Source of the DNA: Patescibacteria group bacterium
GTDB lineage: Bacteria > Patescibacteriota > Minisyncoccia > 2-02-FULL-40-12 > GWA2-44-9
Assembly (NCBI GenBank): GCA_038062135.1
Contig: JBBTXT010000007.1
Location: 1-59,945 of the forward strand
Reading direction: 5' to 3'
DNA: 59,945 nt
Below are positions 1 through 59,945 of the stretch, piece after piece. The notes beneath the pieces are model-generated. The model made no database searches and was not told where the DNA came from. It saw nothing but the letters and a program-made list of their open reading frames with translations. How positions within the stretch are numbered: position 1 is the stretch's first letter; every line of letters starts with the position of its first letter. A program made the translations under genes and the position numbers.

Positions 1-420
1 GTGGAGATGTGGGGAATCGAACCCCAGTCCGTAATTTTATCTGTATGGCGTGTACTGTGATAGCCGATTTGTTAGGCGAGAGGTTATGAAATCGGCAAAA
101 GAACCTCTCGTGTGCTTTCCTTATCTTAATCCAGGGCCGGGAAAACGGCGGGCCTTGAATGCAGTTCGCTGAATGACACCCTAGACCCACCAAAGCAAAG
201 CTTTGTTGGGTCGGGCGACCCAACCACGAAGTGATTGGGTTTAGCCCCGTCTGCTAGCGAACATCGCAGTAGGATGGCGTACCTAACCGAGGTTAGGCAA
301 ACGCGTAATTGCTGGAATGTGAATTGCCAGTTATATGTTTGGCCGGTGATTTAAGTGGTGACAGCCTTCCACCCGCAGCGCGATACAGATTGTAAAACAA
401 CGTCGAAACCGATCATCCCC
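1..420 (-). ncRNA. ssrA: tmRNA (SsrA); 3' terminal CA of CCA lies outside the window
   Basis: Minus strand starts GGGGATGATCGGTTTCGACG (from 420) and ends GGACTGGGGTTCGATTCCCCACATCTCCAC (at 1). tRNA-Ala-like acceptor GGGGATG/CATCTCC with G3:U pair; T-arm GGTTCGATTCC; internal tag frame; smpB nearby. Confidence 0.92.
293..328 (-). other. tmRNA tag-peptide reading frame GGC AAT TCA CAT TCC AGC AAT TAC GCG TTT GCC TAA = GNSHSSNYAFA*
   Basis: Preceded by ...ACATATAACT, like the usual resume-codon context. The hydrophobic YAFA C-terminus resembles canonical YALAA-type degradation tags. Confidence 0.6.
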
Positions 421-428
421 AGAACCCT

Positions 429-458
429 ATTATACCACATATTCTCAATATTTGACAA
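429..458 (-). promoter_or_regulatory. putative ssrA promoter TTGTCA-N18-(TGg)TATAAT, 8 nt before the GGGG 5' end
   Basis: Reverse complement of 429-434 is TATAAT with upstream TG. Reverse complement of 453-458 is TTGTCA. Confidence 0.5.
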
Positions 459-497
459 CAAGCCCCAAAGTGGGAAAATATTCAAAAGGAGGAGGCC

Positions 498-785
498 ATG
501 GCTCAAGGAACGAACAAACTGATGCTCCAGATCGCTCTCCACGATCTTTCCATCACCGAACTTCTTGTCATGGGCTGTGCGATGATCCAGCGAGATGGAG
601 AAATCCTTGACCAGATCCTACACCGCCTCTCGTCAATAGATTTGGACATGATCATGGAATGGATCCCTCCGATGTGTGATGGGGAGATCCTGAAAGCGGT
701 AGAGGAGTTGATTGCCGAGAAGTCTGCTTACACCCTAGACTGTGATCCTTACTTGAACAAGGCCATTCTTCAGGGGAGGGTTTGA
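498..785 (+). CDS. hypothetical protein, 95 aa (GC-richer island gene)
   Basis: Strong SD AAGGAGGAGG (486-495) 2 nt before ATG. Stop overlaps the next start (TGATG). No recognisable motif. Confidence 0.55.
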   Translation: MAQGTNKLMLQIALHDLSITELLVMGCAMIQRDGEILDQILHRLSSIDLDMIMEWIPPMCDGEILKAVEELIAEKSAYTLDCDPYLNKAILQGRV

Positions 786-1000
786 TGTCTAACCACATCC
801 TCAAGCCCGTCTCGAGCGTTAAGCTTAGCCCTTGGAAGGATCTCGAAAAGACCATGGGCGAGAGCTGTTTCCTAATCGATTGTCTGGGTAGGCTGTCGTC
901 GGAACAACTCGGCGATCTTCGCAACGGCAATCATAACGCCGCACCGAAAGAGCTAGTCGAAGCCGCGCGCAAACTCCAGGGCTGCGAGTGGCTCGGCTGA
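785..1000 (+). CDS. hypothetical protein, 71 aa, translationally coupled to the previous ORF
   Basis: ATG at 785 overlaps the upstream TGA. Followed by an intrinsic terminator at 1005-1042. Confidence 0.5.
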   Translation: MSNHILKPVSSVKLSPWKDLEKTMGESCFLIDCLGRLSSEQLGDLRNGNHNAAPKELVEAARKLQGCEWLG

Positions 1001-1004
1001 AGGA

Positions 1005-1042
1005 CCGCTTTATCTCTGGGAGGAAGATAAGGCGGTTTTTTT
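1005..1042 (+). terminator. rho-independent terminator
   Basis: Hairpin CCGCTTTATCT / AGATAAGGCGG (one G:U pair) followed by TTTTTTT. Confidence 0.75.
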
Positions 1043-1077
1043 ATTTTAATTTTGCATAAGCAAAATTAAAATAAAAA
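1038..1077. repeat. AT-rich near-perfect palindrome (TTATTTTAATTTTGC-ATAA-GCAAAATTAAAATAA)
   Basis: 13-18 bp complementary arms around a 4-nt loop, between two convergent GC hairpin terminators. Confidence 0.7.
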
Positions 1078-1109
1078 GAATCGGGCGCGGCGGTTAAACC
1101 GCGCCCGAT
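1071..1109 (-). terminator. rho-independent terminator for the minus-strand 166-aa gene
   Basis: Minus strand reads ATCGGGCGCGG-TTTAACCG-CCGCGCCCGAT followed by TCTTTTTATTTT. Confidence 0.7.
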
Positions 1110-1126
1110 GGTGGTGGGAGCCGGAA

Positions 1127-1627
1127 CTAGAGCCAGAGTGAGTGACTGCACCCGGCTTCGGCCTGGCGGTGCTTTCGCGGACTCCTAGGTGGGTTGCCTG
1201 TCTTTCGGTGGCGCCTCTCGCCCCAGGGAAGTTGGCCGGTATCCAGGCGAGCCTGGAAGTGGCGCATGAAGTTTGCGGCGAGTAGGTTCGCGCAGGTCTC
1301 GGCGCGCCGGAGCTGGAAGTTCGCGTTCGAGAGGTTCGGCCCTCTGCCGATGTAGACGAGGTAGGTCGCGGCCAGCGCCCAATTGGGGACGCGCATCCAA
1401 GATGTGCCCTTCTCGAAGTGGCGAAGCAAGAACCGCGAGGTGTTGTCGTCCACCAGGGCGACGCCCGTGAGACGTCCACCCTTGATGCGATCCATCAGCT
1501 CGCAGTCCTCGGTCGCGATGATGTGACTGTCCGGGGCCCTACTCCCGAGTTTCATCAGTTTTCCGATCACCATCGGTGACCGGACCTGATCGAGATGTGT
1601 GTAGATCGCGATTCGGGATGTCGTCAT
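1127..1627 (-). CDS. hypothetical protein, 166 aa, GC-rich
   Basis: SD AGGAGGAGG about 5 nt upstream of ATG. Several long shadow ORFs in other frames indicate high GC. Has its own terminator. No confident family assignment. Confidence 0.6.
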   Translation of the reverse strand: MTTSRIAIYTHLDQVRSPMVIGKLMKLGSRAPDSHIIATEDCELMDRIKGGRLTGVALVDDNTSRFLLRHFEKGTSWMRVPNWALAATYLVYIGRGPNLSNANFQLRRAETCANLLAANFMRHFQARLDTGQLPWGERRHRKTGNPPRSPRKHRQAEAGCSHSLWL

Positions 1628-1852
1628 GCTTTCCTCCTCCTGAAAAGTTTTTGTCCTAACAACTAACCGACCCCTCGTTCGGGGGCCGGTTTCTGATTTC
1701 CTTGAAGTGTTTTCTTAAGAAAGGCAGGAACGGACTCCCGAACTTTGGTCGGCGGTGAGCTTAATAAAGAGGCAGACGTAATTGTGGTTCGGGAAAAATG
1801 CGTTCATGTAATTAAAATACAATATAATCTCGTTGGAGTAATCCGTCAATGG

Positions 1853-2296
1853 CTAATCTTCGGACATTCCGCGCTGTTTAGAGCGGGCAACATCTTTCTT
1901 TTTGATGGCTTCGCGCTTGTCGTATTTCTTTTTACCTTTTGCGATGCCGACGGACAGCTTTACGCGTCTGCCTTTTGCATATAGTTTAAGCGGAATGAGC
2001 GTTAAGCCGCGTTCTTTGGTGAGACCGATAAGGCCGTTGATCTCGCGCTTGCTCAAAAGAAGGGGGCGACTGGCATCCGGATCATAGGTTTCTGGGGTGT
2101 TGCCGGGCTGATAGGGAGCGATGTGGGCACCGATGAGCATCGGTTTGTCGCTGATTATTTTAACGTATGCTCCGCGCAACGACGCTTTGCCATCGCGGAT
2201 CGCTTTTACCTCAAATCCTTTCAAAACCAAACCCGCCTCTACTGTTTCAAGGATTTCGTAGTCAAAACCGGCTCTTGGGTTGGCGGCGTACTCCAT
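1853..2296 (-). CDS. smpB: SsrA-binding protein SmpB
   Basis: 147 aa; LLLSKREINGLIGLTKERGLTLIPLKLY and GIAKGKKKYDKRE match the SmpB family pattern; next to ssrA. Confidence 0.95.
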   Translation of the reverse strand: MEYAANPRAGFDYEILETVEAGLVLKGFEVKAIRDGKASLRGAYVKIISDKPMLIGAHIAPYQPGNTPETYDPDASRPLLLSKREINGLIGLTKERGLTLIPLKLYAKGRRVKLSVGIAKGKKKYDKREAIKKKDVARSKQRGMSED

Positions 2297-2310
2297 AGTA
2301 TGGATTCCGC

Positions 2311-3432
2311 CTAGTCTTTCGCATTGCGCTCTTCCAGGCGGATTTTCAAAGTTAACTTTTCTTTTTCTCGCAGGACATCCAGGGTAACGACATCGCCAAC
2401 CTTGAACTTGCGCAGGGCATCGCTTAAGTCCTGGTCTTCTGTTAGCTCGCTGCCATCAATGGCCGTGATGATGTCATTCTCTTTTATGCCCGCTTTGTCG
2501 GCTGGAGATTTTGGAATTACAGCTACAGAATGAGGGAGATGGTCGCGGATAACGAGTGCGCCATGATCCGTGGGTAGTCCGTATTTTTCCTGCGATTCCT
2601 TGTTTAGCATTACATACATCAAACCGATGTATGGCTTTATAATCCGGCCGTGCTCAATAATGTCACTTAAATCGCTTTTTGCCCAGGATATTGGTATCGC
2701 GAAGCCGATGTTCTGCGCGCCTGAAATAACAGCGGTGTTTATGGCGATTGCCTTGCCGTCCAGATCAATGAGCGGCCCGCCGGAATTGCCCTGGTTGATA
2801 GCAACGTCGGTTTGGATGACTCCGCGCAGGCGTTCCATGTGTCCGCCGTCTCCCAGCGAAGCGGAAATACTTCGGGCAAGGCCGGAAACGATCCCGCGCG
2901 ATACGCTATTGGAAAACATGCCTAGTGCGTTGCCGATGGCGACTACAGTTTGGCCGAGTTCAAGGTGGCGATCGTCGCCGAGGTCTATGATTGGCAGTCC
3001 GGTTGCTTTAATTCTTAAAACCGCGATGTCATTAAGAGGATCGCGCGACAAGACTTCCGCCTGGTGTTCCTTGCCGTCGTTGGTGACGACGGTATATTCG
3101 GCGTCCGGCTCAAGCACCACGTGCTTGTTGGTTAAAATCAGCCCGTCTTCAGAAACGATGAACCCGGAACCTCCGCCGACTTTTGTTTTTTCTTTTGCGC
3201 CGTCCTCAACGTCCTCAAATGGAAACGGGTTAAAGAAAGAAGTCGGATTCAACCCGCGCATGCGCGGAAGATATTTTGAAATGACGATGCTAACCACCGC
3301 CGGTTTGGATTGCTTTATGACATCAATGATAAGTTTATCGTGAGCGTGGATGGGCATACCCATATTATGCGGTCTAGAACGTCCAATGGCAACGCAAAAA
3401 TGGGGATAGCTTAAAAGATTAAACATTTCCAA
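2311..3432 (-). CDS. htrA: HtrA/DegP-family serine protease with C-terminal PDZ domain
   Basis: Catalytic contexts TNKHVV, DIAVLRI, GNSGGPLID; PDZ-like PADKAGIKENDIITAIDG. Start uncertain: TTG 3432, ATG 3426 or ATG 3363. Confidence 0.9.
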   Translation of the reverse strand: MEMFNLLSYPHFCVAIGRSRPHNMGMPIHAHDKLIIDVIKQSKPAVVSIVISKYLPRMRGLNPTSFFNPFPFEDVEDGAKEKTKVGGGSGFIVSEDGLILTNKHVVLEPDAEYTVVTNDGKEHQAEVLSRDPLNDIAVLRIKATGLPIIDLGDDRHLELGQTVVAIGNALGMFSNSVSRGIVSGLARSISASLGDGGHMERLRGVIQTDVAINQGNSGGPLIDLDGKAIAINTAVISGAQNIGFAIPISWAKSDLSDIIEHGRIIKPYIGLMYVMLNKESQEKYGLPTDHGALVIRDHLPHSVAVIPKSPADKAGIKENDIITAIDGSELTEDQDLSDALRKFKVGDVVTLDVLREKEKLTLKIRLEERNAKD

Positions 3433-3447
3433 TTTTTACGTTATAGT

Positions 3448-5304
3448 GTGCCTATGGGAAATATAGACACGGGATACAGTTCGCTGACCGAGTACAAAGA
3501 GTCCGTAGAAAAGGATGTTAAAAATTTGGTTAGAAAAAAGGGAAAAGAAAAACAAGAAAGAGATTACATCAAACATTCGTCTTATGCGATATCTCGTATA
3601 AAGGAGGAGATATGCTTATTGTTTAATAATAAATACGATCTAACGGGCGATACAAAAAAAATAAACATCTCATTGCCTCCCAAGCATATACATGCCGATC
3701 TAACGGTATCAGTTTTTGATTACTCAAAAACTCTTAGGAAGTCTCCAGCTCTTCTAGCGAGAGAACTCGCGGACTTTATTAATACTTCGCAAAAAAAATA
3801 CATTGAATCCGTCAGCGCTAATAATGGTTATATAAATATCTTAATAAACAAAAAAGAATTTTATAGCCAAATCCTTTCTTCCGTTTTAAGACTTGGCGAC
3901 AAATATGGTTTCTCGGATGTTTATAAGGGTAAGACGGTGCTTATAGACTACTCTTCCCCGAATATTGCTAAGCCGTTTGGAATTGGCCATTTACGCTCCA
4001 CAGTAATAGGACAGGCATTGGCGAATTTATATTATGCTGTAGGTTATTCGGTAATACGTGATAATCATTTGGGGGATTGGGGAACACAATTTGGTGCGCT
4101 TATTTATGCGTATACGCATTGGGGCGATGAAGCCGTTATTGCCGCCAACCCAATTGAGGAATTAAAGAATTTGTATGTCCGATTTACAGAGGAAGCAAGA
4201 GAACAACCAGCACTGAAAGAGGAAGCACGGAAATTATTTTCTCAATTAGAACAGGGCGATGAAGGGTTAGTTATCCTTTGGAAAAAATTTAGAGAGCTAA
4301 GTCTTCAAGAATTCCAAAAAACTTATGATAGGTTAAATGTTTCGTTTGATTGTATGTTGGGTGAAAGTTTTTACACGGAAGATTTTAATAAAGTTATCCG
4401 AGATCTAAAAGAGAAAGGAATCGCAAAAGATTCTGAAGATGGTGCTGTTATTGTGGAAAATCTGGACAACTTACCATCATTCTTACTACAAAAGAATGAT
4501 GGCTCGACCATTTATATTTTACGCGATGTAATAACTGTGATGTATAGAAAACGTGTTTTTAATCCCGATGTGGTTCTTTATGTTGTTGGTTCCGAACAAA
4601 AACTGAATTTTCAGCAACTTTTTGCTCTTTGTAAGAAGGCCGGCTATTCGGGTGATATTAAAATGGAGCATGTGGATTTCGGGTTGGTTTTAATAGGTGG
4701 CGTGAAGATGTCTACCAGAAAGGGGACACTGGTCAACCTTGATGAAGTGCTTAAGCAGGTGATCGCGAAGGCACGCGATCTGCTTTTGGAAAAGGGTGAG
4801 TTGGATGTTTCTGTTCTAAATAAAACCTCCGATACTATTGGCATAAGTTCTGTTATCTATGCAGACCTTAAGCAAAACCGTAATAGTAATATTGAATTTG
4901 ATTGGCAAAAAATGTTGAGTTTGGAGTCTGGTAGCAGTGTTTATCTCCAATATACTTATGCCAGAATTGCTTCCATCCTTACCAAGACAAATGTCGCGCT
5001 CCCATTTAAGAAAATTGACCCTATATATTTTGTGCAGGATGCGCTCGAATTCAAGTTGGCTGTTAGATTGAGTTTATTTCCTGAAACAGTCTTGCATTCG
5101 GTTGAAAATAATACCCCACATTTTATCAGCGCCTATTTAGAAGAATTAGCTGCTGAATTTAATAATTTTTATACGCAAGTTTCTATATTAAAGACTGCTG
5201 ATAGCGCGTTACAAAAATCAAGGATTGCGCTAATAGCCGCGGTTGCCACCACAATAAGGAATGGACTTTCTTTATTAAATATCCCAACTCTCTCGAGACT
5301 CTGA
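3448..5304 (+). CDS. argS: arginine--tRNA ligase (about 45-aa N-terminal extension; start GTG 3448 or ATG 3454)
   Basis: SSPNIAKPFGIGHLRST (HIGH region), MSTRKG (KMSK-like), DWGTQFG, YLQYTYARI. AT-rich compared with its neighbours. Confidence 0.95.
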   Translation: MPMGNIDTGYSSLTEYKESVEKDVKNLVRKKGKEKQERDYIKHSSYAISRIKEEICLLFNNKYDLTGDTKKINISLPPKHIHADLTVSVFDYSKTLRKSPALLARELADFINTSQKKYIESVSANNGYINILINKKEFYSQILSSVLRLGDKYGFSDVYKGKTVLIDYSSPNIAKPFGIGHLRSTVIGQALANLYYAVGYSVIRDNHLGDWGTQFGALIYAYTHWGDEAVIAANPIEELKNLYVRFTEEAREQPALKEEARKLFSQLEQGDEGLVILWKKFRELSLQEFQKTYDRLNVSFDCMLGESFYTEDFNKVIRDLKEKGIAKDSEDGAVIVENLDNLPSFLLQKNDGSTIYILRDVITVMYRKRVFNPDVVLYVVGSEQKLNFQQLFALCKKAGYSGDIKMEHVDFGLVLIGGVKMSTRKGTLVNLDEVLKQVIAKARDLLLEKGELDVSVLNKTSDTIGISSVIYADLKQNRNSNIEFDWQKMLSLESGSSVYLQYTYARIASILTKTNVALPFKKIDPIYFVQDALEFKLAVRLSLFPETVLHSVENNTPHFISAYLEELAAEFNNFYTQVSILKTADSALQKSRIALIAAVATTIRNGLSLLNIPTLSRL

Positions 5305-5339
5305 TTATTTGGAGTTAGAACAGAAAATATAGACACAAA

Positions 5340-7307
5340 ATGCACAAAATAGATTTTAATAATATAGAGTGCCACGCACATGATTTTGCTAACCTGATCG
5401 TCAGAAGGAGGGGTTCTATCCATCGGGTATTAAGGCAGTATCAAAGCAAAGAGGTTGTTGATGATGAAATATGCCGCACGGTAGAAATGTTGAATAGTAT
5501 TCACGAACTAAAGGAGTATTTCTCTGGAAAAGTAAACCAAATTTCCGTATTTCTACCGCTAAATCTACCGCTGTACTCTTTTGCTCTCTTCGCTGCCATT
5601 CCGTCCTATCAGGCGCGATACTTAATAGTGCGTGCTCCTGAGAAAATGACCACGATATTTCGTGAATTGTGCAAGGCGCTTTCATTAGATTCTATTTTTA
5701 AAAACATTTCTTTCTTTGAAGGTGGGCGGCAGGACTTTTTGGATGAGTATTGTGTCAAGTCCGATGTAATAATTTTCACCGGAAAATATGAGAATTTTGT
5801 AAAGATTAGAGAGCTATGTGGGAAGAAAACCCTTATTCTATTTAATGGTGTCGGTCATAACCCTATTTTGGTCACAGAGACAGCTAACATCGAAAATGCA
5901 GTTGAAAAGACTTTACATGTAAAATTATTCAATAATGGTCAAGATTGTGCTGGACCAGATATGATTTTGGTTCACTCTACGGTGGTAGGGCGTTTTTTAA
6001 ATTTACTAATAAAGAAGTTGAAGGCTGTACGGGCAGATTTTGATTATGAAGATAATGATACAAGAGTGGGCCCGGTTTTTGAATTTTCCTCACTCGGTCA
6101 GTTTAGTAAAATAATACGGGATGTTCTAAAGTGTGGCGGGAAGGTGCTTGAGGGAGGTATTGTTGATTACAAAAACAACATTATCTATCCTTGTGTTTGT
6201 AGTAATTCTTTGCGGGACTACGTTAATTTTGAAGAGTTATATAGCCCAATCTTTTTAGTAGCGGAATATTCAGATGATGCTGAATTAAGCCTTTATTTTG
6301 ATGACTCCCACAAAAGGTATACGGAAAAGCAGATGTATGTATCGGTCTTCGGTCAAAGTAGGTATGTTAACGAGAAATTGCCTGGTACTATTCCATTAAA
6401 AAATATATCAGTTCACGATGCAGAAAGAGGGGTCGAGGAGTATGGTGGCTACGGTCTAGGTGCATCCGCAGTTTCGTTTAACAGACTTATTATTCCAAAA
6501 CCCATATTGGTTCCGCGAGAAATTTATACGTATATTCTCTCTCCTTACAATGAAGCCATAAAACGGGGAAATGGATTGGAGAGTGCTGTAATTGAGAAGC
6601 TTTTTAAGGAGACAGTACTAAAGATCTTTAAAGAAAACCTCGTATTCGCATATATTTTCGGTAGCTATGCGCGAAATCGTGCGAAATCATTTAGCGATAT
6701 CGATACTTTTGTCTGTGTTCAAAGAAAGGACGACAAACAAATACGCCAATATCTTGAGTGGATTTTTGAAATATCCGAAGTCTTTGGGAAAATTCCAGAT
6801 TTTAGATATCCAGTAGAGATAGTAGAGTTTGGACAGTTGGAAAATGCGGTAAAGTCCTTTGATGATTTGACTCTTGCCGCTGACATTAATTCGGCTGATA
6901 AGTATGACTCGATGATTTGGTTGCACTCGCTTTCGCATTATAAGATTGCCTTGGTAGGAGAAATCCCGGAAGGATGGGAAGCGGTTTTTCCTGCTAACTC
7001 AAGTAGGATACTCAAATCTTTTCTTGATGATTTAAGGGAGAAAATTGTCAGTGGTATTTTACCAGCAAATCATAATTATTTTTCTGAAATCCCTACCAGC
7101 ACAGATGAGGTTGATAATTATATAAATAACCTAGGAAACGGGAAAAAACTGATAGATATATTGAAGTATATCTATTTCGATGAAAAGCCAGTATTCACGA
7201 AGGATGTCCTCGAGATAATTCAATCAAGAGCCTTTTTTGGAAGAAAGATTATGATCGGAAATGGAACAACCTTTTTGGATAAAAGTTTTAGGTTCGGTGT
7301 TGTATAA
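5340..7307 (+). CDS. fusion protein: ALDH-superfamily (LuxC/acyl-CoA-reductase-like) domain + Pol-beta-type nucleotidyltransferase with helical C-terminal region
   Basis: ALDH blocks in order: LPLNLPLY (PWNFP-like), FTGKYENF (FTGS-like), FNGVGHNPILV (ELGG position, Glu absent), FNNGQDCAGPDMILVH (catalytic Cys), EELYSPIF (EEIFGP-like). Then the NTase motif GSYARNRAKSFSDIDTFV. Confidence 0.75.
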   Translation: MHKIDFNNIECHAHDFANLIVRRRGSIHRVLRQYQSKEVVDDEICRTVEMLNSIHELKEYFSGKVNQISVFLPLNLPLYSFALFAAIPSYQARYLIVRAPEKMTTIFRELCKALSLDSIFKNISFFEGGRQDFLDEYCVKSDVIIFTGKYENFVKIRELCGKKTLILFNGVGHNPILVTETANIENAVEKTLHVKLFNNGQDCAGPDMILVHSTVVGRFLNLLIKKLKAVRADFDYEDNDTRVGPVFEFSSLGQFSKIIRDVLKCGGKVLEGGIVDYKNNIIYPCVCSNSLRDYVNFEELYSPIFLVAEYSDDAELSLYFDDSHKRYTEKQMYVSVFGQSRYVNEKLPGTIPLKNISVHDAERGVEEYGGYGLGASAVSFNRLIIPKPILVPREIYTYILSPYNEAIKRGNGLESAVIEKLFKETVLKIFKENLVFAYIFGSYARNRAKSFSDIDTFVCVQRKDDKQIRQYLEWIFEISEVFGKIPDFRYPVEIVEFGQLENAVKSFDDLTLAADINSADKYDSMIWLHSLSHYKIALVGEIPEGWEAVFPANSSRILKSFLDDLREKIVSGILPANHNYFSEIPTSTDEVDNYINNLGNGKKLIDILKYIYFDEKPVFTKDVLEIIQSRAFFGRKIMIGNGTTFLDKSFRFGVV

Positions 7308-7379
7308 TGGTAGCCAGCATTTGAACCCCCCTTTCCATAGAAGTGGTGAGATTTTAGGGATTAAAGTCCTAAAGAGAAT

Positions 7380-7787
7380 TTAAGTTCGGCGATGATTGCG
7401 GAGCCAGGCGGCTGCCAGGATTAGTGCGCCGACAATGTCCACAACCAAGTCTCCAAGGGTGTCCCATAATCCGCCTCCGTGGAAGTATTTATAGAAAAGG
7501 GGGAGTACGTCTTTTGCTAGAGTTCCAGAACTCGCCTCGGCGACTTCCCAAAAGATTCCTATTATTGCGGCGATGCCGACGGCAAACAAAATCGCGATTC
7601 CTTGCGGCATCCGATCTAAATCTTTTTCAAACCAAGACAACACAAATGCTGCCAGCGTAGCCCCTCCCAAGAGGTGGAACAACTTATCTAGATGGGGAAT
7701 TGTATCGTATAAACCCAGGCGAACGCCAAAAAGAATGGCCAGAACTAATATGATAAGGGCTGAAAATGCGGAGGCGTATAGTTTCAT
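7380..7787 (-). CDS. hypothetical integral membrane protein, 135 aa
   Basis: About four hydrophobic helices (ALIILVLAILFGV, GGATLAAFVLSWF, IAILFAVGIAAIIGIFW, VVDIVGALILAAAW). Confidence 0.6.
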   Translation of the reverse strand: MKLYASAFSALIILVLAILFGVRLGLYDTIPHLDKLFHLLGGATLAAFVLSWFEKDLDRMPQGIAILFAVGIAAIIGIFWEVAEASSGTLAKDVLPLFYKYFHGGGLWDTLGDLVVDIVGALILAAAWLRNHRRT

Positions 7788-7878
7788 AATTGTATTCCAG
7801 TAAAACAGATTTTGAGCCGGCTGACAATGTTTAGCTCAAAATTGCCATTGAAAAATATACTCATTTTGCTAGCATGGA

Positions 7879-10800
7879 GTGACTATGCCTGCCGTTGACT
7901 TTGGAAAGCTGGAAGAAAAAATACTAGCGTTCTGGGAAGAGCACAAGATTTTTGAAAAAAGCCTTGAATTGCGGGGCGGAAAGCGCAAAAAGACTTTCGT
8001 GTTCTTTGAAGGCCCGCCGACTGCGAACGGCCGCACGCACGTCGGTCATTTTTTGACGCGCATTTTTAAAGACGTCTATGGGCGCTACAAAACCATGCGT
8101 GGGTATTATGTTCTGCGCAAGGCCGGCTGGGATACTCACGGTCTGCCGGTTGAACTTGAAGTAGAAAAAGAACTTGGCTTCAAAAGTAAAAAAGATATTG
8201 AGGCGTACGGCGTCGCGGCGTTTAATAAAAAGTGCCGCGAGAACGTTTGGAAATACAAAAAAGAGTGGGAAGTCATGACGCGCCGGATGGGGTTCTGGGT
8301 TGATACGGAGCATCCGTATGTAACCTACGCCAATCCGTACATTGAATCTCTCTGGAATATCATCAAGACCGTGGCGGATAAAAAGCTTTTATACTTGGCG
8401 CATCGCGTGGTGCCTTACTGCACACGTTGTGGAACCGGACTCTCAACGCACGAACTTGGTCAACCAGGAGCCTATAAAACAGTTACGGATACCTCGGTCT
8501 ATATTAAATTCAAATTAAAGTCGGGGCAAAAAATAGGTGAGCACACAGTTCCAAGTAATGCCTTTGTGCTTGCTTGGACAACTACACCCTGGACATTACC
8601 GGGCAATGTTGCGCTAGCGGTTGGTAAAGATATTGAGTATGTAATCTCAACACAGGAAATTAATAATAAAAAAGAAACGCTCATTCTTTCTAAAGATCTC
8701 TATGAAAGACCAACAGCAGGATTTCTTCCTGAACCCGATATATCTTTCTCGTTGCCCGAATATGTTAAGGGTGTAGACCTGGTCGGGCTTGAATACGAGC
8801 CGCTCTTTGATGTGCCCGCCTTAAAATCCGAAACATCGTACAAAATTTATCCAGCAGACTTTGTGACGACCACCGATGGTACGGGCGTGGTCCACACCGC
8901 CGTCATGTACGGCGAGGATGACTACAATCTCGGCAACGCGCTCGGTTTGCCAAAAGTACACACAGTGGATGAGGCTGGAAAGTTTTTCGGAGTTTCCGAA
9001 GAACTGAATGGAAAATATGTCAAAGCTGGAAAAACCGAAGAAACGATCATAAAAAGCTTAGAAGCCCGTGGGCTGTTATTAAAAACCGAAGCCTACGAAC
9101 ATGAATACCCTCACTGTTGGCGTTGCGATACTCCGCTCCTGTATTACGCCAAGAGTTCTTGGTTTATCAAGATGTCGGCGGTTAATGAGCAAATTCTTAA
9201 GGCTAACAGCACCATAAACTGGTTTCCGGACCACATAAAAGAAGGAAGGTTTGGCCAATGGCTTAAAGAAGGAAAAGATTGGGCGTTTTCGCGCGAACGC
9301 TATTGGGGCACGCCGTTGCCGGTTTGGAAATGTGTCAAATGTTCCGCTTATCATGTTATTGGTTCGATGGAAGATTTAAAAAAGGAAGCGGTCTCGCAAT
9401 CGGGAAATAATTATTTTTTGATGCGTCACGACCTTTCCGGGCGTGATGAAAACGGAAAGATGCTCGTCAGTTCAAGGAGAGAGACCGATACTTATCATTT
9501 GACCGAAGCCGGCCAAAAACACGCGCAAGAAACCTTGAAACGTTTAAAGCGCAAGCTGAACATTGACGTTATCTACGCGTCACCGTTCCTAAGAACGAAA
9601 GAAACCGCCGAAATTGCCGGGCAAGTTTTCCATTTGCCGGTTGTTGAGGATGAACGATTATCAGAAATACGGCATGGCATTGAATGCGAAGGCAAGAGCC
9701 ATCAGCAATGCGTATTGGACCGCGAACGCAGGAGCTTTGACACGGTTGAAGACGGCAGTGAAACTCTCAACATGGTTCGCGAACGCGTGATGACATTTAT
9801 GCGAGAAGTTGACGGGCAATACCGCAATAAAAATATTCTTGTAGTCAGCCACGGCGATCCGATCTGGGTTCTTGAAAAAATGGCTGATGGGAAGAGCGAG
9901 GCGGAGGTTGTTGCTGAACATGAATCCAACCAGGGCTGGATGCCGCAGATCGGCGAAATCAAAAAAATAGAATGGCCGGCACTTCCTCGCAACGAAAGAG
10001 GGGAACTGGATCTCCATAAGCCTTATGTTGATGAGGTGACTTTTCAGTGCGACCAGTGCGGCGCGCAGATGCACCGCGTGCCGGAGCTGTGTGACGTTTG
10101 GTTTGATTCCGGTTCCATGCCGTTCGCGCAGTGGCATTGGCCGTTTGAAAATCAAAAACTTTTCCAGTCCCAATACCCGGCGGATTTTATTGTGGAAGCG
10201 GTGGATCAAACCCGCGGCTGGTTTTATACGCTCCTGGCCGTAGCCACGCTTATGGATCGCCCAGCACCGTTTAAAAATGTAATTGTGCTTGGATTAACTT
10301 TGGATCCGAAGGGCATGAAGATGTCCAAGTCAAAAGGGAATGTTATGTATTCAGGTGAAGCGATGGATGCCGCCGGCGTTGATGCCGCACGCTGGCGAAT
10401 GTTCGTCATGAGTTCGCCGGAAGATAATAAGGTTATTTCCGCCCAGGATTTCCAGGATACGTTAAACGGCTTTCTCTCCACGCTTCAGAACTGCCTAAGG
10501 TTTTACGAATTGTATACCCAGACTAACCAATCGCCATCCGGCGATGTACAGCCGAATATCCTGGATCGCTGGCTTTCTTCAAGACTTCATAATGTTATCC
10601 AGGGCGTGACCGAAAGTTTGGAAAACTATAACCCGACCGGAGCTGCACGCACGCTTGAACAGTTTGTGGTGGAGGATTTCTCAAACTGGTGGTTGCGCCG
10701 CTCGCGAAAACGTCCCGAAGCGCTGACTTTGTTGCGGCAAGCTCTCCTACATATCTCAAAACTGGTTGCGCCGTTTATTCCGTTCACAGCCGAAGATATG

Positions 10801-11391
10801 TTCGCGCGCCTGAATGGGCCTGAAGCGGTTGGTCAGGAGAGCGTGCACCTGGCAGATTGGCCTAAAGCAGAGAAGAAGTTTATTAACGCTAAACTTGAAG
10901 AAACGATGATCAGGGTGCGCGAGATTGTCGCTGCCGGATTGGCTATCCGCAAAGAAAAGCAGATCAAAGTTCGCCAACCATTGGCGTCTATAATCTTACC
11001 CGACAAGAAACTTGATGCGGGTCTTGAGGCGCTTATTAAAGACGAACTCAACGTAAAGGGCGTGGTTTATAAGAAAGGCGTTGAGCTGTCGCTGGACATG
11101 AGTATGTCGCCGGAACTTATTGCTGAAGGATATGCCCGCGAGGCAATGCGCCAGATTCAAGACCTTCGCAAAGATGCCGGCTATCGTTTTGACGACAAGG
11201 CATATTGCCAGTGGTTTACGGAAGATTCCGAATTGTCTGAAGCGTTGTTAAAATGGGGCGATGATATTAAGCGCGACACTTCGCTGTCGGAGTTCGTTAA
11301 ACTTATCCTTGACGACAAGCGCGCCTACGATATTGAAAAAGAATTTGAAATCGTTCCCGGTAAAAAAATATGGGTCGGTATTAAAAAGTAA
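7879..11391 (+). CDS. ileS: isoleucine--tRNA ligase carrying an internal histidine-phosphatase domain insertion
   Basis: PTANGRTHVGH (HIGH), KMSKSKGN (KMSKS), WAFSRERYWGTPLP, Zn knuckles CWRC / CVKC / CDQCG. 1170 aa. Start GTG 7879 or ATG 7885. Confidence 0.95.
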   Translation: MTMPAVDFGKLEEKILAFWEEHKIFEKSLELRGGKRKKTFVFFEGPPTANGRTHVGHFLTRIFKDVYGRYKTMRGYYVLRKAGWDTHGLPVELEVEKELGFKSKKDIEAYGVAAFNKKCRENVWKYKKEWEVMTRRMGFWVDTEHPYVTYANPYIESLWNIIKTVADKKLLYLAHRVVPYCTRCGTGLSTHELGQPGAYKTVTDTSVYIKFKLKSGQKIGEHTVPSNAFVLAWTTTPWTLPGNVALAVGKDIEYVISTQEINNKKETLILSKDLYERPTAGFLPEPDISFSLPEYVKGVDLVGLEYEPLFDVPALKSETSYKIYPADFVTTTDGTGVVHTAVMYGEDDYNLGNALGLPKVHTVDEAGKFFGVSEELNGKYVKAGKTEETIIKSLEARGLLLKTEAYEHEYPHCWRCDTPLLYYAKSSWFIKMSAVNEQILKANSTINWFPDHIKEGRFGQWLKEGKDWAFSRERYWGTPLPVWKCVKCSAYHVIGSMEDLKKEAVSQSGNNYFLMRHDLSGRDENGKMLVSSRRETDTYHLTEAGQKHAQETLKRLKRKLNIDVIYASPFLRTKETAEIAGQVFHLPVVEDERLSEIRHGIECEGKSHQQCVLDRERRSFDTVEDGSETLNMVRERVMTFMREVDGQYRNKNILVVSHGDPIWVLEKMADGKSEAEVVAEHESNQGWMPQIGEIKKIEWPALPRNERGELDLHKPYVDEVTFQCDQCGAQMHRVPELCDVWFDSGSMPFAQWHWPFENQKLFQSQYPADFIVEAVDQTRGWFYTLLAVATLMDRPAPFKNVIVLGLTLDPKGMKMSKSKGNVMYSGEAMDAAGVDAARWRMFVMSSPEDNKVISAQDFQDTLNGFLSTLQNCLRFYELYTQTNQSPSGDVQPNILDRWLSSRLHNVIQGVTESLENYNPTGAARTLEQFVVEDFSNWWLRRSRKRPEALTLLRQALLHISKLVAPFIPFTAEDMFARLNGPEAVGQESVHLADWPKAEKKFINAKLEETMIRVREIVAAGLAIRKEKQIKVRQPLASIILPDKKLDAGLEALIKDELNVKGVVYKKGVELSLDMSMSPELIAEGYAREAMRQIQDLRKDAGYRFDDKAYCQWFTEDSELSEALLKWGDDIKRDTSLSEFVKLILDDKRAYDIEKEFEIVPGKKIWVGIKK
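9406..9990 (+). other. in-frame histidine-phosphatase (PGAM-like) domain inserted in IleRS
   Basis: Motifs in order: FLMRHDLSGRDENG, ASPFLRTKETAEI, ERLSEIRHGIECEG, ILVVSHGDPIWVL. Flanked by IleRS segments HVIGSMEDLKK and ELDLHKPYVDEV. Confidence 0.8.
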
Positions 11392-11408
11392 TAAACTATA
11401 ATAAAAAT

Positions 11409-11666
11409 ATGGAAGAACAAAAGAAAAAGTTTAACGTAAGGATGTTTGGACTAAGTATTCTCCTCTACTATATCGTAAATGTATGGCTTGCCATTGTCTT
11501 TGGAATCCTGTCGATAAGTTTAGGCAGAAATTATGGGATAGCAATTTCTTTGTTAGTCGCAGTTTATTTTTATCAAAAAAATCGAGACAAGTTAGATATA
11601 AAGAAAGAAATAATATGGGTAGGATGCGGTGCGCTAATAACTGCGCTTGTTCTGGTGCTTCTCTAG
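11409..11666 (+). CDS. small membrane protein, 85 aa
   Basis: Three hydrophobic segments. Follows ileS by 17 nt. Confidence 0.5.
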   Translation: MEEQKKKFNVRMFGLSILLYYIVNVWLAIVFGILSISLGRNYGIAISLLVAVYFYQKNRDKLDIKKEIIWVGCGALITALVLVLL

Positions 11667-11721
11667 ATGAAAAGAGTTTTTATTATTCATGATCTGGAAG
11701 CATTGCCGCTGGGTAAAAAAA

Positions 11722-12255
11722 ATGAGAACACTCGCAATAGTAATTAAGCGCCAGCCGACAAATGAGTACGATCTTCTGGTAACTCTGTATACCCAGGAGC
11801 TGGGCAAACTGACCGCAATCGCCAAGAGTGCGCTCAAGCCGAGCTCTACCCAGGGATCCCATTTGGATTCCTATAATCTTATTGATGTTGAGCTGGTTGA
11901 CGGCAAGTCCTGGCCAATTATGGCAGGGGCGCAGTGCCTGGACGGGCGCCGACACATAAAATCTTCGCTTTCCAGCTTAGCCATAGCCGGATTTTTTACC
12001 GAGGCAATTCATAAAATAGTTTTTGACGGGCAAAGAGACGATGAGCTATGGGACTTTTTAAACAACGTATTTGATAGCCTGAACGGCCCGAAAGGTTGTG
12101 ACGATGCAACCTTTGCCGGATTCCAGAGGGAGTTGATAACAGTTTTAGGACACGGCGCCCAAAAAGAAAATCTTCAAGCAACGCTTGACCGTTTAGCTAA
12201 TGCGCGCCTGGCATCGGGAAGTTTACTTCGCCGGGTGCGGGTTGTGCTACAATAA
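11722..12255 (+). CDS. recO: DNA repair protein RecO (short form)
   Basis: MRTLAIVIKRQPTNEYDLLVTLYTQELGKLTAIAKSALKPSS: OB-fold N-terminus typical of RecO. The ATG at 11722 is preferred over the track start 11689. Confidence 0.8.
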   Translation: MRTLAIVIKRQPTNEYDLLVTLYTQELGKLTAIAKSALKPSSTQGSHLDSYNLIDVELVDGKSWPIMAGAQCLDGRRHIKSSLSSLAIAGFFTEAIHKIVFDGQRDDELWDFLNNVFDSLNGPKGCDDATFAGFQRELITVLGHGAQKENLQATLDRLANARLASGSLLRRVRVVLQ

Positions 12256-12259
12256 TATT

Positions 12260-14020
12260 ATGAACTTAGACTCGTTCCTCGCTCGCATTCAGAGCGCGAC
12301 CGCGCAGGCCGTGTTGCGTTGGTTAATTTTGGCGGCGCTGGTTTTATTTATCGCAACACTTCTTATTTTTTGGTTTGGCGGCGCTTCGTTTAGCGAGAAA
12401 GACGTGGTTTTAAATATTGAAGGCCCCGCCCAGGCCAAATCGGGGGATGAGGCCGTATATATTCTTAAATATAAAAATAATACCCGCACCGAACTCCGAA
12501 ATCTGCAATTTAGGTTTTTTTACCCGGAAGATTCAATTGTGATTGGCGAGGACGGTTCCTTCTCGGAAAAACAGTCGGAAGGCTTTGAGGTAGACATACT
12601 GGGATCGGGTGAAGAAGGCCAAAAGGAATTTAAGGCGTTTTTGGTGGGCGATAAGGGCGATGTTAAAAACATTACCTCCAACATGCTATTCCGAGCGGGC
12701 ACCTTGCGATCATCTTTTGAAAAGTCGGCCTCTTACACAACGACCCTTGTTGGCCTGCCGGTCCCGATTACTTTAAGCGCTCCGCCGAGCTCAGTGTCCG
12801 GACAGGATGTTTCTTATGTTCTGGATTATCGTAATGATTCCGGTTCCGACATTTCGGATTTGAGAATTGAGCTTACTTACCCGGACGGATTTTCGCCGAA
12901 TAGCCTGCGTCCGAGTTCCAGCGAGGGTAAAAATGTTTGGATCATCCCGCTTCTTAGGCAAGGTTCCGGCAGCCGCATAACCATATCCGGTTCCCTGACT
13001 GGAGGCGAAAGGGATGTGAAACCGGTTTCCGTGGTTTTGAAAAGAAAAGTTCAGAGCGAGTATATAAACTACGAACGCGCCGAATCCTCAACAGTTATTT
13101 CAAGCCCACTTATTAACGTCACAATTCTCGCAAACGGTAGCAAAGACTACACCGCTTCGCTTGGCGACGCACTCACCTACAGTGTGCGCTATAAAAATAC
13201 TTCTAATTTTGATCTGCTGGGGCTGACGCTGTCTGTTTCTCTGGACGGCGATATGTACGATTTGTCTACGCTTGAGCCGGGGTTAGGCTTTTTCAGCACC
13301 GGCGACAGAACTATAACTTGGACAGCGGGCGCTGTGCCTAGGTTTGGAACACTTGCCGCAGGCGGGCAGGGATCGGTGGATTTTCGCATCCGAGTTAAAA
13401 AATCTTTCCCGCCTGGCCAGCAGGGCGCGAAAACATTTTCCGTAAAAGCCAATGCAACTTTACGCACGCCGAACGCTCCGACGGGAATTGATGCTACCGA
13501 AGTCGTGAGCCAGGACAGCGTGACGTCCAAGATTACAACCCAACCGGTGCTGAACCAGGCGCTTTATGCGAATGATCCAGCTTTCGGATCAACCGGCCCG
13601 ATGCCGCCACAAGTCGGCCAGGAAACCGTGTTTACAGTGCACTGGCAGGTTTCCAATCCGGGCAATGATTTGACTGACGCGAAGATCGTCGCAGTTTTAC
13701 CGCCGGGGGTAAGTTGGAAGAACGTAACCGGCGTAACCTCCGGACAACCGGCGGTGACCTATGATGCCAACCGGTCAACGGTTACCTGGAACCTCGGCCG
13801 CCTGCCGTTCGGCGCGGGCACCGTGGGCGGGGCATATGAAGCTAGTTTCCAGATCGGCGTAACGCCGTCGTCCACCCAAGTAGGAAATCCGGTTACAATT
13901 CTCAAAAATATAAATCTTTCCGGCACCGATTCATTTACTCGCCAGCCGATTGTAACAACGGTCAGAGATTTGACTACGAACGACACGATTGATAAACCTG
14001 GACAAGGCGTCGTTCAATAG
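12260..14020 (+). CDS. membrane-anchored protein with repeated DUF11/CARDB-like Ig-fold modules
   Basis: N-terminal TM helix (LRWLILAALVLFIATLLIFWF). At least 4 similar modules: AVYILKYKNNTRTELRNLQF, VSYVLDYRNDSGSDISDLRI, LTYSVRYKNTSNFDLLGLTL, TVFTVHWQVSNPGNDLTDAKI. Start at ATG 12260, after the recO stop. Confidence 0.7.
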   Translation: MNLDSFLARIQSATAQAVLRWLILAALVLFIATLLIFWFGGASFSEKDVVLNIEGPAQAKSGDEAVYILKYKNNTRTELRNLQFRFFYPEDSIVIGEDGSFSEKQSEGFEVDILGSGEEGQKEFKAFLVGDKGDVKNITSNMLFRAGTLRSSFEKSASYTTTLVGLPVPITLSAPPSSVSGQDVSYVLDYRNDSGSDISDLRIELTYPDGFSPNSLRPSSSEGKNVWIIPLLRQGSGSRITISGSLTGGERDVKPVSVVLKRKVQSEYINYERAESSTVISSPLINVTILANGSKDYTASLGDALTYSVRYKNTSNFDLLGLTLSVSLDGDMYDLSTLEPGLGFFSTGDRTITWTAGAVPRFGTLAAGGQGSVDFRIRVKKSFPPGQQGAKTFSVKANATLRTPNAPTGIDATEVVSQDSVTSKITTQPVLNQALYANDPAFGSTGPMPPQVGQETVFTVHWQVSNPGNDLTDAKIVAVLPPGVSWKNVTGVTSGQPAVTYDANRSTVTWNLGRLPFGAGTVGGAYEASFQIGVTPSSTQVGNPVTILKNINLSGTDSFTRQPIVTTVRDLTTNDTIDKPGQGVVQ

Positions 14021-14044
14021 TTTATCCGCGACAAGGAGGCTGAA

Positions 14045-14260
14045 GTGCACCAGAAAGATTACGTCAGGAGACAAACGACCACGTCTTTGAAAGAGGGTGT
14101 CAGTGACCTCAAGAACGAGGCCAGACACCAGCGGGCTCGCGTGAGGGGCGCCCGCAATGTCTTTAAGCTTCACAAGGAAAGGCTAAAGGACCTCAACCTG
14201 ATACTCCGGAACTACCGGAGCGAACTTCATCGCCGTCGTGCTAAGCGGTGCAAGAAGTAG
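14045..14260 (+). CDS. small, very basic hypothetical protein, 71 aa
   Basis: SD AAGGAGG 5 nt before GTG. Own terminator at 14285-14316. Lys/Arg-rich, predicted helical. Confidence 0.45.
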   Translation: MHQKDYVRRQTTTSLKEGVSDLKNEARHQRARVRGARNVFKLHKERLKDLNLILRNYRSELHRRRAKRCKK

Positions 14261-14284
14261 TGAGGTGCTTTGGATAAGCACTTT

Positions 14285-14316
14285 CCGGGGGCCCAGCCAG
14301 GCCTCCGGTACTTTTT
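14285..14316 (+). terminator. rho-independent terminator
   Basis: CCGGGGGCC-CAGCCA-GGCCTCCGG (one G:U pair) followed by TACTTTTT. Confidence 0.65.
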
Positions 14317-14356
14317 AACGCTGGATTTCGCTTTATTTTCTGCTATCATTGGCTCT

Positions 14357-15700
14357 ATGGCTGACCAGCAACCCAATTTGCTTGAAAAGATAGTTTCCCT
14401 CGCAAAGCGGCGGGGTTTTGTTTTTCCGGGTTCCGAAATCTATGGCGGACTGGCCAACTCTTGGGATTATGGCCCGCTCGGCGTAGAACTCAAGAACAAT
14501 ATCAAACAACTTTGGTGGAAGCGCTTTGTGCAACAGCGCGACGACATGGTCGGCATTGATGCCGCCTTGATCATGAATCCCAAAGTCTGGGAAGCGAGCG
14601 GACACTTAGCCGGGTTTTCTGATCCGCTTATTGAATGCAAGAAATGTCACAACAGGATTCGTGCAGATCAAGCGGACCAGTTAGAAAGTCTGGCCTCAAG
14701 GGCCATTGTTATTGGTGGTAAACCTACTTGCCCTGCAGATGGAAAACAACACGAGTGGACAGAACCCAAACAGTTTAATTTAATGCTTAAAACATTCCTC
14801 GGTCCAGCCGAGGAGAAGGCGAATATTGTTTATTTCCGTCCCGAAACGGCGCAGGCGATGTTTGTGGACTTTAAAAATATCTTAGACACCTCGCGCAAGA
14901 CGATTCCGTTCGGCGTGGCCCAGATCGGCAAAGCTTTTAGAAACGAAATCACACCGGGTAATTTTATCTTCCGCACGCGCGAATTTGAACAGATGGAAGT
15001 GGAATACTTCATCAAGCCGGAGAATTGGGAGAAACATTTTGAAGAATGGCGCGTAGAAATGCAAAACTGGATGCAGGAGATCGGCTTGGATATGTCCAAG
15101 GTGCACGAACATGAGATTGAAGAATCAGAACGAGCGTTTTATTCAAAGCGCACGATTGATTTTGAGTTTGAGTATCCGTTCGGGCAAAAAGAGCTCTATG
15201 GCCTAGCCTATCGCACCAACTACGACCTGACCCAGCACCAAAACGCTTCCGGAAAAGAATTAAAATACCGCGATCCGGAGACTAATGAAGAATTTGTGCC
15301 GCACGTTATTGAACCATCGCTTGGAGTTGATAGAACGTTGCTCGTTGTTCTGTTGAGCGCCTACACCGAAGACGGCGATCGCGTGTTCTTGAAGCTCAAA
15401 CCAAAACTTGCCCCGTATAAGGCGGCGGTTTTTCCGCTGTTACGCAACAAGCCGGAGCTGGTTGCAAAAGCAAAAGAAATCTACGATAATCTGCGCAAAG
15501 AATTTATGGTCGCCTGGGACGACCGAGGCAATATTGGGAAGCGCTATTATTCGCAAGACGAAATCGGTACCCCGTATTGCATAACCGTAGACTTTGACAC
15601 CCTTGAAAAGGGAACCGTCACGGTCCGCGACCGCGATACCGCAAAACAGGAAACAATTTCCGCGGACGAATTAGCCAGCTTTATAAAGAGCAAGATATAG
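14357..15700 (+). CDS. glyQS: glycine--tRNA ligase (alpha2, GlyQS type)
   Basis: LAKRRGFVFPGSEIYGG, FRNEITPGNFIFRTREFEQME (motif 2), EPSLGVDR (motif 3). ATG 14357 preferred over TTG 14270. Confidence 0.95.
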   Translation: MADQQPNLLEKIVSLAKRRGFVFPGSEIYGGLANSWDYGPLGVELKNNIKQLWWKRFVQQRDDMVGIDAALIMNPKVWEASGHLAGFSDPLIECKKCHNRIRADQADQLESLASRAIVIGGKPTCPADGKQHEWTEPKQFNLMLKTFLGPAEEKANIVYFRPETAQAMFVDFKNILDTSRKTIPFGVAQIGKAFRNEITPGNFIFRTREFEQMEVEYFIKPENWEKHFEEWRVEMQNWMQEIGLDMSKVHEHEIEESERAFYSKRTIDFEFEYPFGQKELYGLAYRTNYDLTQHQNASGKELKYRDPETNEEFVPHVIEPSLGVDRTLLVVLLSAYTEDGDRVFLKLKPKLAPYKAAVFPLLRNKPELVAKAKEIYDNLRKEFMVAWDDRGNIGKRYYSQDEIGTPYCITVDFDTLEKGTVTVRDRDTAKQETISADELASFIKSKI

Positions 15701-15702
15701 AT

Positions 15703-16110
15703 ATGGAAGGAGAGAACAAACGAGAAATGCAGGAAGACCCGCTTCGTCAGGCGGCAATAAACGAGCTCCATGAGCTTGACTTAAGCGCGGAGCCCAATAT
15801 TTCGGATAATGAATTTGAGGCATTTCAAAGTCTCGTTGGCCACATGAAAGAAAGGGAGGCCGACAACGGCAGAGGACATTTAATAAACGTAAATCCAAGA
15901 TTTTTGGGCAAGTTTGATGCGCTTATGTATCGGTGGGCGCTTTCGGTTCAACTTGGTACGGAAGAGTTTGGGCGGTTTATTAAGGAGAAGGATTCCATTG
16001 AATCTATTCTCCGTAAAGCAAAAAACTCCCCGCAAAATGAATCACGGTCTGCATTTTATGAATTTCTCACCAATCTAATTGAACTGCCGTCTGAAAAGCG
16101 AAAACCATAA
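15703..16110 (+). CDS. hypothetical protein, 135 aa
   Basis: Starts 2 nt after the glyQS stop and ends at the pheS start. No recognisable motif. Confidence 0.5.
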   Translation: MEGENKREMQEDPLRQAAINELHELDLSAEPNISDNEFEAFQSLVGHMKEREADNGRGHLINVNPRFLGKFDALMYRWALSVQLGTEEFGRFIKEKDSIESILRKAKNSPQNESRSAFYEFLTNLIELPSEKRKP

Positions 16111-16111
16111 C

Positions 16112-17260
16112 ATGACACTTAGAAAAATAACCATAAAAAATACCCAGGATGAATTGGGGATAGTACACCAACTTCAGGAGAAGAATGATCCCGATAGCCT
16201 AAGGTTAAAGCGGTTTCTTGCCATGCCAGATTTATCCCGTACTCCAGGGAGTCCGATTAACGAACTTATCCAACGCATTTTGGCTTTGCCGGAAGTACAA
16301 AGTTTTGACGACGTTGAGGTTCCGGAGATTGTGCCCGCCGCCCAGAGCTTTGATTTGTTTGATTTTCCGGCCGATCATCCGGCGCGCAGCAAGTCCGACA
16401 CGTACTATGTAAATGATACACACATTCTGCGCACCCACACGACCATCTCTTGGTACTACTACCTCATGAGCGACGAGGCAAAGGAGAAAATAAAAAACAA
16501 CGAGCCATTTGGTGTTCTCACATATGGCAAGGTTTATCGCAAAGATGAAATAGATCGCCACCACATGAACGTGTTCCACCAGATAGATGGCTATTATTTG
16601 GCGCCGAAGAGTCTGAAAACCATAACGATAGAGGATCTTAAGGAAATTTTGGTGAAGATCGCTCAAGCGGCGTTCGGCAAAGATGTAAAGTACCGATTCA
16701 ATGAGGATAAATTTCCTTACACAGACCCGAGCCTTGAGATGGAAGTAGACAAGGACGGCGCCTGGGTTGAGGTGCTTGGTAGTGGCGTGGTGAAGGAGAG
16801 CGTGCTTAAAAAACTCGGCGTTGATTCCTCCAACTATACTGGTTGGGCTTTCGGATTTGGTCTTGAGCGCCTAGCGATCATCAGCATGGAACTGCCCGAT
16901 ATCCGCCTGTTGTGGTCCGACGATGAGCGGGTCAAGAAACAGCTCCAGCTTGGCAACAAATTCAAAGAGGTGAGCAAGTTTCCGCCCATAACGCGTGATA
17001 TATCGTTTATTGTTTCCCAAGATTTTATCCCAAATAACTACTTTGATTTGATTCGGGATTTGGGCGGAGACCTGGTTGAAGAAGTCCAGCTCCTGGACTC
17101 GTATGAGAACGTAAAAAAGTTCGGCGCGGACAAAAAAAGCTACACTTATCGGATCGTTTACCGAAGCAACGAGCGCACACTTGTTTCAAGTGAAGTAGAC
17201 GAAATTCAGGCCAAGATTTACGATGCTACCAAGCAGCAATTTGGGGCTGAATTGAGGTAG
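16112..17260 (+). CDS. pheS: single-chain phenylalanine--tRNA ligase, mitochondrial (FARS2)-like: PheS catalytic core + C-terminal FDX-ACB domain
   Basis: FPADHPARSKSDTYYVNDTHILRTHTT, GKVYRKDEIDRHHMNVFHQ (motif 2), GWAFGFGLERLA (motif 3), DIRLLWSDDERVKKQ. Then SKFPPITRDISFIV...YFDLIRDLGGDLVEEVQLLD...SYTYRIVYRSNERTL. Confidence 0.9.
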   Translation: MTLRKITIKNTQDELGIVHQLQEKNDPDSLRLKRFLAMPDLSRTPGSPINELIQRILALPEVQSFDDVEVPEIVPAAQSFDLFDFPADHPARSKSDTYYVNDTHILRTHTTISWYYYLMSDEAKEKIKNNEPFGVLTYGKVYRKDEIDRHHMNVFHQIDGYYLAPKSLKTITIEDLKEILVKIAQAAFGKDVKYRFNEDKFPYTDPSLEMEVDKDGAWVEVLGSGVVKESVLKKLGVDSSNYTGWAFGFGLERLAIISMELPDIRLLWSDDERVKKQLQLGNKFKEVSKFPPITRDISFIVSQDFIPNNYFDLIRDLGGDLVEEVQLLDSYENVKKFGADKKSYTYRIVYRSNERTLVSSEVDEIQAKIYDATKQQFGAELR

Positions 17261-19462
<2,202 letters not shown>

Positions 19463-19505
19463 TGAAGTGTAGAGTAGTATGTAGGTACGCCTTCGGGCGG
19501 TTTTT

Positions 19506-19535
19506 GAAACAAGTTTTTAAAGAAAAACTTGTTTC
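19506..19535. repeat. perfect 13-bp palindrome GAAACAAGTTTTT-AAAG-AAAAACTTGTTTC between gyrB and secE
   Basis: Seen directly. No flanking T-run, so it could be a terminator variant or an operator. Confidence 0.6.
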
Positions 19536-19599
19536 AGGCAGAATCGCAGTCCGAAGGACTTAAGCAATTCCGACTTTCAAAAAGATATACTTAAAGACA

Positions 19600-19782
19600 A
19601 TGTCTAAAGTCTCAACATTCCTGCGCGATGTCCGAGCCGAACTTGCCAAAGTAAGCTGGCCCGGCCGGAGTCAAACAATCCGATACACACTTATCGTGGT
19701 CGGTTTGAGCCTTGCGCTATCAATTTATCTTGGCGCGCTGGATTTTCTCTTTGGTTTTTTGCTTCAGAAGTTTATTATTTAG
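19600..19782 (+). CDS. secE: preprotein translocase subunit SecE
   Basis: 60 aa; FLRDVRAELAKVSWP followed by a single TM helix; upstream of nusG. Confidence 0.9.
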   Translation: MSKVSTFLRDVRAELAKVSWPGRSQTIRYTLIVVGLSLALSIYLGALDFLFGFLLQKFII

Positions 19783-19808
19783 CTCACTCATAAGATTCTT
19801 TATTTAAT

Positions 19809-20354
19809 ATGCCAAAGCAGGTAACTACCGTAGAACGCCGCTGGTACGCCATTCATACGTACTCGGGCTATGAGGACAATGTCGCACGAAACCTTATTCA
19901 ACGCGTAGAATCGCTTGGCTTTGAGAACAAGATTTTTAATGTTTTAGTTCCGAAAGAAAAGAAGATCAGGATCAAGGGTGGCAAACGCGAAACCGTTGAG
20001 GAAAAAATCTACCCCGGTTACGTACTGGTGGAGATGTTGGTAGACGACGACTCATGGTACATCGTCCGCAACACGCCGAATGTAACAGGGTTCATCGGAG
20101 CGGGTACGGTGCCGACGCCACTCTCGCAGGCGGAAGTGGATGACCTACTCAAGCGAACCGGCACCCAGGAGCCGACCTACCAGCTTGACCTTGCTCCGGG
20201 CGATCAGATTAAGATTATAGACGGCCCTTTCAAGGATTTTGACGGCAAGGTTTCGGAAGTTGATGCAGAGCGTGGCCGGTTGAAGGTATTAGTAACGATC
20301 TTCGGGCGCGAGACGCCGGTGGAGTTAGACTTTTTGCAAGTACGAAAGATTTAA
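19809..20354 (+). CDS. nusG: transcription termination/antitermination factor NusG
   Basis: WYAIHTYSGYE N-terminus and KOW motif GDQIKIIDGPFKDFDGKV. Confidence 0.95.
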   Translation: MPKQVTTVERRWYAIHTYSGYEDNVARNLIQRVESLGFENKIFNVLVPKEKKIRIKGGKRETVEEKIYPGYVLVEMLVDDDSWYIVRNTPNVTGFIGAGTVPTPLSQAEVDDLLKRTGTQEPTYQLDLAPGDQIKIIDGPFKDFDGKVSEVDAERGRLKVLVTIFGRETPVELDFLQVRKI

Positions 20355-20406
20355 TGAAATAATATGAGTTTCGGGAGCGCTTCTTCCCGAAATCCAAACC
20401 AAAATA

Positions 20407-20826
20407 GTGGCAAAGAAAATCAAGACAACATTAGTATTACAGGTAATCGCCGGACAGCTTGAGCCGTCTAAAATCGGTCAGGCGCTCGGTCCTCATGGAT
20501 TAAACCTTCAGCAGTTCATGCAACAGGTGAACGAGGCGACCAAAGACAAGGCGGGACAAGTTATTCCGGTTGAAATTACGATTTACGAAGATCGCACGTT
20601 TGAATTCAAACTCAGAACCCCGCCCGCAGCGTATCTTTTGCGCGTAGCGGCTGGCATAGAAAAGGGTTCCGGCACGCCGAACACTAAGAAAGTCGGCAGT
20701 GTCACCCTTGATCAAGTTCGCAACATCGCCGAACAAAAAATGGCAGACCTCAACGCCAACGACGTAGAAGCGGCGATGGAAATCGTCAAAGGCACCGCCC
20801 GCAGCATGGGAATTGAGGTGAAGTAG
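20407..20826 (+). CDS. rplK: 50S ribosomal protein L11
   Basis: [43 protein letters not shown] start. Confidence 0.95.
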
Positions 20827-20857
20827 CTTCTATTGAAATAAAACCAATGTTTGATAG

Positions 20858-20893
20858 GCTAACGGCGGCTCATGGTGAGTCGCCGTTAGCTTT
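20858..20893 (+). terminator. hairpin GCTAACGGCG-N13-CGCCGTTAGC followed by TTT (weak terminator / island boundary)
   Basis: Perfect 10-bp stem immediately after rplK and before the SD of dcd. Confidence 0.45.
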
Positions 20894-20912
20894 AGCCCTA
20901 AGGAGGGGACCG

Positions 20913-21467
20913 ATGGCTATCATGAACGATAGGTGGATTCGCTGGCAAGCTGAATTCCGGCGAATGATCGAACCGTTCTACCCGGACCAGGCACGCGAAG
21001 GCGTGATCTCGTACGGAGTGTCGTCGTACGGCTACGATGTGCGCATCGCAGACGAGTTCAAGATCTTCACGAACGTCCACTCGGCGGTCGTGGACCCCAA
21101 GAACTTGGATCCGCGCTCGTTCGTGGATTTCAAGGGCGACGTGTGCACCATTCCGCCGAACAGCTTTGCGCTGGCACGGACCGTGGAGTACTTCCGCATC
21201 CCGCGGGATGTGCTGGTCGTCTGCGTGGGCAAGTCGACGTACGCTCGGTGCGGGATCATCATCAACGTCACACCGCTGGAGCCCGAGTGGGAAGGCATCG
21301 TGACGCTGGAGATCAGCAACACCACGCCGCTGCCGGCCCGAATCTACGCGAACGAAGGCATCGCGCAGATGTTGTTCTTCCAGGGCAACGAGCCGTGCGA
21401 TACGTCCTACGCCGACAAGCGCGGCAAGTACCAGGCCCAGCAAGGCCTGACGCTGCCCAAGCTGTGA
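20913..21467 (+). CDS. dcd: dCTP deaminase (short proteobacterial-type Dcd), GC-rich
   Basis: [98 protein letters not shown] before ATG 20913. Confidence 0.9.
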
Positions 21468-21476
21468 GGGAAAGCC

Positions 21477-22124
21477 ATGCCATTCATCGCCCTAGAAGGA
21501 CCGGAGGGGGCAGGTAAAAGCGTTCAGCTACGAAAGCTCTCTGTGGACTTGAAGATCGCCGGACTGGATCCGATTGTCACCAAAGAGCCAGGCGGTACAC
21601 TGTTGGGTAGGCACATCAGAGGTATCTTGCTTGATGCGCAGAGCTGTGGATTGGATCCATTCGCTGAGTTCCTGCTCTTTCAGGCTGATCGAGCCCAACA
21701 CGCCTTAGAAGTTCTACGTCCTGCTCTTAAAAACGGCAGGTTCGTTCTTTCAGATCGGTACATCTTTTCCTCAATAGCCTACCAGATCCACGGTCGCGGC
21801 CTTGACGAAAAGGTGTGCCGACAGGTGATCAAGACGGCGACGCAAGGGCTCATGCCCGACCTCACCATCATCCTGATGGTTTCGCCTAAGGTTGGGCTAA
21901 ATCGAGCGATTGGCCGATCCACGGACCTGGATCGAATCGAGAGAGAGGAGTGGTCCTTTCACCAGAGAGTTGCTGAAGCCTACGAGTCGTTCATCCACAC
22001 TTTCCCGAACTGCGTAAGGGTGGATGCCGAACAAGAAGAAAGCGAGGTGTACCGAGACATACTTCAAAAGCTGGCAGAACGTTTCCCCGCCTCTAACATT
22101 CCGCCTGTGGCAGTTAGGGGTTAA
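21477..22124 (+). CDS. tmk: thymidylate (dTMP) kinase
   Basis: P-loop IALEGPEGAGKS, TKEPGGT, SDRYIFSSIAYQ. 9 nt after dcd. Confidence 0.9.
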   Translation: MPFIALEGPEGAGKSVQLRKLSVDLKIAGLDPIVTKEPGGTLLGRHIRGILLDAQSCGLDPFAEFLLFQADRAQHALEVLRPALKNGRFVLSDRYIFSSIAYQIHGRGLDEKVCRQVIKTATQGLMPDLTIILMVSPKVGLNRAIGRSTDLDRIEREEWSFHQRVAEAYESFIHTFPNCVRVDAEQEESEVYRDILQKLAERFPASNIPPVAVRG

Positions 22125-22210
22125 GCCCTTCGTTCGCGGTTGACGCTAGCCGTCATCGCGTGCGGAGGGCATCTTTTTTATCCAATAAAAACGTGCTAAC
22201 CTGAACCATT

Positions 22211-23686
22211 ATGAAGTACGTTCCGACAATCGGACTAGAAATCCACGTTGAGCTGAAAACGCAGACAAAGATGTTCTGCGATTGCAAAAACGACCCGGAC
22301 GAAAAGCATCCTAATCTAAACGTGTGCCCGATTTGCATGGCTCACCCTGGAACCTTGCCGGTTATTAATCAGAAAGCGGTTCAGAAACTAATTATGGTTG
22401 GACAGGCTTTGAATTGCGAAATAACCCGTGAGACTTTTTTTGAACGAAAGAACTATTTTTATCCGGATTTGCCCAAAGGCTATCAGATTTCCCAGTTTCA
22501 AAAACCGCTTTGCCGTGAAGGCCACTTGGACATAAACGACAAGCGAATTCGCATAGAACGCATTCACCTTGAAGAAGATACCGGCCGTTCCCAGCACTCA
22601 ACCGGCGAAGGGGACGAAACACTCCTGGACTTTAATCGGGCAGGGGTTCCATTAATGGAGCTTGTGACGCATCCTGATTTGAAAACCGCGGAAGATGTGC
22701 GTGCGTTTGCGCAAGAACTCCAGCTCATTTTGCGCTATCTTGGCGCATCCGATGCCGACATGGAAAAGGGTCAGATGCGTGTTGAGGTTAACATTTCGGT
22801 CGCAAAAGAAGGCGCCAAAGAATACGGCACCAAGGTTGAGGTAAAAAACATCAACTCCATCAGCGCGGCCGCCCGGGCGGCGGGATATGAATTTACTCGC
22901 CAAGTTGAAGCGCTGGAAGCAGGAGAGAAATTGGTACAGGAAACGCGCGGATGGGATGAGAACAAGGGAAAAACAATCAGCCAGCGCATTAAAGAAGGCT
23001 CCGCAGATTACCGCTATTTCCCAGAGCCGGATTTGCCACCACTTCATTTATCAGAGGAACTTATTTCCGAAATAAAGGCAAAAACTCCTGAATTGCCAGC
23101 ACAGCGCCGAGAGCGTTTTGCGCGGGAGTACGGTTCGCCCGAATCCGACATCGCCGTGTTTACGATTAACAAATCGCTCGGTGATTATTTTGAACACGTA
23201 GTGAGCGAGTTGGACTCGTTTGATAACTTAAAACATTTGCAACAGCCAGAAGCGGAACATCGTGCCAAAGTTCTGAAACTAGCCTCCAACTATCTGATTA
23301 CCGAGTTAGCTCGCCATGCGGCGGAGGTCGGCGCCGATCCGGCCGATACAAAGATTTCACCAGAGAGGTTTGCAGATTTAATCGTGCGCGTATTTCACAA
23401 AGAGATTTCTTCGTCCGCCGCCCAGACCGTTTTGGCGGAAATGTTTGCTACGGGTGCAACACCGGAGCAGGTGATTCGCGAAAAGGACCTTGCGCAGATG
23501 TCGGACGAGGGTGCGCTTGATTCAATTGTTGATGAGGTTATCTCATCCAACCAGCAGGCAGTTGAAGACTTTAAAAAGGGTAAAGAAGCGCCGCTGAAGT
23601 TCCTTATAGGAAAAGTCATGGCGGCTAGCAAGGGTAAAGCAAACCCCAGTATTGCCGAAGAAATTTTAAAACGAAAGCTATCATGA
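22211..23686 (+). CDS. gatB: Asp/Glu-tRNA amidotransferase subunit B
   Basis: TIGLEIHVELKT, CPICMAHPGTLPV, NYFYPDLPKGYQISQ, C-terminal YqeY-like LKFLIGKVMAASKGKANP. Confidence 0.95.
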   Translation: MKYVPTIGLEIHVELKTQTKMFCDCKNDPDEKHPNLNVCPICMAHPGTLPVINQKAVQKLIMVGQALNCEITRETFFERKNYFYPDLPKGYQISQFQKPLCREGHLDINDKRIRIERIHLEEDTGRSQHSTGEGDETLLDFNRAGVPLMELVTHPDLKTAEDVRAFAQELQLILRYLGASDADMEKGQMRVEVNISVAKEGAKEYGTKVEVKNINSISAAARAAGYEFTRQVEALEAGEKLVQETRGWDENKGKTISQRIKEGSADYRYFPEPDLPPLHLSEELISEIKAKTPELPAQRRERFAREYGSPESDIAVFTINKSLGDYFEHVVSELDSFDNLKHLQQPEAEHRAKVLKLASNYLITELARHAAEVGADPADTKISPERFADLIVRVFHKEISSSAAQTVLAEMFATGATPEQVIREKDLAQMSDEGALDSIVDEVISSNQQAVEDFKKGKEAPLKFLIGKVMAASKGKANPSIAEEILKRKLS

Positions 23687-23778
23687 AAGAAAAAGTTATT
23701 AAGCTGATTAATAAGTTATTTGATTTATTCGAGAAAGAACTGGATCAGATTTTGGCAGAAATTAATCAATCCGAGTAA
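23683..23778 (+). CDS. possible 31-aa micro-ORF MKEKVIKLINKLFDLFEKELDQILAEINQSE
   Basis: ATG overlaps the gatB stop (ATGA). Ends 2 nt before the next ATG. Amphipathic helix. Below the cutoff of the ORF track. Confidence 0.3.
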   Translation: MKEKVIKLINKLFDLFEKELDQILAEINQSE

Positions 23779-23780
23779 TT

Positions 23781-25013
23781 ATGGAAAGGTTTGAATATAA
23801 ACAATCTGAACAAAAGGAGGCTTTACCGGAGAAGGGATCGGATATAAAAGAAGCTATAGACAGGATTATGGCATCCAGAGCCAATGATCTTGATCGTAAG
23901 GTTGAGCTAGTGCGCGAACACCTCAAAACGAAATCGCCGGAACTTCAAAACCGTTATGGGGGCAGGATAATTAGTTTCCTTAAAAAAGCATCTAGGGGTA
24001 TGGGTATAGCATGTCTTTTATCGGTTGCCGGACTGTATGGTAATTACGAACGCACACGATATACTGTCCAGGAAAAGTCAGACCCAGATGGAAGTGTTGG
24101 ATTTGTTCATGAAGATCAAGAAACGACCGATGTTATTAATCTTATGACCGGTAGTAGTGAACTTTCCTCTGCCTTTAAGTTGAAAGTTGCTAGGGACGTT
24201 GCTAAATCGTTGTTTCGTGGGCGATTAGAGATTAATTTGCCTCCTGAGATAGATTCTGTTGGAGAAAAAGAATTCAACAACTTACTAGTTAAAGTGATAT
24301 CTGCTCACAAAGAAAGCCTCATAGCCGATGGTGGTCTGTTGGGAATAGACCTTGTGAATGCTGTAGGAAGAGGCGAAGATTTTGTAGGTTTTCTTATATC
24401 AATGCAGTATGGTGGGAAACACAAGAAAGAAATATACGAAATCTTATGGCGATTGGAGCGGGAGTGTGGTAATCCTAAAATAAGGTTAGTTTCTAGAGGC
24501 GACAAACATTATCTTGTTTTCAAGGGGAGTAAAGCCAACCAGTTTCGTGCGAGCTATCACCCCATGAGTAATATTATATATCTTTCCTTGGACAAAGCCG
24601 GAAACGGACCCTTATCCGACGATTTTATTGCCGAACTAAGCCATGGCAAGCAATTTTCAGAAACACCAGTAACAAGCTCTTTGGTCGGCATTAAAGATTG
24701 GATAGGCGTGTTCGGATCGTCTTTATACAATCAGCAGGATATAGACACATCTTATAACGAGCTCTATGATCAAGAAGGGTCCTTGGAACACGAAGCCCAC
24801 GGGGTTATTGAACCCAAGTTGCGGGACAAAGTACTAGACAGAGTTATAGACCGAGTTATTGAAAATAACCCGCAACTTGTTGTGCAAAGCCGAAAGGGGG
24901 ACAGTAAAGCTTTAAGAGATCTTAAGTTTAAAATACAATTAATAAAGCCAATGGGCGGAAAAGAATTGGATAGGATTTTAAAGGATAAACTTGCTCTCAA
25001 AAACCATGCTTAA
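23781..25013 (+). CDS. hypothetical membrane-anchored protein with HExxH motif (possible Zn-metallopeptidase), 410 aa
   Basis: One TM helix (GMGIACLLSVAGLYG) and LEHEAHGVI (HExxH) near the C-terminus. AT-rich. Confidence 0.55.
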   Translation: MERFEYKQSEQKEALPEKGSDIKEAIDRIMASRANDLDRKVELVREHLKTKSPELQNRYGGRIISFLKKASRGMGIACLLSVAGLYGNYERTRYTVQEKSDPDGSVGFVHEDQETTDVINLMTGSSELSSAFKLKVARDVAKSLFRGRLEINLPPEIDSVGEKEFNNLLVKVISAHKESLIADGGLLGIDLVNAVGRGEDFVGFLISMQYGGKHKKEIYEILWRLERECGNPKIRLVSRGDKHYLVFKGSKANQFRASYHPMSNIIYLSLDKAGNGPLSDDFIAELSHGKQFSETPVTSSLVGIKDWIGVFGSSLYNQQDIDTSYNELYDQEGSLEHEAHGVIEPKLRDKVLDRVIDRVIENNPQLVVQSRKGDSKALRDLKFKIQLIKPMGGKELDRILKDKLALKNHA

Positions 25014-25221
25014 AAAAATTATTGCGTTTCTAACGCGTACCCAGCCAGGACACGAAGCGATTCCGTCAATGAAAACAGTTTTAAGAGATGAAAGAATGGA
25101 TACCCAGCGCGATATGGCTCTGGCTAAGGGGCAAAAAGAACGCGAGGGTGCCGAGTGGCGGGAGAAACAAAAAGAAAAGGAACAAGAAACTCCTGAAGAG
25201 TCAAAAATCAGTGAAGTCTGA
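25006..25221 (+). CDS. hypothetical charged protein, about 71 aa
   Basis: ATG 25006 overlaps the upstream stop. Lys/Glu-rich tail. The 3' end overlaps convergent miaA by 14 nt. Confidence 0.3.
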   Translation: MLKKIIAFLTRTQPGHEAIPSMKTVLRDERMDTQRDMALAKGQKEREGAEWREKQKEKEQETPEESKISEV

Positions 25222-26095
25222 TAAGTTTTTCTATCTGTTCAGTCGAAGTAATCCAGTTAATTTCCTTGTTTCGTTTCCACCATGTCATCTGGCGCTTAGA
25301 GTATTTGATGATATCTCGCAAAAGCAGGTTGCGCATTTCTTCTTTTGAAACTTTATTTTGGAGATAATGGGCGATCCAGCGATATTCAAGTCCGAAGTTT
25401 TCAAGACGCTTCCAGCCTACGCCTTGGTTGTGGAGTTTTTTTACCTCTGTAACCATGCCGTGCTTCAGGCGATCGTCCAATCTTTTTTCTATTCTTTTGG
25501 CGAGTTTTTCTTTTGATAGGTTAATCCCAACCCAGAGCGTATCGTATTTAGATTCAGGTTTTGGTTCCGGAATAGGTTTTCCGGTTTGAGCGATTATTTC
25601 CAAGGCGCGGATCAAACGCCTTTTGTTGTGCCGGTCTATGTTGTGAGCGCGCCTCGGGTCAAGTTTTCGCAACATCTCAAAGAGATGCTGCGCGCTGAAC
25701 TTGTTGAAGTGTTTCCTTAATTTTTTATTCGGTGGGACTTCGGGCAGTGTAGCGGTTCCCAAGAGAGCGTCTATATAAAATCCAGTTCCGCCGCAAATAA
25801 TGGGGAGTTTTCCGCGACTATGAATGTCTAAAATCGCTTTTTCTGCGAGTTGGATATACCTTGCAACCGAAAAGTCTTTCTTAGGATCGGCAACATCAAG
25901 GAGATGATGGGGGATCATGCGTTGTTCTTGTTTTGTCACCTTGCCGGTGCCAATGTCCATTCCTTTGTATACCTGTCGCGAATCGGCAGAAATAATCTCG
26001 CCCTTAAAACGCTTTGCTAACTTTATAGCCAAGCTTGATTTGCCCGATGCGGTCGGGCCTACAATGATGATGACTTTTAGTTTACTTTTCGGCAT
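25208..26095 (-). CDS. miaA: tRNA dimethylallyltransferase
   Basis: P-loop IIVGPTASGKSSLA, SADSRQVYKGMDIGTGK, PHHLLD. Confidence 0.95.
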   Translation of the reverse strand: MPKSKLKVIIIVGPTASGKSSLAIKLAKRFKGEIISADSRQVYKGMDIGTGKVTKQEQRMIPHHLLDVADPKKDFSVARYIQLAEKAILDIHSRGKLPIICGGTGFYIDALLGTATLPEVPPNKKLRKHFNKFSAQHLFEMLRKLDPRRAHNIDRHNKRRLIRALEIIAQTGKPIPEPKPESKYDTLWVGINLSKEKLAKRIEKRLDDRLKHGMVTEVKKLHNQGVGWKRLENFGLEYRWIAHYLQNKVSKEEMRNLLLRDIIKYSKRQMTWWKRNKEINWITSTEQIEKLIRLH

Positions 26096-26136
26096 TTATT
26101 GATAGTATAGCCACACCCTAGCAAAGGAGGGCCAAA

Positions 26137-26652
26137 GTGAAAAGGCTTCTGGGGCTGATCCGCAAGGCACCATGGCACTTCTTTGCCGTGGCCATCCTGA
26201 ACGTAGACTTGGTAGTGATGCCAACCTTGCGCTACCTGGGCGTGAGGGGCTGGTGGCTCTTTGGAATCTGTGCCGTGGCAGTTTCCATTGAGTTTCACTA
26301 CTGGTTCTGGTTGACGGGCACTACGCTCAAAAACCCGACAAGGTTTCAATACCTTGTGTACTCGTTCGTACAGTTTTTGGACGGCTGGCTAGCAGATGCC
26401 ACGCACTTTACAAACGGGTATATCAACGGGACACTCAAGGTCATGGGCTGGGCGGTAAGCCACCTGGCGATGATCACGTGGGGAGCCGCGCCTTTTGCTC
26501 TCTGGGCTCCTGGCCTCGTTTTCTGCAAAGCCAAGCGGTGGCAGAGCGGATACTGGTCAATGTTCATGGGCAACCTAATCAAAGTTGGCTACTTCATTCT
26601 GGGCTGGGAAGTGGTGTTTTCTTTGATCAGGTCCCTGTCAGTTTCTTCCTAA
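26137..26652 (+). CDS. hypothetical membrane protein, 171 aa, GC-richer
   Basis: SD AAAGGAGGG before GTG. About 5 hydrophobic helices. Own terminator. Confidence 0.55.
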   Translation: MKRLLGLIRKAPWHFFAVAILNVDLVVMPTLRYLGVRGWWLFGICAVAVSIEFHYWFWLTGTTLKNPTRFQYLVYSFVQFLDGWLADATHFTNGYINGTLKVMGWAVSHLAMITWGAAPFALWAPGLVFCKAKRWQSGYWSMFMGNLIKVGYFILGWEVVFSLIRSLSVSS

Positions 26653-26668
26653 GCCAAAGGAAGCCGTG

Positions 26669-26695
26669 GGCCGTCGTGAGACGGCCTTTCGTTTT
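26669..26695 (+). terminator. rho-independent terminator GGCCGTC-GTGA-GACGGCC followed by TTTCGTTTT
   Basis: Seen directly after the 26137-26652 ORF. Confidence 0.7.
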
Positions 26696-26699
26696 AGGT

Positions 26700-28433
26700 C
26701 TAGAGTTGCTTTGTTTTAATTTCTTTTTCTAATTGAGAAATAAAGTCACCGAGTTTTTGAACGCCGAGATCACCCTTTCCGCGCTGGCGGACTGCCACGC
26801 CTTCGGCTGCGGCTTCTTTTTCGCCGACAACTAATAAGTAGGGGATCTTTTGCATTTCAGCATTGCGGATTTTTTTGCCGATGGATTCGTTTTGGTCATG
26901 AAGCTCAACGCGAATTCCCAGGTTGGATAGTTGTTTCAAAACATTACCCGCATATTCGTTTACCTTGTCTGAAACTGGGAGAATAGCGACTTGCACCGGC
27001 GCCAACCAAACTGGAAATGCTCCAGCAAAGTGTTCAATAGCAACCGAGAGGAATCGTTCAATTGATCCCATGATTGCACAGTGAATCATGACGATTCTTT
27101 CTTTTTCTCCCTTTTCGTTTACGCACGTCAGATCAAACCGTTCAGGCAGGTTCATATCTAACTGTATGGTTGCGATCTGATGAAGTCTTCCAATCGCGTC
27201 TTTGCCCAAGAAATCAATTTTGGGGCCGTATAAAGCCGCTTCACCGACAGCTTCAGTTGCCTTAACCCCACGCTCTTTAACCAGTTCTCTTAGCTTATCT
27301 TCGGCATTTTTCCAGAGTTCAGGCGTACCAAGGTACTTTTCAAAATGTTCCGGGTCATGCAGAGACAGGCGGATGGAAAGCTCAAATCCAAAAGCACCGT
27401 AGAATTCGGAGATTATGTCCCACACCTTAAATATCTCGTCCTTCACTTGGGAGTGGCGGCAAAATACATGAGCATCATCTTGGGTGATTGCTCTTACGCG
27501 AGAAAGCCCGGCGAGTTCGCCTGATTGTTCGTCGCGATAGACTTTGGTGGTTGAAGCGTAGCGCTGGGGGAGTTCGCGATAGCTCCACGGCCGTCGCGCA
27601 TAAATCTGCGTATGATGCGGGCAGTTCATTGGTTTCATTGCAAACACGTGTCCCTCGCGCGTAGTTATCTTGAGGAGCTCATCCTTAAACTTTTCCCAGT
27701 GTCCGCTGGTCTCATATAAATCTTTCTTGGTGATGTGAGGAATATCTACCTGTACATATCCGCGCGCTTTGCGGAGTTCCCAAACAAAAGAATCTAAGAG
27801 GTTGCGAACGAGCGTTCCTTTCGGTGTCCAAAGCGGTAGTCCGCTGCCAACGAGTTCGGAGAATACGAACAAATCCAATTCCGGCCCGAGCTTTTTGTGA
27901 TCCCGCTTCTTTGCTTCCTCAAGCATCGCCACATGGTCTTCAAGTTCTTTGGGTGTTGCGAAGGCAAGCCCGTAGATGCGGGTTAGCATTTTGTTTTTTT
28001 CGCTTCCGCGCCAGTAGGCGCCAGCAAGGTGGGTCAACTTGAATGCCTTAGGATCAATTTCTTTTGCGTTTTCAACATGGCCCCCGCGGCATAGATCGTC
28101 ATAACTGCCTGAAGTGTAAATGGTAAGCTTGTCGCCCTTCTCTGAAAACTCATCAATAAGCTCCAGCTTGTATGGGTTGTCTTTGAATATTTTTCTGGCC
28201 TCATCGGCGGAAACTTCTTTGTGTGAGAACGTGGTCCAGGTTTTCAAAATCTCGCGCATTTTTTCTTCTATCTTTGGCAAATCTTCATCTGAAATTGGCT
28301 TCGGAAGTTCAAGATCATAATAGAAACCATTTTCAATGGCCGGGCCGATGGCGCGTTTGGTGTCGGGATACAGTTCTAAAACAGCCGCGGCGAGTAGGTG
28401 GGCGAGCGAGTGGCGTAGGTGTTCAGGATTCAT
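26700..28433 (-). CDS. thrS: threonine--tRNA ligase lacking the N-terminal TGS domain
   Basis: Begins at editing-domain RHSLAHLLAAAV. Motif 2 YRDEQSGELAGLSRVRAITQDDAH. C-terminal anticodon-binding domain. ATG 28433 preferred over TTG 28457. Confidence 0.95.
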   Translation of the reverse strand: MNPEHLRHSLAHLLAAAVLELYPDTKRAIGPAIENGFYYDLELPKPISDEDLPKIEEKMREILKTWTTFSHKEVSADEARKIFKDNPYKLELIDEFSEKGDKLTIYTSGSYDDLCRGGHVENAKEIDPKAFKLTHLAGAYWRGSEKNKMLTRIYGLAFATPKELEDHVAMLEEAKKRDHKKLGPELDLFVFSELVGSGLPLWTPKGTLVRNLLDSFVWELRKARGYVQVDIPHITKKDLYETSGHWEKFKDELLKITTREGHVFAMKPMNCPHHTQIYARRPWSYRELPQRYASTTKVYRDEQSGELAGLSRVRAITQDDAHVFCRHSQVKDEIFKVWDIISEFYGAFGFELSIRLSLHDPEHFEKYLGTPELWKNAEDKLRELVKERGVKATEAVGEAALYGPKIDFLGKDAIGRLHQIATIQLDMNLPERFDLTCVNEKGEKERIVMIHCAIMGSIERFLSVAIEHFAGAFPVWLAPVQVAILPVSDKVNEYAGNVLKQLSNLGIRVELHDQNESIGKKIRNAEMQKIPYLLVVGEKEAAAEGVAVRQRGKGDLGVQKLGDFISQLEKEIKTKQL

Positions 28434-28484
28434 AAAACTAAGCCTAGCAGAAACCAAGCTTGAAATAAAGGGCGTTTTGCTGTT

Positions 28485-31400
28485 TTAGGCCGTTGCTACC
28501 ATGGATTTTACGGATTCGCAGATAATCTTCGGAGAGCCGTCTTTGTTATCAATTCTGCCCTGGATCATAACGATGCCATTCTCATTCCACACGTTAGGGT
28601 ATTTTTCAAGTATGCTCGGAAAGACCACGACTTCAATTTTTGAGCTCAAGTCTTCAACGGCGGAAAAAATCATCGGCTTTCCGTTTTTGGTAGTGATTCT
28701 CTGAACGCGGGTGATAATTCCGCCGACTCTTACAGAATTCCCAATGTTGGCGGCGGCAATTTTAATTGGCGTAATTTTGTTTAGCGCAAATGATTCTTTG
28801 TGGGCGGAAAGCGGATGGGCGGAAACATAAAGACCGAGCAGTTCCTTTTCCCATAAAAGTTTTTCGGCTGCGGTAGCTTCTGTGGGCGCGGCGGCAAGTT
28901 TAAGCGGGGGCAAAGGAGCAAGTGAATCTTCGCCAAACAAGCTTGTTTGGCCGCCGAGGGCGCTTTTTTGTTTTTCACGGGCGTGCGCGAGCAGTGTTTC
29001 CGTATTAAATAAAAGCTGATTGCGCTCGCCTAAAGCATCCAAAGCCCCTCCCTTAATAAGGCTCTCAAGAGATTTTTTATTTAAATCCTTGCTTTGCACG
29101 CGGATTACCAGGTCTTCTATATCTTTAAAATTTCCGTCCTTTTCCCGCTCGCTTATGATGCCTTCCACAACATGTTCGCCTACGTTCTTGATGGTGTGAA
29201 GGCCGAAACGGATTTCGTCGGTGGCCGGCTGTTCAGCGCCGATTGACCCTGCTTTAATGACCGAGAATCCTTTGAATGAAAAGTTTACATCCGGCGGCTC
29301 TACCGGGATTCCCATGCGTTTACACTCCGTAATTATTTCGCCGATTTTTTCGGTGTCCCCGGATTCGGCGGAAAGAACGGCGCACATATATTCGGCAGGG
29401 AAGTTCGCCTTCATGTACGCGGTCTGATAGGCGACGCGCCCATAGCAGGCGGCGTGGGCTTTGTTAAAACCGTAACCCTGGAACGGTTCGAAGAGGTTCC
29501 AAATCTCTTCGGCCTGTTCTTTGGTCATGTTGCTGTGGGTTTGGCAGCCAGCAACGAATATCTCATGCTGTTTAGCCATCTCGGCCGGAATTTTTTTGCC
29601 GACTGCCTTGCGGAATTTATCCACGGTCTCCCAGTTGTATCCGGCAAGGCTCATCGCGGTGAATAAAAGGTCGTCCTGATAAACCAGGATTCCATAAGAT
29701 TTATCTAAGAACTCTTCCACTTTGGGGTGGAAATATGTTATCGGGCTTTTGCCATGTTTTCGGGCGATGTATTCCGGGATGTTGTTCATTGGGCCCGGGC
29801 GGTAAAGCGCAACCATGGCATTAATGTCGTGGATTACGGTCGGCTTAAGATCCATGAGATGTTTGGTCATGCCAGAACCGTTAAGCTGGAACAGGCCTTC
29901 GGTTTCTCCCTTGGCGAGCATGGAGAAAGTCTTCGGATCATCAAACGGTATTTTTTCTATATCCATTTGGATGCCGCGATGTTCTTTCACCAGCCGAACC
30001 GCATCTTCCAAAATCGCCAGATTGCGAATTCCGAGAAAGTCCAGTTTTGTAAGCCCGACACCGTCTTCGCCGACGGTGTACATGTCGTACTGAGTAATCA
30101 GGCGGTCGCCCTCTTTGGGGTCAAACTGAATCGGTACATATTCAATTAGCGGTTTTGGGGCGATTACTACGCCGGCTGCGTGGACTGATACATGGCGGAC
30201 CGTGCCTTCCAGTTTTTTTGCGACGTCAAGAATCTGTTTTACCTCTCCGTCATGCTCGTACATTTTCTTAAGTTCCGGCTCAAGCTCCATCGCGTGGTCA
30301 ATGGTCATCGGGAATCCTTGGGAACCCATTTGAATAAGTTTTGCGATTCTATCCCCCAATTCATAAGATTTGCCGAGTGCGCGGGCAACATCCCTGACCG
30401 CCCCGCGGGCCATCATGGTTCCAAAGGTTCCGATTTGGGCGACTTTGTCCTCACCGTATTTCTTTTTGGCATAGGCTATGACTTCTTCTCGGCGATTGTC
30501 GGCAAAATCCATGTCTATATCGGGTGCCGATGGGCGGAAGGGATTTAAAAAGCGTTCAAAAGGAAGCTGAAACTCAAGCGGATCAACATTTGTAATGCCT
30601 GACAGGTAGGCGACCAATGAACCGGCAGCCGATCCGCGTACGGTGGTATAAATGTGGGATTCCTTAGCGAACTTTAAAAGATCGGCGACAACTAAAAAAT
30701 AAGGAGCGTAATTTTTCTGCTTGATAATGTCCAACTCATACTGGCGGCGCTGTTCCGATTCCGGATTGTCCACCAGGCCTTTTTCCTTGGCGCCTTGCAG
30801 GGTAAGTTCGTCTAGCATCTGATCGGCGGTCTTGCCTGGTTCCAGGGCAAAATCTGGGAAAATAAACTTGCCCAACGTTAGGTCAACATTGCATTGCTCC
30901 GCAATTTTCTCGGTGTTGGCAACTGCTTCCGGAATATCCTTAAACATTTCCAGAGCTTCCTCCGTAGAAATAAAGTGATAGTGTCCGTCGCCGGAAAAGA
31001 TTCCGGTATCCGTCACGTCGGTGTTGGTGGAAATGGCGACCAGGGTTTTATGCGCAAATGCGTCTTCCGTGTGCAGATAGTGGGAGTCCTGCGTGCCGAC
31101 CAACGGGATGTCAAACTTTTTTGCGAGGCTGATCAGAGCTCCGCGCCACTCCTCAAAATCTTCAATTTCGGGGTGGTGCATTATCTCAATGTAATAATTT
31201 TCTTTTCCGAAAATATCCTGGTGTTCTTTGATCACCGCTTCAGCCTTCCCCATGTTGCCGGACTGTATCGTGCGTCCAAGTTCGCTTCCAAGGCATCCGG
31301 ACAAGGCGATGACGCCCTCGGAGTGTTTGCGGAGCAGTTCTTTGTCGGTGCGGGGCTTGTAGTAGTACCCTTCAAGATGGGCGGCGGTGGTTAGCTTGAT

Positions 31401-31706
31401 TAGGTTCTGGTAGCCGATGTTGTTCTTGGCGAGGAGGGTCAGGTGGTAGCGCTTGTTGTCTATGCCCGGCTCTTTGTCAAAACGCGTGCGATTGGCAACG
31501 TACGCTTCAACGCCGATAATCGGTTTGATGCCGGCCTTAACGCAGGCCATATAAAACTCAATTGCGCCGTACATGGCGCCGTGGTCCGTAAGTCCGATTG
31601 CCGGCATGTCGTGTTCTTTAGCCAGCTTGACCATGTCATCAATTTGAGAGAGTCCGTCCAGGAGGGAGTAGTGCGAGTGGGTATGAAGATGGACGAAGTG
31701 TGACAT
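28485..31706 (-). CDS. dnaE: DNA polymerase III alpha subunit
   Basis: PHP start MSHFVHLHTHSHYSLLDG, PDIDMDF, GLTKLDFLGIRNL, OB-fold C-terminus. ATG at 31706. Confidence 0.96.
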   Translation of the reverse strand: MSHFVHLHTHSHYSLLDGLSQIDDMVKLAKEHDMPAIGLTDHGAMYGAIEFYMACVKAGIKPIIGVEAYVANRTRFDKEPGIDNKRYHLTLLAKNNIGYQNLIKLTTAAHLEGYYYKPRTDKELLRKHSEGVIALSGCLGSELGRTIQSGNMGKAEAVIKEHQDIFGKENYYIEIMHHPEIEDFEEWRGALISLAKKFDIPLVGTQDSHYLHTEDAFAHKTLVAISTNTDVTDTGIFSGDGHYHFISTEEALEMFKDIPEAVANTEKIAEQCNVDLTLGKFIFPDFALEPGKTADQMLDELTLQGAKEKGLVDNPESEQRRQYELDIIKQKNYAPYFLVVADLLKFAKESHIYTTVRGSAAGSLVAYLSGITNVDPLEFQLPFERFLNPFRPSAPDIDMDFADNRREEVIAYAKKKYGEDKVAQIGTFGTMMARGAVRDVARALGKSYELGDRIAKLIQMGSQGFPMTIDHAMELEPELKKMYEHDGEVKQILDVAKKLEGTVRHVSVHAAGVVIAPKPLIEYVPIQFDPKEGDRLITQYDMYTVGEDGVGLTKLDFLGIRNLAILEDAVRLVKEHRGIQMDIEKIPFDDPKTFSMLAKGETEGLFQLNGSGMTKHLMDLKPTVIHDINAMVALYRPGPMNNIPEYIARKHGKSPITYFHPKVEEFLDKSYGILVYQDDLLFTAMSLAGYNWETVDKFRKAVGKKIPAEMAKQHEIFVAGCQTHSNMTKEQAEEIWNLFEPFQGYGFNKAHAACYGRVAYQTAYMKANFPAEYMCAVLSAESGDTEKIGEIITECKRMGIPVEPPDVNFSFKGFSVIKAGSIGAEQPATDEIRFGLHTIKNVGEHVVEGIISEREKDGNFKDIEDLVIRVQSKDLNKKSLESLIKGGALDALGERNQLLFNTETLLAHAREKQKSALGGQTSLFGEDSLAPLPPLKLAAAPTEATAAEKLLWEKELLGLYVSAHPLSAHKESFALNKITPIKIAAANIGNSVRVGGIITRVQRITTKNGKPMIFSAVEDLSSKIEVVVFPSILEKYPNVWNENGIVMIQGRIDNKDGSPKIICESVKSMVATA

Positions 31707-31725
31707 AAGCAATAAAGAAGCCTGT

Positions 31726-31807
31726 GCAGGTTATTTTGGAAACCTGCCATATTTATTATAAATTAATGTCCCGCCGCCTAACCCGCATGGTTTCCAAAAT
31801 AACCTGC
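31726..31807 (-). promoter_or_regulatory. hairpin-enclosed conserved core element, copy A (19 nt upstream of dnaE ATG)
   Basis: Perfect 19-bp arms GCAGGTTATTTTGGAAACC / GGTTTCCAAAATAACCTGC around the core ATGCGGGTTAGGCGGCGGGACATTAATTTATAATAAATATGGCA (minus-strand reading). Confidence 0.8.
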
Positions 31808-31826
31808 TTCGGCTAAGACAGCACGT

Positions 31827-31854
31827 ATTCTAGCACTCGTTTCAACGAGCTCAA
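31827..31854 (-). promoter_or_regulatory. candidate promoter TTGAGC-N16-(TGc)TAGAAT upstream of element A / dnaE
   Basis: Reverse complement of 31849-31854 is TTGAGC and of 31827-31832 is TAGAAT. It would place element A inside the dnaE 5' UTR. Confidence 0.4.
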
Positions 31855-31956
31855 TGTTGACAAGAAGTATTCTGATGTTGAAGGTCCTCGGGAGTTGCGC
31901 GCGGTCTATTTTTCTGGTAAGCTATTTCCCAGTCTGTTTAACCTAATAAACGAAAC

Positions 31957-32181
31957 ATGGCAGTACCAAGACACCACATGGCGAAGGGCAAGCAGGGTCG
32001 CCGCCGATCACATTTAGCGCTGAAAGCGTCCAAGCTTAGCGTCTGCACGCATTGCAAAAAGCCGATTAGTTCTCACACCGTCTGCAAATTTTGTGGCTAC
32101 TATAAAGGTCGCCAGGTTATAGACGTTCTCGGTAAGGCGATGAAGAAGCAAGAAAAGCGCAAACAGCGCCAACAGTCTTAG
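31957..32181 (+). CDS. rpmF: 50S ribosomal protein L32 (with basic C-terminal tail)
   Basis: MAVPRHHMAKGKQGRRRSH; Zn ribbon CTHCKK...CKFCG. Confidence 0.93.
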   Translation: MAVPRHHMAKGKQGRRRSHLALKASKLSVCTHCKKPISSHTVCKFCGYYKGRQVIDVLGKAMKKQEKRKQRQQS

Positions 32182-32196
32182 TTTAGATTACCAACC

Positions 32197-32724
32197 GTGG
32201 CCTCACGACATCTTTCCCGATCCGTTGCCATGCAGTCCCTCTACGAATGGGATTTCAAAGGCCGCAAGCCTGAAATATTAGACGCGATTATTGAGCGCAA
32301 TATTTCGGAATTCGGCGTGGGCCTTGAAGAGACTGATTTTATCCGAAATCTTATTCACGGCGTGATAGAGCACCTGGACAACCTGGACCAGATTATTGAG
32401 AAAGCCGCCCCGCAGTGGCCGCTGGATCAGATCGCCATTGTGGATCGCAACATTTTGCGCCTTGGGTTGTTTGAACTTTTATTCGGTAAGCGCGAGGAAG
32501 TTCCGCCAAAAGTTGCGATTAATGAAGCGATTGAATTGGCCAAATCATTCGGAGGCGAATCTTCGGGTAGGTTCATTAACGGAGTTTTAGGGACGGTCTA
32601 CCGCGAGATAGGCGAGCCGGGCAAGGACGATGCGCCCAAGACTGACAAACCCGTCTCGCCGATGGCGAGCCGAGGCGGAGAAGAAAAGCCGAAAGAGGAG
32701 CCGCAACCGGCTTCAGAAGCATAA
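32197..32724 (+). CDS. nusB: transcription antitermination factor NusB with low-complexity C-terminal extension
   Basis: [43 protein letters not shown] start. Confidence 0.9.
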
Positions 32725-32799
32725 CCGCATTCCGACTCTCATTTCTGCATTGTCCGCACATCGCGGAGAATGAGGAACTGAAAACCGGAGTTCCATACC

Positions 32800-33495
32800 A
32801 TGCCAGCAAAACCAGCGCCAGAGCTAGAAAGTTTAATTGCTTATCCGTTCAAGGATAAGAACCTCCTTCGCCAAGCATTAACCCATCGTTCATACATCAA
32901 CGAAAACCCTTCCTGGGACGTTGATCACAATGAACGGCTGGAGTTTTTGGGCGACGCCGTGCTTGAACTCGTCGTGACCGAGTATTTGTACCGCAACTAT
33001 CCGAATCCGGAAGGCGAGATGACCAACTGGCGCGCCGCGCTCGTAAACGCAACTATTCTCGCGGGTATTTCCAATGAGTTTAAACTCAATGATTACCTTA
33101 TGCTTTCGCGCGGGGAATCAAAAGATACCGGCCGCGCCCGCCATTACATCTTAGCCAACGCGATGGAGGCGCTTATCGGCGCAATCTATTTGGACGGGGG
33201 ATACGAACCCGCCAAAGTATTCATTGATAAGTTTATCATCACAAAACTTCCCGAGATTATTAAAGACGGAACTTACCGCGACTCAAAAAGCATGTTCCAG
33301 GAGGAATCGCAGGATCGTATGGGCATTACGCCGACCTATGATGTTTTGGAAGAATGGGGACCGGATCATGCTCGCAATTTCCGCGTCGGGGTGTTCCTTG
33401 GTTCTGAAATGATCGCTTCCGGCGAGGGTCCCTCAAAACAAGAAGCCCAACAGCAAGCCGCTCAAGAAGCACTCAAGAAGAAAGGATGGGAGTAG
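32800..33495 (+). CDS. rnc: ribonuclease III
   Basis: Signature NERLEFLGDAVLEL and a C-terminal dsRBD (PSKQEAQQQAAQEAL). Confidence 0.95.
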   Translation: MPAKPAPELESLIAYPFKDKNLLRQALTHRSYINENPSWDVDHNERLEFLGDAVLELVVTEYLYRNYPNPEGEMTNWRAALVNATILAGISNEFKLNDYLMLSRGESKDTGRARHYILANAMEALIGAIYLDGGYEPAKVFIDKFIITKLPEIIKDGTYRDSKSMFQEESQDRMGITPTYDVLEEWGPDHARNFRVGVFLGSEMIASGEGPSKQEAQQQAAQEALKKKGWE

Positions 33496-33547
33496 CCCGC
33501 CAAGTTTACTTGCCAAAATGGGGCTATTCTGATAGGATATTCAGGCT

Positions 33548-33916
33548 ATGTTGAAGATAAGACTCCAAAGGATCGGCAAGCGTGGACAGGCTCATTTCCG
33601 CGTTGTCATCCAAGAACACACCGAAAAAGCCAAGGGTAAATCCTTGGAGCTTTTGGGCTCATACAACCCACACCAGAAAGTCCTCAATGTTCAAAAAGAA
33701 CGCATTGAATACTGGATGTCCAAGGGTGCGCAGATTTCTCCAACCGTAAACAACCTGATGGTTAACTATAAAGTCTGGGATCGTCCGAAGATGATAAGCT
33801 GGAAGCCAAAGAAGAAAGAAGGCGGCGCTCCAACTGAAGCCGCAGCTCCGGCGCCTGCCGCCGAGCAGGCATCTGGCGAGGCACAGCCGGAAGCACAAGC
33901 TGCGCCGGCCCAATAA
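33548..33916 (+). CDS. rpsP: 30S ribosomal protein S16 with Ala/Pro/Glu-rich tail
   Basis: MLKIRLQRIGKRGQAHFRVV..., SYNPHQK. Confidence 0.93.
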   Translation: MLKIRLQRIGKRGQAHFRVVIQEHTEKAKGKSLELLGSYNPHQKVLNVQKERIEYWMSKGAQISPTVNNLMVNYKVWDRPKMISWKPKKKEGGAPTEAAAPAPAAEQASGEAQPEAQAAPAQ

Positions 33917-33929
33917 ATCTGATACTCAA

Positions 33930-33955
33930 AAAGGGGCCGCAAGGCCTCTTTTGAT
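33930..33955 (+). terminator. rho-independent terminator AAAAGGGGCC-GCAA-GGCCTCTTTT
   Basis: Seen directly after rpsP. Confidence 0.75.
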
Positions 33956-33963
33956 TGATGAGG

Positions 33964-34055
33964 GTCGGAGCTGTCTCATGCAAGACCGTGCGGGTAGGCA
34001 GTGGGTTCATTTGTTTATAATAAAAAATGGCGGGGCTTGCATGGGACAGTCCGAC
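33964..34055 (+). promoter_or_regulatory. hairpin-enclosed conserved core element, copy C (9 nt upstream of glyA ATG)
   Basis: Arms GTCGGAGCTGTCTCATGCAAGACC / GGCTTGCATGGGACAGTCCGAC (22 bp, two 1-nt bulges, one G:U). Core GTGCGGGTAGGCAGTGGGTTCATTTGTTTATAATAAAAAATGGCGG. Confidence 0.8.
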
Positions 34056-34064
34056 TAATAAGAC

Positions 34065-35288
34065 ATGAAATATCCTGCGCTTAAAAAAAATAATCCAAAA
34101 CTATTCAAACTCTTGGCAAAAGAGCAAAAGCGCCGTGCGGAGGTTATTAATTTAATTCCGTCGGAGAATTTTGTTTCGGAGGCTGTTTTGGAAGCTCTGG
34201 CCACGCCGTTTACCGATAAATACGCGGAAGGTAAACCGCACATGCGTTATTATTTTGGAAATTTGGTGGTAGACGAAATGGAGGACCACGCCAAAGAACT
34301 CGCGCTTAAGATTTTTAGGCTTTCTCTAAAGAAGTGGGGTGTGAATGTTCAGCCGTATGCCGGAAGCATTGCGAACCTAGCGGTGTACGCCGGGCTGACA
34401 AAAACGGGAGATAAAATCCTTGGTATGTCTTTGGACCATGGCGGCCACCTCACGCACGGCCACAAAGCGAGCATGACGGGGCAATGGTGGAATTTTGAAC
34501 ACTATGGTGTTGGAAAAGATGGCAGGATTGATTATGCCGAAGTCGCTAGGTTGGCAAAAAAGCACAAACCGAAGATTATTGTTTGCGGCGGATCGGCGTA
34601 TTCCCGCACGATAGATTTTAAAAAGTTTTCAAAGGTTGCAAAAAGCATCGGAGCATGGCTTGTCGCGGATGTTTCTCACATCGCTGGACTTATCGCCGGC
34701 GGGGCGCACCCATCACCGTTTCCATTTGCAGATATTGTAACTACTACGACCCATAAAACCCTCCGCGGCCCTCGCGCGGCCGTGATCTATGCGCGCCAGG
34801 AACTTATGCCGGCGATAGACAAGGCGGTATTCCCGGGCCTACAAGGTGGTCCGCATGAAAACACCATCTTTTCTCTGGCGGTTGCCCTGGAAGAAGTGCT
34901 AAAACCAAAGTTTAAGTCCTATATTCGGCAGGTGATTAAAAACTCAAAGGCTTTGGCTAAAGCGCTTGTCGCTGAAGGATTTAAGATTGTTTCGGGCGGG
35001 ACGGACAACCATCTCATGCTTGTAGACTTGTCTCCGCTGGGCATTTCAGGAAAAGAAGCGGGGGAGATTCTTGAAAGCGTTGGAATTATTGTGAATAAAA
35101 ACGCCATTCCTTTTGATGTAAGAAAACCATGGGATCCATCGGGCATCCGCGTGGGCACACCCGCAGTTACCACGCAGGGAATGAAAGAATCAGACATGAA
35201 AAAGATTGCAAAGCTTATTGCTGGTATACTAAAGAAGAATATCTCTCTTTCTGTTTCGCGAAAAGAAGTTTCCGCGCTTTTACACTAA
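34065..35288 (+). CDS. glyA: serine hydroxymethyltransferase
   Basis: LIPSENFVSEAVLEA, GSIANLAVY, PLP-lysine block TTTTHKTLRGPR. Confidence 0.96.
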   Translation: MKYPALKKNNPKLFKLLAKEQKRRAEVINLIPSENFVSEAVLEALATPFTDKYAEGKPHMRYYFGNLVVDEMEDHAKELALKIFRLSLKKWGVNVQPYAGSIANLAVYAGLTKTGDKILGMSLDHGGHLTHGHKASMTGQWWNFEHYGVGKDGRIDYAEVARLAKKHKPKIIVCGGSAYSRTIDFKKFSKVAKSIGAWLVADVSHIAGLIAGGAHPSPFPFADIVTTTTHKTLRGPRAAVIYARQELMPAIDKAVFPGLQGGPHENTIFSLAVALEEVLKPKFKSYIRQVIKNSKALAKALVAEGFKIVSGGTDNHLMLVDLSPLGISGKEAGEILESVGIIVNKNAIPFDVRKPWDPSGIRVGTPAVTTQGMKESDMKKIAKLIAGILKKNISLSVSRKEVSALLH

Positions 35289-35299
35289 CGCACACCGGC

Positions 35300-36121
35300 A
35301 TGAATATTGACGGAACAACTATCGCCAATAAAGTTCTCGGACAGGTGACCGAGGAAATTCGTAACTCCGGGAAAGAGCTTCATTTAGTTGCCGTCGTGGT
35401 TGGAGATGATCCAGGCCTTAAAAAGTTTGTGGAACTCAAGAAAAAAGCCGCCGAAAGTATCGGTATTCAATTCTCCGCCTACAAATTTGACGGCGATGCA
35501 GAAAAACAAAAGGAAGTAGTTGCTACACTTAAGTTTCTTGCTGACGACCCGTCTGTAAACGGTATTCTTATTGAACTTTCGTTGCCGCCTGGATGGGATA
35601 CTCAAAAAATCCTTGACCTGGTTCCGGATGCGAAAGATGTAGATGTCTTATCGTCCTTGGCGCAAAAAGATTTTTATAACAATACAGCGAAGATATTACC
35701 GCCCGCAGTTGGTGCTCTCAAAATGGTAATTGATGAACACAAAGTTTCTTTAAAAGGAAAAAGGGTTGCAGTATTCGGGCAGGGGATGCTTGTCGGAAAA
35801 CCGATTGCGCATTGGCTTAAACAGCAAGGTGCGACAGTAGACAGGATTGATGAAAATACCCCAAACCCTGAACGCTATTCCCTGAACGCTGATGTAATTA
35901 TTTCTGGCGTGGGCAAACCGGGGCTTATTAGGGAGGATATGGTTAAAGGCGACGCAATTCTTATTGACTACGGTTTTGGTAAAAAGGGGAGCAAGATGCT
36001 CGGCGATGTAAATTTTGAAGCTGTTTCTAAAAAGGCGAGCTTGATAACTCCGGTTCCCGGCGGCATGGGCCCGCTTGTGATTGCCGCGGTACTGCAGAAC
36101 TTGGTTGAGCTGGGCAAATAA
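35300..36121 (+). CDS. folD: bifunctional methylene-THF dehydrogenase / methenyl-THF cyclohydrolase
   Basis: MNIDGTTIANKV..., VVVGDDPGLKKFVELKKK, TPVPGGMGPL. ATG 35300 preferred over the track start 35129, which overlaps glyA. Confidence 0.93.
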   Translation: MNIDGTTIANKVLGQVTEEIRNSGKELHLVAVVVGDDPGLKKFVELKKKAAESIGIQFSAYKFDGDAEKQKEVVATLKFLADDPSVNGILIELSLPPGWDTQKILDLVPDAKDVDVLSSLAQKDFYNNTAKILPPAVGALKMVIDEHKVSLKGKRVAVFGQGMLVGKPIAHWLKQQGATVDRIDENTPNPERYSLNADVIISGVGKPGLIREDMVKGDAILIDYGFGKKGSKMLGDVNFEAVSKKASLITPVPGGMGPLVIAAVLQNLVELGK

Positions 36122-36170
36122 CTTAGCGGGGTGGGATTTGCCCTCGGTCTACAGCCTTAAGCACAAACAT

Positions 36171-36190
36171 AAAACACCCCTGTCGGGGTG
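36171..36190 (-). terminator. hairpin CACCCC-GACA-GGGGTG followed by TTTT (minus strand), downstream of tRNA-Leu
   Basis: Seen directly. It could also stop folD transcription from the other side. Confidence 0.6.
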
Positions 36191-36198
36191 CTCTATTC

Positions 36199-36284
36199 TG
36201 GTGCCCGGGGTGGGACTTGAACCCACAAGGGCTTGCGCCCACACGATTTTGAGTCGTGCGTGTATGCCATTCCACCACCCGGGC
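36199..36284 (-). tRNA. tRNA-Leu (anticodon CAA), CCA encoded
   Basis: Acceptor GCCCGGG/CCCGGGC; anticodon stem CACGA/TCGTG with loop CT-CAA-AA; long variable arm; T-arm GTGGG-TTCAAGT-CCCAC. Confidence 0.93.
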
Positions 36285-36389
36285 TCAACCTAAAGACTTT
36301 AGCATTTCTGGGGTGATTTTTCAACGTTTTTTCGGTTGCTTTTGGTTTTGGGCATGCTATGATTTGAGCATCGTATTCTAAGAAATCTC

Positions 36390-37151
36390 ATGGCAAGGAT
36401 TATCGCAATCTGTAACCAAAAAGGCGGCGTGGGCAAAACCACAACTGCCATCAATCTCGGAGCATATCTTGCCGCGGCCGGAAAGTTTGTACTCTTGGCG
36501 GATCTTGATTCTCAAGCTAATGCGACCGTCGGTCTGGGTGTACAGCTTGCTTCGGAATCCCAGAATGTGTACCACGCGCTCATTGATGATCTCAATCCGG
36601 AGGTTTTAATCCGCAAAACCAGTTTATTCGGATTTGATATTCTGCCAGCCAGCCAAAACTTGGCTGGGGCGACGGTTGAGCTTGTTTCCATGGATAGCCG
36701 CGAGTCGCGCTTGAAAAAAGTTCTAGGCGCGGTGCGCGGAAATTACGATTACATTCTGGTTGACTGCCCGCCGTCGCTCGGACTTTTAACCATCAACGCT
36801 TTAGCCGCCGCCGAACAGGTGTTGATTCCTGTTCAATGCGAATACTATGCCCTTGAGGGACTCGGACAGTTGATGAATACGATTGATTTAGTGAAGGGGA
36901 GCGTGAATCCGGATTTGCAGGTCTTGGGCGTTGTGCTTACAATGTATGATAAGCGCAACCAGTTGGCGCACCAGGTAGTGAACGAAGTGATGAAGAATTT
37001 TCCAGGCAGGGTTTTTGAAGCGATGATTCCGCGCACGGTATCGCTCGCCGAAGCGCCAAGCTTCGGAAAAACAATTCTTCAATTTGATCCTGGTTCTCGC
37101 GCCGCTCGTGCATATCACCAGCTGGCAGAAGAAATCTTAAAACTTTCATAA
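36390..37151 (+). CDS. parA: chromosome partitioning ATPase ParA/Soj
   Basis: Deviant Walker A NQKGGVGKTTTAINL, DCPPSLG. Confidence 0.94.
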   Translation: MARIIAICNQKGGVGKTTTAINLGAYLAAAGKFVLLADLDSQANATVGLGVQLASESQNVYHALIDDLNPEVLIRKTSLFGFDILPASQNLAGATVELVSMDSRESRLKKVLGAVRGNYDYILVDCPPSLGLLTINALAAAEQVLIPVQCEYYALEGLGQLMNTIDLVKGSVNPDLQVLGVVLTMYDKRNQLAHQVVNEVMKNFPGRVFEAMIPRTVSLAEAPSFGKTILQFDPGSRAARAYHQLAEEILKLS

Positions 37152-38038
37152 TGAATATGGCAAAAAAATTATTCGGACTTGGCAAAGGGCTCGGCTCATT
37201 GATACCGTCGCCGACTTCGCGCCCCGAGACTTCAAAAGAAAATATATTTTATGTTGAGGTGGTCAAGGTTCGTCCGAACCCTGACCAACCACGCCGTGAT
37301 TTTGATCAGAACGCCCTAAAAGAACTGGCGGCGTCCATTCGCAAATACGGCGTGCTCCAGCCGTTATTGGTTTCAAAAATGGAAGAAGAAACCGGCCGAG
37401 GTTTGAACGTGTTTTATCAGTTGATTGCCGGTGAGCGTCGGTTGCGCGCCTCGCAATTAGCCGGATTGCCCCAAGTACCGGTGGTTATCCGCGATGAACC
37501 TCCGGCGGGCCAGGCAAAATCGGAGCGTCTTGAGCTTGCGCTTATTGAAAACCTCCAACGCGAAGATTTAAACCCGATGGAAGAAGCGCAGGCCTATACG
37601 CGCCTGGTGGCTGAATTTAATATGACGCAGGATCAGATTGCGGTTAAGGTTGCGAAGTCGCGGCCTGCGGTTGCCAATGCCTTGCGTTTACTGAAGCTCC
37701 CTAAATATATCCAGGATGCTCTGCGCGACGGACGGCTTACTGCCGCTCACGCCCGTGCCCTCTTATCGTTTGACGACGAAACAAAACAAAAAGCGGTGTA
37801 TCAGCAGATTCTAATCGGCGGATTTTCATCTAAGGATACCGAGGCCAGCGCGTCAGCTGACAAAAACACTACCGGTAAACAAAAACCGGATGGCCGGTTT
37901 ATAGAACTTCAGAAAAATCTAGGCGAAAAACTTAGCGTTCCGGTCTTGATCAAAAGCGGAACCAAGGGCGGACACATCATGATAAGGTTCGCTACTCTTG
38001 AGCAACTCAACACGATCGCGAAAAATATTATAGATTAG
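37151..38038 (+). CDS. parB: chromosome partitioning protein ParB/Spo0J
   Basis: NPDQPRRDFD, LIAGERRLRAS, ALIENLQREDLNPMEEA. Confidence 0.94.
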   Translation: MNMAKKLFGLGKGLGSLIPSPTSRPETSKENIFYVEVVKVRPNPDQPRRDFDQNALKELAASIRKYGVLQPLLVSKMEEETGRGLNVFYQLIAGERRLRASQLAGLPQVPVVIRDEPPAGQAKSERLELALIENLQREDLNPMEEAQAYTRLVAEFNMTQDQIAVKVAKSRPAVANALRLLKLPKYIQDALRDGRLTAAHARALLSFDDETKQKAVYQQILIGGFSSKDTEASASADKNTTGKQKPDGRFIELQKNLGEKLSVPVLIKSGTKGGHIMIRFATLEQLNTIAKNIID

Positions 38039-40030
38039 TTAGGCAGCTTCCTCTTTGGTGAGTTTGCGGGTGTTCTTACACTTCGGGAAGTTTGAGCAAG
38101 CGATAAAGCGTCCGAAACGCCCGACGCGAATAATAAGGTCGCCGGTTCCGCATTTGTCGCACTTTTCTCCAGTTTTCTCCACCGGCATTGCAGGTTTTGC
38201 TTCCTTCAAAACATTTTTGCAGGTTGGGAAGTTTGAGCAGGCGATAAACTTACCGAAGCGTCCGCGCTTCACAATCATCGGATTCCCGCACTTATCGCAG
38301 ATTTTATCGGTTGTTTCGGTTTCTTCGGCTTTCTTTTGCGCCTTGGCCTCTTCCATTCTTGAAGCGAGTTGGACTTCAAGCGGTTCATAAAACTCACGCA
38401 CTACCGGCGCCCATTCAATCTTTCCATTTGCAATGTCATCAAGTTCGTCTTCCATATGCGAGGTAAAGGCAATATCCACTATTTTAGGGAAATGTTCAAC
38501 CAAGTAGTCGTTCACAAGCTTGCCAATTTCGGTCGGATGAAAATATCGCGATCGATCCTTCTCCACATACCGGCGGGTTTGAATGGTTGAAATAATGCTG
38601 GCGTAAGTGGACGGCCGACCGATGCCTTCTTTTTCCAGGGTTTTAATAAGAGACGCTTCATTAAATCTCGCCGGAGGTTTGGTTGCGTGCTGTTCAGGCT
38701 TCAGTTCTTTAAGATCAAGCTCCTGACCGACCTCTACTATTGGTAATTCAGTTTCCTCAAATTTGACCGGGTAAATCTTTAAAAAACCGTCAAATTTTAG
38801 GGTTGAACCATTTGCGCGGAATGTGTATTTACTAGCTTCAATATCTATTGCCGCGGCATCAAAAATTGCCTTCGGCATCTGGGATGCTACGAATCTCCGC
38901 CAGATTAGTTCGTAAAGCCTTGCTTGTTGGGGTTCAAGCTCTTTTGCCATCTGTTCCGGAGTGCGTGTGGGGTCTGTCGGACGAATTGCTTCGTGGGCTT
39001 CTTGCGCGTTCTTTGATTTTTTTGTGAACACGCGAGCCTCAAAATACTTTTCGCCCAATGTTTCTGTGATGTATGATTTTACGGCGGCAATGGATTCGGT
39101 AGAAAGGTTTACCGAATCCGTGCGCATGTAGGTAATATAGCCGGCTTCGTATAAGCGCTGGGCGAACATCATAGTTTGCTTTGATGAATAGCGAAGTTTT
39201 TTAGCGGCATCTTGCTGAAGCGTGCTGGTGGTAAACGGCGAAAACGGCGAACGGGCAACTTCTTTGCGGTCCACGCTCGCGACCTTCCAGCTTGCACCCT
39301 CAAGCGCACTGACTATTTCGTCCGATTCGGCCTTATTTTTTATAGAAAGTTTTTCAAGCGTTTTGTCGCCGATCTTTATAAGTTCCGAAAGAAAAGATTT
39401 ATCAGATTTTTTCGGCGCTACTAATGCGCCAATAGTCCAATACTCTTCGGGAACAAACTTTTCTATTTCTCGCTCGCGGTCAACGATTAAGCGCACCGCC
39501 ACTGATTGTACGCGCCCCGCGGAAAGTCCGCGGTAATAGCGCTTCCATAAAATAGGGGAAAGCTTATAGCCGACGAGACGGTCTAAAACTCGGCGCGCCT
39601 GCTGGGCATCAACCAGGTTTTGATCAAGTGTTCTCGGGTGGGCGATCGCTTCCTCAATTGCGTGCTTGGTGATTTCGTGGAATACGACGCGCTCAACCTT
39701 TTTTATGGGATCTTTTTTCTTGGCGGATTTTTTGCCTAATCCCAGCACCTGCGCTAAGTGCCAAGAAATTGCTTCGCCTTCGCGATCAGGATCGGTAGCA
39801 AGAAGAATTTCATCCGCCTTAGCCGCTTCCTTTTTAAGAGCGGTTACGTTTTTCTTGGCCTTGGTCGGGATGATATACGACGGTTCAAAGTTTTTCTCAA
39901 CATCTACGCCAAGCTCGCCTTTGGGCAAGTCGCGGATGTGTCCGAATGACGAGGTAACGACAAAATCGCTCCCGAGAAATCGGGAGATTGTTTTTGCTTT
40001 CGTGGGCGATTCTACGATTACAAGACGCAT
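38039..40030 (-). CDS. topA: DNA topoisomerase I with two C-terminal Zn ribbons
   Basis: LVIVESPTKAKTI, TDPDREGEAISWH, active-site YITYMRTDS, duplicated GRFG(K/R)FIACSNFP(T/K)CKN. Confidence 0.96.
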   Translation of the reverse strand: MRLVIVESPTKAKTISRFLGSDFVVTSSFGHIRDLPKGELGVDVEKNFEPSYIIPTKAKKNVTALKKEAAKADEILLATDPDREGEAISWHLAQVLGLGKKSAKKKDPIKKVERVVFHEITKHAIEEAIAHPRTLDQNLVDAQQARRVLDRLVGYKLSPILWKRYYRGLSAGRVQSVAVRLIVDREREIEKFVPEEYWTIGALVAPKKSDKSFLSELIKIGDKTLEKLSIKNKAESDEIVSALEGASWKVASVDRKEVARSPFSPFTTSTLQQDAAKKLRYSSKQTMMFAQRLYEAGYITYMRTDSVNLSTESIAAVKSYITETLGEKYFEARVFTKKSKNAQEAHEAIRPTDPTRTPEQMAKELEPQQARLYELIWRRFVASQMPKAIFDAAAIDIEASKYTFRANGSTLKFDGFLKIYPVKFEETELPIVEVGQELDLKELKPEQHATKPPARFNEASLIKTLEKEGIGRPSTYASIISTIQTRRYVEKDRSRYFHPTEIGKLVNDYLVEHFPKIVDIAFTSHMEDELDDIANGKIEWAPVVREFYEPLEVQLASRMEEAKAQKKAEETETTDKICDKCGNPMIVKRGRFGKFIACSNFPTCKNVLKEAKPAMPVEKTGEKCDKCGTGDLIIRVGRFGRFIACSNFPKCKNTRKLTKEEAA

Positions 40031-40078
40031 CGGTATGTAAGGATACGGACTAAATCAAGATTCGTCAAATTTATGTTT

Positions 40079-40954
40079 TTAAGCGCTCCGGTATTTTCCA
40101 TGTCCATCACTTATAATATGACCCTGAATTTCAAGCATTGCTAAGGCAACATTTAATTCGGATGCGTTAATCCCGCAGGTTGAAATTATCTCGTCTGCTG
40201 ACAATATTCCGCGTTCGGATAGTGATGCTAAGATTGCCTTTTGGACTGGGTCCGAAAGATTTACTGTTTTACGGGGAGAGTTTTCTCCTGTCAGGCCGTA
40301 ACCAAATAAAATATCATCCGGCGCAGTTACCAATTTTGCGCCTTGTTTGAGAAGCCAGTTTGTTCCGCGGGCGAGTGGGCTGAAGATATTTCCGGGCACG
40401 GCAAAGACATCCCGGTTTTGTTCAGCAGCTAAGCGGCCGGTAATCAGAGAACCTGACTTTTCGTCCGCCTCAATTACGAGCGTACCAACGGAAAGACCGC
40501 TAATAATCCGGTTGCGCATCGGAAAACTTCCCTTAAAGGCGGGATCTCCGGATTCGTATTCGGAGATAATTAAGCCTCCCTGATCTAAAATCCGCATCGC
40601 AAGCTTAAAATTAGAGCGCGGACCGATGCACTCGTTGTTTACGCCGGAACCGAGAACCGCAATTGTCGGTCCGCCGACATCAAGAGTGGATTCGTGGGCG
40701 GCCGCATCCACGCCAAGAGCCAGGCCGCTGACAATCGTGAAACCTGCTCGTACGAGAGATGGAACAAGATGGCCAACGGCTTGCCGGCCGTAGCTTGTCA
40801 TCTTTCGCGTGCCGACAACCGCAAAACATTCGCTTGTGAGCAAGTCCGTATTTCCTCGGCAAAAAAGTTTTTTAGGAAAATCCGGAATCTCCGCCAGTCG
40901 TTTTGGAAACTTTGGCGATGATTTTTGAATGACGGAGATTTTTTCGCGCGCCAT
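40079..40954 (-). CDS. dprA: DNA processing protein DprA
   Basis: VVGTRKMTSYG, GLALGVDAAAHE, LVIEADEKSGSLITG. The start at ATG 40954 leaves room for divergent promoters. Confidence 0.9.
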   Translation of the reverse strand: MAREKISVIQKSSPKFPKRLAEIPDFPKKLFCRGNTDLLTSECFAVVGTRKMTSYGRQAVGHLVPSLVRAGFTIVSGLALGVDAAAHESTLDVGGPTIAVLGSGVNNECIGPRSNFKLAMRILDQGGLIISEYESGDPAFKGSFPMRNRIISGLSVGTLVIEADEKSGSLITGRLAAEQNRDVFAVPGNIFSPLARGTNWLLKQGAKLVTAPDDILFGYGLTGENSPRKTVNLSDPVQKAILASLSERGILSADEIISTCGINASELNVALAMLEIQGHIISDGHGKYRSA

Positions 40955-41030
40955 TAGTAAAGGATACGCGATGCGAATGTCATGTGTCAAAAGGTTGGCA
41001 AACTGTTCCCGGCGGTGGTAAGGTGGTTTT

Positions 41031-41762
41031 ATGTCTGAACTGAGGCTTTCTATTGTTATTCCAGCCCGTAATGAGTCTGGGCGCATCGGGACGACCCTGG
41101 CGTCTGTCGCCGAGTATTTATCTCGGCAGAGTTATAATTCGGAAGTGCTCGTGGTAGACAACGCCTCTACTGACAACACTTCGGCCGCAACCTTAGTTTT
41201 TTCGGACCGCATTAAAAATCTAAGCGTAGTCCGCGAACCCCGCGGAGGTAAAGGGTACGCTGTTACCGCCGGCATGCGGGCGGTAAGAGGGGATCTTAAG
41301 ATTTTCATGGATGCCGACAATGCAACGGATATAAGCCAGCTGGACCGCCTTTTGCCGTTCATAGAGCTAGGCTATGACGTCGTAATCGGATCAATTGCCG
41401 TACCCGGCGCGGTAATTTCAAAAACAGAACGAGAACCTTGGTGGCGCGTCATGCTGGGCAAGACTGGCAATCTTGTGACTCGCTTGCTCGCTGTTCCGGG
41501 AATTCACGATACTCAGCGCGGGTTCAAACTTTTTACAGCCAAGGCGGCGGATGATATTTTTCCCCGACTTAACATATTCGGCTGGACGTTTGATTTTGAA
41601 GTGTTAGCTATTGCCAGATCAAAAGGATATCGGATTAAAGAGGTTCCCATTGAATGGCGCCACGATTCAGATTCACGCGTTACCATTTGGGCGTACCCGC
41701 AAGCCTTGCGAGACGCGTTTGTCGTGGCTTGGCGCCGTCTAACGAGACGCTATAAGTCCTAA
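41031..41762 (+). CDS. GT2-family glycosyltransferase (polyprenyl-phosphate hexosyltransferase-like)
   Basis: LSIVIPARNE, VVDNASTD, FMDADN (DxD motif). Confidence 0.85.
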   Translation: MSELRLSIVIPARNESGRIGTTLASVAEYLSRQSYNSEVLVVDNASTDNTSAATLVFSDRIKNLSVVREPRGGKGYAVTAGMRAVRGDLKIFMDADNATDISQLDRLLPFIELGYDVVIGSIAVPGAVISKTEREPWWRVMLGKTGNLVTRLLAVPGIHDTQRGFKLFTAKAADDIFPRLNIFGWTFDFEVLAIARSKGYRIKEVPIEWRHDSDSRVTIWAYPQALRDAFVVAWRRLTRRYKS

Positions 41763-41779
41763 TCTGGTACAATGTCCTA

Positions 41780-42508
41780 ATGGATAAGCTCGTTATCGCA
41801 AACTGGAAGGCCGCCCCCGCAACCCTTGAGGATGCGAGGGAACTGGCGCGCAATTTATTAAAGATAAAAACGGATTCCGTAAACGTTGTAATCTGTCCGC
41901 CAATGCCGTTTCTGGAAGAAATTTCAAAGGAAATTTCCGGTTCCGGAATTATACTTGGTGCACAAGACGTTGCACCAGGAACCGAACGCGGGCAAACCGG
42001 AGAAGAAACCGCTGAAATGCTTGCCGGGTTGGGTGTTCGGTATGTCATCGTCGGGCATTCGGAACGTCGCTGGAAACTCGGGGAACCGGATGAAATCGTA
42101 AAGCAGAAACTTATTTCTGCCTTGGCTGCCGGGTTAACGCCGATTGTCTGTCTTGGCGAAAAAACTCGCGAAGGCGACTGGGAAGATTTTCTGCGTGCTC
42201 AAACTAAATCGGTCCTTGCCTCCCTGAGCGAATCGGAAATAAATAAGTGCGTATTGGCCTATGAACCGGTATGGGCTATCAGTACCAATCCGGGCGCCCA
42301 AGCGGACACGCCGGAATCGGCGTCTGCGGCGGTCAAAATTATCTTGCAGGAAATTTCTGCGCATCCCAAGATTCTTTACGGCGGGTCGGTTAATCCGGAA
42401 AACGCCAAAACATTTTTATCCAGCCAAGTCTTTAATGGAGTATTGGTTGGCGGAGCGAGCTTGAACGCAGATGATTTTTCAAAGATTGTTTCCGCGGCAA
42501 AAGATTAA
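41780..42508 (+). CDS. tpiA: triosephosphate isomerase
   Basis: IANWK, VIVGHSERR, AYEPVWAIST, GGASL. Confidence 0.94.
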   Translation: MDKLVIANWKAAPATLEDARELARNLLKIKTDSVNVVICPPMPFLEEISKEISGSGIILGAQDVAPGTERGQTGEETAEMLAGLGVRYVIVGHSERRWKLGEPDEIVKQKLISALAAGLTPIVCLGEKTREGDWEDFLRAQTKSVLASLSESEINKCVLAYEPVWAISTNPGAQADTPESASAAVKIILQEISAHPKILYGGSVNPENAKTFLSSQVFNGVLVGGASLNADDFSKIVSAAKD

Positions 42509-43585
42509 ATGAAGAACATTTCTGATTATATTAACGATATTTCCGGCAAGCACGTTATATTGCGCGCCGATCTTGATGTACCTGTTGCGGACGGCAGGAT
42601 CTCCGAGACGTTCAGAATCGAACGGCAAAAAGATGCCGTTGCGTTGTTACGAGAGCATGCGGCGAAAACGCTTATCGTCGCTCATTCCGGAGAGCTGGAA
42701 TCTTTTCAGTCGATATTCAGCGAAATAAAAAATATTCTTGGCGCCGACATTGTTTTTATAGACAGCCTTGACGGCATAGCCGAGTTTTTGAGCGGGGAAG
42801 CGAAAGTCGGTCTTTTAGATAATTTGCGCCGATGGCCGGGAGAAAAAGCCAATGATCCTGAATTTTCTACTACGTTGGCCAATGGATTTGATGCATATAT
42901 AAATAATGCATTTGCCGAATGCCACCGTGACTATGCATCAATGTCGGGAATTCCTAAAATTCTTCCGGCATACGCCGGCCCGGTTGTGATTGAAGAAGTA
43001 AAAAACTTATCCGAAATTTTAGATGCGCCATCCGAAGGCAAGGTTGTAATAATCGGCGGCGCTAAGGCGAGTACAAAAGTGCCGGTTATTAAAAATCTGA
43101 TTGATAAGTCAGAGATTGTCTTAGTTGGCGGTGTAGTCGCAAACGACTTGTTAAAAACTAATGGTGTTGATGTGGGGGCATCCAGGGTTGATGAAAATAT
43201 CCCCGAACTCCTTGAGGGATTGGATATAAACAGTCCAAAACTTAAAATACCGACTGATTGGAGAGAGGAGAGCGGAAAGATTTTTGACATCGGTCCGAAA
43301 ACTGAAAATATGTACGCTCAATTTATCAATCAAGCCAAGCTTGTTATTTGGAATGGACCGATGGGTATGTTTGAAAATGACTTCAGTAAAGGAACTCGCG
43401 CGGTTGCGGAGGCGATTATTAGCAGTTCTATAAAAAGTATTATCGGCGGAGGCGATACCGTTTCTGCCATTGGCAAATTTAGAATCCCACTGGATAAATT
43501 TTCATTTGTCTCAACCGGCGGAGGAGCGATGTTATCTTTTTTGGCTGGCGACACGCTCCCAGGACTTGCCGCACTAGAAAACTAG
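42509..43585 (+). CDS. pgk: phosphoglycerate kinase (short, divergent)
   Basis: RADLDVP, NLRRWPGEKAND, AFAECHR, GGAKASTK, WNGPMGMFE, GGGDT, STGGGA. Confidence 0.9.
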   Translation: MKNISDYINDISGKHVILRADLDVPVADGRISETFRIERQKDAVALLREHAAKTLIVAHSGELESFQSIFSEIKNILGADIVFIDSLDGIAEFLSGEAKVGLLDNLRRWPGEKANDPEFSTTLANGFDAYINNAFAECHRDYASMSGIPKILPAYAGPVVIEEVKNLSEILDAPSEGKVVIIGGAKASTKVPVIKNLIDKSEIVLVGGVVANDLLKTNGVDVGASRVDENIPELLEGLDINSPKLKIPTDWREESGKIFDIGPKTENMYAQFINQAKLVIWNGPMGMFENDFSKGTRAVAEAIISSSIKSIIGGGDTVSAIGKFRIPLDKFSFVSTGGGAMLSFLAGDTLPGLAALEN

Positions 43586-43648
43586 CGGTTTTGGTTGATA
43601 ACCTTCTTGTTATCAGGCGCTCGCAACTGATATAATTAGGTTAGTTTA

Positions 43649-46600
43649 ATGGCCAATCTATTCAAAGAAATTCTTCATGGCATTCGCGAAGAACTCGCTT
43701 TTGAGTGCTCACAACCCTATAGGGCAACATTGGTGGCAAGTGAAACTGTTGGGTTTAACACGCAAATGCGGGATCAGCTCGCAGGCTTAAGGAGAGGTCC
43801 CGAAGCCGGATCCGTGGCGGTATTGCCTGCTCCCGTTCCAGAACCCAGCGTTCCGTACGAAAGCCTTAACGACAGATTTGAAAGAGTGGCCAGAGAAATG
43901 AAGCAGGGGTTAAACAAGGATGGGAAACCCCGTAAAAATGCGGTTGAGGTTCTTGAGAGCTTCCCACCATTGGAGAAAGTCCCGAAGCCTGATGATGCGA
44001 AAGTTCAGGCCGATGCCACTCCAAGCACAGAAACTCGTCGCGAACAAACTTCAGACGAAATCAAACAAAAATTAGCACGGCTTAAAAGTGGCGACGAACG
44101 CCTGTCGGCTGCCTATCGTCGCGTGAAAGAACCGGATGAAAAAGAAAAAATTCTTGCCAGATTGGACGACAGCAACAGATACTTCGCTAAGATAAGGGAT
44201 CAATATTTATTAACTCGTTATCGTGAGTTGGCCTCTGCTCACCCGGACGGCCAGTCAGCAACAAATCCGGATAGTGCTTGGCTTGAAAAAGAATCCGAAC
44301 GAGTGCGCGCGTCAGCAAGCGCCGAGCCTCTCGATGTTGAATTTTTTGAATGGGCGCTCTTGAGGGCGAAGAAAAATTCACCAGCTGCCGCAAAGCCTGA
44401 AGCAAATGTACCCATGGCTAAAGCGCAAGCCATAGAAAAACAACCGGTTGATCCAGAGTTCAATTCGCGCAACTTAAAGATAGCGGAATTTTTCGGAAAA
44501 CATCAGAAGGGAGAGTTGAAGGTGGAAGAATATGATGCCTACCGAGAATTGATAGAGGTTCAGATTAAAGCTCTTGAAGAACGGCTTAAAAAACCCCAAA
44601 ATCCAGAGGAGCAGGCCGCTGCTAAACTTCAAATATCTCGTCGGTCAGGGGAGTATACAAATATAACTGGCCATCAGATAGATATGCTGATTACGGAACT
44701 TAAGAGTGGCAAGATTGATAAGGAAAGTATAAAGGATCAGTTTTTGAGGATTAAAGATAACTTTGAGACCAACAAGTCAGGCATGCCACCCCATGAGATA
44801 GAGGCTTCAAAGCTTTATCTTGAAAAAGTGGGTGCTGAACTCGGTTTAGATCAAAAACCCGCAGAAATTGTAAAACCTGAAACTATAACAAAGTCGCAAG
44901 AAACCCAGCAAAAGTCGGCTGTCGGCGAGGCGGGATTGGAAGCGATACAGAAATCAAGAACCTGGAACGATATCCTTTTAGCCATTGATGTCGCTGGTCC
45001 GATGAGGTATCGCGACATGACTCTTTCAACCGAATCAATTCGTAGCAGAATCTCTCGGGTAAAAAAAGAGTTTGAAATGTCTAAGGGCAAAGACAGGCTT
45101 AATTCAATATATGTAAGGGATGCGCTGGATAATTTGCCACAAGGATTGGTGCGACCAGTGATCAATATTTTAGAATCAGAATCCGGGATGATTGCAAAAG
45201 TTCCTGGGGATGAAAAAGAACCGATCAAACCAGTTGAGGTTGTTGACGGACTCACTCAAAAAATTTCAAACGCGCAAACTTGGGAAGAGTTAGACAAAGC
45301 AATACGCGAGGCAGGTTTTGTAAAATCGGGCGAAGTAGAATACTCGCCAATTGATGTTTTGGCACCAATTACTGATCTTAGAGACGCGCTTAAAATGGCA
45401 GACGGAAACAGTAACGCTCCAGTTTTTAGGCGCGGACTCGGAAGCGTTACCCGTGCGAACGGCATCAGAGCCAAGGTGTTAGAGCTTCTTTTCAACGAAA
45501 ATGACGAGAAATATTTTAAAGCTGGCGATCGGGTCGTCTACGAAGGAAAAAAGTGGGACATTGTTAGAATTGAAAACGGCAAGGCGGTAATTCAAACACT
45601 GTCGGAGGATAAAAAGGCAATGCCGGAAAAGGTTGTGCCGTTGAGTGATCTGGCGCTTGAAGTTAAAATGGCCGAGACTCCAGTTAAACTTGAAGAAGAT
45701 TTTGAAAAACCGGTATTTACTTCTCCCACCACTAATGCGATGGGCATGTTTCTTGATGCTACTAATAAGGGAATTGATATATTACAAAAGGGTTTTAAAC
45801 GCAAGGCTACAACAGAAAAAGCGGAAGCTGTATCTGCTGGTCCTGAAACAACTGCTATTCCCGAAGAAGTTCCTCAATGGAAGAAGGAATTTCAGGAACA
45901 GGTAAATAATGCCTACCAGAAAAACATTGGTGGCGGTTGGAGAGGCCGCCTTGCAGACCGCATGAAGGGGGTTGTCACCTTTGGTGCTACTGACTATTTT
46001 GCTGCTGAGAAGTTTCGCACTGGCACTGGTGAGATCGGGAACAAAATGGAAGAAGTTGCCGATCTTTTTATGGAAGAATCCAAGGAAAATAATGAAACGG
46101 CAATAAAATATGCCATAAATTCTATTGTCAGCAAACTTGTAAAACAATTTGAAAATAAGCGAGCCTCTGATGGCCAGCCGATCTTGACAGCAGATAAGCT
46201 GGAGAAGCTTCAGGATCGCCTTATAATTGAACTCCGCGCTATTCAACAAAGCGGGGCATTAAGTGAACGAGGTAAGTTCGTTGCGATTATTCGGGAGCAC
46301 TTAGATCAGGCATGGTGGAAGCGTTATATTTACGGAGTTCAAGAAACGGTGGCGGCAAGCGTTGGGTTGAGCTATGCTATGCCGGTTATTTCCAGCTGGA
46401 TTTTTGGATCCGCCGTCGTGGCCCCGAATGCTCTCCCGGCGGTTAAAAGTCTTCCTACCGCCTGGAAACTGGCAACCGGAGAAAGTCCTTGGACGGTGAG
46501 CGAAAAATTGCTGCGTTCTGCCGGGAAAACGGTTAATCCGGATAATGTGAAACTTGTTGATGCGGCGCTCTGTCGTGAAAATGGCATTGGCGTTCCCGAG

Positions 46601-46696
46601 TGGGCAATACCGGGAAAACTTAAACATGGCGCTGTTGCGGTCGGAACAACGCTGAAAATTGCAAACGCTTTGAGGGTGATCGCCTCAATGCCGTAA
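43649..46696 (+). CDS. large orphan protein, 1015 aa, coiled-coil-rich, with internal ~95-aa tandem duplication and C-terminal hydrophobic segment
   Basis: Repeats begin ..SRTWNDILLAIDVAG.. and ..AQTWEELDKAIREAG... Hydrophobic stretch SVGLSYAMPVISSWIFGSAVVAP near the C-terminus. Confidence 0.7.
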   Translation: MANLFKEILHGIREELAFECSQPYRATLVASETVGFNTQMRDQLAGLRRGPEAGSVAVLPAPVPEPSVPYESLNDRFERVAREMKQGLNKDGKPRKNAVEVLESFPPLEKVPKPDDAKVQADATPSTETRREQTSDEIKQKLARLKSGDERLSAAYRRVKEPDEKEKILARLDDSNRYFAKIRDQYLLTRYRELASAHPDGQSATNPDSAWLEKESERVRASASAEPLDVEFFEWALLRAKKNSPAAAKPEANVPMAKAQAIEKQPVDPEFNSRNLKIAEFFGKHQKGELKVEEYDAYRELIEVQIKALEERLKKPQNPEEQAAAKLQISRRSGEYTNITGHQIDMLITELKSGKIDKESIKDQFLRIKDNFETNKSGMPPHEIEASKLYLEKVGAELGLDQKPAEIVKPETITKSQETQQKSAVGEAGLEAIQKSRTWNDILLAIDVAGPMRYRDMTLSTESIRSRISRVKKEFEMSKGKDRLNSIYVRDALDNLPQGLVRPVINILESESGMIAKVPGDEKEPIKPVEVVDGLTQKISNAQTWEELDKAIREAGFVKSGEVEYSPIDVLAPITDLRDALKMADGNSNAPVFRRGLGSVTRANGIRAKVLELLFNENDEKYFKAGDRVVYEGKKWDIVRIENGKAVIQTLSEDKKAMPEKVVPLSDLALEVKMAETPVKLEEDFEKPVFTSPTTNAMGMFLDATNKGIDILQKGFKRKATTEKAEAVSAGPETTAIPEEVPQWKKEFQEQVNNAYQKNIGGGWRGRLADRMKGVVTFGATDYFAAEKFRTGTGEIGNKMEEVADLFMEESKENNETAIKYAINSIVSKLVKQFENKRASDGQPILTADKLEKLQDRLIIELRAIQQSGALSERGKFVAIIREHLDQAWWKRYIYGVQETVAASVGLSYAMPVISSWIFGSAVVAPNALPAVKSLPTAWKLATGESPWTVSEKLLRSAGKTVNPDNVKLVDAALCRENGIGVPEWAIPGKLKHGAVAVGTTLKIANALRVIASMP

Positions 46697-46705
46697 TCTT
46701 TTTAT

Positions 46706-47014
46706 ATGTTAAATAACGAACAACAAGCGCTCGCGGAAAAACTTGGCATACTTCTCGCCGACTCGGCGTTGCCAGAAATGATCAAAGAGGCTATCATCCA
46801 AAATCTCTACAAGATACCGGATGATAAGGTGGCGGAATTAGTCAGAGTTCTTGAAACCGAGCAAGGCAAGCTAAATTCACTGGTTGCGGATCTGCAAAAG
46901 TTTTTCCAGGTTCAAAAAAGTTCCTGGGCAGAAACCGAAAAAAAACAAAGTTCGGTGGCCGCCGACTTGGAACAAGAGATTGTTAAGGAACTGTCTTCGG
47001 AAGTTACTCAATAA
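46706..47014 (+). CDS. hypothetical acidic helical protein, 102 aa
   Basis: Starts 9 nt after the 1015-aa ORF. No motif recognised. Confidence 0.45.
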   Translation: MLNNEQQALAEKLGILLADSALPEMIKEAIIQNLYKIPDDKVAELVRVLETEQGKLNSLVADLQKFFQVQKSSWAETEKKQSSVAADLEQEIVKELSSEVTQ

Positions 47015-47024
47015 AATATCAGCT

Positions 47025-47462
47025 ATGGCAGAATATGATTTTATAATCCACGCTGACGGCGGGGCTCGGGGCAATCCAGGCCCGGCCGCCATTGGAGTTG
47101 TTGTTGAAGGCGCCGGAATTGAAAAGAAAGAATACGGCGAATATATCGGCGTTACAACCAACAACATCGCCGAATATCAGGCGGTTATTTTTGGTCTTAA
47201 AAAACTTAAGCAGTTGGCCGGGTCAGAACGTGTTGGTCGGAGCACCGTGGGCGTATACGCTGACAGCGAACTTTTGGTTAAGCAAGCACTCGGAGAATAT
47301 AAGGTAAAAGAATCATCCCTTCAGGATTTGTTTATTGAGCTTTGGAACTTAAGGCTGGATTTTAAAAAAGTATCTTTTCATCACGTGTTCCGCGAAAATA
47401 ATAAAGACGCCGACAGGATGGTTAATTATGCCTTGGATCGGGAAGAAAACCGTCTTATTTAG
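47025..47462 (+). CDS. rnhA: ribonuclease HI-like protein
   Basis: IIHADGGARGNPGPAAIGVVV, TNNIAEYQAVIFGL, ADRMVNYAL. ATG 47025 preferred. Confidence 0.88.
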   Translation: MAEYDFIIHADGGARGNPGPAAIGVVVEGAGIEKKEYGEYIGVTTNNIAEYQAVIFGLKKLKQLAGSERVGRSTVGVYADSELLVKQALGEYKVKESSLQDLFIELWNLRLDFKKVSFHHVFRENNKDADRMVNYALDREENRLI

Positions 47463-47486
47463 GATTTGATCTAAAGGTGCCGAGTG

Positions 47487-47495
47487 TGCTATAAT
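47487..47495 (+). promoter_or_regulatory. extended -10 (TGtgcTATAAT region) for rnpB
   Basis: TATAAT at 47490-47495, about 7 nt before the P1 5' strand. Confidence 0.5.
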
Positions 47496-47501
47496 AGAGT
47501 C

Positions 47502-48024
47502 CTCCATCTTAGACAGCTACTCCCGCGCTTTGCGCGGGGGAGGAAAGTCCGAGCATGCTCTTGCCCATAACATGGGCAGATAAAATGGTAGCGGGTAACG
47601 CCCGTCGTCCGTCGTCAAGATACACGTCTTGTCGTCGAGACAGAGGTGCGAGCAGAGACGCCAAAAACCGAAAGGTTTTAGGCGCCCTTCCGTAGCTTTA
47701 TGCGAAGGAGGGCGAATCCTTGTATAAGCTCAATCGTGTTAGCCTTCTCGGTAATACCTTGAGGCTTGCTCCGAGCTAAGCAAGGGGTGAAACGGCTAAA
47801 TCCTTACTGGCATGCAAGTACAGCGTTCCCGTCTTTTGATGATCTTTCATTGAAGACGAGGTTCGAAAAGTTCGTACGCTAATGGGCGAAGTTTCTGTGG
47901 GCGGTGCGCAAGCCCGCCCAAAAGAATCGCTCTTGAGGTGTGCGGTAACGCACATCCCAGATAAATTGCTGTCTCGTTCCGCAAATGGGCGGAAACAGAC
48001 AGAACTCGGCTTATTAGATGGAGA
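47502..48024 (+). ncRNA. rnpB: RNase P RNA (bacterial type, unusually long at about 520 nt)
   Basis: GGAGGAAAGTCCGAGC (CR-I), GGGTAACGCCC loop, ACAGACAGAACTCGGCTTA (CR-V). P1 CCATCT/AGATGG, P2 GACAGC/GCTGTC, P3-like CCCGCGC-TTT-GCGCGGG. Confidence 0.9.
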
Positions 48025-48030
48025 CCGCCT

Positions 48031-48054
48031 AAAACCCGCAGAAATGCGGGTTTT
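48031..48054 (+). terminator. terminator AAAACCCGCA-GAAA-TGCGGGTTTT
   Basis: Perfect stem with flanking A and T tracts. Confidence 0.8.
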
Positions 48055-48092
48055 AGGTTGAAAGGCCACCTTTTTCGTGTTAGCTTTGGCTC

Positions 48093-49478
48093 GTGAAACG
48101 GGCTGATCTCATATTTACCGTTCTGCGTCTGCCGGTTGATTTTGCCATGCTTGTTTTGGCGGCAGTAGTAGCTTACTTTCTTCGCACCGAACTCATCTCC
48201 ATTTTCCGTCCGGTATTGTTTGAACTCAACCTTCCGCTTACAAGATACCTGGGGCTAAGTGTATTGACGTCCTTGGCGTTTTTGGCGGCGTTTGCGATTG
48301 TGGGTCTCTATTCGTTTAAGCGTCTTAAGACTACCGAAGAATTCGGTAAAATCCTGGTTGGATGTTCTGCGGGCATTCTTGCGGTTATAATTTATATCTT
48401 TTTGCGCCAAGAGCTTTTTGATTCGCGCTTTCTGGTTCTCGGCGGATGGCTTCTTTCAATTGTGTTTGTTTCCCTTGGAAGAACCGTGGTTAGGGGAATT
48501 CAGCGCGTAGTAGTAGCCCGTCGCGGGTTTGGTATTCATAAACTTATTGTTATCGGCAAAGGAGAAGAGGCTCATAAAATAACTCACTCCATACAAGAAA
48601 ACCCCGCCCTTGGCTATCGGGTTGTCGGTCATCTGGAACGGCCAGATATTCAGGAGCTTTACAATCGGTTTAATGATCTCGGATTGGACGAGGTTATCCT
48701 GGCCGACGATGGGTTTCCTTCCGGCGAGGTGGTTGCGCTCGTGGATTTTTGCAACGAACATCATATCGTTTTTAAATTTGTACCCTCGCTTTATCAATCA
48801 CTCACATCGCGCGTGGAACTTGACGCAATCGCGGATACACCGATTATTGAACTCAAGAGAACGCTATTAGATGGATGGGGCAGGGTAGCCAAGCGCACAT
48901 TTGATATTGTCTCGTCTTTTTGGGGTTTGATTATTTTATCGCCGGTATTTGCCATCCTTACCCTGGCCATTAAATGGGAAACGGCGGGTCCGGTTTTTGC
49001 GAGACTTCGCCGGGTTAGCAAAAATAAAGAATTTAATATGTATAAGTTCCGCAGCATGGTTGAGAATGCTGAAGACCTAAAGCAATTTTTAGAGCAATTT
49101 AACGAACGCAAGGATGGCCCGTTATTCAAAATGGCAAATGATCCGCGCGTTACCAGGGTTGGAAAGTTTATCCGTCGCTGGCGTATTGATGAGCTAGGAC
49201 AGATGATAAACATCCTGAAAGGCGATATGAGCTGGGTCGGTCCTCGCCCGCACCAGCCTGATGAGATTGCGCGTTATCAGAAACACCATAAGCGCGTTCT
49301 TGCGATTAAAGCGGGCGCGTCAGGTCTTGCCCAGGTTTCCGGAAGTTCCAATCTTCCGTTTGAAGAAGAAGTCGCCCTAGACACCTTTTATATTGAAAAC
49401 TGGTCGCTTTGGATGGATATGAAAGTTATTTTAAAGACTGTGCTTAAAATGGTTTCAAAAGATAGAAGCGCAGTATGA
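48093..49478 (+). CDS. polyprenyl-phosphate sugar phosphotransferase (WbaP/bacterial sugar transferase family)
   Basis: 4-5 N-terminal TM helices. C-terminal KRTFDIVSS..SPVFAILTLAIKWETAGPVFARLRRVSKNKEFNMYKFRSM, DELGQMINILKGDMSWVGPRP. Confidence 0.9.
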   Translation: MKRADLIFTVLRLPVDFAMLVLAAVVAYFLRTELISIFRPVLFELNLPLTRYLGLSVLTSLAFLAAFAIVGLYSFKRLKTTEEFGKILVGCSAGILAVIIYIFLRQELFDSRFLVLGGWLLSIVFVSLGRTVVRGIQRVVVARRGFGIHKLIVIGKGEEAHKITHSIQENPALGYRVVGHLERPDIQELYNRFNDLGLDEVILADDGFPSGEVVALVDFCNEHHIVFKFVPSLYQSLTSRVELDAIADTPIIELKRTLLDGWGRVAKRTFDIVSSFWGLIILSPVFAILTLAIKWETAGPVFARLRRVSKNKEFNMYKFRSMVENAEDLKQFLEQFNERKDGPLFKMANDPRVTRVGKFIRRWRIDELGQMINILKGDMSWVGPRPHQPDEIARYQKHHKRVLAIKAGASGLAQVSGSSNLPFEEEVALDTFYIENWSLWMDMKVILKTVLKMVSKDRSAV

Positions 49479-49481
49479 GAT

Positions 49482-49573
49482 CTGCACGGGGTCAGTTTTT
49501 AAACCGTGCGGGTAGGCGGCGGGACCTTAATTTATAATCAGATATGGCAGGTTTAAAAACTGGCTCCGTGCAG
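49482..49573 (+). promoter_or_regulatory. hairpin-enclosed conserved core element, copy B (8 nt upstream of GT4 ATG)
   Basis: Arms CTGCACGGGGTCAGTTTTTAAACC / GGTTTAAAAACTGGCTCCGTGCAG (24 bp including two G:U). Core GTGCGGGTAGGCGGCGGGACCTTAATTTATAATCAGATATGGCA. Confidence 0.8.
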
Positions 49574-49581
49574 ATAAATCT

Positions 49582-50661
49582 ATGAAAATCGCCCTTGCTC
49601 ACGATTATCTAAACCAATACGGCGGCGCCGAACGGGTGCTCCAGGTTTTATGCGCCATGTTCCCGCGTGCTCCGATCTACACCACAATCTATGATGAAGT
49701 GGCGACGGGCGGGGTTTTTAAGGACAGAGTTATTAGAACCTCGTTTCTTCAGCGTCTGCCAGGCGCCCTAAGACATCACCATGCCTTCGCTCCGCTTATG
49801 CCGTTGGCGGTGGAACAGTTTGACACTTCCGACTACGACGTTGTTCTTTCGGTTTCGGCGTCCTTCATTAAAGGACTGGTTACCGCTCCGCATACTCGCC
49901 ACATTGATTATTGTTTGACTCCGCCACGTTTTTTATGGGATGACAGCCACAAATTTGTTGATGAATTTAAATATCCTTGGCCGCTTAAGCGCATAGCTAT
50001 CCCGGCACTTTCTTATTTAAGGATTTGGGATCGTGAAGCTTCGCATAGAGTAGATAATTTTTTAGCCATTTCAGGATTCGTCAAAGATCGTATTAAAAAA
50101 TATTACGGCCGTGAAGCTGAAATTATCTACCCGCCCGTCGCCATAGAAAAGTTTAGTGTTGCAACTAAGCCCGGAGAATATTTCCTTATGGTAGGCCGCC
50201 TGGTTGCGTATAAAAAGTTTGATCTTGCTGTCCGCGTGTTTAACCGTTTAGGGTGGCCGCTAAAAATCGTCGGAACCGGAATTGAAACCCGCCGGCTCAA
50301 AAAATTAGCCGATCCGAATATTGAATTCCTCGGCTTGGTTGATGACGACAAACTTGCCGAACTTTACCGTGGAGCTAAGGCTTTGATATTCCCGCAGGAA
50401 GAAGACTTTGGAATCGTGCCCCTGGAGTCTATGGCCAGCGGCCGGCCGGTCATCGCTTATCGTGCCGGGGGTGTGCTTGAAACCGTTCAAGAGGGGGTGA
50501 CTGGCACGTTTTTTAATGAGCAATCGGAGGATTCTCTGTTTGAAGCCTTAAAATCTTTTGATCCTGCTTTATTTGATCCTGGTGCCTGCAGAAGTCGAGC
50601 CGAACAGTTTGATGTGGAAGAATTTAGAAAAAAAATACAAAAAGCAGTCCAACAAACATGA
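49582..50661 (+). CDS. GT4-family glycosyltransferase
   Basis: EEDFGIVPLESMASGRPVIAY (E-x7-E region). Confidence 0.88.
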   Translation: MKIALAHDYLNQYGGAERVLQVLCAMFPRAPIYTTIYDEVATGGVFKDRVIRTSFLQRLPGALRHHHAFAPLMPLAVEQFDTSDYDVVLSVSASFIKGLVTAPHTRHIDYCLTPPRFLWDDSHKFVDEFKYPWPLKRIAIPALSYLRIWDREASHRVDNFLAISGFVKDRIKKYYGREAEIIYPPVAIEKFSVATKPGEYFLMVGRLVAYKKFDLAVRVFNRLGWPLKIVGTGIETRRLKKLADPNIEFLGLVDDDKLAELYRGAKALIFPQEEDFGIVPLESMASGRPVIAYRAGGVLETVQEGVTGTFFNEQSEDSLFEALKSFDPALFDPGACRSRAEQFDVEEFRKKIQKAVQQT

Positions 50662-51779
50662 CTATCGGGATTGATATTCGCCCGCTTGGATCGGGCCGGC
50701 GAAGCGGAGTAGAGGAGTATATTATCAGGTTGCTTGAAAACCTAATACCGCTTGATCCGACGGTTAACTATAAGCTTTTTTATTCTTCCTACAGCCGACC
50801 CCTGCCTGATTTTCCGTGGCTCCGGGCGCCGAATGTCAGTGTTTTTAGGTTTAAAATTCCAAATCGGCTTTTATTTTTTGGACAAAGATTTTTAGGAATC
50901 CCAAAGATTGATAAGCTTCTCGGCGGCGTGGATGTTTTTTTCTCACCGCATTTTTTGCCGGTGGCCCTTTCGCCGGGCGTAAAGAGGGTCACAACATTTC
51001 ACGATCTGTCCTTTTTAAGATTTCCCGAATTTTTTCCGAGTTCGTCGCGCTGGTGGCACCGGTTCATTAATCCTATAAAAGCTGCAAAGTTTTCCGATCG
51101 CCTAATAGCCGTTTCTGATTCAACAGCCCGCGATCTGGAACATTTTTACAGCATAGATCCCGTGCGTGTCACAAAAATATATTCAGGAGTCGGATCAGAT
51201 ATGGCGCGTCCGGAACAACACGAAATTTCAAGATTTAAATACGACAAAGTATTGCCGGATAAATTCATACTGTTTTTGGGCACCCTTGAACCGAGAAAAA
51301 ACATAATCGGCTTAATTCGGGCTTTTGAAATGATTAGTCGCCGCGAAACGCATTTAATTATTGCCGGTTCGCCAGGTTGGCTGTACGAAGACATTTTGAA
51401 ATCCGTTGAAAATTCTCCGGCCAAGGACAGGATTCGTTTGTTCGGAACAATTCAGGAACACGAACGACCGTTGTTGTATGGATCGGCGTCGGTTTTCGCG
51501 TACCCATCGTTTTTTGAAGGTTTCGGATTTCCTCCCTTGGAAGCGATGGCTTGCGGAGTGCCGGTTATAGTTTCCCAAAACTCCTCCTTGCCGGAAGTGG
51601 TTGGAAATTCCGGCATCTTGGTTAATCCGTATTCAATTTCCTCAATTAGCACAGCCCTAGAGCAGGTTTTAGGGGATCAATCTTTGGCGGTCGACCTTTC
51701 TACTAGTGGTCAGGCAAGGGCAGAACTGTTTACCTGGGAAAAAACTGCTAAAGAAACTCTTAGGGTGCTTACCTTCTAG
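50658..51779 (+). CDS. GT4-family glycosyltransferase
   Basis: FEGFGFPPLEAMACGVPVIVS. ATGA overlap with the upstream gene. Confidence 0.88.
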   Translation: MTIGIDIRPLGSGRRSGVEEYIIRLLENLIPLDPTVNYKLFYSSYSRPLPDFPWLRAPNVSVFRFKIPNRLLFFGQRFLGIPKIDKLLGGVDVFFSPHFLPVALSPGVKRVTTFHDLSFLRFPEFFPSSSRWWHRFINPIKAAKFSDRLIAVSDSTARDLEHFYSIDPVRVTKIYSGVGSDMARPEQHEISRFKYDKVLPDKFILFLGTLEPRKNIIGLIRAFEMISRRETHLIIAGSPGWLYEDILKSVENSPAKDRIRLFGTIQEHERPLLYGSASVFAYPSFFEGFGFPPLEAMACGVPVIVSQNSSLPEVVGNSGILVNPYSISSISTALEQVLGDQSLAVDLSTSGQARAELFTWEKTAKETLRVLTF

Positions 51780-51832
51780 TTATTTCCACACGGTCTTATG
51801 CAACGTGGGTGGTATAATAAGGGGGAATACAT

Positions 51833-54382
51833 ATGCCCCTTAACCGGAACAAGACCGGGGCCTTGTTTGATATAAAGCCGGTAGATTCATCCGGCCGTCT
51901 TGCTGTTGAAAAACTTTCCAACCTTTCTCCAAAAATTGATTTGAGAACCGGTGGATCGCGAATAACTAAAGTTAAACGTGAAGTTACCGTTGCCCGCTCA
52001 TTTATGCCGGTTACGGCGGTTGCTAAATCTGTCCCGCCAGCGCTTAACAGGGATCAGGCTTTAAGAGAAATTGAAGCATCGTTGGCCTCAATAGGCGATC
52101 CGCAGTCTGTTCTGGTCCGTTCGGGCGCAAGTGTTGTCGGTATTACTCTTGCCAAACCCCGCTACCATCCGATAGTAAACCGTTCCCCTGATATCCAAAA
52201 CGAACGCCACCACAACTCAATTTTAAATGAGATAAGGGTTTCGTCTAAGCAGGCAACCCAGATTAGTCAGACCCGCATAAGCGAAGTTCCGGTTGAGCCG
52301 GTTCTAGTAAGTTCCAACTCTGTAGTTTCACAAACCGCTCTCCATCGTGCCCGGCTTGGCACCTGGCTGGATGGATTTAAAAACCAGTCATCGAGGTCTT
52401 CTCCGATGCCGATTATTTCGGCTCGTCCCCGGCGCGGTGGATTCATAAATCCGCCGCGAGGCAACCTTAGAATCTTGATGCTGGTTTCATTTATAGCTAT
52501 TTCCGCGGCGGCAATCGCTTACGGCTTGTTTGTTAAACAAAGAATCATAGAACAGGGCGCTCACGCGGTGTCTAATCTTCAAAATGCGCGCGATAATTTA
52601 GCTAATCTGGATTTTAATGCTGCAACAACCGATTTTCTAGCAGCTTATAAGAATTTCTCAAAAGCCGGAGAGCAGTTTCATATTCTCGGCGCCAACGTGA
52701 GCGCATTATTAGAAGCTTTGCCCGGTACCGACCGCTTGGCCGCCGCCAGAAAATTAGTTGAGGCCGGGGCGCTGATTTCCGATGCTGGCTCGGCGGTGAC
52801 TGAAGCTGTCGGAACTCTCGCCGAAACGCGCCACTTTTTTGATCCGGCCACCGGCCGCTCCTCGCTTTCAAGCGAGCTCATGGGACCGACGGTCAGAGCG
52901 CTTACTAAGGCCAAGGACAACGTAAACAAATCAGCGGAGCTTCTGGCGGATGTTGACCCGGCGCTTTTGCCGGCCGACCAGCAAGAGGCCTTTAAATCTT
53001 TTAAAGAAAAAATTCCCGAGTTTCAGCGCTTGGCCGGCACCGCGGCGGACGGAGCCAGGTTTCTGGAGGAGCTTATCGGAAGCCGGGGCACGAAGCGATA
53101 TTTAGTTTTGTTCCAAAATTTCAGCGAACTGCGTCCGTCCGGAGGATTTCCGGGCAGTTACGGCGTGGCGGTGTTTGAAGACGGACGCCTAAAAGAATTA
53201 AAGGTTGATGATATTTATAATCCCGACGGCCAGCTTAAAGATCTGATTGTCCCGCCCGCTCCGCTTCAGCACATAACGGTGAATTGGGCGATGAGGGATG
53301 CGGGCTGGTTCGTTGATTTTCCGGAATCCGCCCGAAAATTCATTTGGTTTTTCCGGCGTGAGTCCGGAACTTCCGTTGACGGTGTCTTCACGGTGAGCCC
53401 GAGGGTAATCACGGAAGTTTTAAAACTGGTGGGCCCCGTAGAATTGCCCGCCTATAAAAAAACTCTTACAAGTGAAAACTTTTTAGCCGAGGTCCAAAGC
53501 GATGTTGAATACGGAGACAATAATAAAAAACTTAATCAGCCCAAGAAGATACTGACTGACTTTGTGCCCCTATTCCTTTCTAAGCTCTCAAATTTGGACG
53601 GAGCCAAATGGTTGGATGCGGTAAACATAATTATGGCCAGCTTGGAACGGAAAGATGTTCTTATGTATTTCAAAACTCCAGCGCTTCAAGATTTTGTGTT
53701 AGAGCACGAGCTTGGCGGCCAGGTGTCCCAGGATAGAAGCGACTACCTTACTGTTAACTTCGCCAATATTAAGGGTGCCAAGACTGATGCGGTTACCGAC
53801 TCCGCATTGTCTTTGACGACAACTATAGACGGAGGGATTATACGCCATAAGGCAACCATTACGCGGACGCATACCGGCGGCAAGAGCCAGTACGGTTTTT
53901 ACAATCGCCAAAACTCAAGCTATGTCCGGGTTCTGGTTCCAAAGGGGTCGCAACTCTTGGGCGTAAAGGGAATCAGTAAGACCGACTACCGGCCTCTTGT
54001 GGACTATGCTACCGCCGCGTTTATTCAAGACGAAGAACTAACCGAACTTGAAAAATCCGGAACGAAGGATCAGGTCACCGGAGTGACTACTGGGGAAGAG
54101 GCAGATAAAACATCTTTCGGGTTCTGGATGATTACGGAGCCTGGCGCCACAAAAACAGTTGAGTTGGAGTATAGCGTGCCGGCGGCGCTGGCCAAGAGTG
54201 ACTACCAAATGACAATACAAAAACAGCCTGGCATGGAGTTTAAACATTTTGATTTTTCACTTACCCCGGCGGAAGGTCTGACGGTGGGGGAAACGGAACC
54301 TGCCTTGCGGCAGTCGGGTGATTCGTATATTCTCACAGGTGCGTTGGAAAAAGATTTAAATCTTCGCATACAGTTTAAATAG
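51833..54382 (+). CDS. DUF4012-like membrane-anchored protein, 849 aa
   Basis: TM helix ILMLVSFIAISAAAIAYGLFV. YLVLFQNFSELRPSGGFPGSYGVAVFEDG resembles the DUF4012 core as I recall it. Confidence 0.75.
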   Translation: MPLNRNKTGALFDIKPVDSSGRLAVEKLSNLSPKIDLRTGGSRITKVKREVTVARSFMPVTAVAKSVPPALNRDQALREIEASLASIGDPQSVLVRSGASVVGITLAKPRYHPIVNRSPDIQNERHHNSILNEIRVSSKQATQISQTRISEVPVEPVLVSSNSVVSQTALHRARLGTWLDGFKNQSSRSSPMPIISARPRRGGFINPPRGNLRILMLVSFIAISAAAIAYGLFVKQRIIEQGAHAVSNLQNARDNLANLDFNAATTDFLAAYKNFSKAGEQFHILGANVSALLEALPGTDRLAAARKLVEAGALISDAGSAVTEAVGTLAETRHFFDPATGRSSLSSELMGPTVRALTKAKDNVNKSAELLADVDPALLPADQQEAFKSFKEKIPEFQRLAGTAADGARFLEELIGSRGTKRYLVLFQNFSELRPSGGFPGSYGVAVFEDGRLKELKVDDIYNPDGQLKDLIVPPAPLQHITVNWAMRDAGWFVDFPESARKFIWFFRRESGTSVDGVFTVSPRVITEVLKLVGPVELPAYKKTLTSENFLAEVQSDVEYGDNNKKLNQPKKILTDFVPLFLSKLSNLDGAKWLDAVNIIMASLERKDVLMYFKTPALQDFVLEHELGGQVSQDRSDYLTVNFANIKGAKTDAVTDSALSLTTTIDGGIIRHKATITRTHTGGKSQYGFYNRQNSSYVRVLVPKGSQLLGVKGISKTDYRPLVDYATAAFIQDEELTELEKSGTKDQVTGVTTGEEADKTSFGFWMITEPGATKTVELEYSVPAALAKSDYQMTIQKQPGMEFKHFDFSLTPAEGLTVGETEPALRQSGDSYILTGALEKDLNLRIQFK

Positions 54383-54393
54383 AGTTTAATCTT

Positions 54394-55728
54394 ATGAATG
54401 AATCGCTTCGGCGGAGCCTGTGGACCTCAAGCGCCTTATTGGCCGCTTTTAGTTTACTGGCAAAAATAGTGGGTCTTTTGCGCGACCGGATTTTGGCCGG
54501 ACAATTCGGCGCTTCGCATACGCTGGATATTTATTACAGCGCATTCAAGATCCCGGATCTGCTGTTTAATCTTGTCGTCGCGGGGGCGGTTTCTTCGGCG
54601 TTCATACCTTTGTTTACGCAAATCTACCGAAAGGGCGGGGGAGAAGGTTGGCTTTTTGCCCGACGTGCCATTACCGCAGCTCTAATTGTGATTGCCATTG
54701 GCGCGGTTATCGCTTGGGTATTCGCCGGTCCCTTGTCGCACTTGATTGCTCCGGGCTTTTCAGACTCGGATACCGCTCTATTGGCCGGCACGTTCAGAAT
54801 TATGCTTTTGAGCACGATTATTCTGGCGGTAAGTTCAATTTTTGGCGCAATGCTCCAATCTTTTGAAAGGTTCCTGGCGTATTCTATCGCCCCGATTCTT
54901 TACAACGTCGGAATTATTATCGGAGCGTTGTTTTTCGTACCGCTAGCTGAAAATGCGGGCTATTCGCCGGTTTACGCCCTTGCTTGGGGCGTTGTCCTTG
55001 GCGCGGGATTGCATTGGCTGGTTCAGCATTTTGCCATTCGCCGCGCCGGTTTTAAATTCTCTTGGGACGTTGAGTTTTCAGATCCGGCCTTGCGCCGGGT
55101 TGTTCGTCTTACCATTCCAAGAACTCTGGCGCTCGGTACGTATAATTTAGGAACCACAATTATCAATGCCTTGGCCTCTGCGCTTGGGGCGGGCGCAATA
55201 ACCATTCTTAACATCGCTTCAAACCTGCAATACGTTCCCATATCTTTAGTTGGAATTTCTATTGCTACTGCCGTTTTTCCGCGCTTATCGGCGCATGCAT
55301 CCGATGGACAGATGGATCATTTTAAAGAAAACTTTAACCACTCGTTAAGAAATACGTTTGCCCTAACGACAATTGCCGCGGTCGGCATCTATCTTTTCAG
55401 GGAGCCGATTGTGCGCATTCTTTTTGCTTCCGGTTCTTTTCAGGGCGCCGCAGTAGAAGAGACTGCGGCTGTGCTAGGAATCTTTATGTTGAATGTGGTG
55501 CCGCACAGTTTGCACCATATTGTGACTCGCGCGTTTTACTCGCTTGAAGATACGCGAACCCCGTTTTACGTGGCAATTATTTCTATAATATCCATTGTTG
55601 TCTTGGGGTATTTGTTTTCTCACCCGATGGACATGGGCGTAAGGGGATTAGCCCTGGCAACCGCAATTGGGGGCATAATAAACTTCACGGTTCTATACAC
55701 TATCTTTCGCCGCCGACATCTTTCGTGA
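54394..55728 (+). CDS. murJ: lipid II flippase MurJ (short form)
   Basis: LLAKIVGLLRDRILAGQFGAS..DIYYSAFKIPDLLFNLV; about 12 hydrophobic helices. Confidence 0.9.
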   Translation: MNESLRRSLWTSSALLAAFSLLAKIVGLLRDRILAGQFGASHTLDIYYSAFKIPDLLFNLVVAGAVSSAFIPLFTQIYRKGGGEGWLFARRAITAALIVIAIGAVIAWVFAGPLSHLIAPGFSDSDTALLAGTFRIMLLSTIILAVSSIFGAMLQSFERFLAYSIAPILYNVGIIIGALFFVPLAENAGYSPVYALAWGVVLGAGLHWLVQHFAIRRAGFKFSWDVEFSDPALRRVVRLTIPRTLALGTYNLGTTIINALASALGAGAITILNIASNLQYVPISLVGISIATAVFPRLSAHASDGQMDHFKENFNHSLRNTFALTTIAAVGIYLFREPIVRILFASGSFQGAAVEETAAVLGIFMLNVVPHSLHHIVTRAFYSLEDTRTPFYVAIISIISIVVLGYLFSHPMDMGVRGLALATAIGGIINFTVLYTIFRRRHLS

Positions 55729-55767
55729 TCTGTTGGTGCATGGTAAGGTATTTGCACTAGTATTTCA

Positions 55768-55885
55768 GCCTTTGCCACGCTACGCAGGCAATTCGCAGGC
55801 GAGCGAGCTTGGTTCCAAGAGCGAGCCGAGACTAGCGCGAGCGCTCGCAGGAAGCGCTAGACGCGGCCTGTCTGCGGGCAAAGGC
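55768..55885 (+). other. GC-rich structured insert bracketed by GCCTTTGCC / GGCAAAGGC, 11 nt upstream of lepA ATG
   Basis: 9-bp outer stem extended by CGC/GCG and GCAGG/CCTGT. Inner hairpin CTAGCGC..GCGCTAG. Repeated GCGAGC motifs. Confidence 0.6.
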
Positions 55886-55896
55886 CGGATTATCAA

Positions 55897-57690
55897 ATGG
55901 AAAACATTCGCAACTTCTGCATCATCGCCCATATTGACCACGGCAAGTCCACTCTGGCGGACCGCTTTTTAGAGTTGACCGGAACCGTTGAGCGCCGAAA
56001 GATGCAGGCTCAATACCTTGACCAGATGGATCTGGAACGGGAGCGCGGCATTACCATCAAACTTCAGCCAGTCAGAATGATGTATAAGAGTGAAGGCAAG
56101 GAGTACATGCTTAACCTTATTGATACTCCCGGACATGTAGACTTTTCGTACGAAGTTTCCCGTTCTTTGGCGGCCGTTGAAGGCGCGATTTTATTGGTAG
56201 ATGCAACCAAGGGTGTCCAGGCGCAGACGCTTGCAAACTTGCATCTCGCCAAAAACCAGGGCCTTACAATTATTCCCGTTGTAAATAAAATAGATTTGCC
56301 AAATGCTCGGACGCCGCAGGTTAAAGAAGAGGTTTCGTATTTGCTTGGCATGGAGCAATCCGAAATCTTGGAAGTTTCGGGCAAGACCGGCCAAAACGTA
56401 GACGCCCTACTTAAAAAAGTTATTGAAAAAGTCCCGGCTCCGAAACCTACCGGCGGTGCGGATGTGCGCGCCTTAATTTTTGATTCTACTTTTGACGCAT
56501 ATAAAGGCGTCATCGCTTATGTGCGTGTCTTTGACGGCCGCATCAAGCGAAGCGATAAAATTATAACCGCCGCGACGCGCGCCAAAGCCGATGCCCTGGA
56601 AGTCGGATTTTTTTCGCCCCAGCTGGTGTCGGGCACTTCTTTGGAAGAAGGGGAGATCGGCTATGTTGCAACCGGACTTAAAGATCCCGGCCAGATTCGC
56701 GTCGGCGACACGATTACGATCCAACACACCGATTTTACTAAGTTTCAGCCGTTGTTTGGTTATCGCGATGTGCGTCCGATGGTGTATGCCAGTTTCTTTC
56801 CGGAAAAAAGAGACGACGACTACGACACACTTAAAGACGCGCTTGGCAAACTCAAACTTACCGATGCGTCGTTGGTGTACGAACCTGAATCTTCGGCTGG
56901 ATTGGGCCGCGGGTTCCGCCTCGGTTTTTTGGGAATGTTGCATGTTGAAATAGTCTCCGAACGCCTCAAGCGTGAGTTCGGCTTGAACCTCATTGTTTCT
57001 TCGCCCTCGGTTGAATATATGGTTACGCTCAAAAATGGCACCGAGACAAGAATTCGTTCTGCCGCCATGCTTCCGGATGTCTCAACCATCCAAAGTATCG
57101 CCGAGCCAATCGTTGATCTTGAGATTATCATGCCCACGCCTTATTTGGGCGCGGTGATGGACTTCGTTGGGACAATTCGCGGACAGTATGTGCGTACGGA
57201 TTATATCGGTACAGAAACAACTCTTTTGGAATATAAAGTTCCGCTTGCGGAGATTATTACCGACTTCTACGACCGCCTGAAAAGCGTGTCGTCCGGCTAT
57301 GCATCCATGAGCTACGAACCAGCCGGTTTTCAGGTGGGTGACCTGGTTCGCTTAGACGTGATGGTGGCAGATGAACTAGTGGAGCCATTTTCTCGGATTA
57401 TTCCCCGCCAAGACGCAAACTACCAGGGCCGCGCCTTAGTTGAAAAACTAAAAACCGTTATTCCCCAACAACTCTTCGCGGTTGCGCTTCAAGCGGTGAT
57501 CGGCGGCAAAGTGATCGCCCGCGAAACGATTTCCGCCCGCCGCAAAGACGTCACCGGCTATCTTTATGGCGGAGACGTTACCCGCAAAATGAAACTTCTC
57601 AAAAAACAAAAGCGCGGCAAAGCCCGCATGAAAGAATCCGGCCGCGTGAACATTCCACACGAAGTCTTTTTAGAGATGCTCAAAAAATAA
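55897..57690 (+). CDS. lepA: elongation factor 4 (LepA)
   Basis: IRNFCIIAHIDHGKSTLADR, DTPGHVDF, NKIDL, C-terminal LKKQKRGKARMK. Confidence 0.96.
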   Translation: MENIRNFCIIAHIDHGKSTLADRFLELTGTVERRKMQAQYLDQMDLERERGITIKLQPVRMMYKSEGKEYMLNLIDTPGHVDFSYEVSRSLAAVEGAILLVDATKGVQAQTLANLHLAKNQGLTIIPVVNKIDLPNARTPQVKEEVSYLLGMEQSEILEVSGKTGQNVDALLKKVIEKVPAPKPTGGADVRALIFDSTFDAYKGVIAYVRVFDGRIKRSDKIITAATRAKADALEVGFFSPQLVSGTSLEEGEIGYVATGLKDPGQIRVGDTITIQHTDFTKFQPLFGYRDVRPMVYASFFPEKRDDDYDTLKDALGKLKLTDASLVYEPESSAGLGRGFRLGFLGMLHVEIVSERLKREFGLNLIVSSPSVEYMVTLKNGTETRIRSAAMLPDVSTIQSIAEPIVDLEIIMPTPYLGAVMDFVGTIRGQYVRTDYIGTETTLLEYKVPLAEIITDFYDRLKSVSSGYASMSYEPAGFQVGDLVRLDVMVADELVEPFSRIIPRQDANYQGRALVEKLKTVIPQQLFAVALQAVIGGKVIARETISARRKDVTGYLYGGDVTRKMKLLKKQKRGKARMKESGRVNIPHEVFLEMLKK

Positions 57691-57769
57691 TTCCTGCTTG
57701 CCCTTCCGAAGTCCCGACCCTGTCGCGGACGAAGGATGGGAGATGTTGAAGAAGTGATATAATATTTAT

Positions 57770-58273
57770 ATGAGCAGATCCTCAATATCTCATTTTTTCA
57801 AACAACTGGGCCTGATGATGGTTATTGTCGGTTCGGGTACGATTATTGATTGGATCGTCCACTCATCTTCGTTACGGTTCCATGTAGAACCGGAATATTA
57901 TTTAGGGAAAATTATTTTTGGAATAGTTTGGAGCCTGATTGCACTCTGGGCTCTGAAGCGATTGGTTCGGGTATCAAGCACGACGACGCTTGCTATCGGT
58001 GTGCCTGCAACCATTGCCCTCTTTTTGCAGACGAAGTACTTCTACCAGGGTTACAATAACTTTTTTGTGTTTCTGTTTCTTGTCCTCCACTTTTTTATGT
58101 TCCTGCCGGGTTCGTTCTGGGCATTTAAGAAACATTCCGAAGTGTTAGTCGGCGATCCAGTTGTCGGTCGCCCTACTCCGGCTCGCTGGGCCGGATTCGC
58201 AGGTCTTATACTGTTGGCTGAATTTGCTTTCTTTGTTTATTTTATCTGGATTCTCAACTACCCTAGGTTTTAA
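57770..58273 (+). CDS. hypothetical membrane protein, 167 aa
   Basis: About 5 TM helices. TGaTATAAT at 57755-57763 lies 6 nt before the ATG. Confidence 0.6.
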   Translation: MSRSSISHFFKQLGLMMVIVGSGTIIDWIVHSSSLRFHVEPEYYLGKIIFGIVWSLIALWALKRLVRVSSTTTLAIGVPATIALFLQTKYFYQGYNNFFVFLFLVLHFFMFLPGSFWAFKKHSEVLVGDPVVGRPTPARWAGFAGLILLAEFAFFVYFIWILNYPRF

Positions 58274-58284
58274 ATGCCAGCCAC

Positions 58285-58315
58285 AAAAGAGCGCCCGGAT
58301 GGGCGCTCTTTTCTT
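58285..58315. terminator. bidirectional terminator AAAAGAGCGCCC-GGAT-GGGCGCTCTTTT
   Basis: Perfect stem with A and T tracts on both sides. Confidence 0.8.
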
Positions 58316-58341
58316 TATTCTTATGGACGGAATGCTATACT

Positions 58342-58428
58342 TTAAAGGAAAGGGATGACAGTAAAGGCCATCATTGCCAGAATGGTCACAATTGCTACGA
58401 TAAGCGTCAAAACCCGTTTAATATTCAT
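58342..58428 (-). CDS. possible 28-aa hydrophobic micro-protein MNIKRVLTLIVAIVTILAMMAFTVIPFL
   Basis: ATG-to-TAA frame ending at the bidirectional terminator. One TM helix. No SD. Below the ORF-track cutoff. Confidence 0.3.
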   Translation of the reverse strand: MNIKRVLTLIVAIVTILAMMAFTVIPFL

Positions 58429-58433
58429 ATTTC

Positions 58434-58952
58434 ATGATACCGCTTAGGGAAAAAGAAAAAGTAATCCGAGTCGTCCGTCGCCATTGGTGGCAGGCCGGCC
58501 GTTCGTTCATCGCACCTGTATTGGCGCTTATTTTGTTTTTTATTCTCCGCTACAGTTTTAAGGTTACTTTTTTCGGCTATTATTGGCAAGTCTTGCTCGT
58601 GCTTTTGGTTGTTGGTGCGTTGTACGGACTGGCCGGATTCTATCGCTGGCAACGTGATGCGCTTATTGTTACCAACCAGCGCCTGGTACGCCAGGAACAG
58701 CGGGGGATTTTGGACAGGGTGGTGACCGAACTTTTATACTCCGATGTCAGTGACATTGCATTTAAGAAGCGCGGGTTTGGTGCGGCGCTTGGTAATCACG
58801 GCACGCTTATTATTCGCACCCTCGGCGATCGTAAAATGCTTATGGATCGCATTCAGCGTCCCGAAGAAGTCGTAGAAATAATTAACAGCGTCCGTCTGTC
58901 GCAGGGTAAAGTTGCAACTGCGGATACCATAGGCTATGGTCAGCTGGCTTAG
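58434..58952 (+). CDS. bacterial PH-domain (bPH_2/YdbT-like) membrane protein
   Basis: EKVIRVVRRHWW followed by two TM helices, then LIVTNQRLV...VTELLYSDVSDI. Confidence 0.7.
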   Translation: MIPLREKEKVIRVVRRHWWQAGRSFIAPVLALILFFILRYSFKVTFFGYYWQVLLVLLVVGALYGLAGFYRWQRDALIVTNQRLVRQEQRGILDRVVTELLYSDVSDIAFKKRGFGAALGNHGTLIIRTLGDRKMLMDRIQRPEEVVEIINSVRLSQGKVATADTIGYGQLA

Positions 58953-59304
58953 CTCCAAAATATTTACGGTTGTGGTGGTTTTGGTTGTGCTTTGGTTTGG
59001 TGTGCGTGCGCTTGACCTTGGAACCCAAAAGGCGGCTTTGAATCGCGAAGTCTCCGAACTGCAGACAAAAATCAACACTCTCACGAAAGATAATAAAGTT
59101 CTACAAAAGTTTATCTCATTTACGCACGATGCTGATTTTCTTGCCCGTGAAGCGCGCCGTCGCTTGAACTTCCGCGCGGCGGATGAGCATGTGGCGTTTG
59201 TGTATCCGAGTGAAGATAAAACCGCCTCTGCTTCCGGAGAATTATCGGATAAATCATTTCTGGCAAAAGTTAAAGACTGGTTGTATGATACATTTCGAAA
59301 ATAG
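58936..59304 (+). CDS. ftsB: septum formation initiator (FtsB/DivIC-like)
   Basis: N-terminal TM helix, coiled coil (LNREVSELQTKINTLTKDNKVLQ), then ARRRLNFRAADEHVAFV. Confidence 0.75.
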   Translation: MVSWLSSKIFTVVVVLVVLWFGVRALDLGTQKAALNREVSELQTKINTLTKDNKVLQKFISFTHDADFLAREARRRLNFRAADEHVAFVYPSEDKTASASGELSDKSFLAKVKDWLYDTFRK

Positions 59305-59945
59305 ACGGGCTTTGCCACGCCGTAGGTTCGCTTCGGCGAACCGAAGGCGGGAGTAGTACAGTGGTAGTACGGTTGCTTCCCAAGCAACAGATGCGGGTCC
59401 GATTCCCGTCTCCCGCTCCAGAATTAGACCTTCCGGTTTTTGACCGACGAATCGGTGGGCGGCACGAAGTGCCGCCCATTGGTTTTCCCCCGACAAATCC
59501 TCTCCGCTCGGAGCGCGGAGGCGCGCCTCGCGGTTGGCTAAAACGAGGTTCGAGCCGAACACTTGTTCGGCAGCAACCTTTTTTAGAAAAAGGTTGCTAT
59601 CCCTTGCGGTTTTCTCAAGAGAAGAAGCGACTTTTATCCATTCTCTCATCGGTTCGAGCCAACCATTCTGCTTTTGTTCAAGATTGGTCATTTGCTCCTC
59701 CAGCGACTTCTTTTCGGAAAGGAGTTTGGCTTTTTCAGTTCGGTAAATCTCGCGGTCTATGTCCTGCTCCAAATAGCCGTCAAGAAGTCGCTGGAGTTTG
59801 GTGGCAATGACTTTGATTCTCTCTTGGCTTGTTTGAACAAAAGCAGAAACGGATTGGGCGGACTTTGATTTGTCTTTTTCTAATTTTGCATTTAGTTTTT
59901 CCGCCCAATCCGCAGGCAAAGAAACTTTTTGAAGCAGAGAGGAAA
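59254..59945 (-). CDS. C-terminal fragment of a large serine recombinase-like protein (5' end outside the window; the portion left of about 59421 is antisense to tRNA-Gly and doubtful)
   Basis: Frame is open to the window edge. KLQRLLDGYLEQDIDREIYRTEKAKLLSEKKSLEEQMTNLE is a coiled coil, and FGSNLVLANREA..NQWAAL resembles recombinase C-termini as I recall them. Confidence 0.55.
   Translation of the reverse strand, partial: SSLLQKVSLPADWAEKLNAKLEKDKSKSAQSVSAFVQTSQERIKVIATKLQRLLDGYLEQDIDREIYRTEKAKLLSEKKSLEEQMTNLEQKQNGWLEPMREWIKVASSLEKTARDSNLFLKKVAAEQVFGSNLVLANREARLRAPSGEDLSGENQWAALRAAHRFVGQKPEGLILERETGIGPASVAWEATVLPLYYSRLRFAEANLRRGKARLFSKCIIQPVFNFCQK
59347..59420 (+). tRNA. tRNA-Gly (anticodon CCC), CCA encoded
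   Basis: Acceptor GCGGGAG/CTCCCGC; D-arm GTAC-AGTGGTA-GTAC; anticodon arm GTTGC-TTCCCAA-GCAAC; T-arm GCGGG-TCCGATT-CCCGT. Confidence 0.92.
59457..59486 (+). terminator. hairpin GGGCGGCAC-GAA-GTGCCGCCC followed by ATTGGTTTT, downstream of tRNA-Gly
   Basis: 9-bp GC stem and a T-run. Lies antisense inside the recombinase frame. Confidence 0.4.

Follow-up and report, generated by a model that had tools for sequence, protein, structure and literature searches.

A histidine-phosphatase domain nested inside the CP3 zinc knuckle of a Patescibacteria isoleucyl-tRNA synthetase

The ileS gene described here, from a Patescibacteria group bacterium, encodes a type-2 isoleucyl-tRNA synthetase (IleRS) a class Ia enzyme in which a histidine-phosphatase domain is nested, in frame, inside the zinc knuckle of the CP3 subdomain. 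Aminoacyl-tRNA synthetases (aaRSs) are among the best-studied enzymes and, to our knowledge, editing domains are essentially the only catalytic domains that nest within their cores.

The host synthetase and the insertion site

The gene lies in the window (the whole 59,945-nt stretch of DNA that was analysed) as the single uninterrupted open reading frame reported in a preliminary description of this DNA, encoding 1170 aa when counted from the GTG at position 7879 (Table 1). The database copy of the protein (P0113, 1168 aa) begins at the ATG at 7885, the likely true start, which has GGAG immediately 5' of it. The insert notwithstanding, the protein scores 853.4 bits against the ileS equivalog model TIGR00392 (cut-off 621.4), and its Pfam tRNA-synt_1 match is split in two by His_Phos_1. 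Two results bear on its type. Firstly, phmmer matches to 8C8U and 1ILE have E-values of 1e-227 to 1e-235, versus 3e-92 for the type-1 structure 1FFY. Secondly, the protein contains PF19302 (a DUF5915-type C-terminus), a type-2 trait that replaces the type-1 zinc-binding C-terminal domain. By these sequence matches it belongs with the type-2 IleRSs—which we take to be the eukaryote-like, mupirocin-resistant type of bacterial IleRS—and not with the type-1 enzymes of S. aureus and E. coli. The WTTTPW editing motif is found at aa 233–238 (8575–8592, forward strand), and the CP1 residues W233, T234–T236 and D348 are invariant among 45 homologues. With its HIGH, KMSKS and editing motifs and its zinc ligands all kept, the synthetase is functional-looking.

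Table 1. Features of the ileS locus, in positions of the window.
Feature	Position	Strand	Evidence
argS (ArgRS, 618 aa), conserved upstream neighbour	3448..5304	+	Pfam; synteny in 58/80 loci
ileS, type-2 isoleucyl-tRNA synthetase with nested phosphatase domain	7879..11391	+	ORF; TIGR00392; best PDB matches 8C8U and 1ILE
HIGH signature (HVGH, aa 54–57), class I catalytic site	8038..8049	+	Translation; H57 invariant in 45 homologues
CP1 editing domain, ~aa 201–412	8479..9114	+	Matches isolated editing-domain structures 1WK8/1UDZ at aa 198–412
CP3 zinc knuckle, first half, C485-V-K-C488	9331..9342	+	Both Cys 121/121; align to Tt IleRS C461/C464
Nested histidine phosphatase (His_Phos_1, PhoE/PspA-like), aa 505–708	9391..10002	+	PF00300; AlphaFold2; Foldseek; dN/dS
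Nucleophile motif R516-H517-D518	9424..9432	+	RHG 104, RHS 14, RHD 3 of 121
R572, second phosphate-binding Arg (SPFxRT motif)	9592..9594	+	Invariant 121/121
E596, general acid/base Glu	9664..9666	+	Invariant 121/121
C603...C611 pair (with H599, H608), cap region of nested domain	9685..9711	+	Each Cys 100/121
H658-G-D-P-I, second catalytic His within signature H[GA][DH]P[LIM][WF]	9850..9864	+	H658 invariant 121/121
CP3 zinc knuckle, second half, C724-D-Q-C727	10048..10059	+	Invariant 121/121; aligns to Tt IleRS C502/C504 region
KMSKS loop, aa 814–818	10318..10332	+	Translation; K814, S816, K817 invariant in homologues
recO-like gene, conserved downstream neighbour	11689..12255	+	RecO_N; 51/80 loci

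The zinc motif of CP3 has been described in Thermus thermophilus IleRS, and CP3 is a peripheral subdomain that is structurally variable between IleRSs (PMC7191050). In the T. thermophilus enzyme (1ILE) and in Priestia megaterium IleRS2 (8C8U), the two CP3 cysteine pairs are separated by ~37 residues, whereas in the window IleRS they are 235 residues apart (clade median 233). Once the insert is removed in silico, the flanks are colinear with 1ILE residues 428–564 and 8C8U residues 425–567, leaving a gap of only 2 residues; the additional ~200 aa—put at ~195 relative to usual IleRSs in the preliminary description—are therefore a clean insertion. The boundaries given in Table 1 are a better placement than the earlier limits, 9406–9990. 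The domain was correctly located in the catalytic body but does not follow the zinc knuckle as had been supposed: it sits inside it, separating C485/C488 from C724/C727. The junctions read ...KKEA/VSQSGNNY... and ...PRNERG/ELDLH... (the slash marking the insert boundary). Domain order, the HIGH/KMSKS motifs, CP1, the CP3 zinc motif and the DUF5915 C-terminus are all shared with 1ILE and 8C8U, to which the full-length window model aligns with a Foldseek TM(target) of 0.78–0.86. The extra residues of the window IleRS form a second enzyme fold.

Distribution of the nested architecture

Identical copies of the window protein are present on seven contigs (from NCBI, ENA and Logan sources), and PF00300 is carried by all of the 120 best database matches of the full-length protein. 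In GTDB, 308 species loci matched; among the 80 that were fetched (Paceibacteria/Parcubacteria lineages), 78 have the nested form, with N-part, insert and C-part colinear in a single frame. Judged from these sequences, the nested architecture is fixed across a large Paceibacteria clade. Insert-bearing records have been deposited since the GW2011 genomes, labelled just IleRS or 'class I tRNA ligase family protein'. When the insert and 25 aa on either side of it were used in a word-indexed search, only free-standing phosphatases of ~200 aa were returned and the window's own protein was missed, a result that reflects a limit of the index rather than rarity. The caveat on novelty in the preliminary description applies: among sequenced genomes the architecture is common. 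The searched literature contains no description of an IleRS, or any aaRS, with a nested histidine phosphatase in CPR/Patescibacteria.

Other IleRS variants carry 2–4 His_Phos domains, themselves of other lineages, in other loops with the catalytic motifs kept; one such multi-domain protein cluster occurs on six contigs, the longest of 1.06 Mb. Multiple copies of this kind, together with the unusual insertions for which CPR genomes are generally known, could be taken to indicate a chimeric assembly, or else an intein-like or mobile insertion that either is excised or has no bearing on the protein. This explanation is effectively refuted, by the seven contigs and the 78 colinear loci and also on three further counts: (i) the window IleRS has no Pfam match to Hint/intein or endonuclease domains, and intein splice residues (Cys/Ser...His-Asn-Cys/Ser/Thr) are absent at both insert boundaries, in agreement with the earlier reading of these boundaries; (ii) composition along the window displays no GC break at the insert junctions; and (iii) the insert is under strong purifying selection (see below). 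Neither a second His_Phos gene nor a second ileS was found within the window.

Fold, catalytic residues and selection

The in-frame histidine-phosphatase domain of the preliminary description is recovered by PF00300 at 91.8–96.6 bits (gathering cut-off 21.7), with E=5.6e-26 in the whole IleRS and E=1.9e-27 for segment 9406–9990 alone. AlphaFold2 modelling of the insert plus knuckle gives a pLDDT of 87.7; in the full-length model, blocks of the insert are mostly at 82–96, with a low of 59 at aa 611–620. The insert is accordingly predicted to fold as an independent alpha/beta domain of the PGAM type. A Foldseek search with the insert retrieved PGAM-fold phosphatases at probability 1.00, the best being 4IJ6, 1H2E and 4PZ9 (TM(target) 0.68–0.76); dPGMs were also matched. 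On superposition, phosphatases of ~200 aa reach a TM(target) of 0.74–0.76, versus 0.60–0.67 for mutases.

With iPSP1/PspA (4IJ5/4IJ6, H. thermophilus), PhoE (1H2E, G. stearothermophilus) and Rv2419c GpgP (4PZ9, M. tuberculosis), the nested domain has in common the fold of ~200 aa and the R-H/R/E/H catalytic set. It differs from them in being only 20–24% identical, in its private HGDP(L/I)W signature and cap cysteine pair, and in that the phosphatase of the window's lineage is never free but embedded in an aaRS. That cysteine pair is confined to the nested clade and missing from free-standing relatives; C603 and C611, with H599 and H608, possibly form a metal site. The domain includes a C-terminal tail, WxP..GE.KK; the free-standing proteins have a homologous tail.

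Four curated subfamilies were tried and rejected: phosphoglycerate mutase (dPGM; NF038349 71–76 bits vs 225, with other dPGM models far under cut-off and a domain of ~200 aa vs ~230–250 for the mutase), PspA-type phosphoserine phosphatase (NF045917, 52–58 bits vs 350), CobC alpha-ribazole phosphatase (TIGR03162, 56–62 bits vs 163) and SixA (TIGR00249, 27–32 bits vs 74.5). The nested domain falls under all curated subfamily cut-offs; no subfamily is therefore assigned, and specificity is not readable from homology. No curated model was found for a phosphatase nested in CP3. NF040702 (IleRS, N-acetyltransferase domain-containing) likewise describes an extra enzyme domain on an aaRS, but a different one (window 310 bits vs 1999), and NF005567 (bifunctional RNase H/acid phosphatase, Rv2228c type) combines His_Phos with an RNA/DNA enzyme in a different host protein (57 bits vs 326). 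The CP1 editing domain is also catalytic and nested in the Rossmann fold; the added domain differs.

The four ordered motif blocks of the preliminary description were all found in place, the codon of the second catalytic His itself being 9850–9852. R516, H517, R572, E596 and H658 are unchanged in 121 of 121 sequences, even though overall identity of the insert is just 41–44%. In the window protein, the glycine of the RHG motif is replaced by Asp, a rare variant (RHD) that is common to the protein and its 86–88%-identical relative; RHA is found in other copies of the phosphatase family. Small changes are thus tolerated at the glycine position. Measured against L087, of the RHD lineage, dN/dS is 0.033 for the insert and 0.04–0.10 for the rest of the gene. 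By this estimate, the insert is under strong purifying selection, the RHD variant notwithstanding.

These observations bear on whether the domain is an enzyme at all. It could instead be a structural, ligand-sensing or interaction module—for example, one that binds a phosphorylated metabolite and tunes IleRS—especially in the RHD lineage, where Asp takes the place of the RHG glycine; in the homologue alignment, no part of the IleRS protein is less conserved than the insert, which is in keeping with such a role. We nevertheless consider a non-catalytic module improbable: five invariant catalytic residues at ~42% insert identity are a pattern typical of active enzymes, the dN/dS of 0.033 was obtained within the RHD lineage itself, and RHS and RHA are also seen in related copies. 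The earlier judgement of 'probably catalytically competent' is hence reasonable for the nested family. RHD being so rare, the competence of the window copy is less certain than that of the family, and in the window's lineage the change from RHG to RHD may have altered activity or specificity.

Free-standing relatives and a possible link to tRNA charging

A recO-like gene keeps its place in the gene order of L077, L081–L083, L086 and L089, and this fixed point identifies the locus as equivalent in position from one lineage to the next. In the sister lineages (L081–L083, L086, L089), argS and ileS directly flank the phosphatase gene, or the latter is joined to the C-terminus of ArgRS. The argS-hisPhos-ileS arrangement of L081, L082, L083 and L086 has gaps of 1–11 nt or a 4-nt overlap, and in L077 the phosphatase gene (7239–7838) immediately precedes ileS. 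Nealsonbacteria-type genomes encode the nearest relatives of the nested domain, phosphatases of ~190 aa, as separate genes in the argS/ileS gap (P0392–P0511). An ArgRS::His_Phos fusion is present at the same locus in one genome, from which ileS is absent there, and a TsaC::His_Phos fusion on one contig. In very compact genomes such as these, gene adjacency readily yields fusions without a mechanistic link.

The free-standing argS-ileS phosphatases resemble the nested domain in their signature, C-terminal tail and neighbourhood (smpB, argS ... ileS ... recO); they differ in being separate genes with a canonical RHGET motif, no cysteine pair and a median pI of 10 (vs ~6.4 for nested copies). The signature H[GA][DH]P[LIM][WF] is found in 100 of 120 nested and 92 of 119 free-standing argS-ileS sequences, and in none of 110 generic phosphatases. 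A neighbour-joining tree places the nested clade as sister to the free-standing argS-ileS phosphatases, with which it has the private HGDP(L/I)W signature in common; this tree is rough (BLOSUM distance, without support values), its long-branch placements of multi-copy domains are unreliable, and it is relied on solely for the sister relationship. The IleRS that adjoins a free-standing phosphatase has no insert and is 36% identical to the window IleRS. Linkage to aaRSs is a property of the HGDP(L/I)W subfamily in particular, since the nearest generic free-standing homologues (P0010, P0002) lie in an unrelated context with ABC transporters and OsmC.

The phosphatase forms also differ in charge. 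The free-standing family has a median pI of 10.0 and a net charge of +20; per 100 aa, its net charge is +10 to +12 in four of five loci and only +2.6 in L083. SmpB and IF3 of the same loci have an equal charge density, while OMP decarboxylase, a GATase-domain protein and RecO are at ~0 and the aaRSs at +1.5 to +6. Copies fused at a C-terminus carry +5 and nested copies −1 per 100 aa. The charge of the free-standing form is in part a lineage-wide trait, in genomes of 35–38% GC whose aaRSs are basic too. Its RNA-binder-like density is a hint of an RNA link.

Together, the nested form and the form wedged between argS and ileS suggest that tRNA charging is assisted by an activity not yet described, and two independent genomic signals—the argS-phosphatase-ileS operon and the ArgRS/TsaC fusions—point to an unrecognised phosphorylated substrate in that process. 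We tentatively propose, at a little less than an even chance, that the domain is an active phosphomonoesterase tied to the aaRS/tRNA machinery, with a tRNA-borne phosphate as its most likely substrate class. The nested domain would work through a phospho-His517 intermediate on a substrate that forms at the charging machinery or is handed over by it, and it would be because of this source that selection keeps the phosphatase physically or transcriptionally tied to class I aaRSs. A 2'/3'-phosphate or pyrophosphate at the tRNA 3' end would block aminoacylation, and its removal beside the synthetic site would render the tRNA chargeable. The free-standing enzyme would owe its own RNA affinity to its very high positive charge, while the neutral nested enzyme would use the tRNA binding of the synthetase. 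The operon, the fusions and the RNA-binder-like charge favour a tRNA/aaRS-linked role over an inhibitor-detoxifying one. Within the histidine-phosphatase family, we know of no member established as a tRNA-end phosphatase.

A rather less probable reading, though one with a real claim, is that of a housekeeping phosphatase that has hitch-hiked: its substrate would be a metabolite (a sugar phosphate, phospho-amino acid, nucleotide or pyrophosphate-type by-product), and nesting in CP3 would be tolerated and meaningless for aminoacylation. Fusion to neighbours would then follow from the compactness of Paceibacteria genomes and the position of the gene between argS and ileS. The nearest structures are indeed metabolite phosphatases (the phosphoserine phosphatase iPSP1, PhoE, Rv2419c), loss of a stop codon between adjacent genes suffices for the ArgRS fusion, the phosphatase stays at the locus even without an adjacent ileS, and nested copies are not basic. 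Moreover, CP3 varies between IleRSs and so may be a mere permissive insertion site (PMC7191050). However, simple read-through does not place a domain in the middle of an essential gene that lies downstream; independent His_Phos lineages have entered IleRS at no fewer than three different loops, in up to four copies; the fusion partners so far (IleRS, ArgRS, TsaC) are all tRNA-handling, adenylate-forming proteins; and the charge density of the free-standing form is RNA-binder-like, unlike that of OMP decarboxylase, the GATase-domain protein and RecO.

The partners have a further possible implication. IleRS and ArgRS are both class I synthetases, and in other lineages extra His_Phos domains flank the KMSKS region, at site B (after WFDSG) and site C (before the anticodon domain), CP3 being site A; the phosphatase, its catalytic machinery conserved, might thus guard the synthetase by clearing an inhibitory phosphate from IleRS or ArgRS, for example one that HipA/HipT-like toxin kinases have placed on a Ser within or close to the KMSKS/ATP site. 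The superfamily does include protein phosphatases, with PGAM5, Sts-1 and SixA as precedents. We regard a protein phosphatase of this kind as very improbable, given that no kinase partner is seen in the conserved neighbourhood, that the SixA model scores far under its cut-off, and that such a role would account neither for the TsaC fusion nor for how extremely basic the free-standing form is.

A more specific version of the proposed tRNA-linked role would make the phosphatase the synthetase's third catalytic site, one for 'unblocking' the tRNA 3' end right before aminoacylation. Across Paceibacteria, this activity would be either part of IleRS itself or provided in trans by the argS-ileS operon. 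It would remove a 2'/3'-phosphate or a pyrophosphate that ribotoxins, RNases or toxSAS-type enzymes had left behind. In so precise a form the idea is speculative and, we judge, unlikely; if true, it would amount to tRNA repair or quality control of a new, aaRS-coupled kind. If a blocked tRNA end is the substrate, tRNA repair would gain a new route and the histidine-phosphatase superfamily a new function. If the substrate is instead a metabolite, the arrangement would show extreme genome compaction driving enzymes into essential genes. For hundreds of database entries, the name 'class I tRNA ligase family protein' conceals a second enzyme.

The phosphatase insert and its IleRS host

The window ileS is an uninterrupted open reading frame of 1170 aa. 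The same protein is present in public databases as P0113 (1168 aa; 'class I tRNA ligase family protein [Patescibacteria group bacterium]'), starting at an ATG (position 7885) with GGAG a short way upstream. Pfam divides its tRNA-synt_1 domain into two parts with His_Phos_1 between them (E=5.6e-26), and also matches Anticodon_1 and DUF5915. The protein scores 853 bits against NCBIfam TIGR00392 (ileS; cut-off 621), and its closest solved structures are type-2 IleRSs: Priestia megaterium IleRS2 (8C8U) and T. thermophilus IleRS (1ILE). By every test that could be applied, the host is a type-2 IleRS.

Alignment to 8C8U and 1ILE stops at window residue 504 and picks up again at 709. Deletion of the insert in silico leaves the window IleRS colinear with 1ILE residues 428–564 (2-residue gap), and GC content is continuous across both junctions. 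Given the Pfam split, the alignment break, the colinear flanks and the smooth GC content, the preliminary description of a phosphatase inserted in IleRS is correct at the sequence level; its limits, 9406–9990, are better set at 9391–10002.

The identical protein occurs on seven contigs (NCBI, ENA and Logan sources), and PF00300 is present in all 120 best full-length homologues (53–86% identity, 1121–1224 aa). With one genome scanned per GTDB species, the subfamily motif matched 308 loci; among the best 80 of these, 78 show a colinear IleRS-N/phosphatase/IleRS-C arrangement. The loci belong to Yanofsky-, Azam-, Jorgensen-, Harrison-, Specht- and Liptonbacteria, Paceibacter and others. When 1.84 billion representatives were searched exhaustively and without a profile, 348 matches reached E≤1e-10; among the matches listed, those of at least 260 aa are nearly all nested IleRSs or their fragments. 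An artefact or an intein was considered as the source of the insert, and excluded.

The CP3 subdomain of T. thermophilus IleRS bears a zinc-binding motif, and CP3 topology varies among IleRSs (PMC7191050). Window C485/C488 align with C461/C464 of that enzyme, and C724/C727 with its C502/C504 region; the phosphatase thus lies within the CP3 zinc knuckle, splitting its two cysteine pairs. All four window cysteines are invariant in 121 homologues, and the pairs are 218–238 residues apart (median 233) in nested homologues, as opposed to ~37 in T. thermophilus IleRS. Some nested IleRSs (e.g., 'VCPNGNFQFPISNFQTNPKSKIPNSKHENGCGN') carry an extra low-complexity insertion of 20–35 aa that separates the cysteines of the first knuckle CxxC, showing again that the CP3 knuckle tolerates insertions.

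Fold, family and conservation of the insert

AlphaFold2 models the insert plus knuckle with pLDDT 87.7 and pTM 0.85, and the full-length IleRS with pLDDT 83.6 (insert blocks mostly 82–96, with a low of 59 at aa 611–620). The top Foldseek matches of the insert model are ~200-aa phosphatases—iPSP1/PspA (4IJ6), PhoE (1H2E) and Rv2419c (4PZ9)—with TM(target) of 0.68–0.76; longer mutases score lower. The full-length model matches ordinary IleRS structures only, and Foldseek returned no PDB entry with both folds. The insert falls below every curated subfamily model tested (dPGM, PspA, CobC, SixA), and so specificity is not transferable by homology. One of the smaller rival explanations is a protein phosphatase that protects the synthetase. 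The insert is a PF00300 member outside any curated subfamily, this copy being without the RHG glycine.

A second smaller rival is that the insert is a non-catalytic module. It is the least conserved region of the protein (41–44% mean identity, versus 57–74% for the core), and despite this divergence 121/121 sequences retain R516, H517, R572, E596 and H658. The glycine position of RHG is occupied by G (104), S (14) or D (3), the three RHD sequences being the window protein, its database twin and P0114, a close relative. Between the window insert and that of the P0114 gene, pN is 0.078 and pS 0.72, giving a dN/dS of ~0.03 that is approximate because dS is saturated; in the same comparison this is as low as the remaining ileS and below the 0.10 of the editing domain. 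Selection therefore maintains the phosphatase domain, in the RHD lineage too.

In the nested clade, a cap motif H-G-x-x-C-E-G-K-x-H-x-x-C replaces the usual G-x-W-E-G, and is absent from free-standing phosphatases. C603 and C611 are each kept in 100/121 sequences, H599 in 102/121 and H608 in 63/121; this cluster may form a small metal site.

Free-standing and fused relatives

In a Nealsonbacteria locus (L077), a free-standing 199-aa phosphatase gene stops 11 nt ahead of a type-2 ileS that has no insert; recO lies downstream, as it does in the window. Used as a query, this phosphatase retrieves a family of ~190-aa proteins. All four long contigs examined have the order smpB(-), argS, phosphatase, ileS and, further on, recO, with argS/phosphatase/ileS gaps of 1–7 nt or a 4-nt overlap. 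The window shares this frame (smpB, argS, ileS, recO, a DUF11/CLIPPER protein, a class II aaRS), except that the phosphatase is inside ileS rather than a separate gene.

In a rough NJ tree, the sister group of the nested clade comprises the free-standing, ArgRS-fused and TsaC-fused phosphatases. Common to all of these and the nested clade are the signature H[GA][DH]P[LIM][WF] (nested 100/120, free-standing 92/119, generic phosphatases 0/110) and a C-terminal tail, and the insert is the counterpart of the whole free-standing protein.

Two fusions carry the same subfamily: P0381, an ArgRS with the phosphatase at its C-terminus, and P0322, a TsaC (Sua5/YciO/YrdC, t6A synthesis) fusion found on a single 3.7-kb contig. 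The ArgRS fusion gene occupies the same locus, with recO directly next and no ileS; the phosphatase is thus tied to the locus or to ArgRS, not strictly to IleRS. Under the main rival explanation, a housekeeping metabolite phosphatase became fused to adjacent genes in a compact genome, CP3 being merely a permissive loop.

Other IleRS-like proteins (P0256, P0276 (1419 aa), P0355 (1468 aa), P0305, P0353 and P0363) contain 2, 3 or 4 His_Phos_1 domains from other superfamily lineages, sited in CP3, after the WFDSG strand (window aa ~750–765) and immediately ahead of the anticodon-binding domain (aa ~884–895). These copies are independent acquisitions, and nearly all keep the RH(G/A)...R...E...H catalytic motifs. 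The P0256 cluster is found on six contigs, the longest of 1.06 Mb. The synthetase part of P0363 shares only 24% identity with the window IleRS, and P0363 may be another kind of class I enzyme.

Several further features were observed around these loci (see table). The window's 655-aa ORF lies between argS and ileS, in the exact place of the free-standing gene in other lineages; homologues are near ileS in only 3/80 related loci, and the relative with 86% identity (L087) lacks the ORF. Where the phosphatase is free-standing, a conserved, very basic ~98-aa protein is encoded between ileS and recO (no Pfam match; motif MG(I/L)(Y/F)DKK...GG..Y...FG.KYG..ISK..Y), in place of which the window has an unrelated ORF. 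Both window tRNA genes apparently encode their CCA ends.

Coordinates of features in the window and in related loci
Sequence	Feature	Position (strand)
Window	tmRNA gene (tag GNSHSSNYAFA), at window edge	1–420 (-)
Window	smpB, near tmRNA gene	1853–2296 (-)
Window	655-aa ORF: aldehyde-dehydrogenase-like region, Pol-beta-type nucleotidyltransferase domain	5340–7307 (+)
Window	ileS	7879–11391 (+)
Window	Phosphatase insert (aa 505–708)	9391–10002
Window	Cap motif (aa 599–611)	9673–9711
Window	Hydrophobic 85-aa ORF	11409–11666
Window	tRNA-Leu (CAA)	36199–36284
Window	tRNA-Gly (CCC)	59347–59420
L077	Reverse-transcriptase-like ORF (YSDD), directly upstream of phosphatase, where other genomes have argS	6139–7197
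L077	~98-aa basic protein	10642–10953
L081	~98-aa basic protein	8489–8785
L082	~98-aa basic protein	9536–9832
L083	~98-aa basic protein	9505–9804
L086	~98-aa basic protein	8503–8796
L089	ArgRS–phosphatase fusion	5001–7070
L090	TsaC–phosphatase fusion	977–2140

Charge, candidate substrate and novelty

The free-standing phosphatase carries a net charge of +10 to +12 per 100 aa in 4/5 loci (family median pI 10.0, net +20). In the same loci, SmpB and IF3 carry ~+9 to +13, aaRSs +1.5 to +6, and OMP decarboxylase, a GATase-domain protein and RecO ~0. C-terminally fused copies carry +5, and nested copies -1. This gradient suggests RNA binding by the free enzyme itself and reliance of the nested enzyme on IleRS; the most attractive candidate substrate is accordingly a tRNA-borne phosphate, e.g., a blocked 3' end.

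Precedents exist for an IleRS with a different extra enzyme domain (GNAT; NF040702) and for fusion of His_Phos to a nucleic-acid enzyme (RNase H/acid phosphatase; NF005567); for a phosphatase nested in CP3, no model or paper was found among the curated models compared and the literature searched. These sequences were deposited years ago and carry generic names, so the nested architecture is recorded in databases but not described in the literature searched.

Across Paceibacteria, a histidine phosphatase that is intact, under selection and of enzyme type is retained either (i) inside IleRS, (ii) fused to ArgRS or TsaC, or (iii) between argS and ileS. It would work jointly with the tRNA-charging machinery, and the nested form is of interest because its function is readily testable.

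Follow-up and report, generated by a model that had tools for sequence, protein, structure and literature searches.

Foldback cassettes with a conserved loop and variable paired arms in front of genes of groundwater Patescibacteria

Three copies in the window and their surroundings

The window, i.e., the whole stretch of 59,945 nucleotides of patescibacterial DNA that was analysed, carries three copies of a small repeat, each consisting of a conserved core of 44-45 nt within complementary arms of 19-26 bp. Copy A, of subtype 1, lies upstream of dnaE on the minus strand, where the whole hairpin occupies 31719-31814 (96.7 bits, E 8e-23 against a covariance model); its perfect 19-bp stem is formed by the 5' arm at 31789-31807 and the 3' arm at 31726-31744 on either side of a core at 31745-31788 (minus strand), and is prolonged, past a 3-nt internal loop, by an outer extension of 4 bp (AGCC/GGCT), the dnaE ATG following at 31706-31704 on the same strand. 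Copy B, likewise of subtype 1, spans 49480-49575 on the plus strand (90.4 bits) upstream of a GT4 glycosyltransferase gene; its arms (49480-49505 and 49550-49575) make a stem of 26 bp, including two G:U pairs, around a core at 49506-49549 (plus strand), and the cassette takes up the space from the Bac_transf stop codon (49476-49478) to the GT4 ATG (49582). Copy C, of subtype 2, is found upstream of glyA at 33964-34055 on the plus strand (90.0 bits), with its 5' arm at 33964-33987, its core at 33988-34032 and its 3' arm at 34033-34055, the glyA ATG (34065, plus strand) lying 9 nt past its end. The window also encodes an RNase III with a dsRNA-binding domain (rnc, 32800-33495, plus strand; PF14622, PF00636, and PF00035).

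These copies had been put forward in an original prediction made from the letters alone, and they are real: every sequence quoted there is present, the three score E ~1e-21 to 1e-23 against the covariance model, and the distances given from the end of the 3' arm, as drawn there, to the ATG (19, 8, and 9 nt for A, B, and C) were confirmed. With an inverted-repeat finder, copies A and B come out as the two longest inverted repeats of the window, both with 26-nt arms placed 44 nt apart (88% complementary in A and 92% in B); copy C escaped that program because of a 1-nt bulge, and its fold is the same as that of the other two. RNA folding z-scores of the three range from -5.1 to -7.6, none of 200 shuffles being equally stable. 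The element is not an assembly artefact, a worry already voiced in the prediction, since eight independent assemblies from one population agree letter for letter in copy B. The covariance model run with filters off retrieved no further copy in the window and otherwise only simple terminator hairpins (E>0.03); for this genome, the count is four copies in 69 kb.

As for transcription, a sigma-70-type promoter with an extended -10 (TTGAGC-16-TGcTAGAAT, 31827-31854, minus strand) stands directly upstream of copy A, is conserved in the relative L033 and ends ~12 nt before the outer stem, so that the whole hairpin should sit in the dnaE 5' UTR. In L040, a relative without the element, the same -10 is just 7 nt before the dnaE ATG, which points to a leaderless mRNA. 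Copy B is intercistronic and starts 1-3 nt past the stop codon. Upstream promoter and operon context taken together, co-transcription of the hairpin is likely. Ahead of copy C by ~10 nt, an intrinsic-terminator-like hairpin with a T-run can be read after rpsP (S16) (33928-33953, plus strand) and is conserved in L033 and L035. The cassette as an intrinsic terminator in its own right was rejected, as its loop measures 38-44 nt and no U-run comes after the stem; the tails after the 3' arms read ACAGGCTT, ATAAATCT, and TAATAAGA, and a terminator scan gives sub-hairpins only. Upstream of the genes of this genome, the extended -10 (TGnTAnnnT) is ~7-fold enriched. The window suggests a genome in which Shine-Dalgarno sites are mostly missing and expression relies on extended -10 promoters located 6-7 nt before start codons.

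Distribution and rearrangement among related genomes

The repeat appears to be a previously undescribed small element of uncultivated groundwater Patescibacteria. Searched against Rfam at gathering score, the whole window returned a tmRNA and two tRNAs only, with no match to the element, and copies A and C gave nothing even at E<=10. An exact-pattern scan of the GTDB species representatives found no match (the nearest glyA in GTDB is just 57% identical), and none was found in viral contigs, plasmids and phages; a metagenome scan gave 17 matches, of which two are real, both from the same aquifer. The search for more copies and for covariation in relatives that the original prediction had proposed was carried out with a covariance model and added eight copies from related groundwater genomes, the stems of which do covary. 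As it stands, the family comprises 11 copies (72-100 bits, E 1e-16 to 1e-23) at six sites, which are in front of unrelated genes and include those before dnaE, the GT4 glycosyltransferase gene, glyA and bacA as well as, in one relative, rnc. The related genomes belong to other species (69-83% nucleotide identity by blastn).

Within a subtype, cores are 87-100% identical at orthologous and non-orthologous sites alike (e.g., 44/44 between copy A and L030, 42/45 between copy C and L023), the exception being the inverted copy at the glyA site of L033 (76-80%). That copy aside, orthologous-site cores are 87-98% identical, compared with 78-83% for the genomes overall, and non-orthologous cores of the same subtype reach 89-100%. 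The arms behave differently: over the inner 20 nt, identity is 75-85% between orthologs and 50-60% between paralogs of the same subtype, and no arms are shared between non-orthologous copies. Such conservation of same-subtype cores across species, along with arms that drift and stay paired, argues for purifying selection on the cassette.

Occupancy of the sites varies. More distant relatives (L031, L032, L036, and L044) have empty orthologous junctions with gaps of 12-20 nt, and around the same genes in relatives at 69-70% identity no diverged copies were detected. L036, itself a relative at 69-71% identity, carries its copy elsewhere, in front of rnc. At the dnaE site, the subtype 1 copy of the window has a subtype 2 counterpart in another species, the arms of the two being unrelated; the rnc protein of L033 is 99% identical to that of the window, yet the DNA identity by blastn is 83%, which indicates that the replacement of one subtype by the other between species was not recent. 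Two orthologous copies are flipped, namely the one in L009, otherwise intact and inside an operon, and the one at the glyA site of L033. The first of these flips may be an assembly mis-orientation, the contig having 2x coverage and the arms being perfect. Copies are placed after a promoter or a preceding stop codon and before the following start codon. At five of the six sites, bacA excepted, the cassette is at most ~20 nt from the start codon that it faces; in L023, a copy has an antisense start codon at 14 nt, and the start codon that it faces is ~65 nt away. Within the window, the element does always precede a start codon closely and in the sense orientation, as first claimed, but this does not extend to the relatives, on account of the two inverted orthologs and of the L023 copy.

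Taken together, the empty sites, the new site, the subtype swap and the flips imply that the family behaved as a mobile repeat does, spreading and rearranging, and the earlier verdict of "not a MITE" cannot be kept in that form. Of the classical features of MITEs, presence and absence in multiple copies is observed, whereas the terminal repeats are not conserved and no target-site duplication was seen, i.e., no consistent direct repeat in the flanks of the ten copies inspected.

The flips also bring to mind an inverton, that is, a promoter switch in which the arms would be recombination sites and inversion of the 44-nt core would toggle the downstream gene within a population. Like fimS or the capsule invertons of Bacteroides, the cassette has inverted repeats flanking a promoter-like segment with a -10-like box, both orientations occur at orthologous sites, and surface-glycan glycosyltransferases, typical targets of phase variation, follow one of the sites. 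Several observations nonetheless make this highly improbable: copy B has one orientation only in all eight assemblies of the window's population, without heterogeneity, and flips are seen between species only; arms that differ at every site could not be recognised by a site-specific recombinase, and neither an invertase nor another recombinase gene was found nearby; dnaE, glyA and rnc are housekeeping rather than phase-variable genes; and an invertible segment of 44 bp is far smaller than those of known switches (~150-800 bp, 314 bp in the case of fimS).

Pairing, covariation and strand bias of the stems

In the alignment of the copies, 97% of the stem cells are paired and 16 of the 23 stem pairs have undergone double changes, which bears out the proposal that compensatory stems mark a structured and selected unit. 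None of 500 shuffles matches the observed percentage paired or the covariation score, the count of double-change pairs being equalled by 6 of the 500, and sliding the structure by 1-3 columns makes pairing fall to 34-47%. The putative inner TGC/GCA pairs do not change among copies except from U:A to U:G. The arms are less unrelated between copies than first described: their inner 5-6 nt are conserved (RARMCC/GGNYTY), and beyond these, arms of the same subtype show a weak but significant similarity (z 3.9 for copy A and L009, z 3.3 for copy B and L036). As to what the arms are, the ideas that they act as antisense guides or derive from other loci were rejected, no second match with <=3 mismatches being present in ~200 kb. 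Inverted copies of the local flank were likewise rejected, at the dnaE site because the same flanks bear different arms and at the GT4 site because the native gap is just 12-17 nt.

The defects of the stems are strand-specific. In the window, copy B has its two G:U pairs and copy C its one or two on the gene-sense strand, and none is G:U on the other strand; these counts agree with the original prediction, in which G:U was the sole kind of defect and two further defects of copy C were left out, a bulged G and, three pairs away from the core, an A.G mismatch. The bias persists in the larger sample, with ~9 independent G:U defects on the core-sense strand vs. 1 A:C, and at one stem position of the copy B family the orthologs form a G:C, G:U and A:U series. 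GC skew keeps a single sign over the whole window while the copies face opposite ways (A on the minus strand, B and C on the plus strand), so that the G:U bias tracks transcription and a replication-strand cause of a G:T bias was rejected. Deamination of the non-template strand could account for part of it.

Strand-specific G:T tolerance combined with a conserved loop and a variable stem is also the signature of single-stranded DNA hairpin sites, as known from rolling-circle origins and from the attC sites of integrons. The cassette could accordingly be viewed as a single-stranded DNA hairpin for a structure-specific enzyme, e.g., an HUH nuclease, a Y1 transposase or an attC-like recombinase, or as a priming signal, the loop then being the recognition or nick site and one strand being active. 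The bias does follow the orientation of the core and, as in attC, the structure is kept while the sequence varies and folding is strand-specific. In attC, however, the conserved R''/R' boxes (RYYYAAC/GTTRRRY) sit at the stem base, below a variable top, whereas the cassette is conserved at the top of the hairpin. Moreover, the known loops at nick sites are far smaller than 38-44 nt, neither the window nor the fetched loci with examined gene calls yielded an HUH, integrase or relaxase gene, and copies sitting strictly at gene fronts, co-oriented with transcription, are not what such a site calls for; we deem this possibility very unlikely.

Four copies have perfect arms of 24-27 bp, and between the orthologs of L023 and L043 two adjacent transversion-type compensations have occurred in the stem. 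Perfect stems of this length exceed what an RNA function needs and, with the adjacent compensations, fit a templated correction of the arms at the DNA level. This is what would be expected of a selfish foldback repeat, a MITE-like palindrome devoid of host function whose arms would be matched by template switching or gene conversion and whose core would be kept by the mobilising enzyme. Presence and absence among relatives, the subtype swap at one site and the inversions all sit well with such a repeat. Hints of flank-derived arms go the same way: the stem of L009 takes in the native stop codon (ATGA/TCAT), and the empty site of L044 resembles the outer 5' arm (11 of 17 aligned positions, counted by eye). 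Fixed orthologous copies, though, would not be selected for mobility, and yet their cores are better conserved than the genomes (the L033 copy excepted). Besides, a 9:1 strand-specific G:U bias is unexpected if correction acts on the duplex, and no target-site duplications, no arms shared among non-orthologous copies and no transposase or recombinase genes were found (for the last, in the window and the examined gene calls of the fetched loci, ~200 kb sampled). Purely selfish status is on balance distinctly unlikely.

REP/BIME repeats, which go with RAYT transposases, are also dispersed, intergenic and palindromic and share a GTAG(GC) string with the cassette; their stems are conserved, GC-rich and 20-40 nt long, unlike those described here, and no Y1 transposase gene was seen near the cassette. 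As a rule, the ends of bacterial mobile repeats are conserved and their core varies. The architecture is inverted in the present family, with the loop conserved and the arms free, which raises the question of how the cassette is copied and what reads the loop.

The conserved loop and the proposed role of the cassette

The core is composed of three modules, TGCGGGT(T)AGGCRGYGGG, TTTATAAT and ATGGC, the first two separated by 7-10 variable nt and the last two by a stretch of variable sequence but fixed length (4-5 nt). The middle module includes a bare -10-like hexamer in all copies, i.e., TATAAT in 9 of the 11, TATTAT in 1 and TATGAT in 1, position 4 alone varying. No conserved pairing is predicted within the loop. 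The loop ATG as the start of a leader peptide or of translational coupling was rejected on the grounds that the stop position is inconsistent among copies: the reading frame overlaps the downstream start as ATGA only in B, L030 and C, ends after 4-5 codons in L035, L023 and L043, and runs out of frame for 96 codons in copy A. Resemblances of the core to sigma-54, ECF sigma, IHF, ops/RfaH, tRNA T-loop and REP GTAG motifs are partial matches only, judged by eye; the GTAG(GC) string resembles the REP 5' motif, and no palindrome follows GTAG inside the loop.

A -10 box in the loop had been offered as an alternative from the outset. In its full form, the cassette would be a mobile promoter, with a G-rich factor site, TTTATAAT as -10, a discriminator of 4-5 nt and transcription beginning at the G of ATGGC; the arms would be mere terminal inverted repeats, and the 5' arm would lie outside the functional transcript. 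The modular make-up of the loop, in which conserved blocks are split by stretches varying in sequence and by only 1-3 nt in length, is in keeping with it, as are a hexamer that changes only at its least critical position and the closeness of the copies to the faced start codon at all sites but one, in a genome rich in -10-proximal starts. At glyA, copy C stands behind a terminator with no other -10 there in the window and in L035, and L033, with its inverted copy, has re-created TTTATAAT on the glyA-sense strand and gained a new TGcTATCAT upstream. On the other hand, the core has neither the TG extension at -15/-14 nor a -35, unlike the genome's own promoters, and is absent from the promoter-scan list; its -10 is 4-5 nt away from the ATG compared with 6-7 nt at the leaderless genes of this genome; and dnaE and bacA keep promoters of their own. 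A promoter also leaves the 19-27-bp pairing across species and the one-strand G:U defects unexplained. The suggestion of a -10 box has something in its favour; a cassette that is chiefly a mobile promoter is unlikely.

The reading we prefer, tentatively and with a little less than even confidence, is that of a genus-restricted family of foldback cassettes of ~95-105 nt, in two subtypes, which are mobile in origin and are now selected cis-acting elements before genes, where they are co-transcribed as an RNA hairpin. What the cassette does is most likely to shape the mRNA of the gene behind it. After a first spread as small mobile repeats, the cassettes would be transcribed with the downstream gene and fold into an RNA helix of 19-27 bp capped by a conserved, single-stranded loop of 38 nt. 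RNase III is expected to cut RNA helices of 19-27 bp, and the helix is a putative substrate of the genome's own enzyme; with rnc in the window, RNase III is a plausible trans-acting factor. Its cleavage would free the downstream message from upstream RNA and set a defined short leader, which might matter in a genome where Shine-Dalgarno sites are hardly used and leaderless mRNAs are frequent. RNase III needs no particular loop, and the strictness with which both TGCGGGTAGGCRGYGGG, the G-rich module, and ATGGC are conserved therefore requires another partner, by which the loop may be read sequence-specifically. At the DNA level, TTTATAAT may act in addition as a weak internal -10 promoter where upstream transcription fails to arrive, i.e., at glyA behind its terminator, and arm-to-arm recombination would occasionally flip the cassette. 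Several observations run counter to the cis-acting RNA hairpin: besides the long perfect stems and a loop conservation that RNase III does not call for, the flipped operon copy of L009 is not predicted by a strictly sense-dependent function of the RNA loop, and, as far as the promoter activity is concerned, the features of TTTATAAT and the separate promoters of dnaE and bacA given above count against it here as well.

RNase III processing hairpins, such as the rnc leader of E. coli and those of the phage T7 early mRNA, similarly have a long stem in a 5' UTR or between cistrons, and their cleavage splits the transcript between cistrons and determines both the 5' end of the downstream message and its stability. 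The cassette found directly upstream of rnc in one relative recalls the E. coli rnc leader hairpin. Known sites of this kind are single-locus and have no conserved 38-nt loop, whereas the cassette is dispersed in multiple copies and its cleavage is only predicted. Among repeats, the Correia repeat-enclosed elements (CREE or NEMIS) of Neisseria resemble the cassette in being small (~100-155 bp) and intergenic, with inverted-repeat arms round a core, and in being adjacent to genes and co-transcribed. CREE are reported to be able to generate promoters, to bind IHF, and to bind RNase III, which cleaves them or is kept from doing so, and thereby to control adjacent genes (PMC2649163). The effect proposed for the cassette would be of the same kind. 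CREE have conserved 26-bp terminal inverted repeats and a TA target duplication; the cassette differs in that its loop is conserved, its arms are site-specific, no duplication is visible and its promoter-like box is central, not terminal. In the public plasmid and phage collections, no sequence similarity to the cassette was found.

To our knowledge, almost nothing has been established about the control of gene expression in Patescibacteria (CPR). A cassette placed at the junction between promoter and start codon, conserved across species and with unusually clean covariation, offers a way into the study of transcription and mRNA processing in a lineage that has not been cultivated. A bolder version of the co-transcribed hairpin, which we regard as rather improbable, would make the cassette a plug-in expression element for bacteria with few Shine-Dalgarno sites and many leaderless mRNAs, i.e., an RNA insert that folds by itself, is trimmed by RNase III and has its loop read by a lineage-specific factor. 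The sequence of the stem would then be free provided that it pairs in the RNA, pairing would loop the insert out for RNase III to trim, and flipping between the arms, independent of any recombinase, might serve as a crude on/off or rewiring switch. The short distance from promoter or stop codon to start codon would thereby be restored; at the GT4 site, the folded stop-to-ATG distance is 7-13 nt vs. 12-17 nt at the empty sites.

Copies, distribution and subtypes of the cassette

The cassette is a hairpin of about 95 bases, in which a conserved core of 44-45 nt lies inside variable but complementary arms, and its three copies in the window, namely A (upstream of dnaE), B (upstream of the GT4 gene) and C (upstream of glyA), were all found as the original prediction had described them. 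By inverted-repeat search, the arms of copy B were located at 49480-49505 and 49550-49575 (+) and those of copy A at 31719-31744 and 31789-31814 (-); these are the two longest inverted repeats of the 60-kb window, with an inter-arm spacing of exactly 44 nt in both. Copy C (33964-34055, +) has the same build plus a 1-nt bulge, and the cores of all three can be aligned across 44-45 nt. Folded as RNA, the copies reach -41 to -49 kcal/mol (z -5.1 to -7.6), with 0 shuffles equally stable. Copy B begins 1-3 nt past the Bac_transf stop codon and finishes 6-8 nt short of the GT4 ATG; for copy C, which lies downstream of the S16 terminator, the distance to the glyA ATG is 9 nt. The sample came from groundwater of the Hainich aquifer (0.1-µm fraction), and the host is a patescibacterium of Paceibacterota or Yanofskybacteria-like affiliation. 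Since eight independent assemblies of one population carry copy B in identical form, the earlier worry that the stems could be assembly artefacts is dispelled for this copy.

An exact-pattern scan of the GTDB species representatives gave no cassette match, nor did searches of viral contigs, plasmids and phages, and a relaxed pattern returned 17 matches in a metagenome collection, only two of them with flanking arms (L009 and L023, both from Hainich). Rfam gave no match to the cassette, copies A and C being blank even at E<=10, and no Rfam family fits it. Orthologous neighbourhoods, obtained via homologs of the GT4, rnc and bacA proteins, were then scanned with a covariance model made from six copies, which answered the question of further copies in relatives by raising the total to eleven copies at six sites, all scoring 72-100 bits. 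Copies stand at the dnaE site (A; L033 8959-9043), the Bac_transf/GT4 site (B; L030; L009), the S16/glyA site (C; L035; L033 11174-11258), the peroxiredoxin/bacA site (L023; L043) and the nusB/rnc site (L036), where L numbers denote loci from other genomes or contigs. Two subtypes can be discriminated, i.e., subtype 1 (GGCGGCGGGAC; inner stem AAACC/GGTTT) and subtype 2 (GGCAGTGGGTTC; inner stem AAGACC/GGGCTT, with a conserved A.G mismatch). The sole non-family sequences weakly scored by the model, at window 1038-1077 and 19505-19536, are perfect AT-rich intergenic hairpins with 18-bp and 14-bp arms, respectively, and 4-nt loops, which are probably bidirectional terminators.

Stem pairing, strand bias and selection

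When ten copies are aligned, standard pairs make up 97% of the stem cells, and both sides have changed in 16 of the 23 pairs; none of 500 shuffles matched the observed pairing or covariation score, and sliding the partner by 1-3 columns left only 34-47% paired. Covariation is thus strong, and the inference of the original prediction, a structured element with compensatory stems, stands. Within the loop, RNAalifold predicted no conserved pairing. It is a genuine and conserved element that had not been described before.

The relatives are other species than that of the window: L033 shares 83% nucleotide identity with it, L035 82%, L030 and L009 78-79%, and L036 and L031 69-71%; L043 is 78% identical to L023. 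Against this background, same-subtype cores are 87-100% identical at orthologous and non-orthologous sites alike (e.g., A vs L030, 44/44; C vs L023, 42/45), with the exception of the inverted L033 glyA-site copy (76-80%), and arm identity over the 20 innermost nt is 75-85% in orthologs and 50-60% in paralogs. Because cores are conserved beyond the species-level background and pairing is kept as the arms drift, both core sequence and arm pairing at fixed sites are under purifying selection. Such conservation would not be expected of a decaying selfish repeat, and the view of the cassette as a functionless selfish palindrome is improbable.

On the core-sense strand, i.e., the strand on which the core reads in its standard direction, G:U pairs occur in the main stems of B (two), L030 (three), C (one or two) and the L033 dnaE-site copy (one), and one more is common to L035 and the L033 glyA-site copy; the only A:C among main-stem non-Watson-Crick positions is in L043. 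This amounts to some nine independent G:U defects vs one A:C (one-sided binomial probability ~0.01). At one stem position of the B family, three orthologs carry G:C, G:U and A:U, a series representing the classical RNA route for compensatory change. As GC skew is positive throughout the window, A (-) is oriented oppositely to B and C (+) relative to replication, and the G:U bias tracks core and gene direction, not replication. Between L023:5036-5120 and L043:619-703, two adjacent stem pairs were altered jointly by transversions (CA/TG to AT/AT), for which templated inter-arm copying would be an easier explanation than independent point mutations.

Empty sites, subtype exchange and inversions

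The original prediction had set the element apart from MITEs, but empty sites, a subtype swap and inversions contradict the absence of a mobile origin. In more distant relatives, orthologous junctions are empty, namely Bac_transf-GT4 (17 nt in L031, 12 nt in L032), S16-glyA (20 nt in L036) and peroxiredoxin gene-bacA (79 nt in L044), and the L036 copy lies directly upstream of rnc, where the corresponding window site is empty. At the dnaE site, the window copy is of subtype 1 and the L033 copy of subtype 2, with unrelated arms, and flank homology is lost 2 nt past the common -10 box to be regained shortly before the ATG. In two orthologous copies the orientation is reversed with respect to the adjacent genes. 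The L033 glyA-site copy, with three arm mismatches, has the same orientation in two assemblies, and its inner asymmetry AAGACC/GGGCTT is turned round together with the core, so that inversion of the whole unit is real; the L009 GT4-site copy, whose contig has 2x coverage and whose arms are perfect, is possibly an assembly flip. That the cassette serves as a phase-variation switch is highly improbable, and the defining features of an inverton, an attC site, a REP element or an intrinsic terminator are lacking.

No target-site duplication was seen, no arm had a second genomic match, and no transposase or recombinase was present in the window or in fetched loci with examined gene calls. Beyond the conserved inner 5 nt, arms are weakly similar within a subtype (z up to 3.9), and are therefore homologous, drifted parts of the unit rather than unrelated sequences. 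In L009:2091-2190, the outermost stem pairs ATGA/TCAT take in the native Bac_transf stop codon and the stem extends into native sequence, hinting that arms may grow outward by copying the flank. The empty peroxiredoxin/bacA site of L044 (4032-4110) has GGTTATAATTTCTCT, resembling the outer 5' arm of L023 and L043 (11/17 positions by eye), which may be what is left of a lost copy, or the outer arm could be native sequence.

Promoters, proposed transcript processing and related systems

Most window genes are without a Shine-Dalgarno sequence and in many an extended -10 box (TGnTAnnnT) precedes the start codon by a few nucleotides; this motif shows ~7-fold enrichment over the 60 nt preceding starts and, throughout the window, often lies 6-7 nt before the ATG (e.g., 57770, 41780, 51833, 43649), implying that leaderless mRNAs would be widespread in this organism. 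In relatives without the cassette, dnaE itself is leaderless (TAGAAT, 7 nt, ATG in L040), and in the window copy A stands between the same promoter (31854-31827, -; TTGAGC-16-TGcTAGAAT) and the ATG, which means that it inserted downstream of the -10 box but ahead of the start codon; its whole length should thus form the transcribed leader of dnaE. The L023 copy is antisense to the peroxiredoxin gene, whose ATG is 14 nt away, and is separated by ~65 nt from the ATG of bacA, which has its own promoter (TGaTACAAT-7-ATG).

With a sequence-free yet strictly paired stem of 19-27 bp, a conserved 38-nt loop and sense-strand tolerance of G:U, the cassette is best matched by a hairpin that the transcript forms as a single strand; its being a site for an ssDNA enzyme is very unlikely. 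RNase III cuts helices of ~20 bp or more largely regardless of sequence, and such an enzyme with a dsRNA-binding domain is encoded at 32800-33495, which suggests that read-through transcripts may be cut in the stem, freeing the downstream message with a short, defined leader. This cleavage does not explain the conservation of the loop, organised as TGCGGGT(T)AGGCRGYGGG, 7-10 variable nt, TTTATAAT, 4-5 variable nt and ATGGC, and such modular conservation calls for a sequence-specific reader. A DNA-level promoter role of the hexamer would account for its being variable at position 4 only across copies, for the hexamer-to-ATGGC stretch varying in sequence while keeping its length, for glyA lying downstream of a terminator where there is no second -10 box close by, and for TTTATAAT being re-created on the glyA-sense strand in L033 although the core is inverted. 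However, the hexamer has neither the usual TG extension of this genome nor a -35 box, stands 4-5 nt from ATG instead of 6-7 nt, and two target genes retain their own promoters. That the cassette acts solely as a promoter is fairly unlikely. Tentatively preferred, at somewhat less than even confidence, is a co-transcribed RNase III hairpin cassette whose loop also carries a weak internal promoter.

The nearest functional analogue is the Correia element (CREE) of Neisseria, an inverted-repeat element between genes that is described as able to generate promoters and as a target that RNase III binds or cleaves (PMC2649163). Another close parallel is provided by hairpins in leaders or between cistrons that are processed by RNase III. 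The cassette belongs to neither group, since its conserved and variable parts are exchanged relative to MITEs, and neither target duplication nor homology is found. Its kind, i.e., small intergenic foldback repeats modulating adjacent genes, is already known, and the cassette itself is a new variant, for which the reader of the loop and the way a unit with free arms gets copied are worth following up.

Other inserts occur near start codons. At 55760-55892, a second, unrelated structured insert of ~130 nt, GC-rich and closed by an inverted repeat (55761-55776 / 55877-55892; -72.7 kcal/mol, z -2.7), ends 4 nt before the lepA ATG; in L031 the gap from the MurJ-like gene to lepA is just 45 nt. In L037, whose DNA is ~70% identical to that of the window, a structured in-frame insert of 75 nt (4765-4840, -) with a 9-bp inverted repeat CCCGTTAGA/TCTAACGGG takes the place of the cassette at the dnaE site, after the leaderless promoter TGcTACAAT-7-ATG and ahead of the conserved N-terminus of dnaE. 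Hairpin inserts seem to have a hot spot right after the -10 box. After rnc in L042 (JGI contig, rnc 92% identical), where rpsP (S16) would be expected, a GC-rich stretch of ~450 nt (919-1370) has neither a called gene nor an Rfam match. Elsewhere in the window, an isoleucyl-tRNA synthetase ORF (7879-11391, 1170 aa) has a histidine-phosphatase domain (His_Phos_1) inserted at residues 536-671, and a 1015-aa ORF with no Pfam domain (43649-46696) is conserved and keeps the same length in all assemblies of the population. The tmRNA gene (1-420, -), truncated by the window edge, encodes the tag peptide GNSHSSNYAFA, and smpB lies nearby (1853-2296, -).
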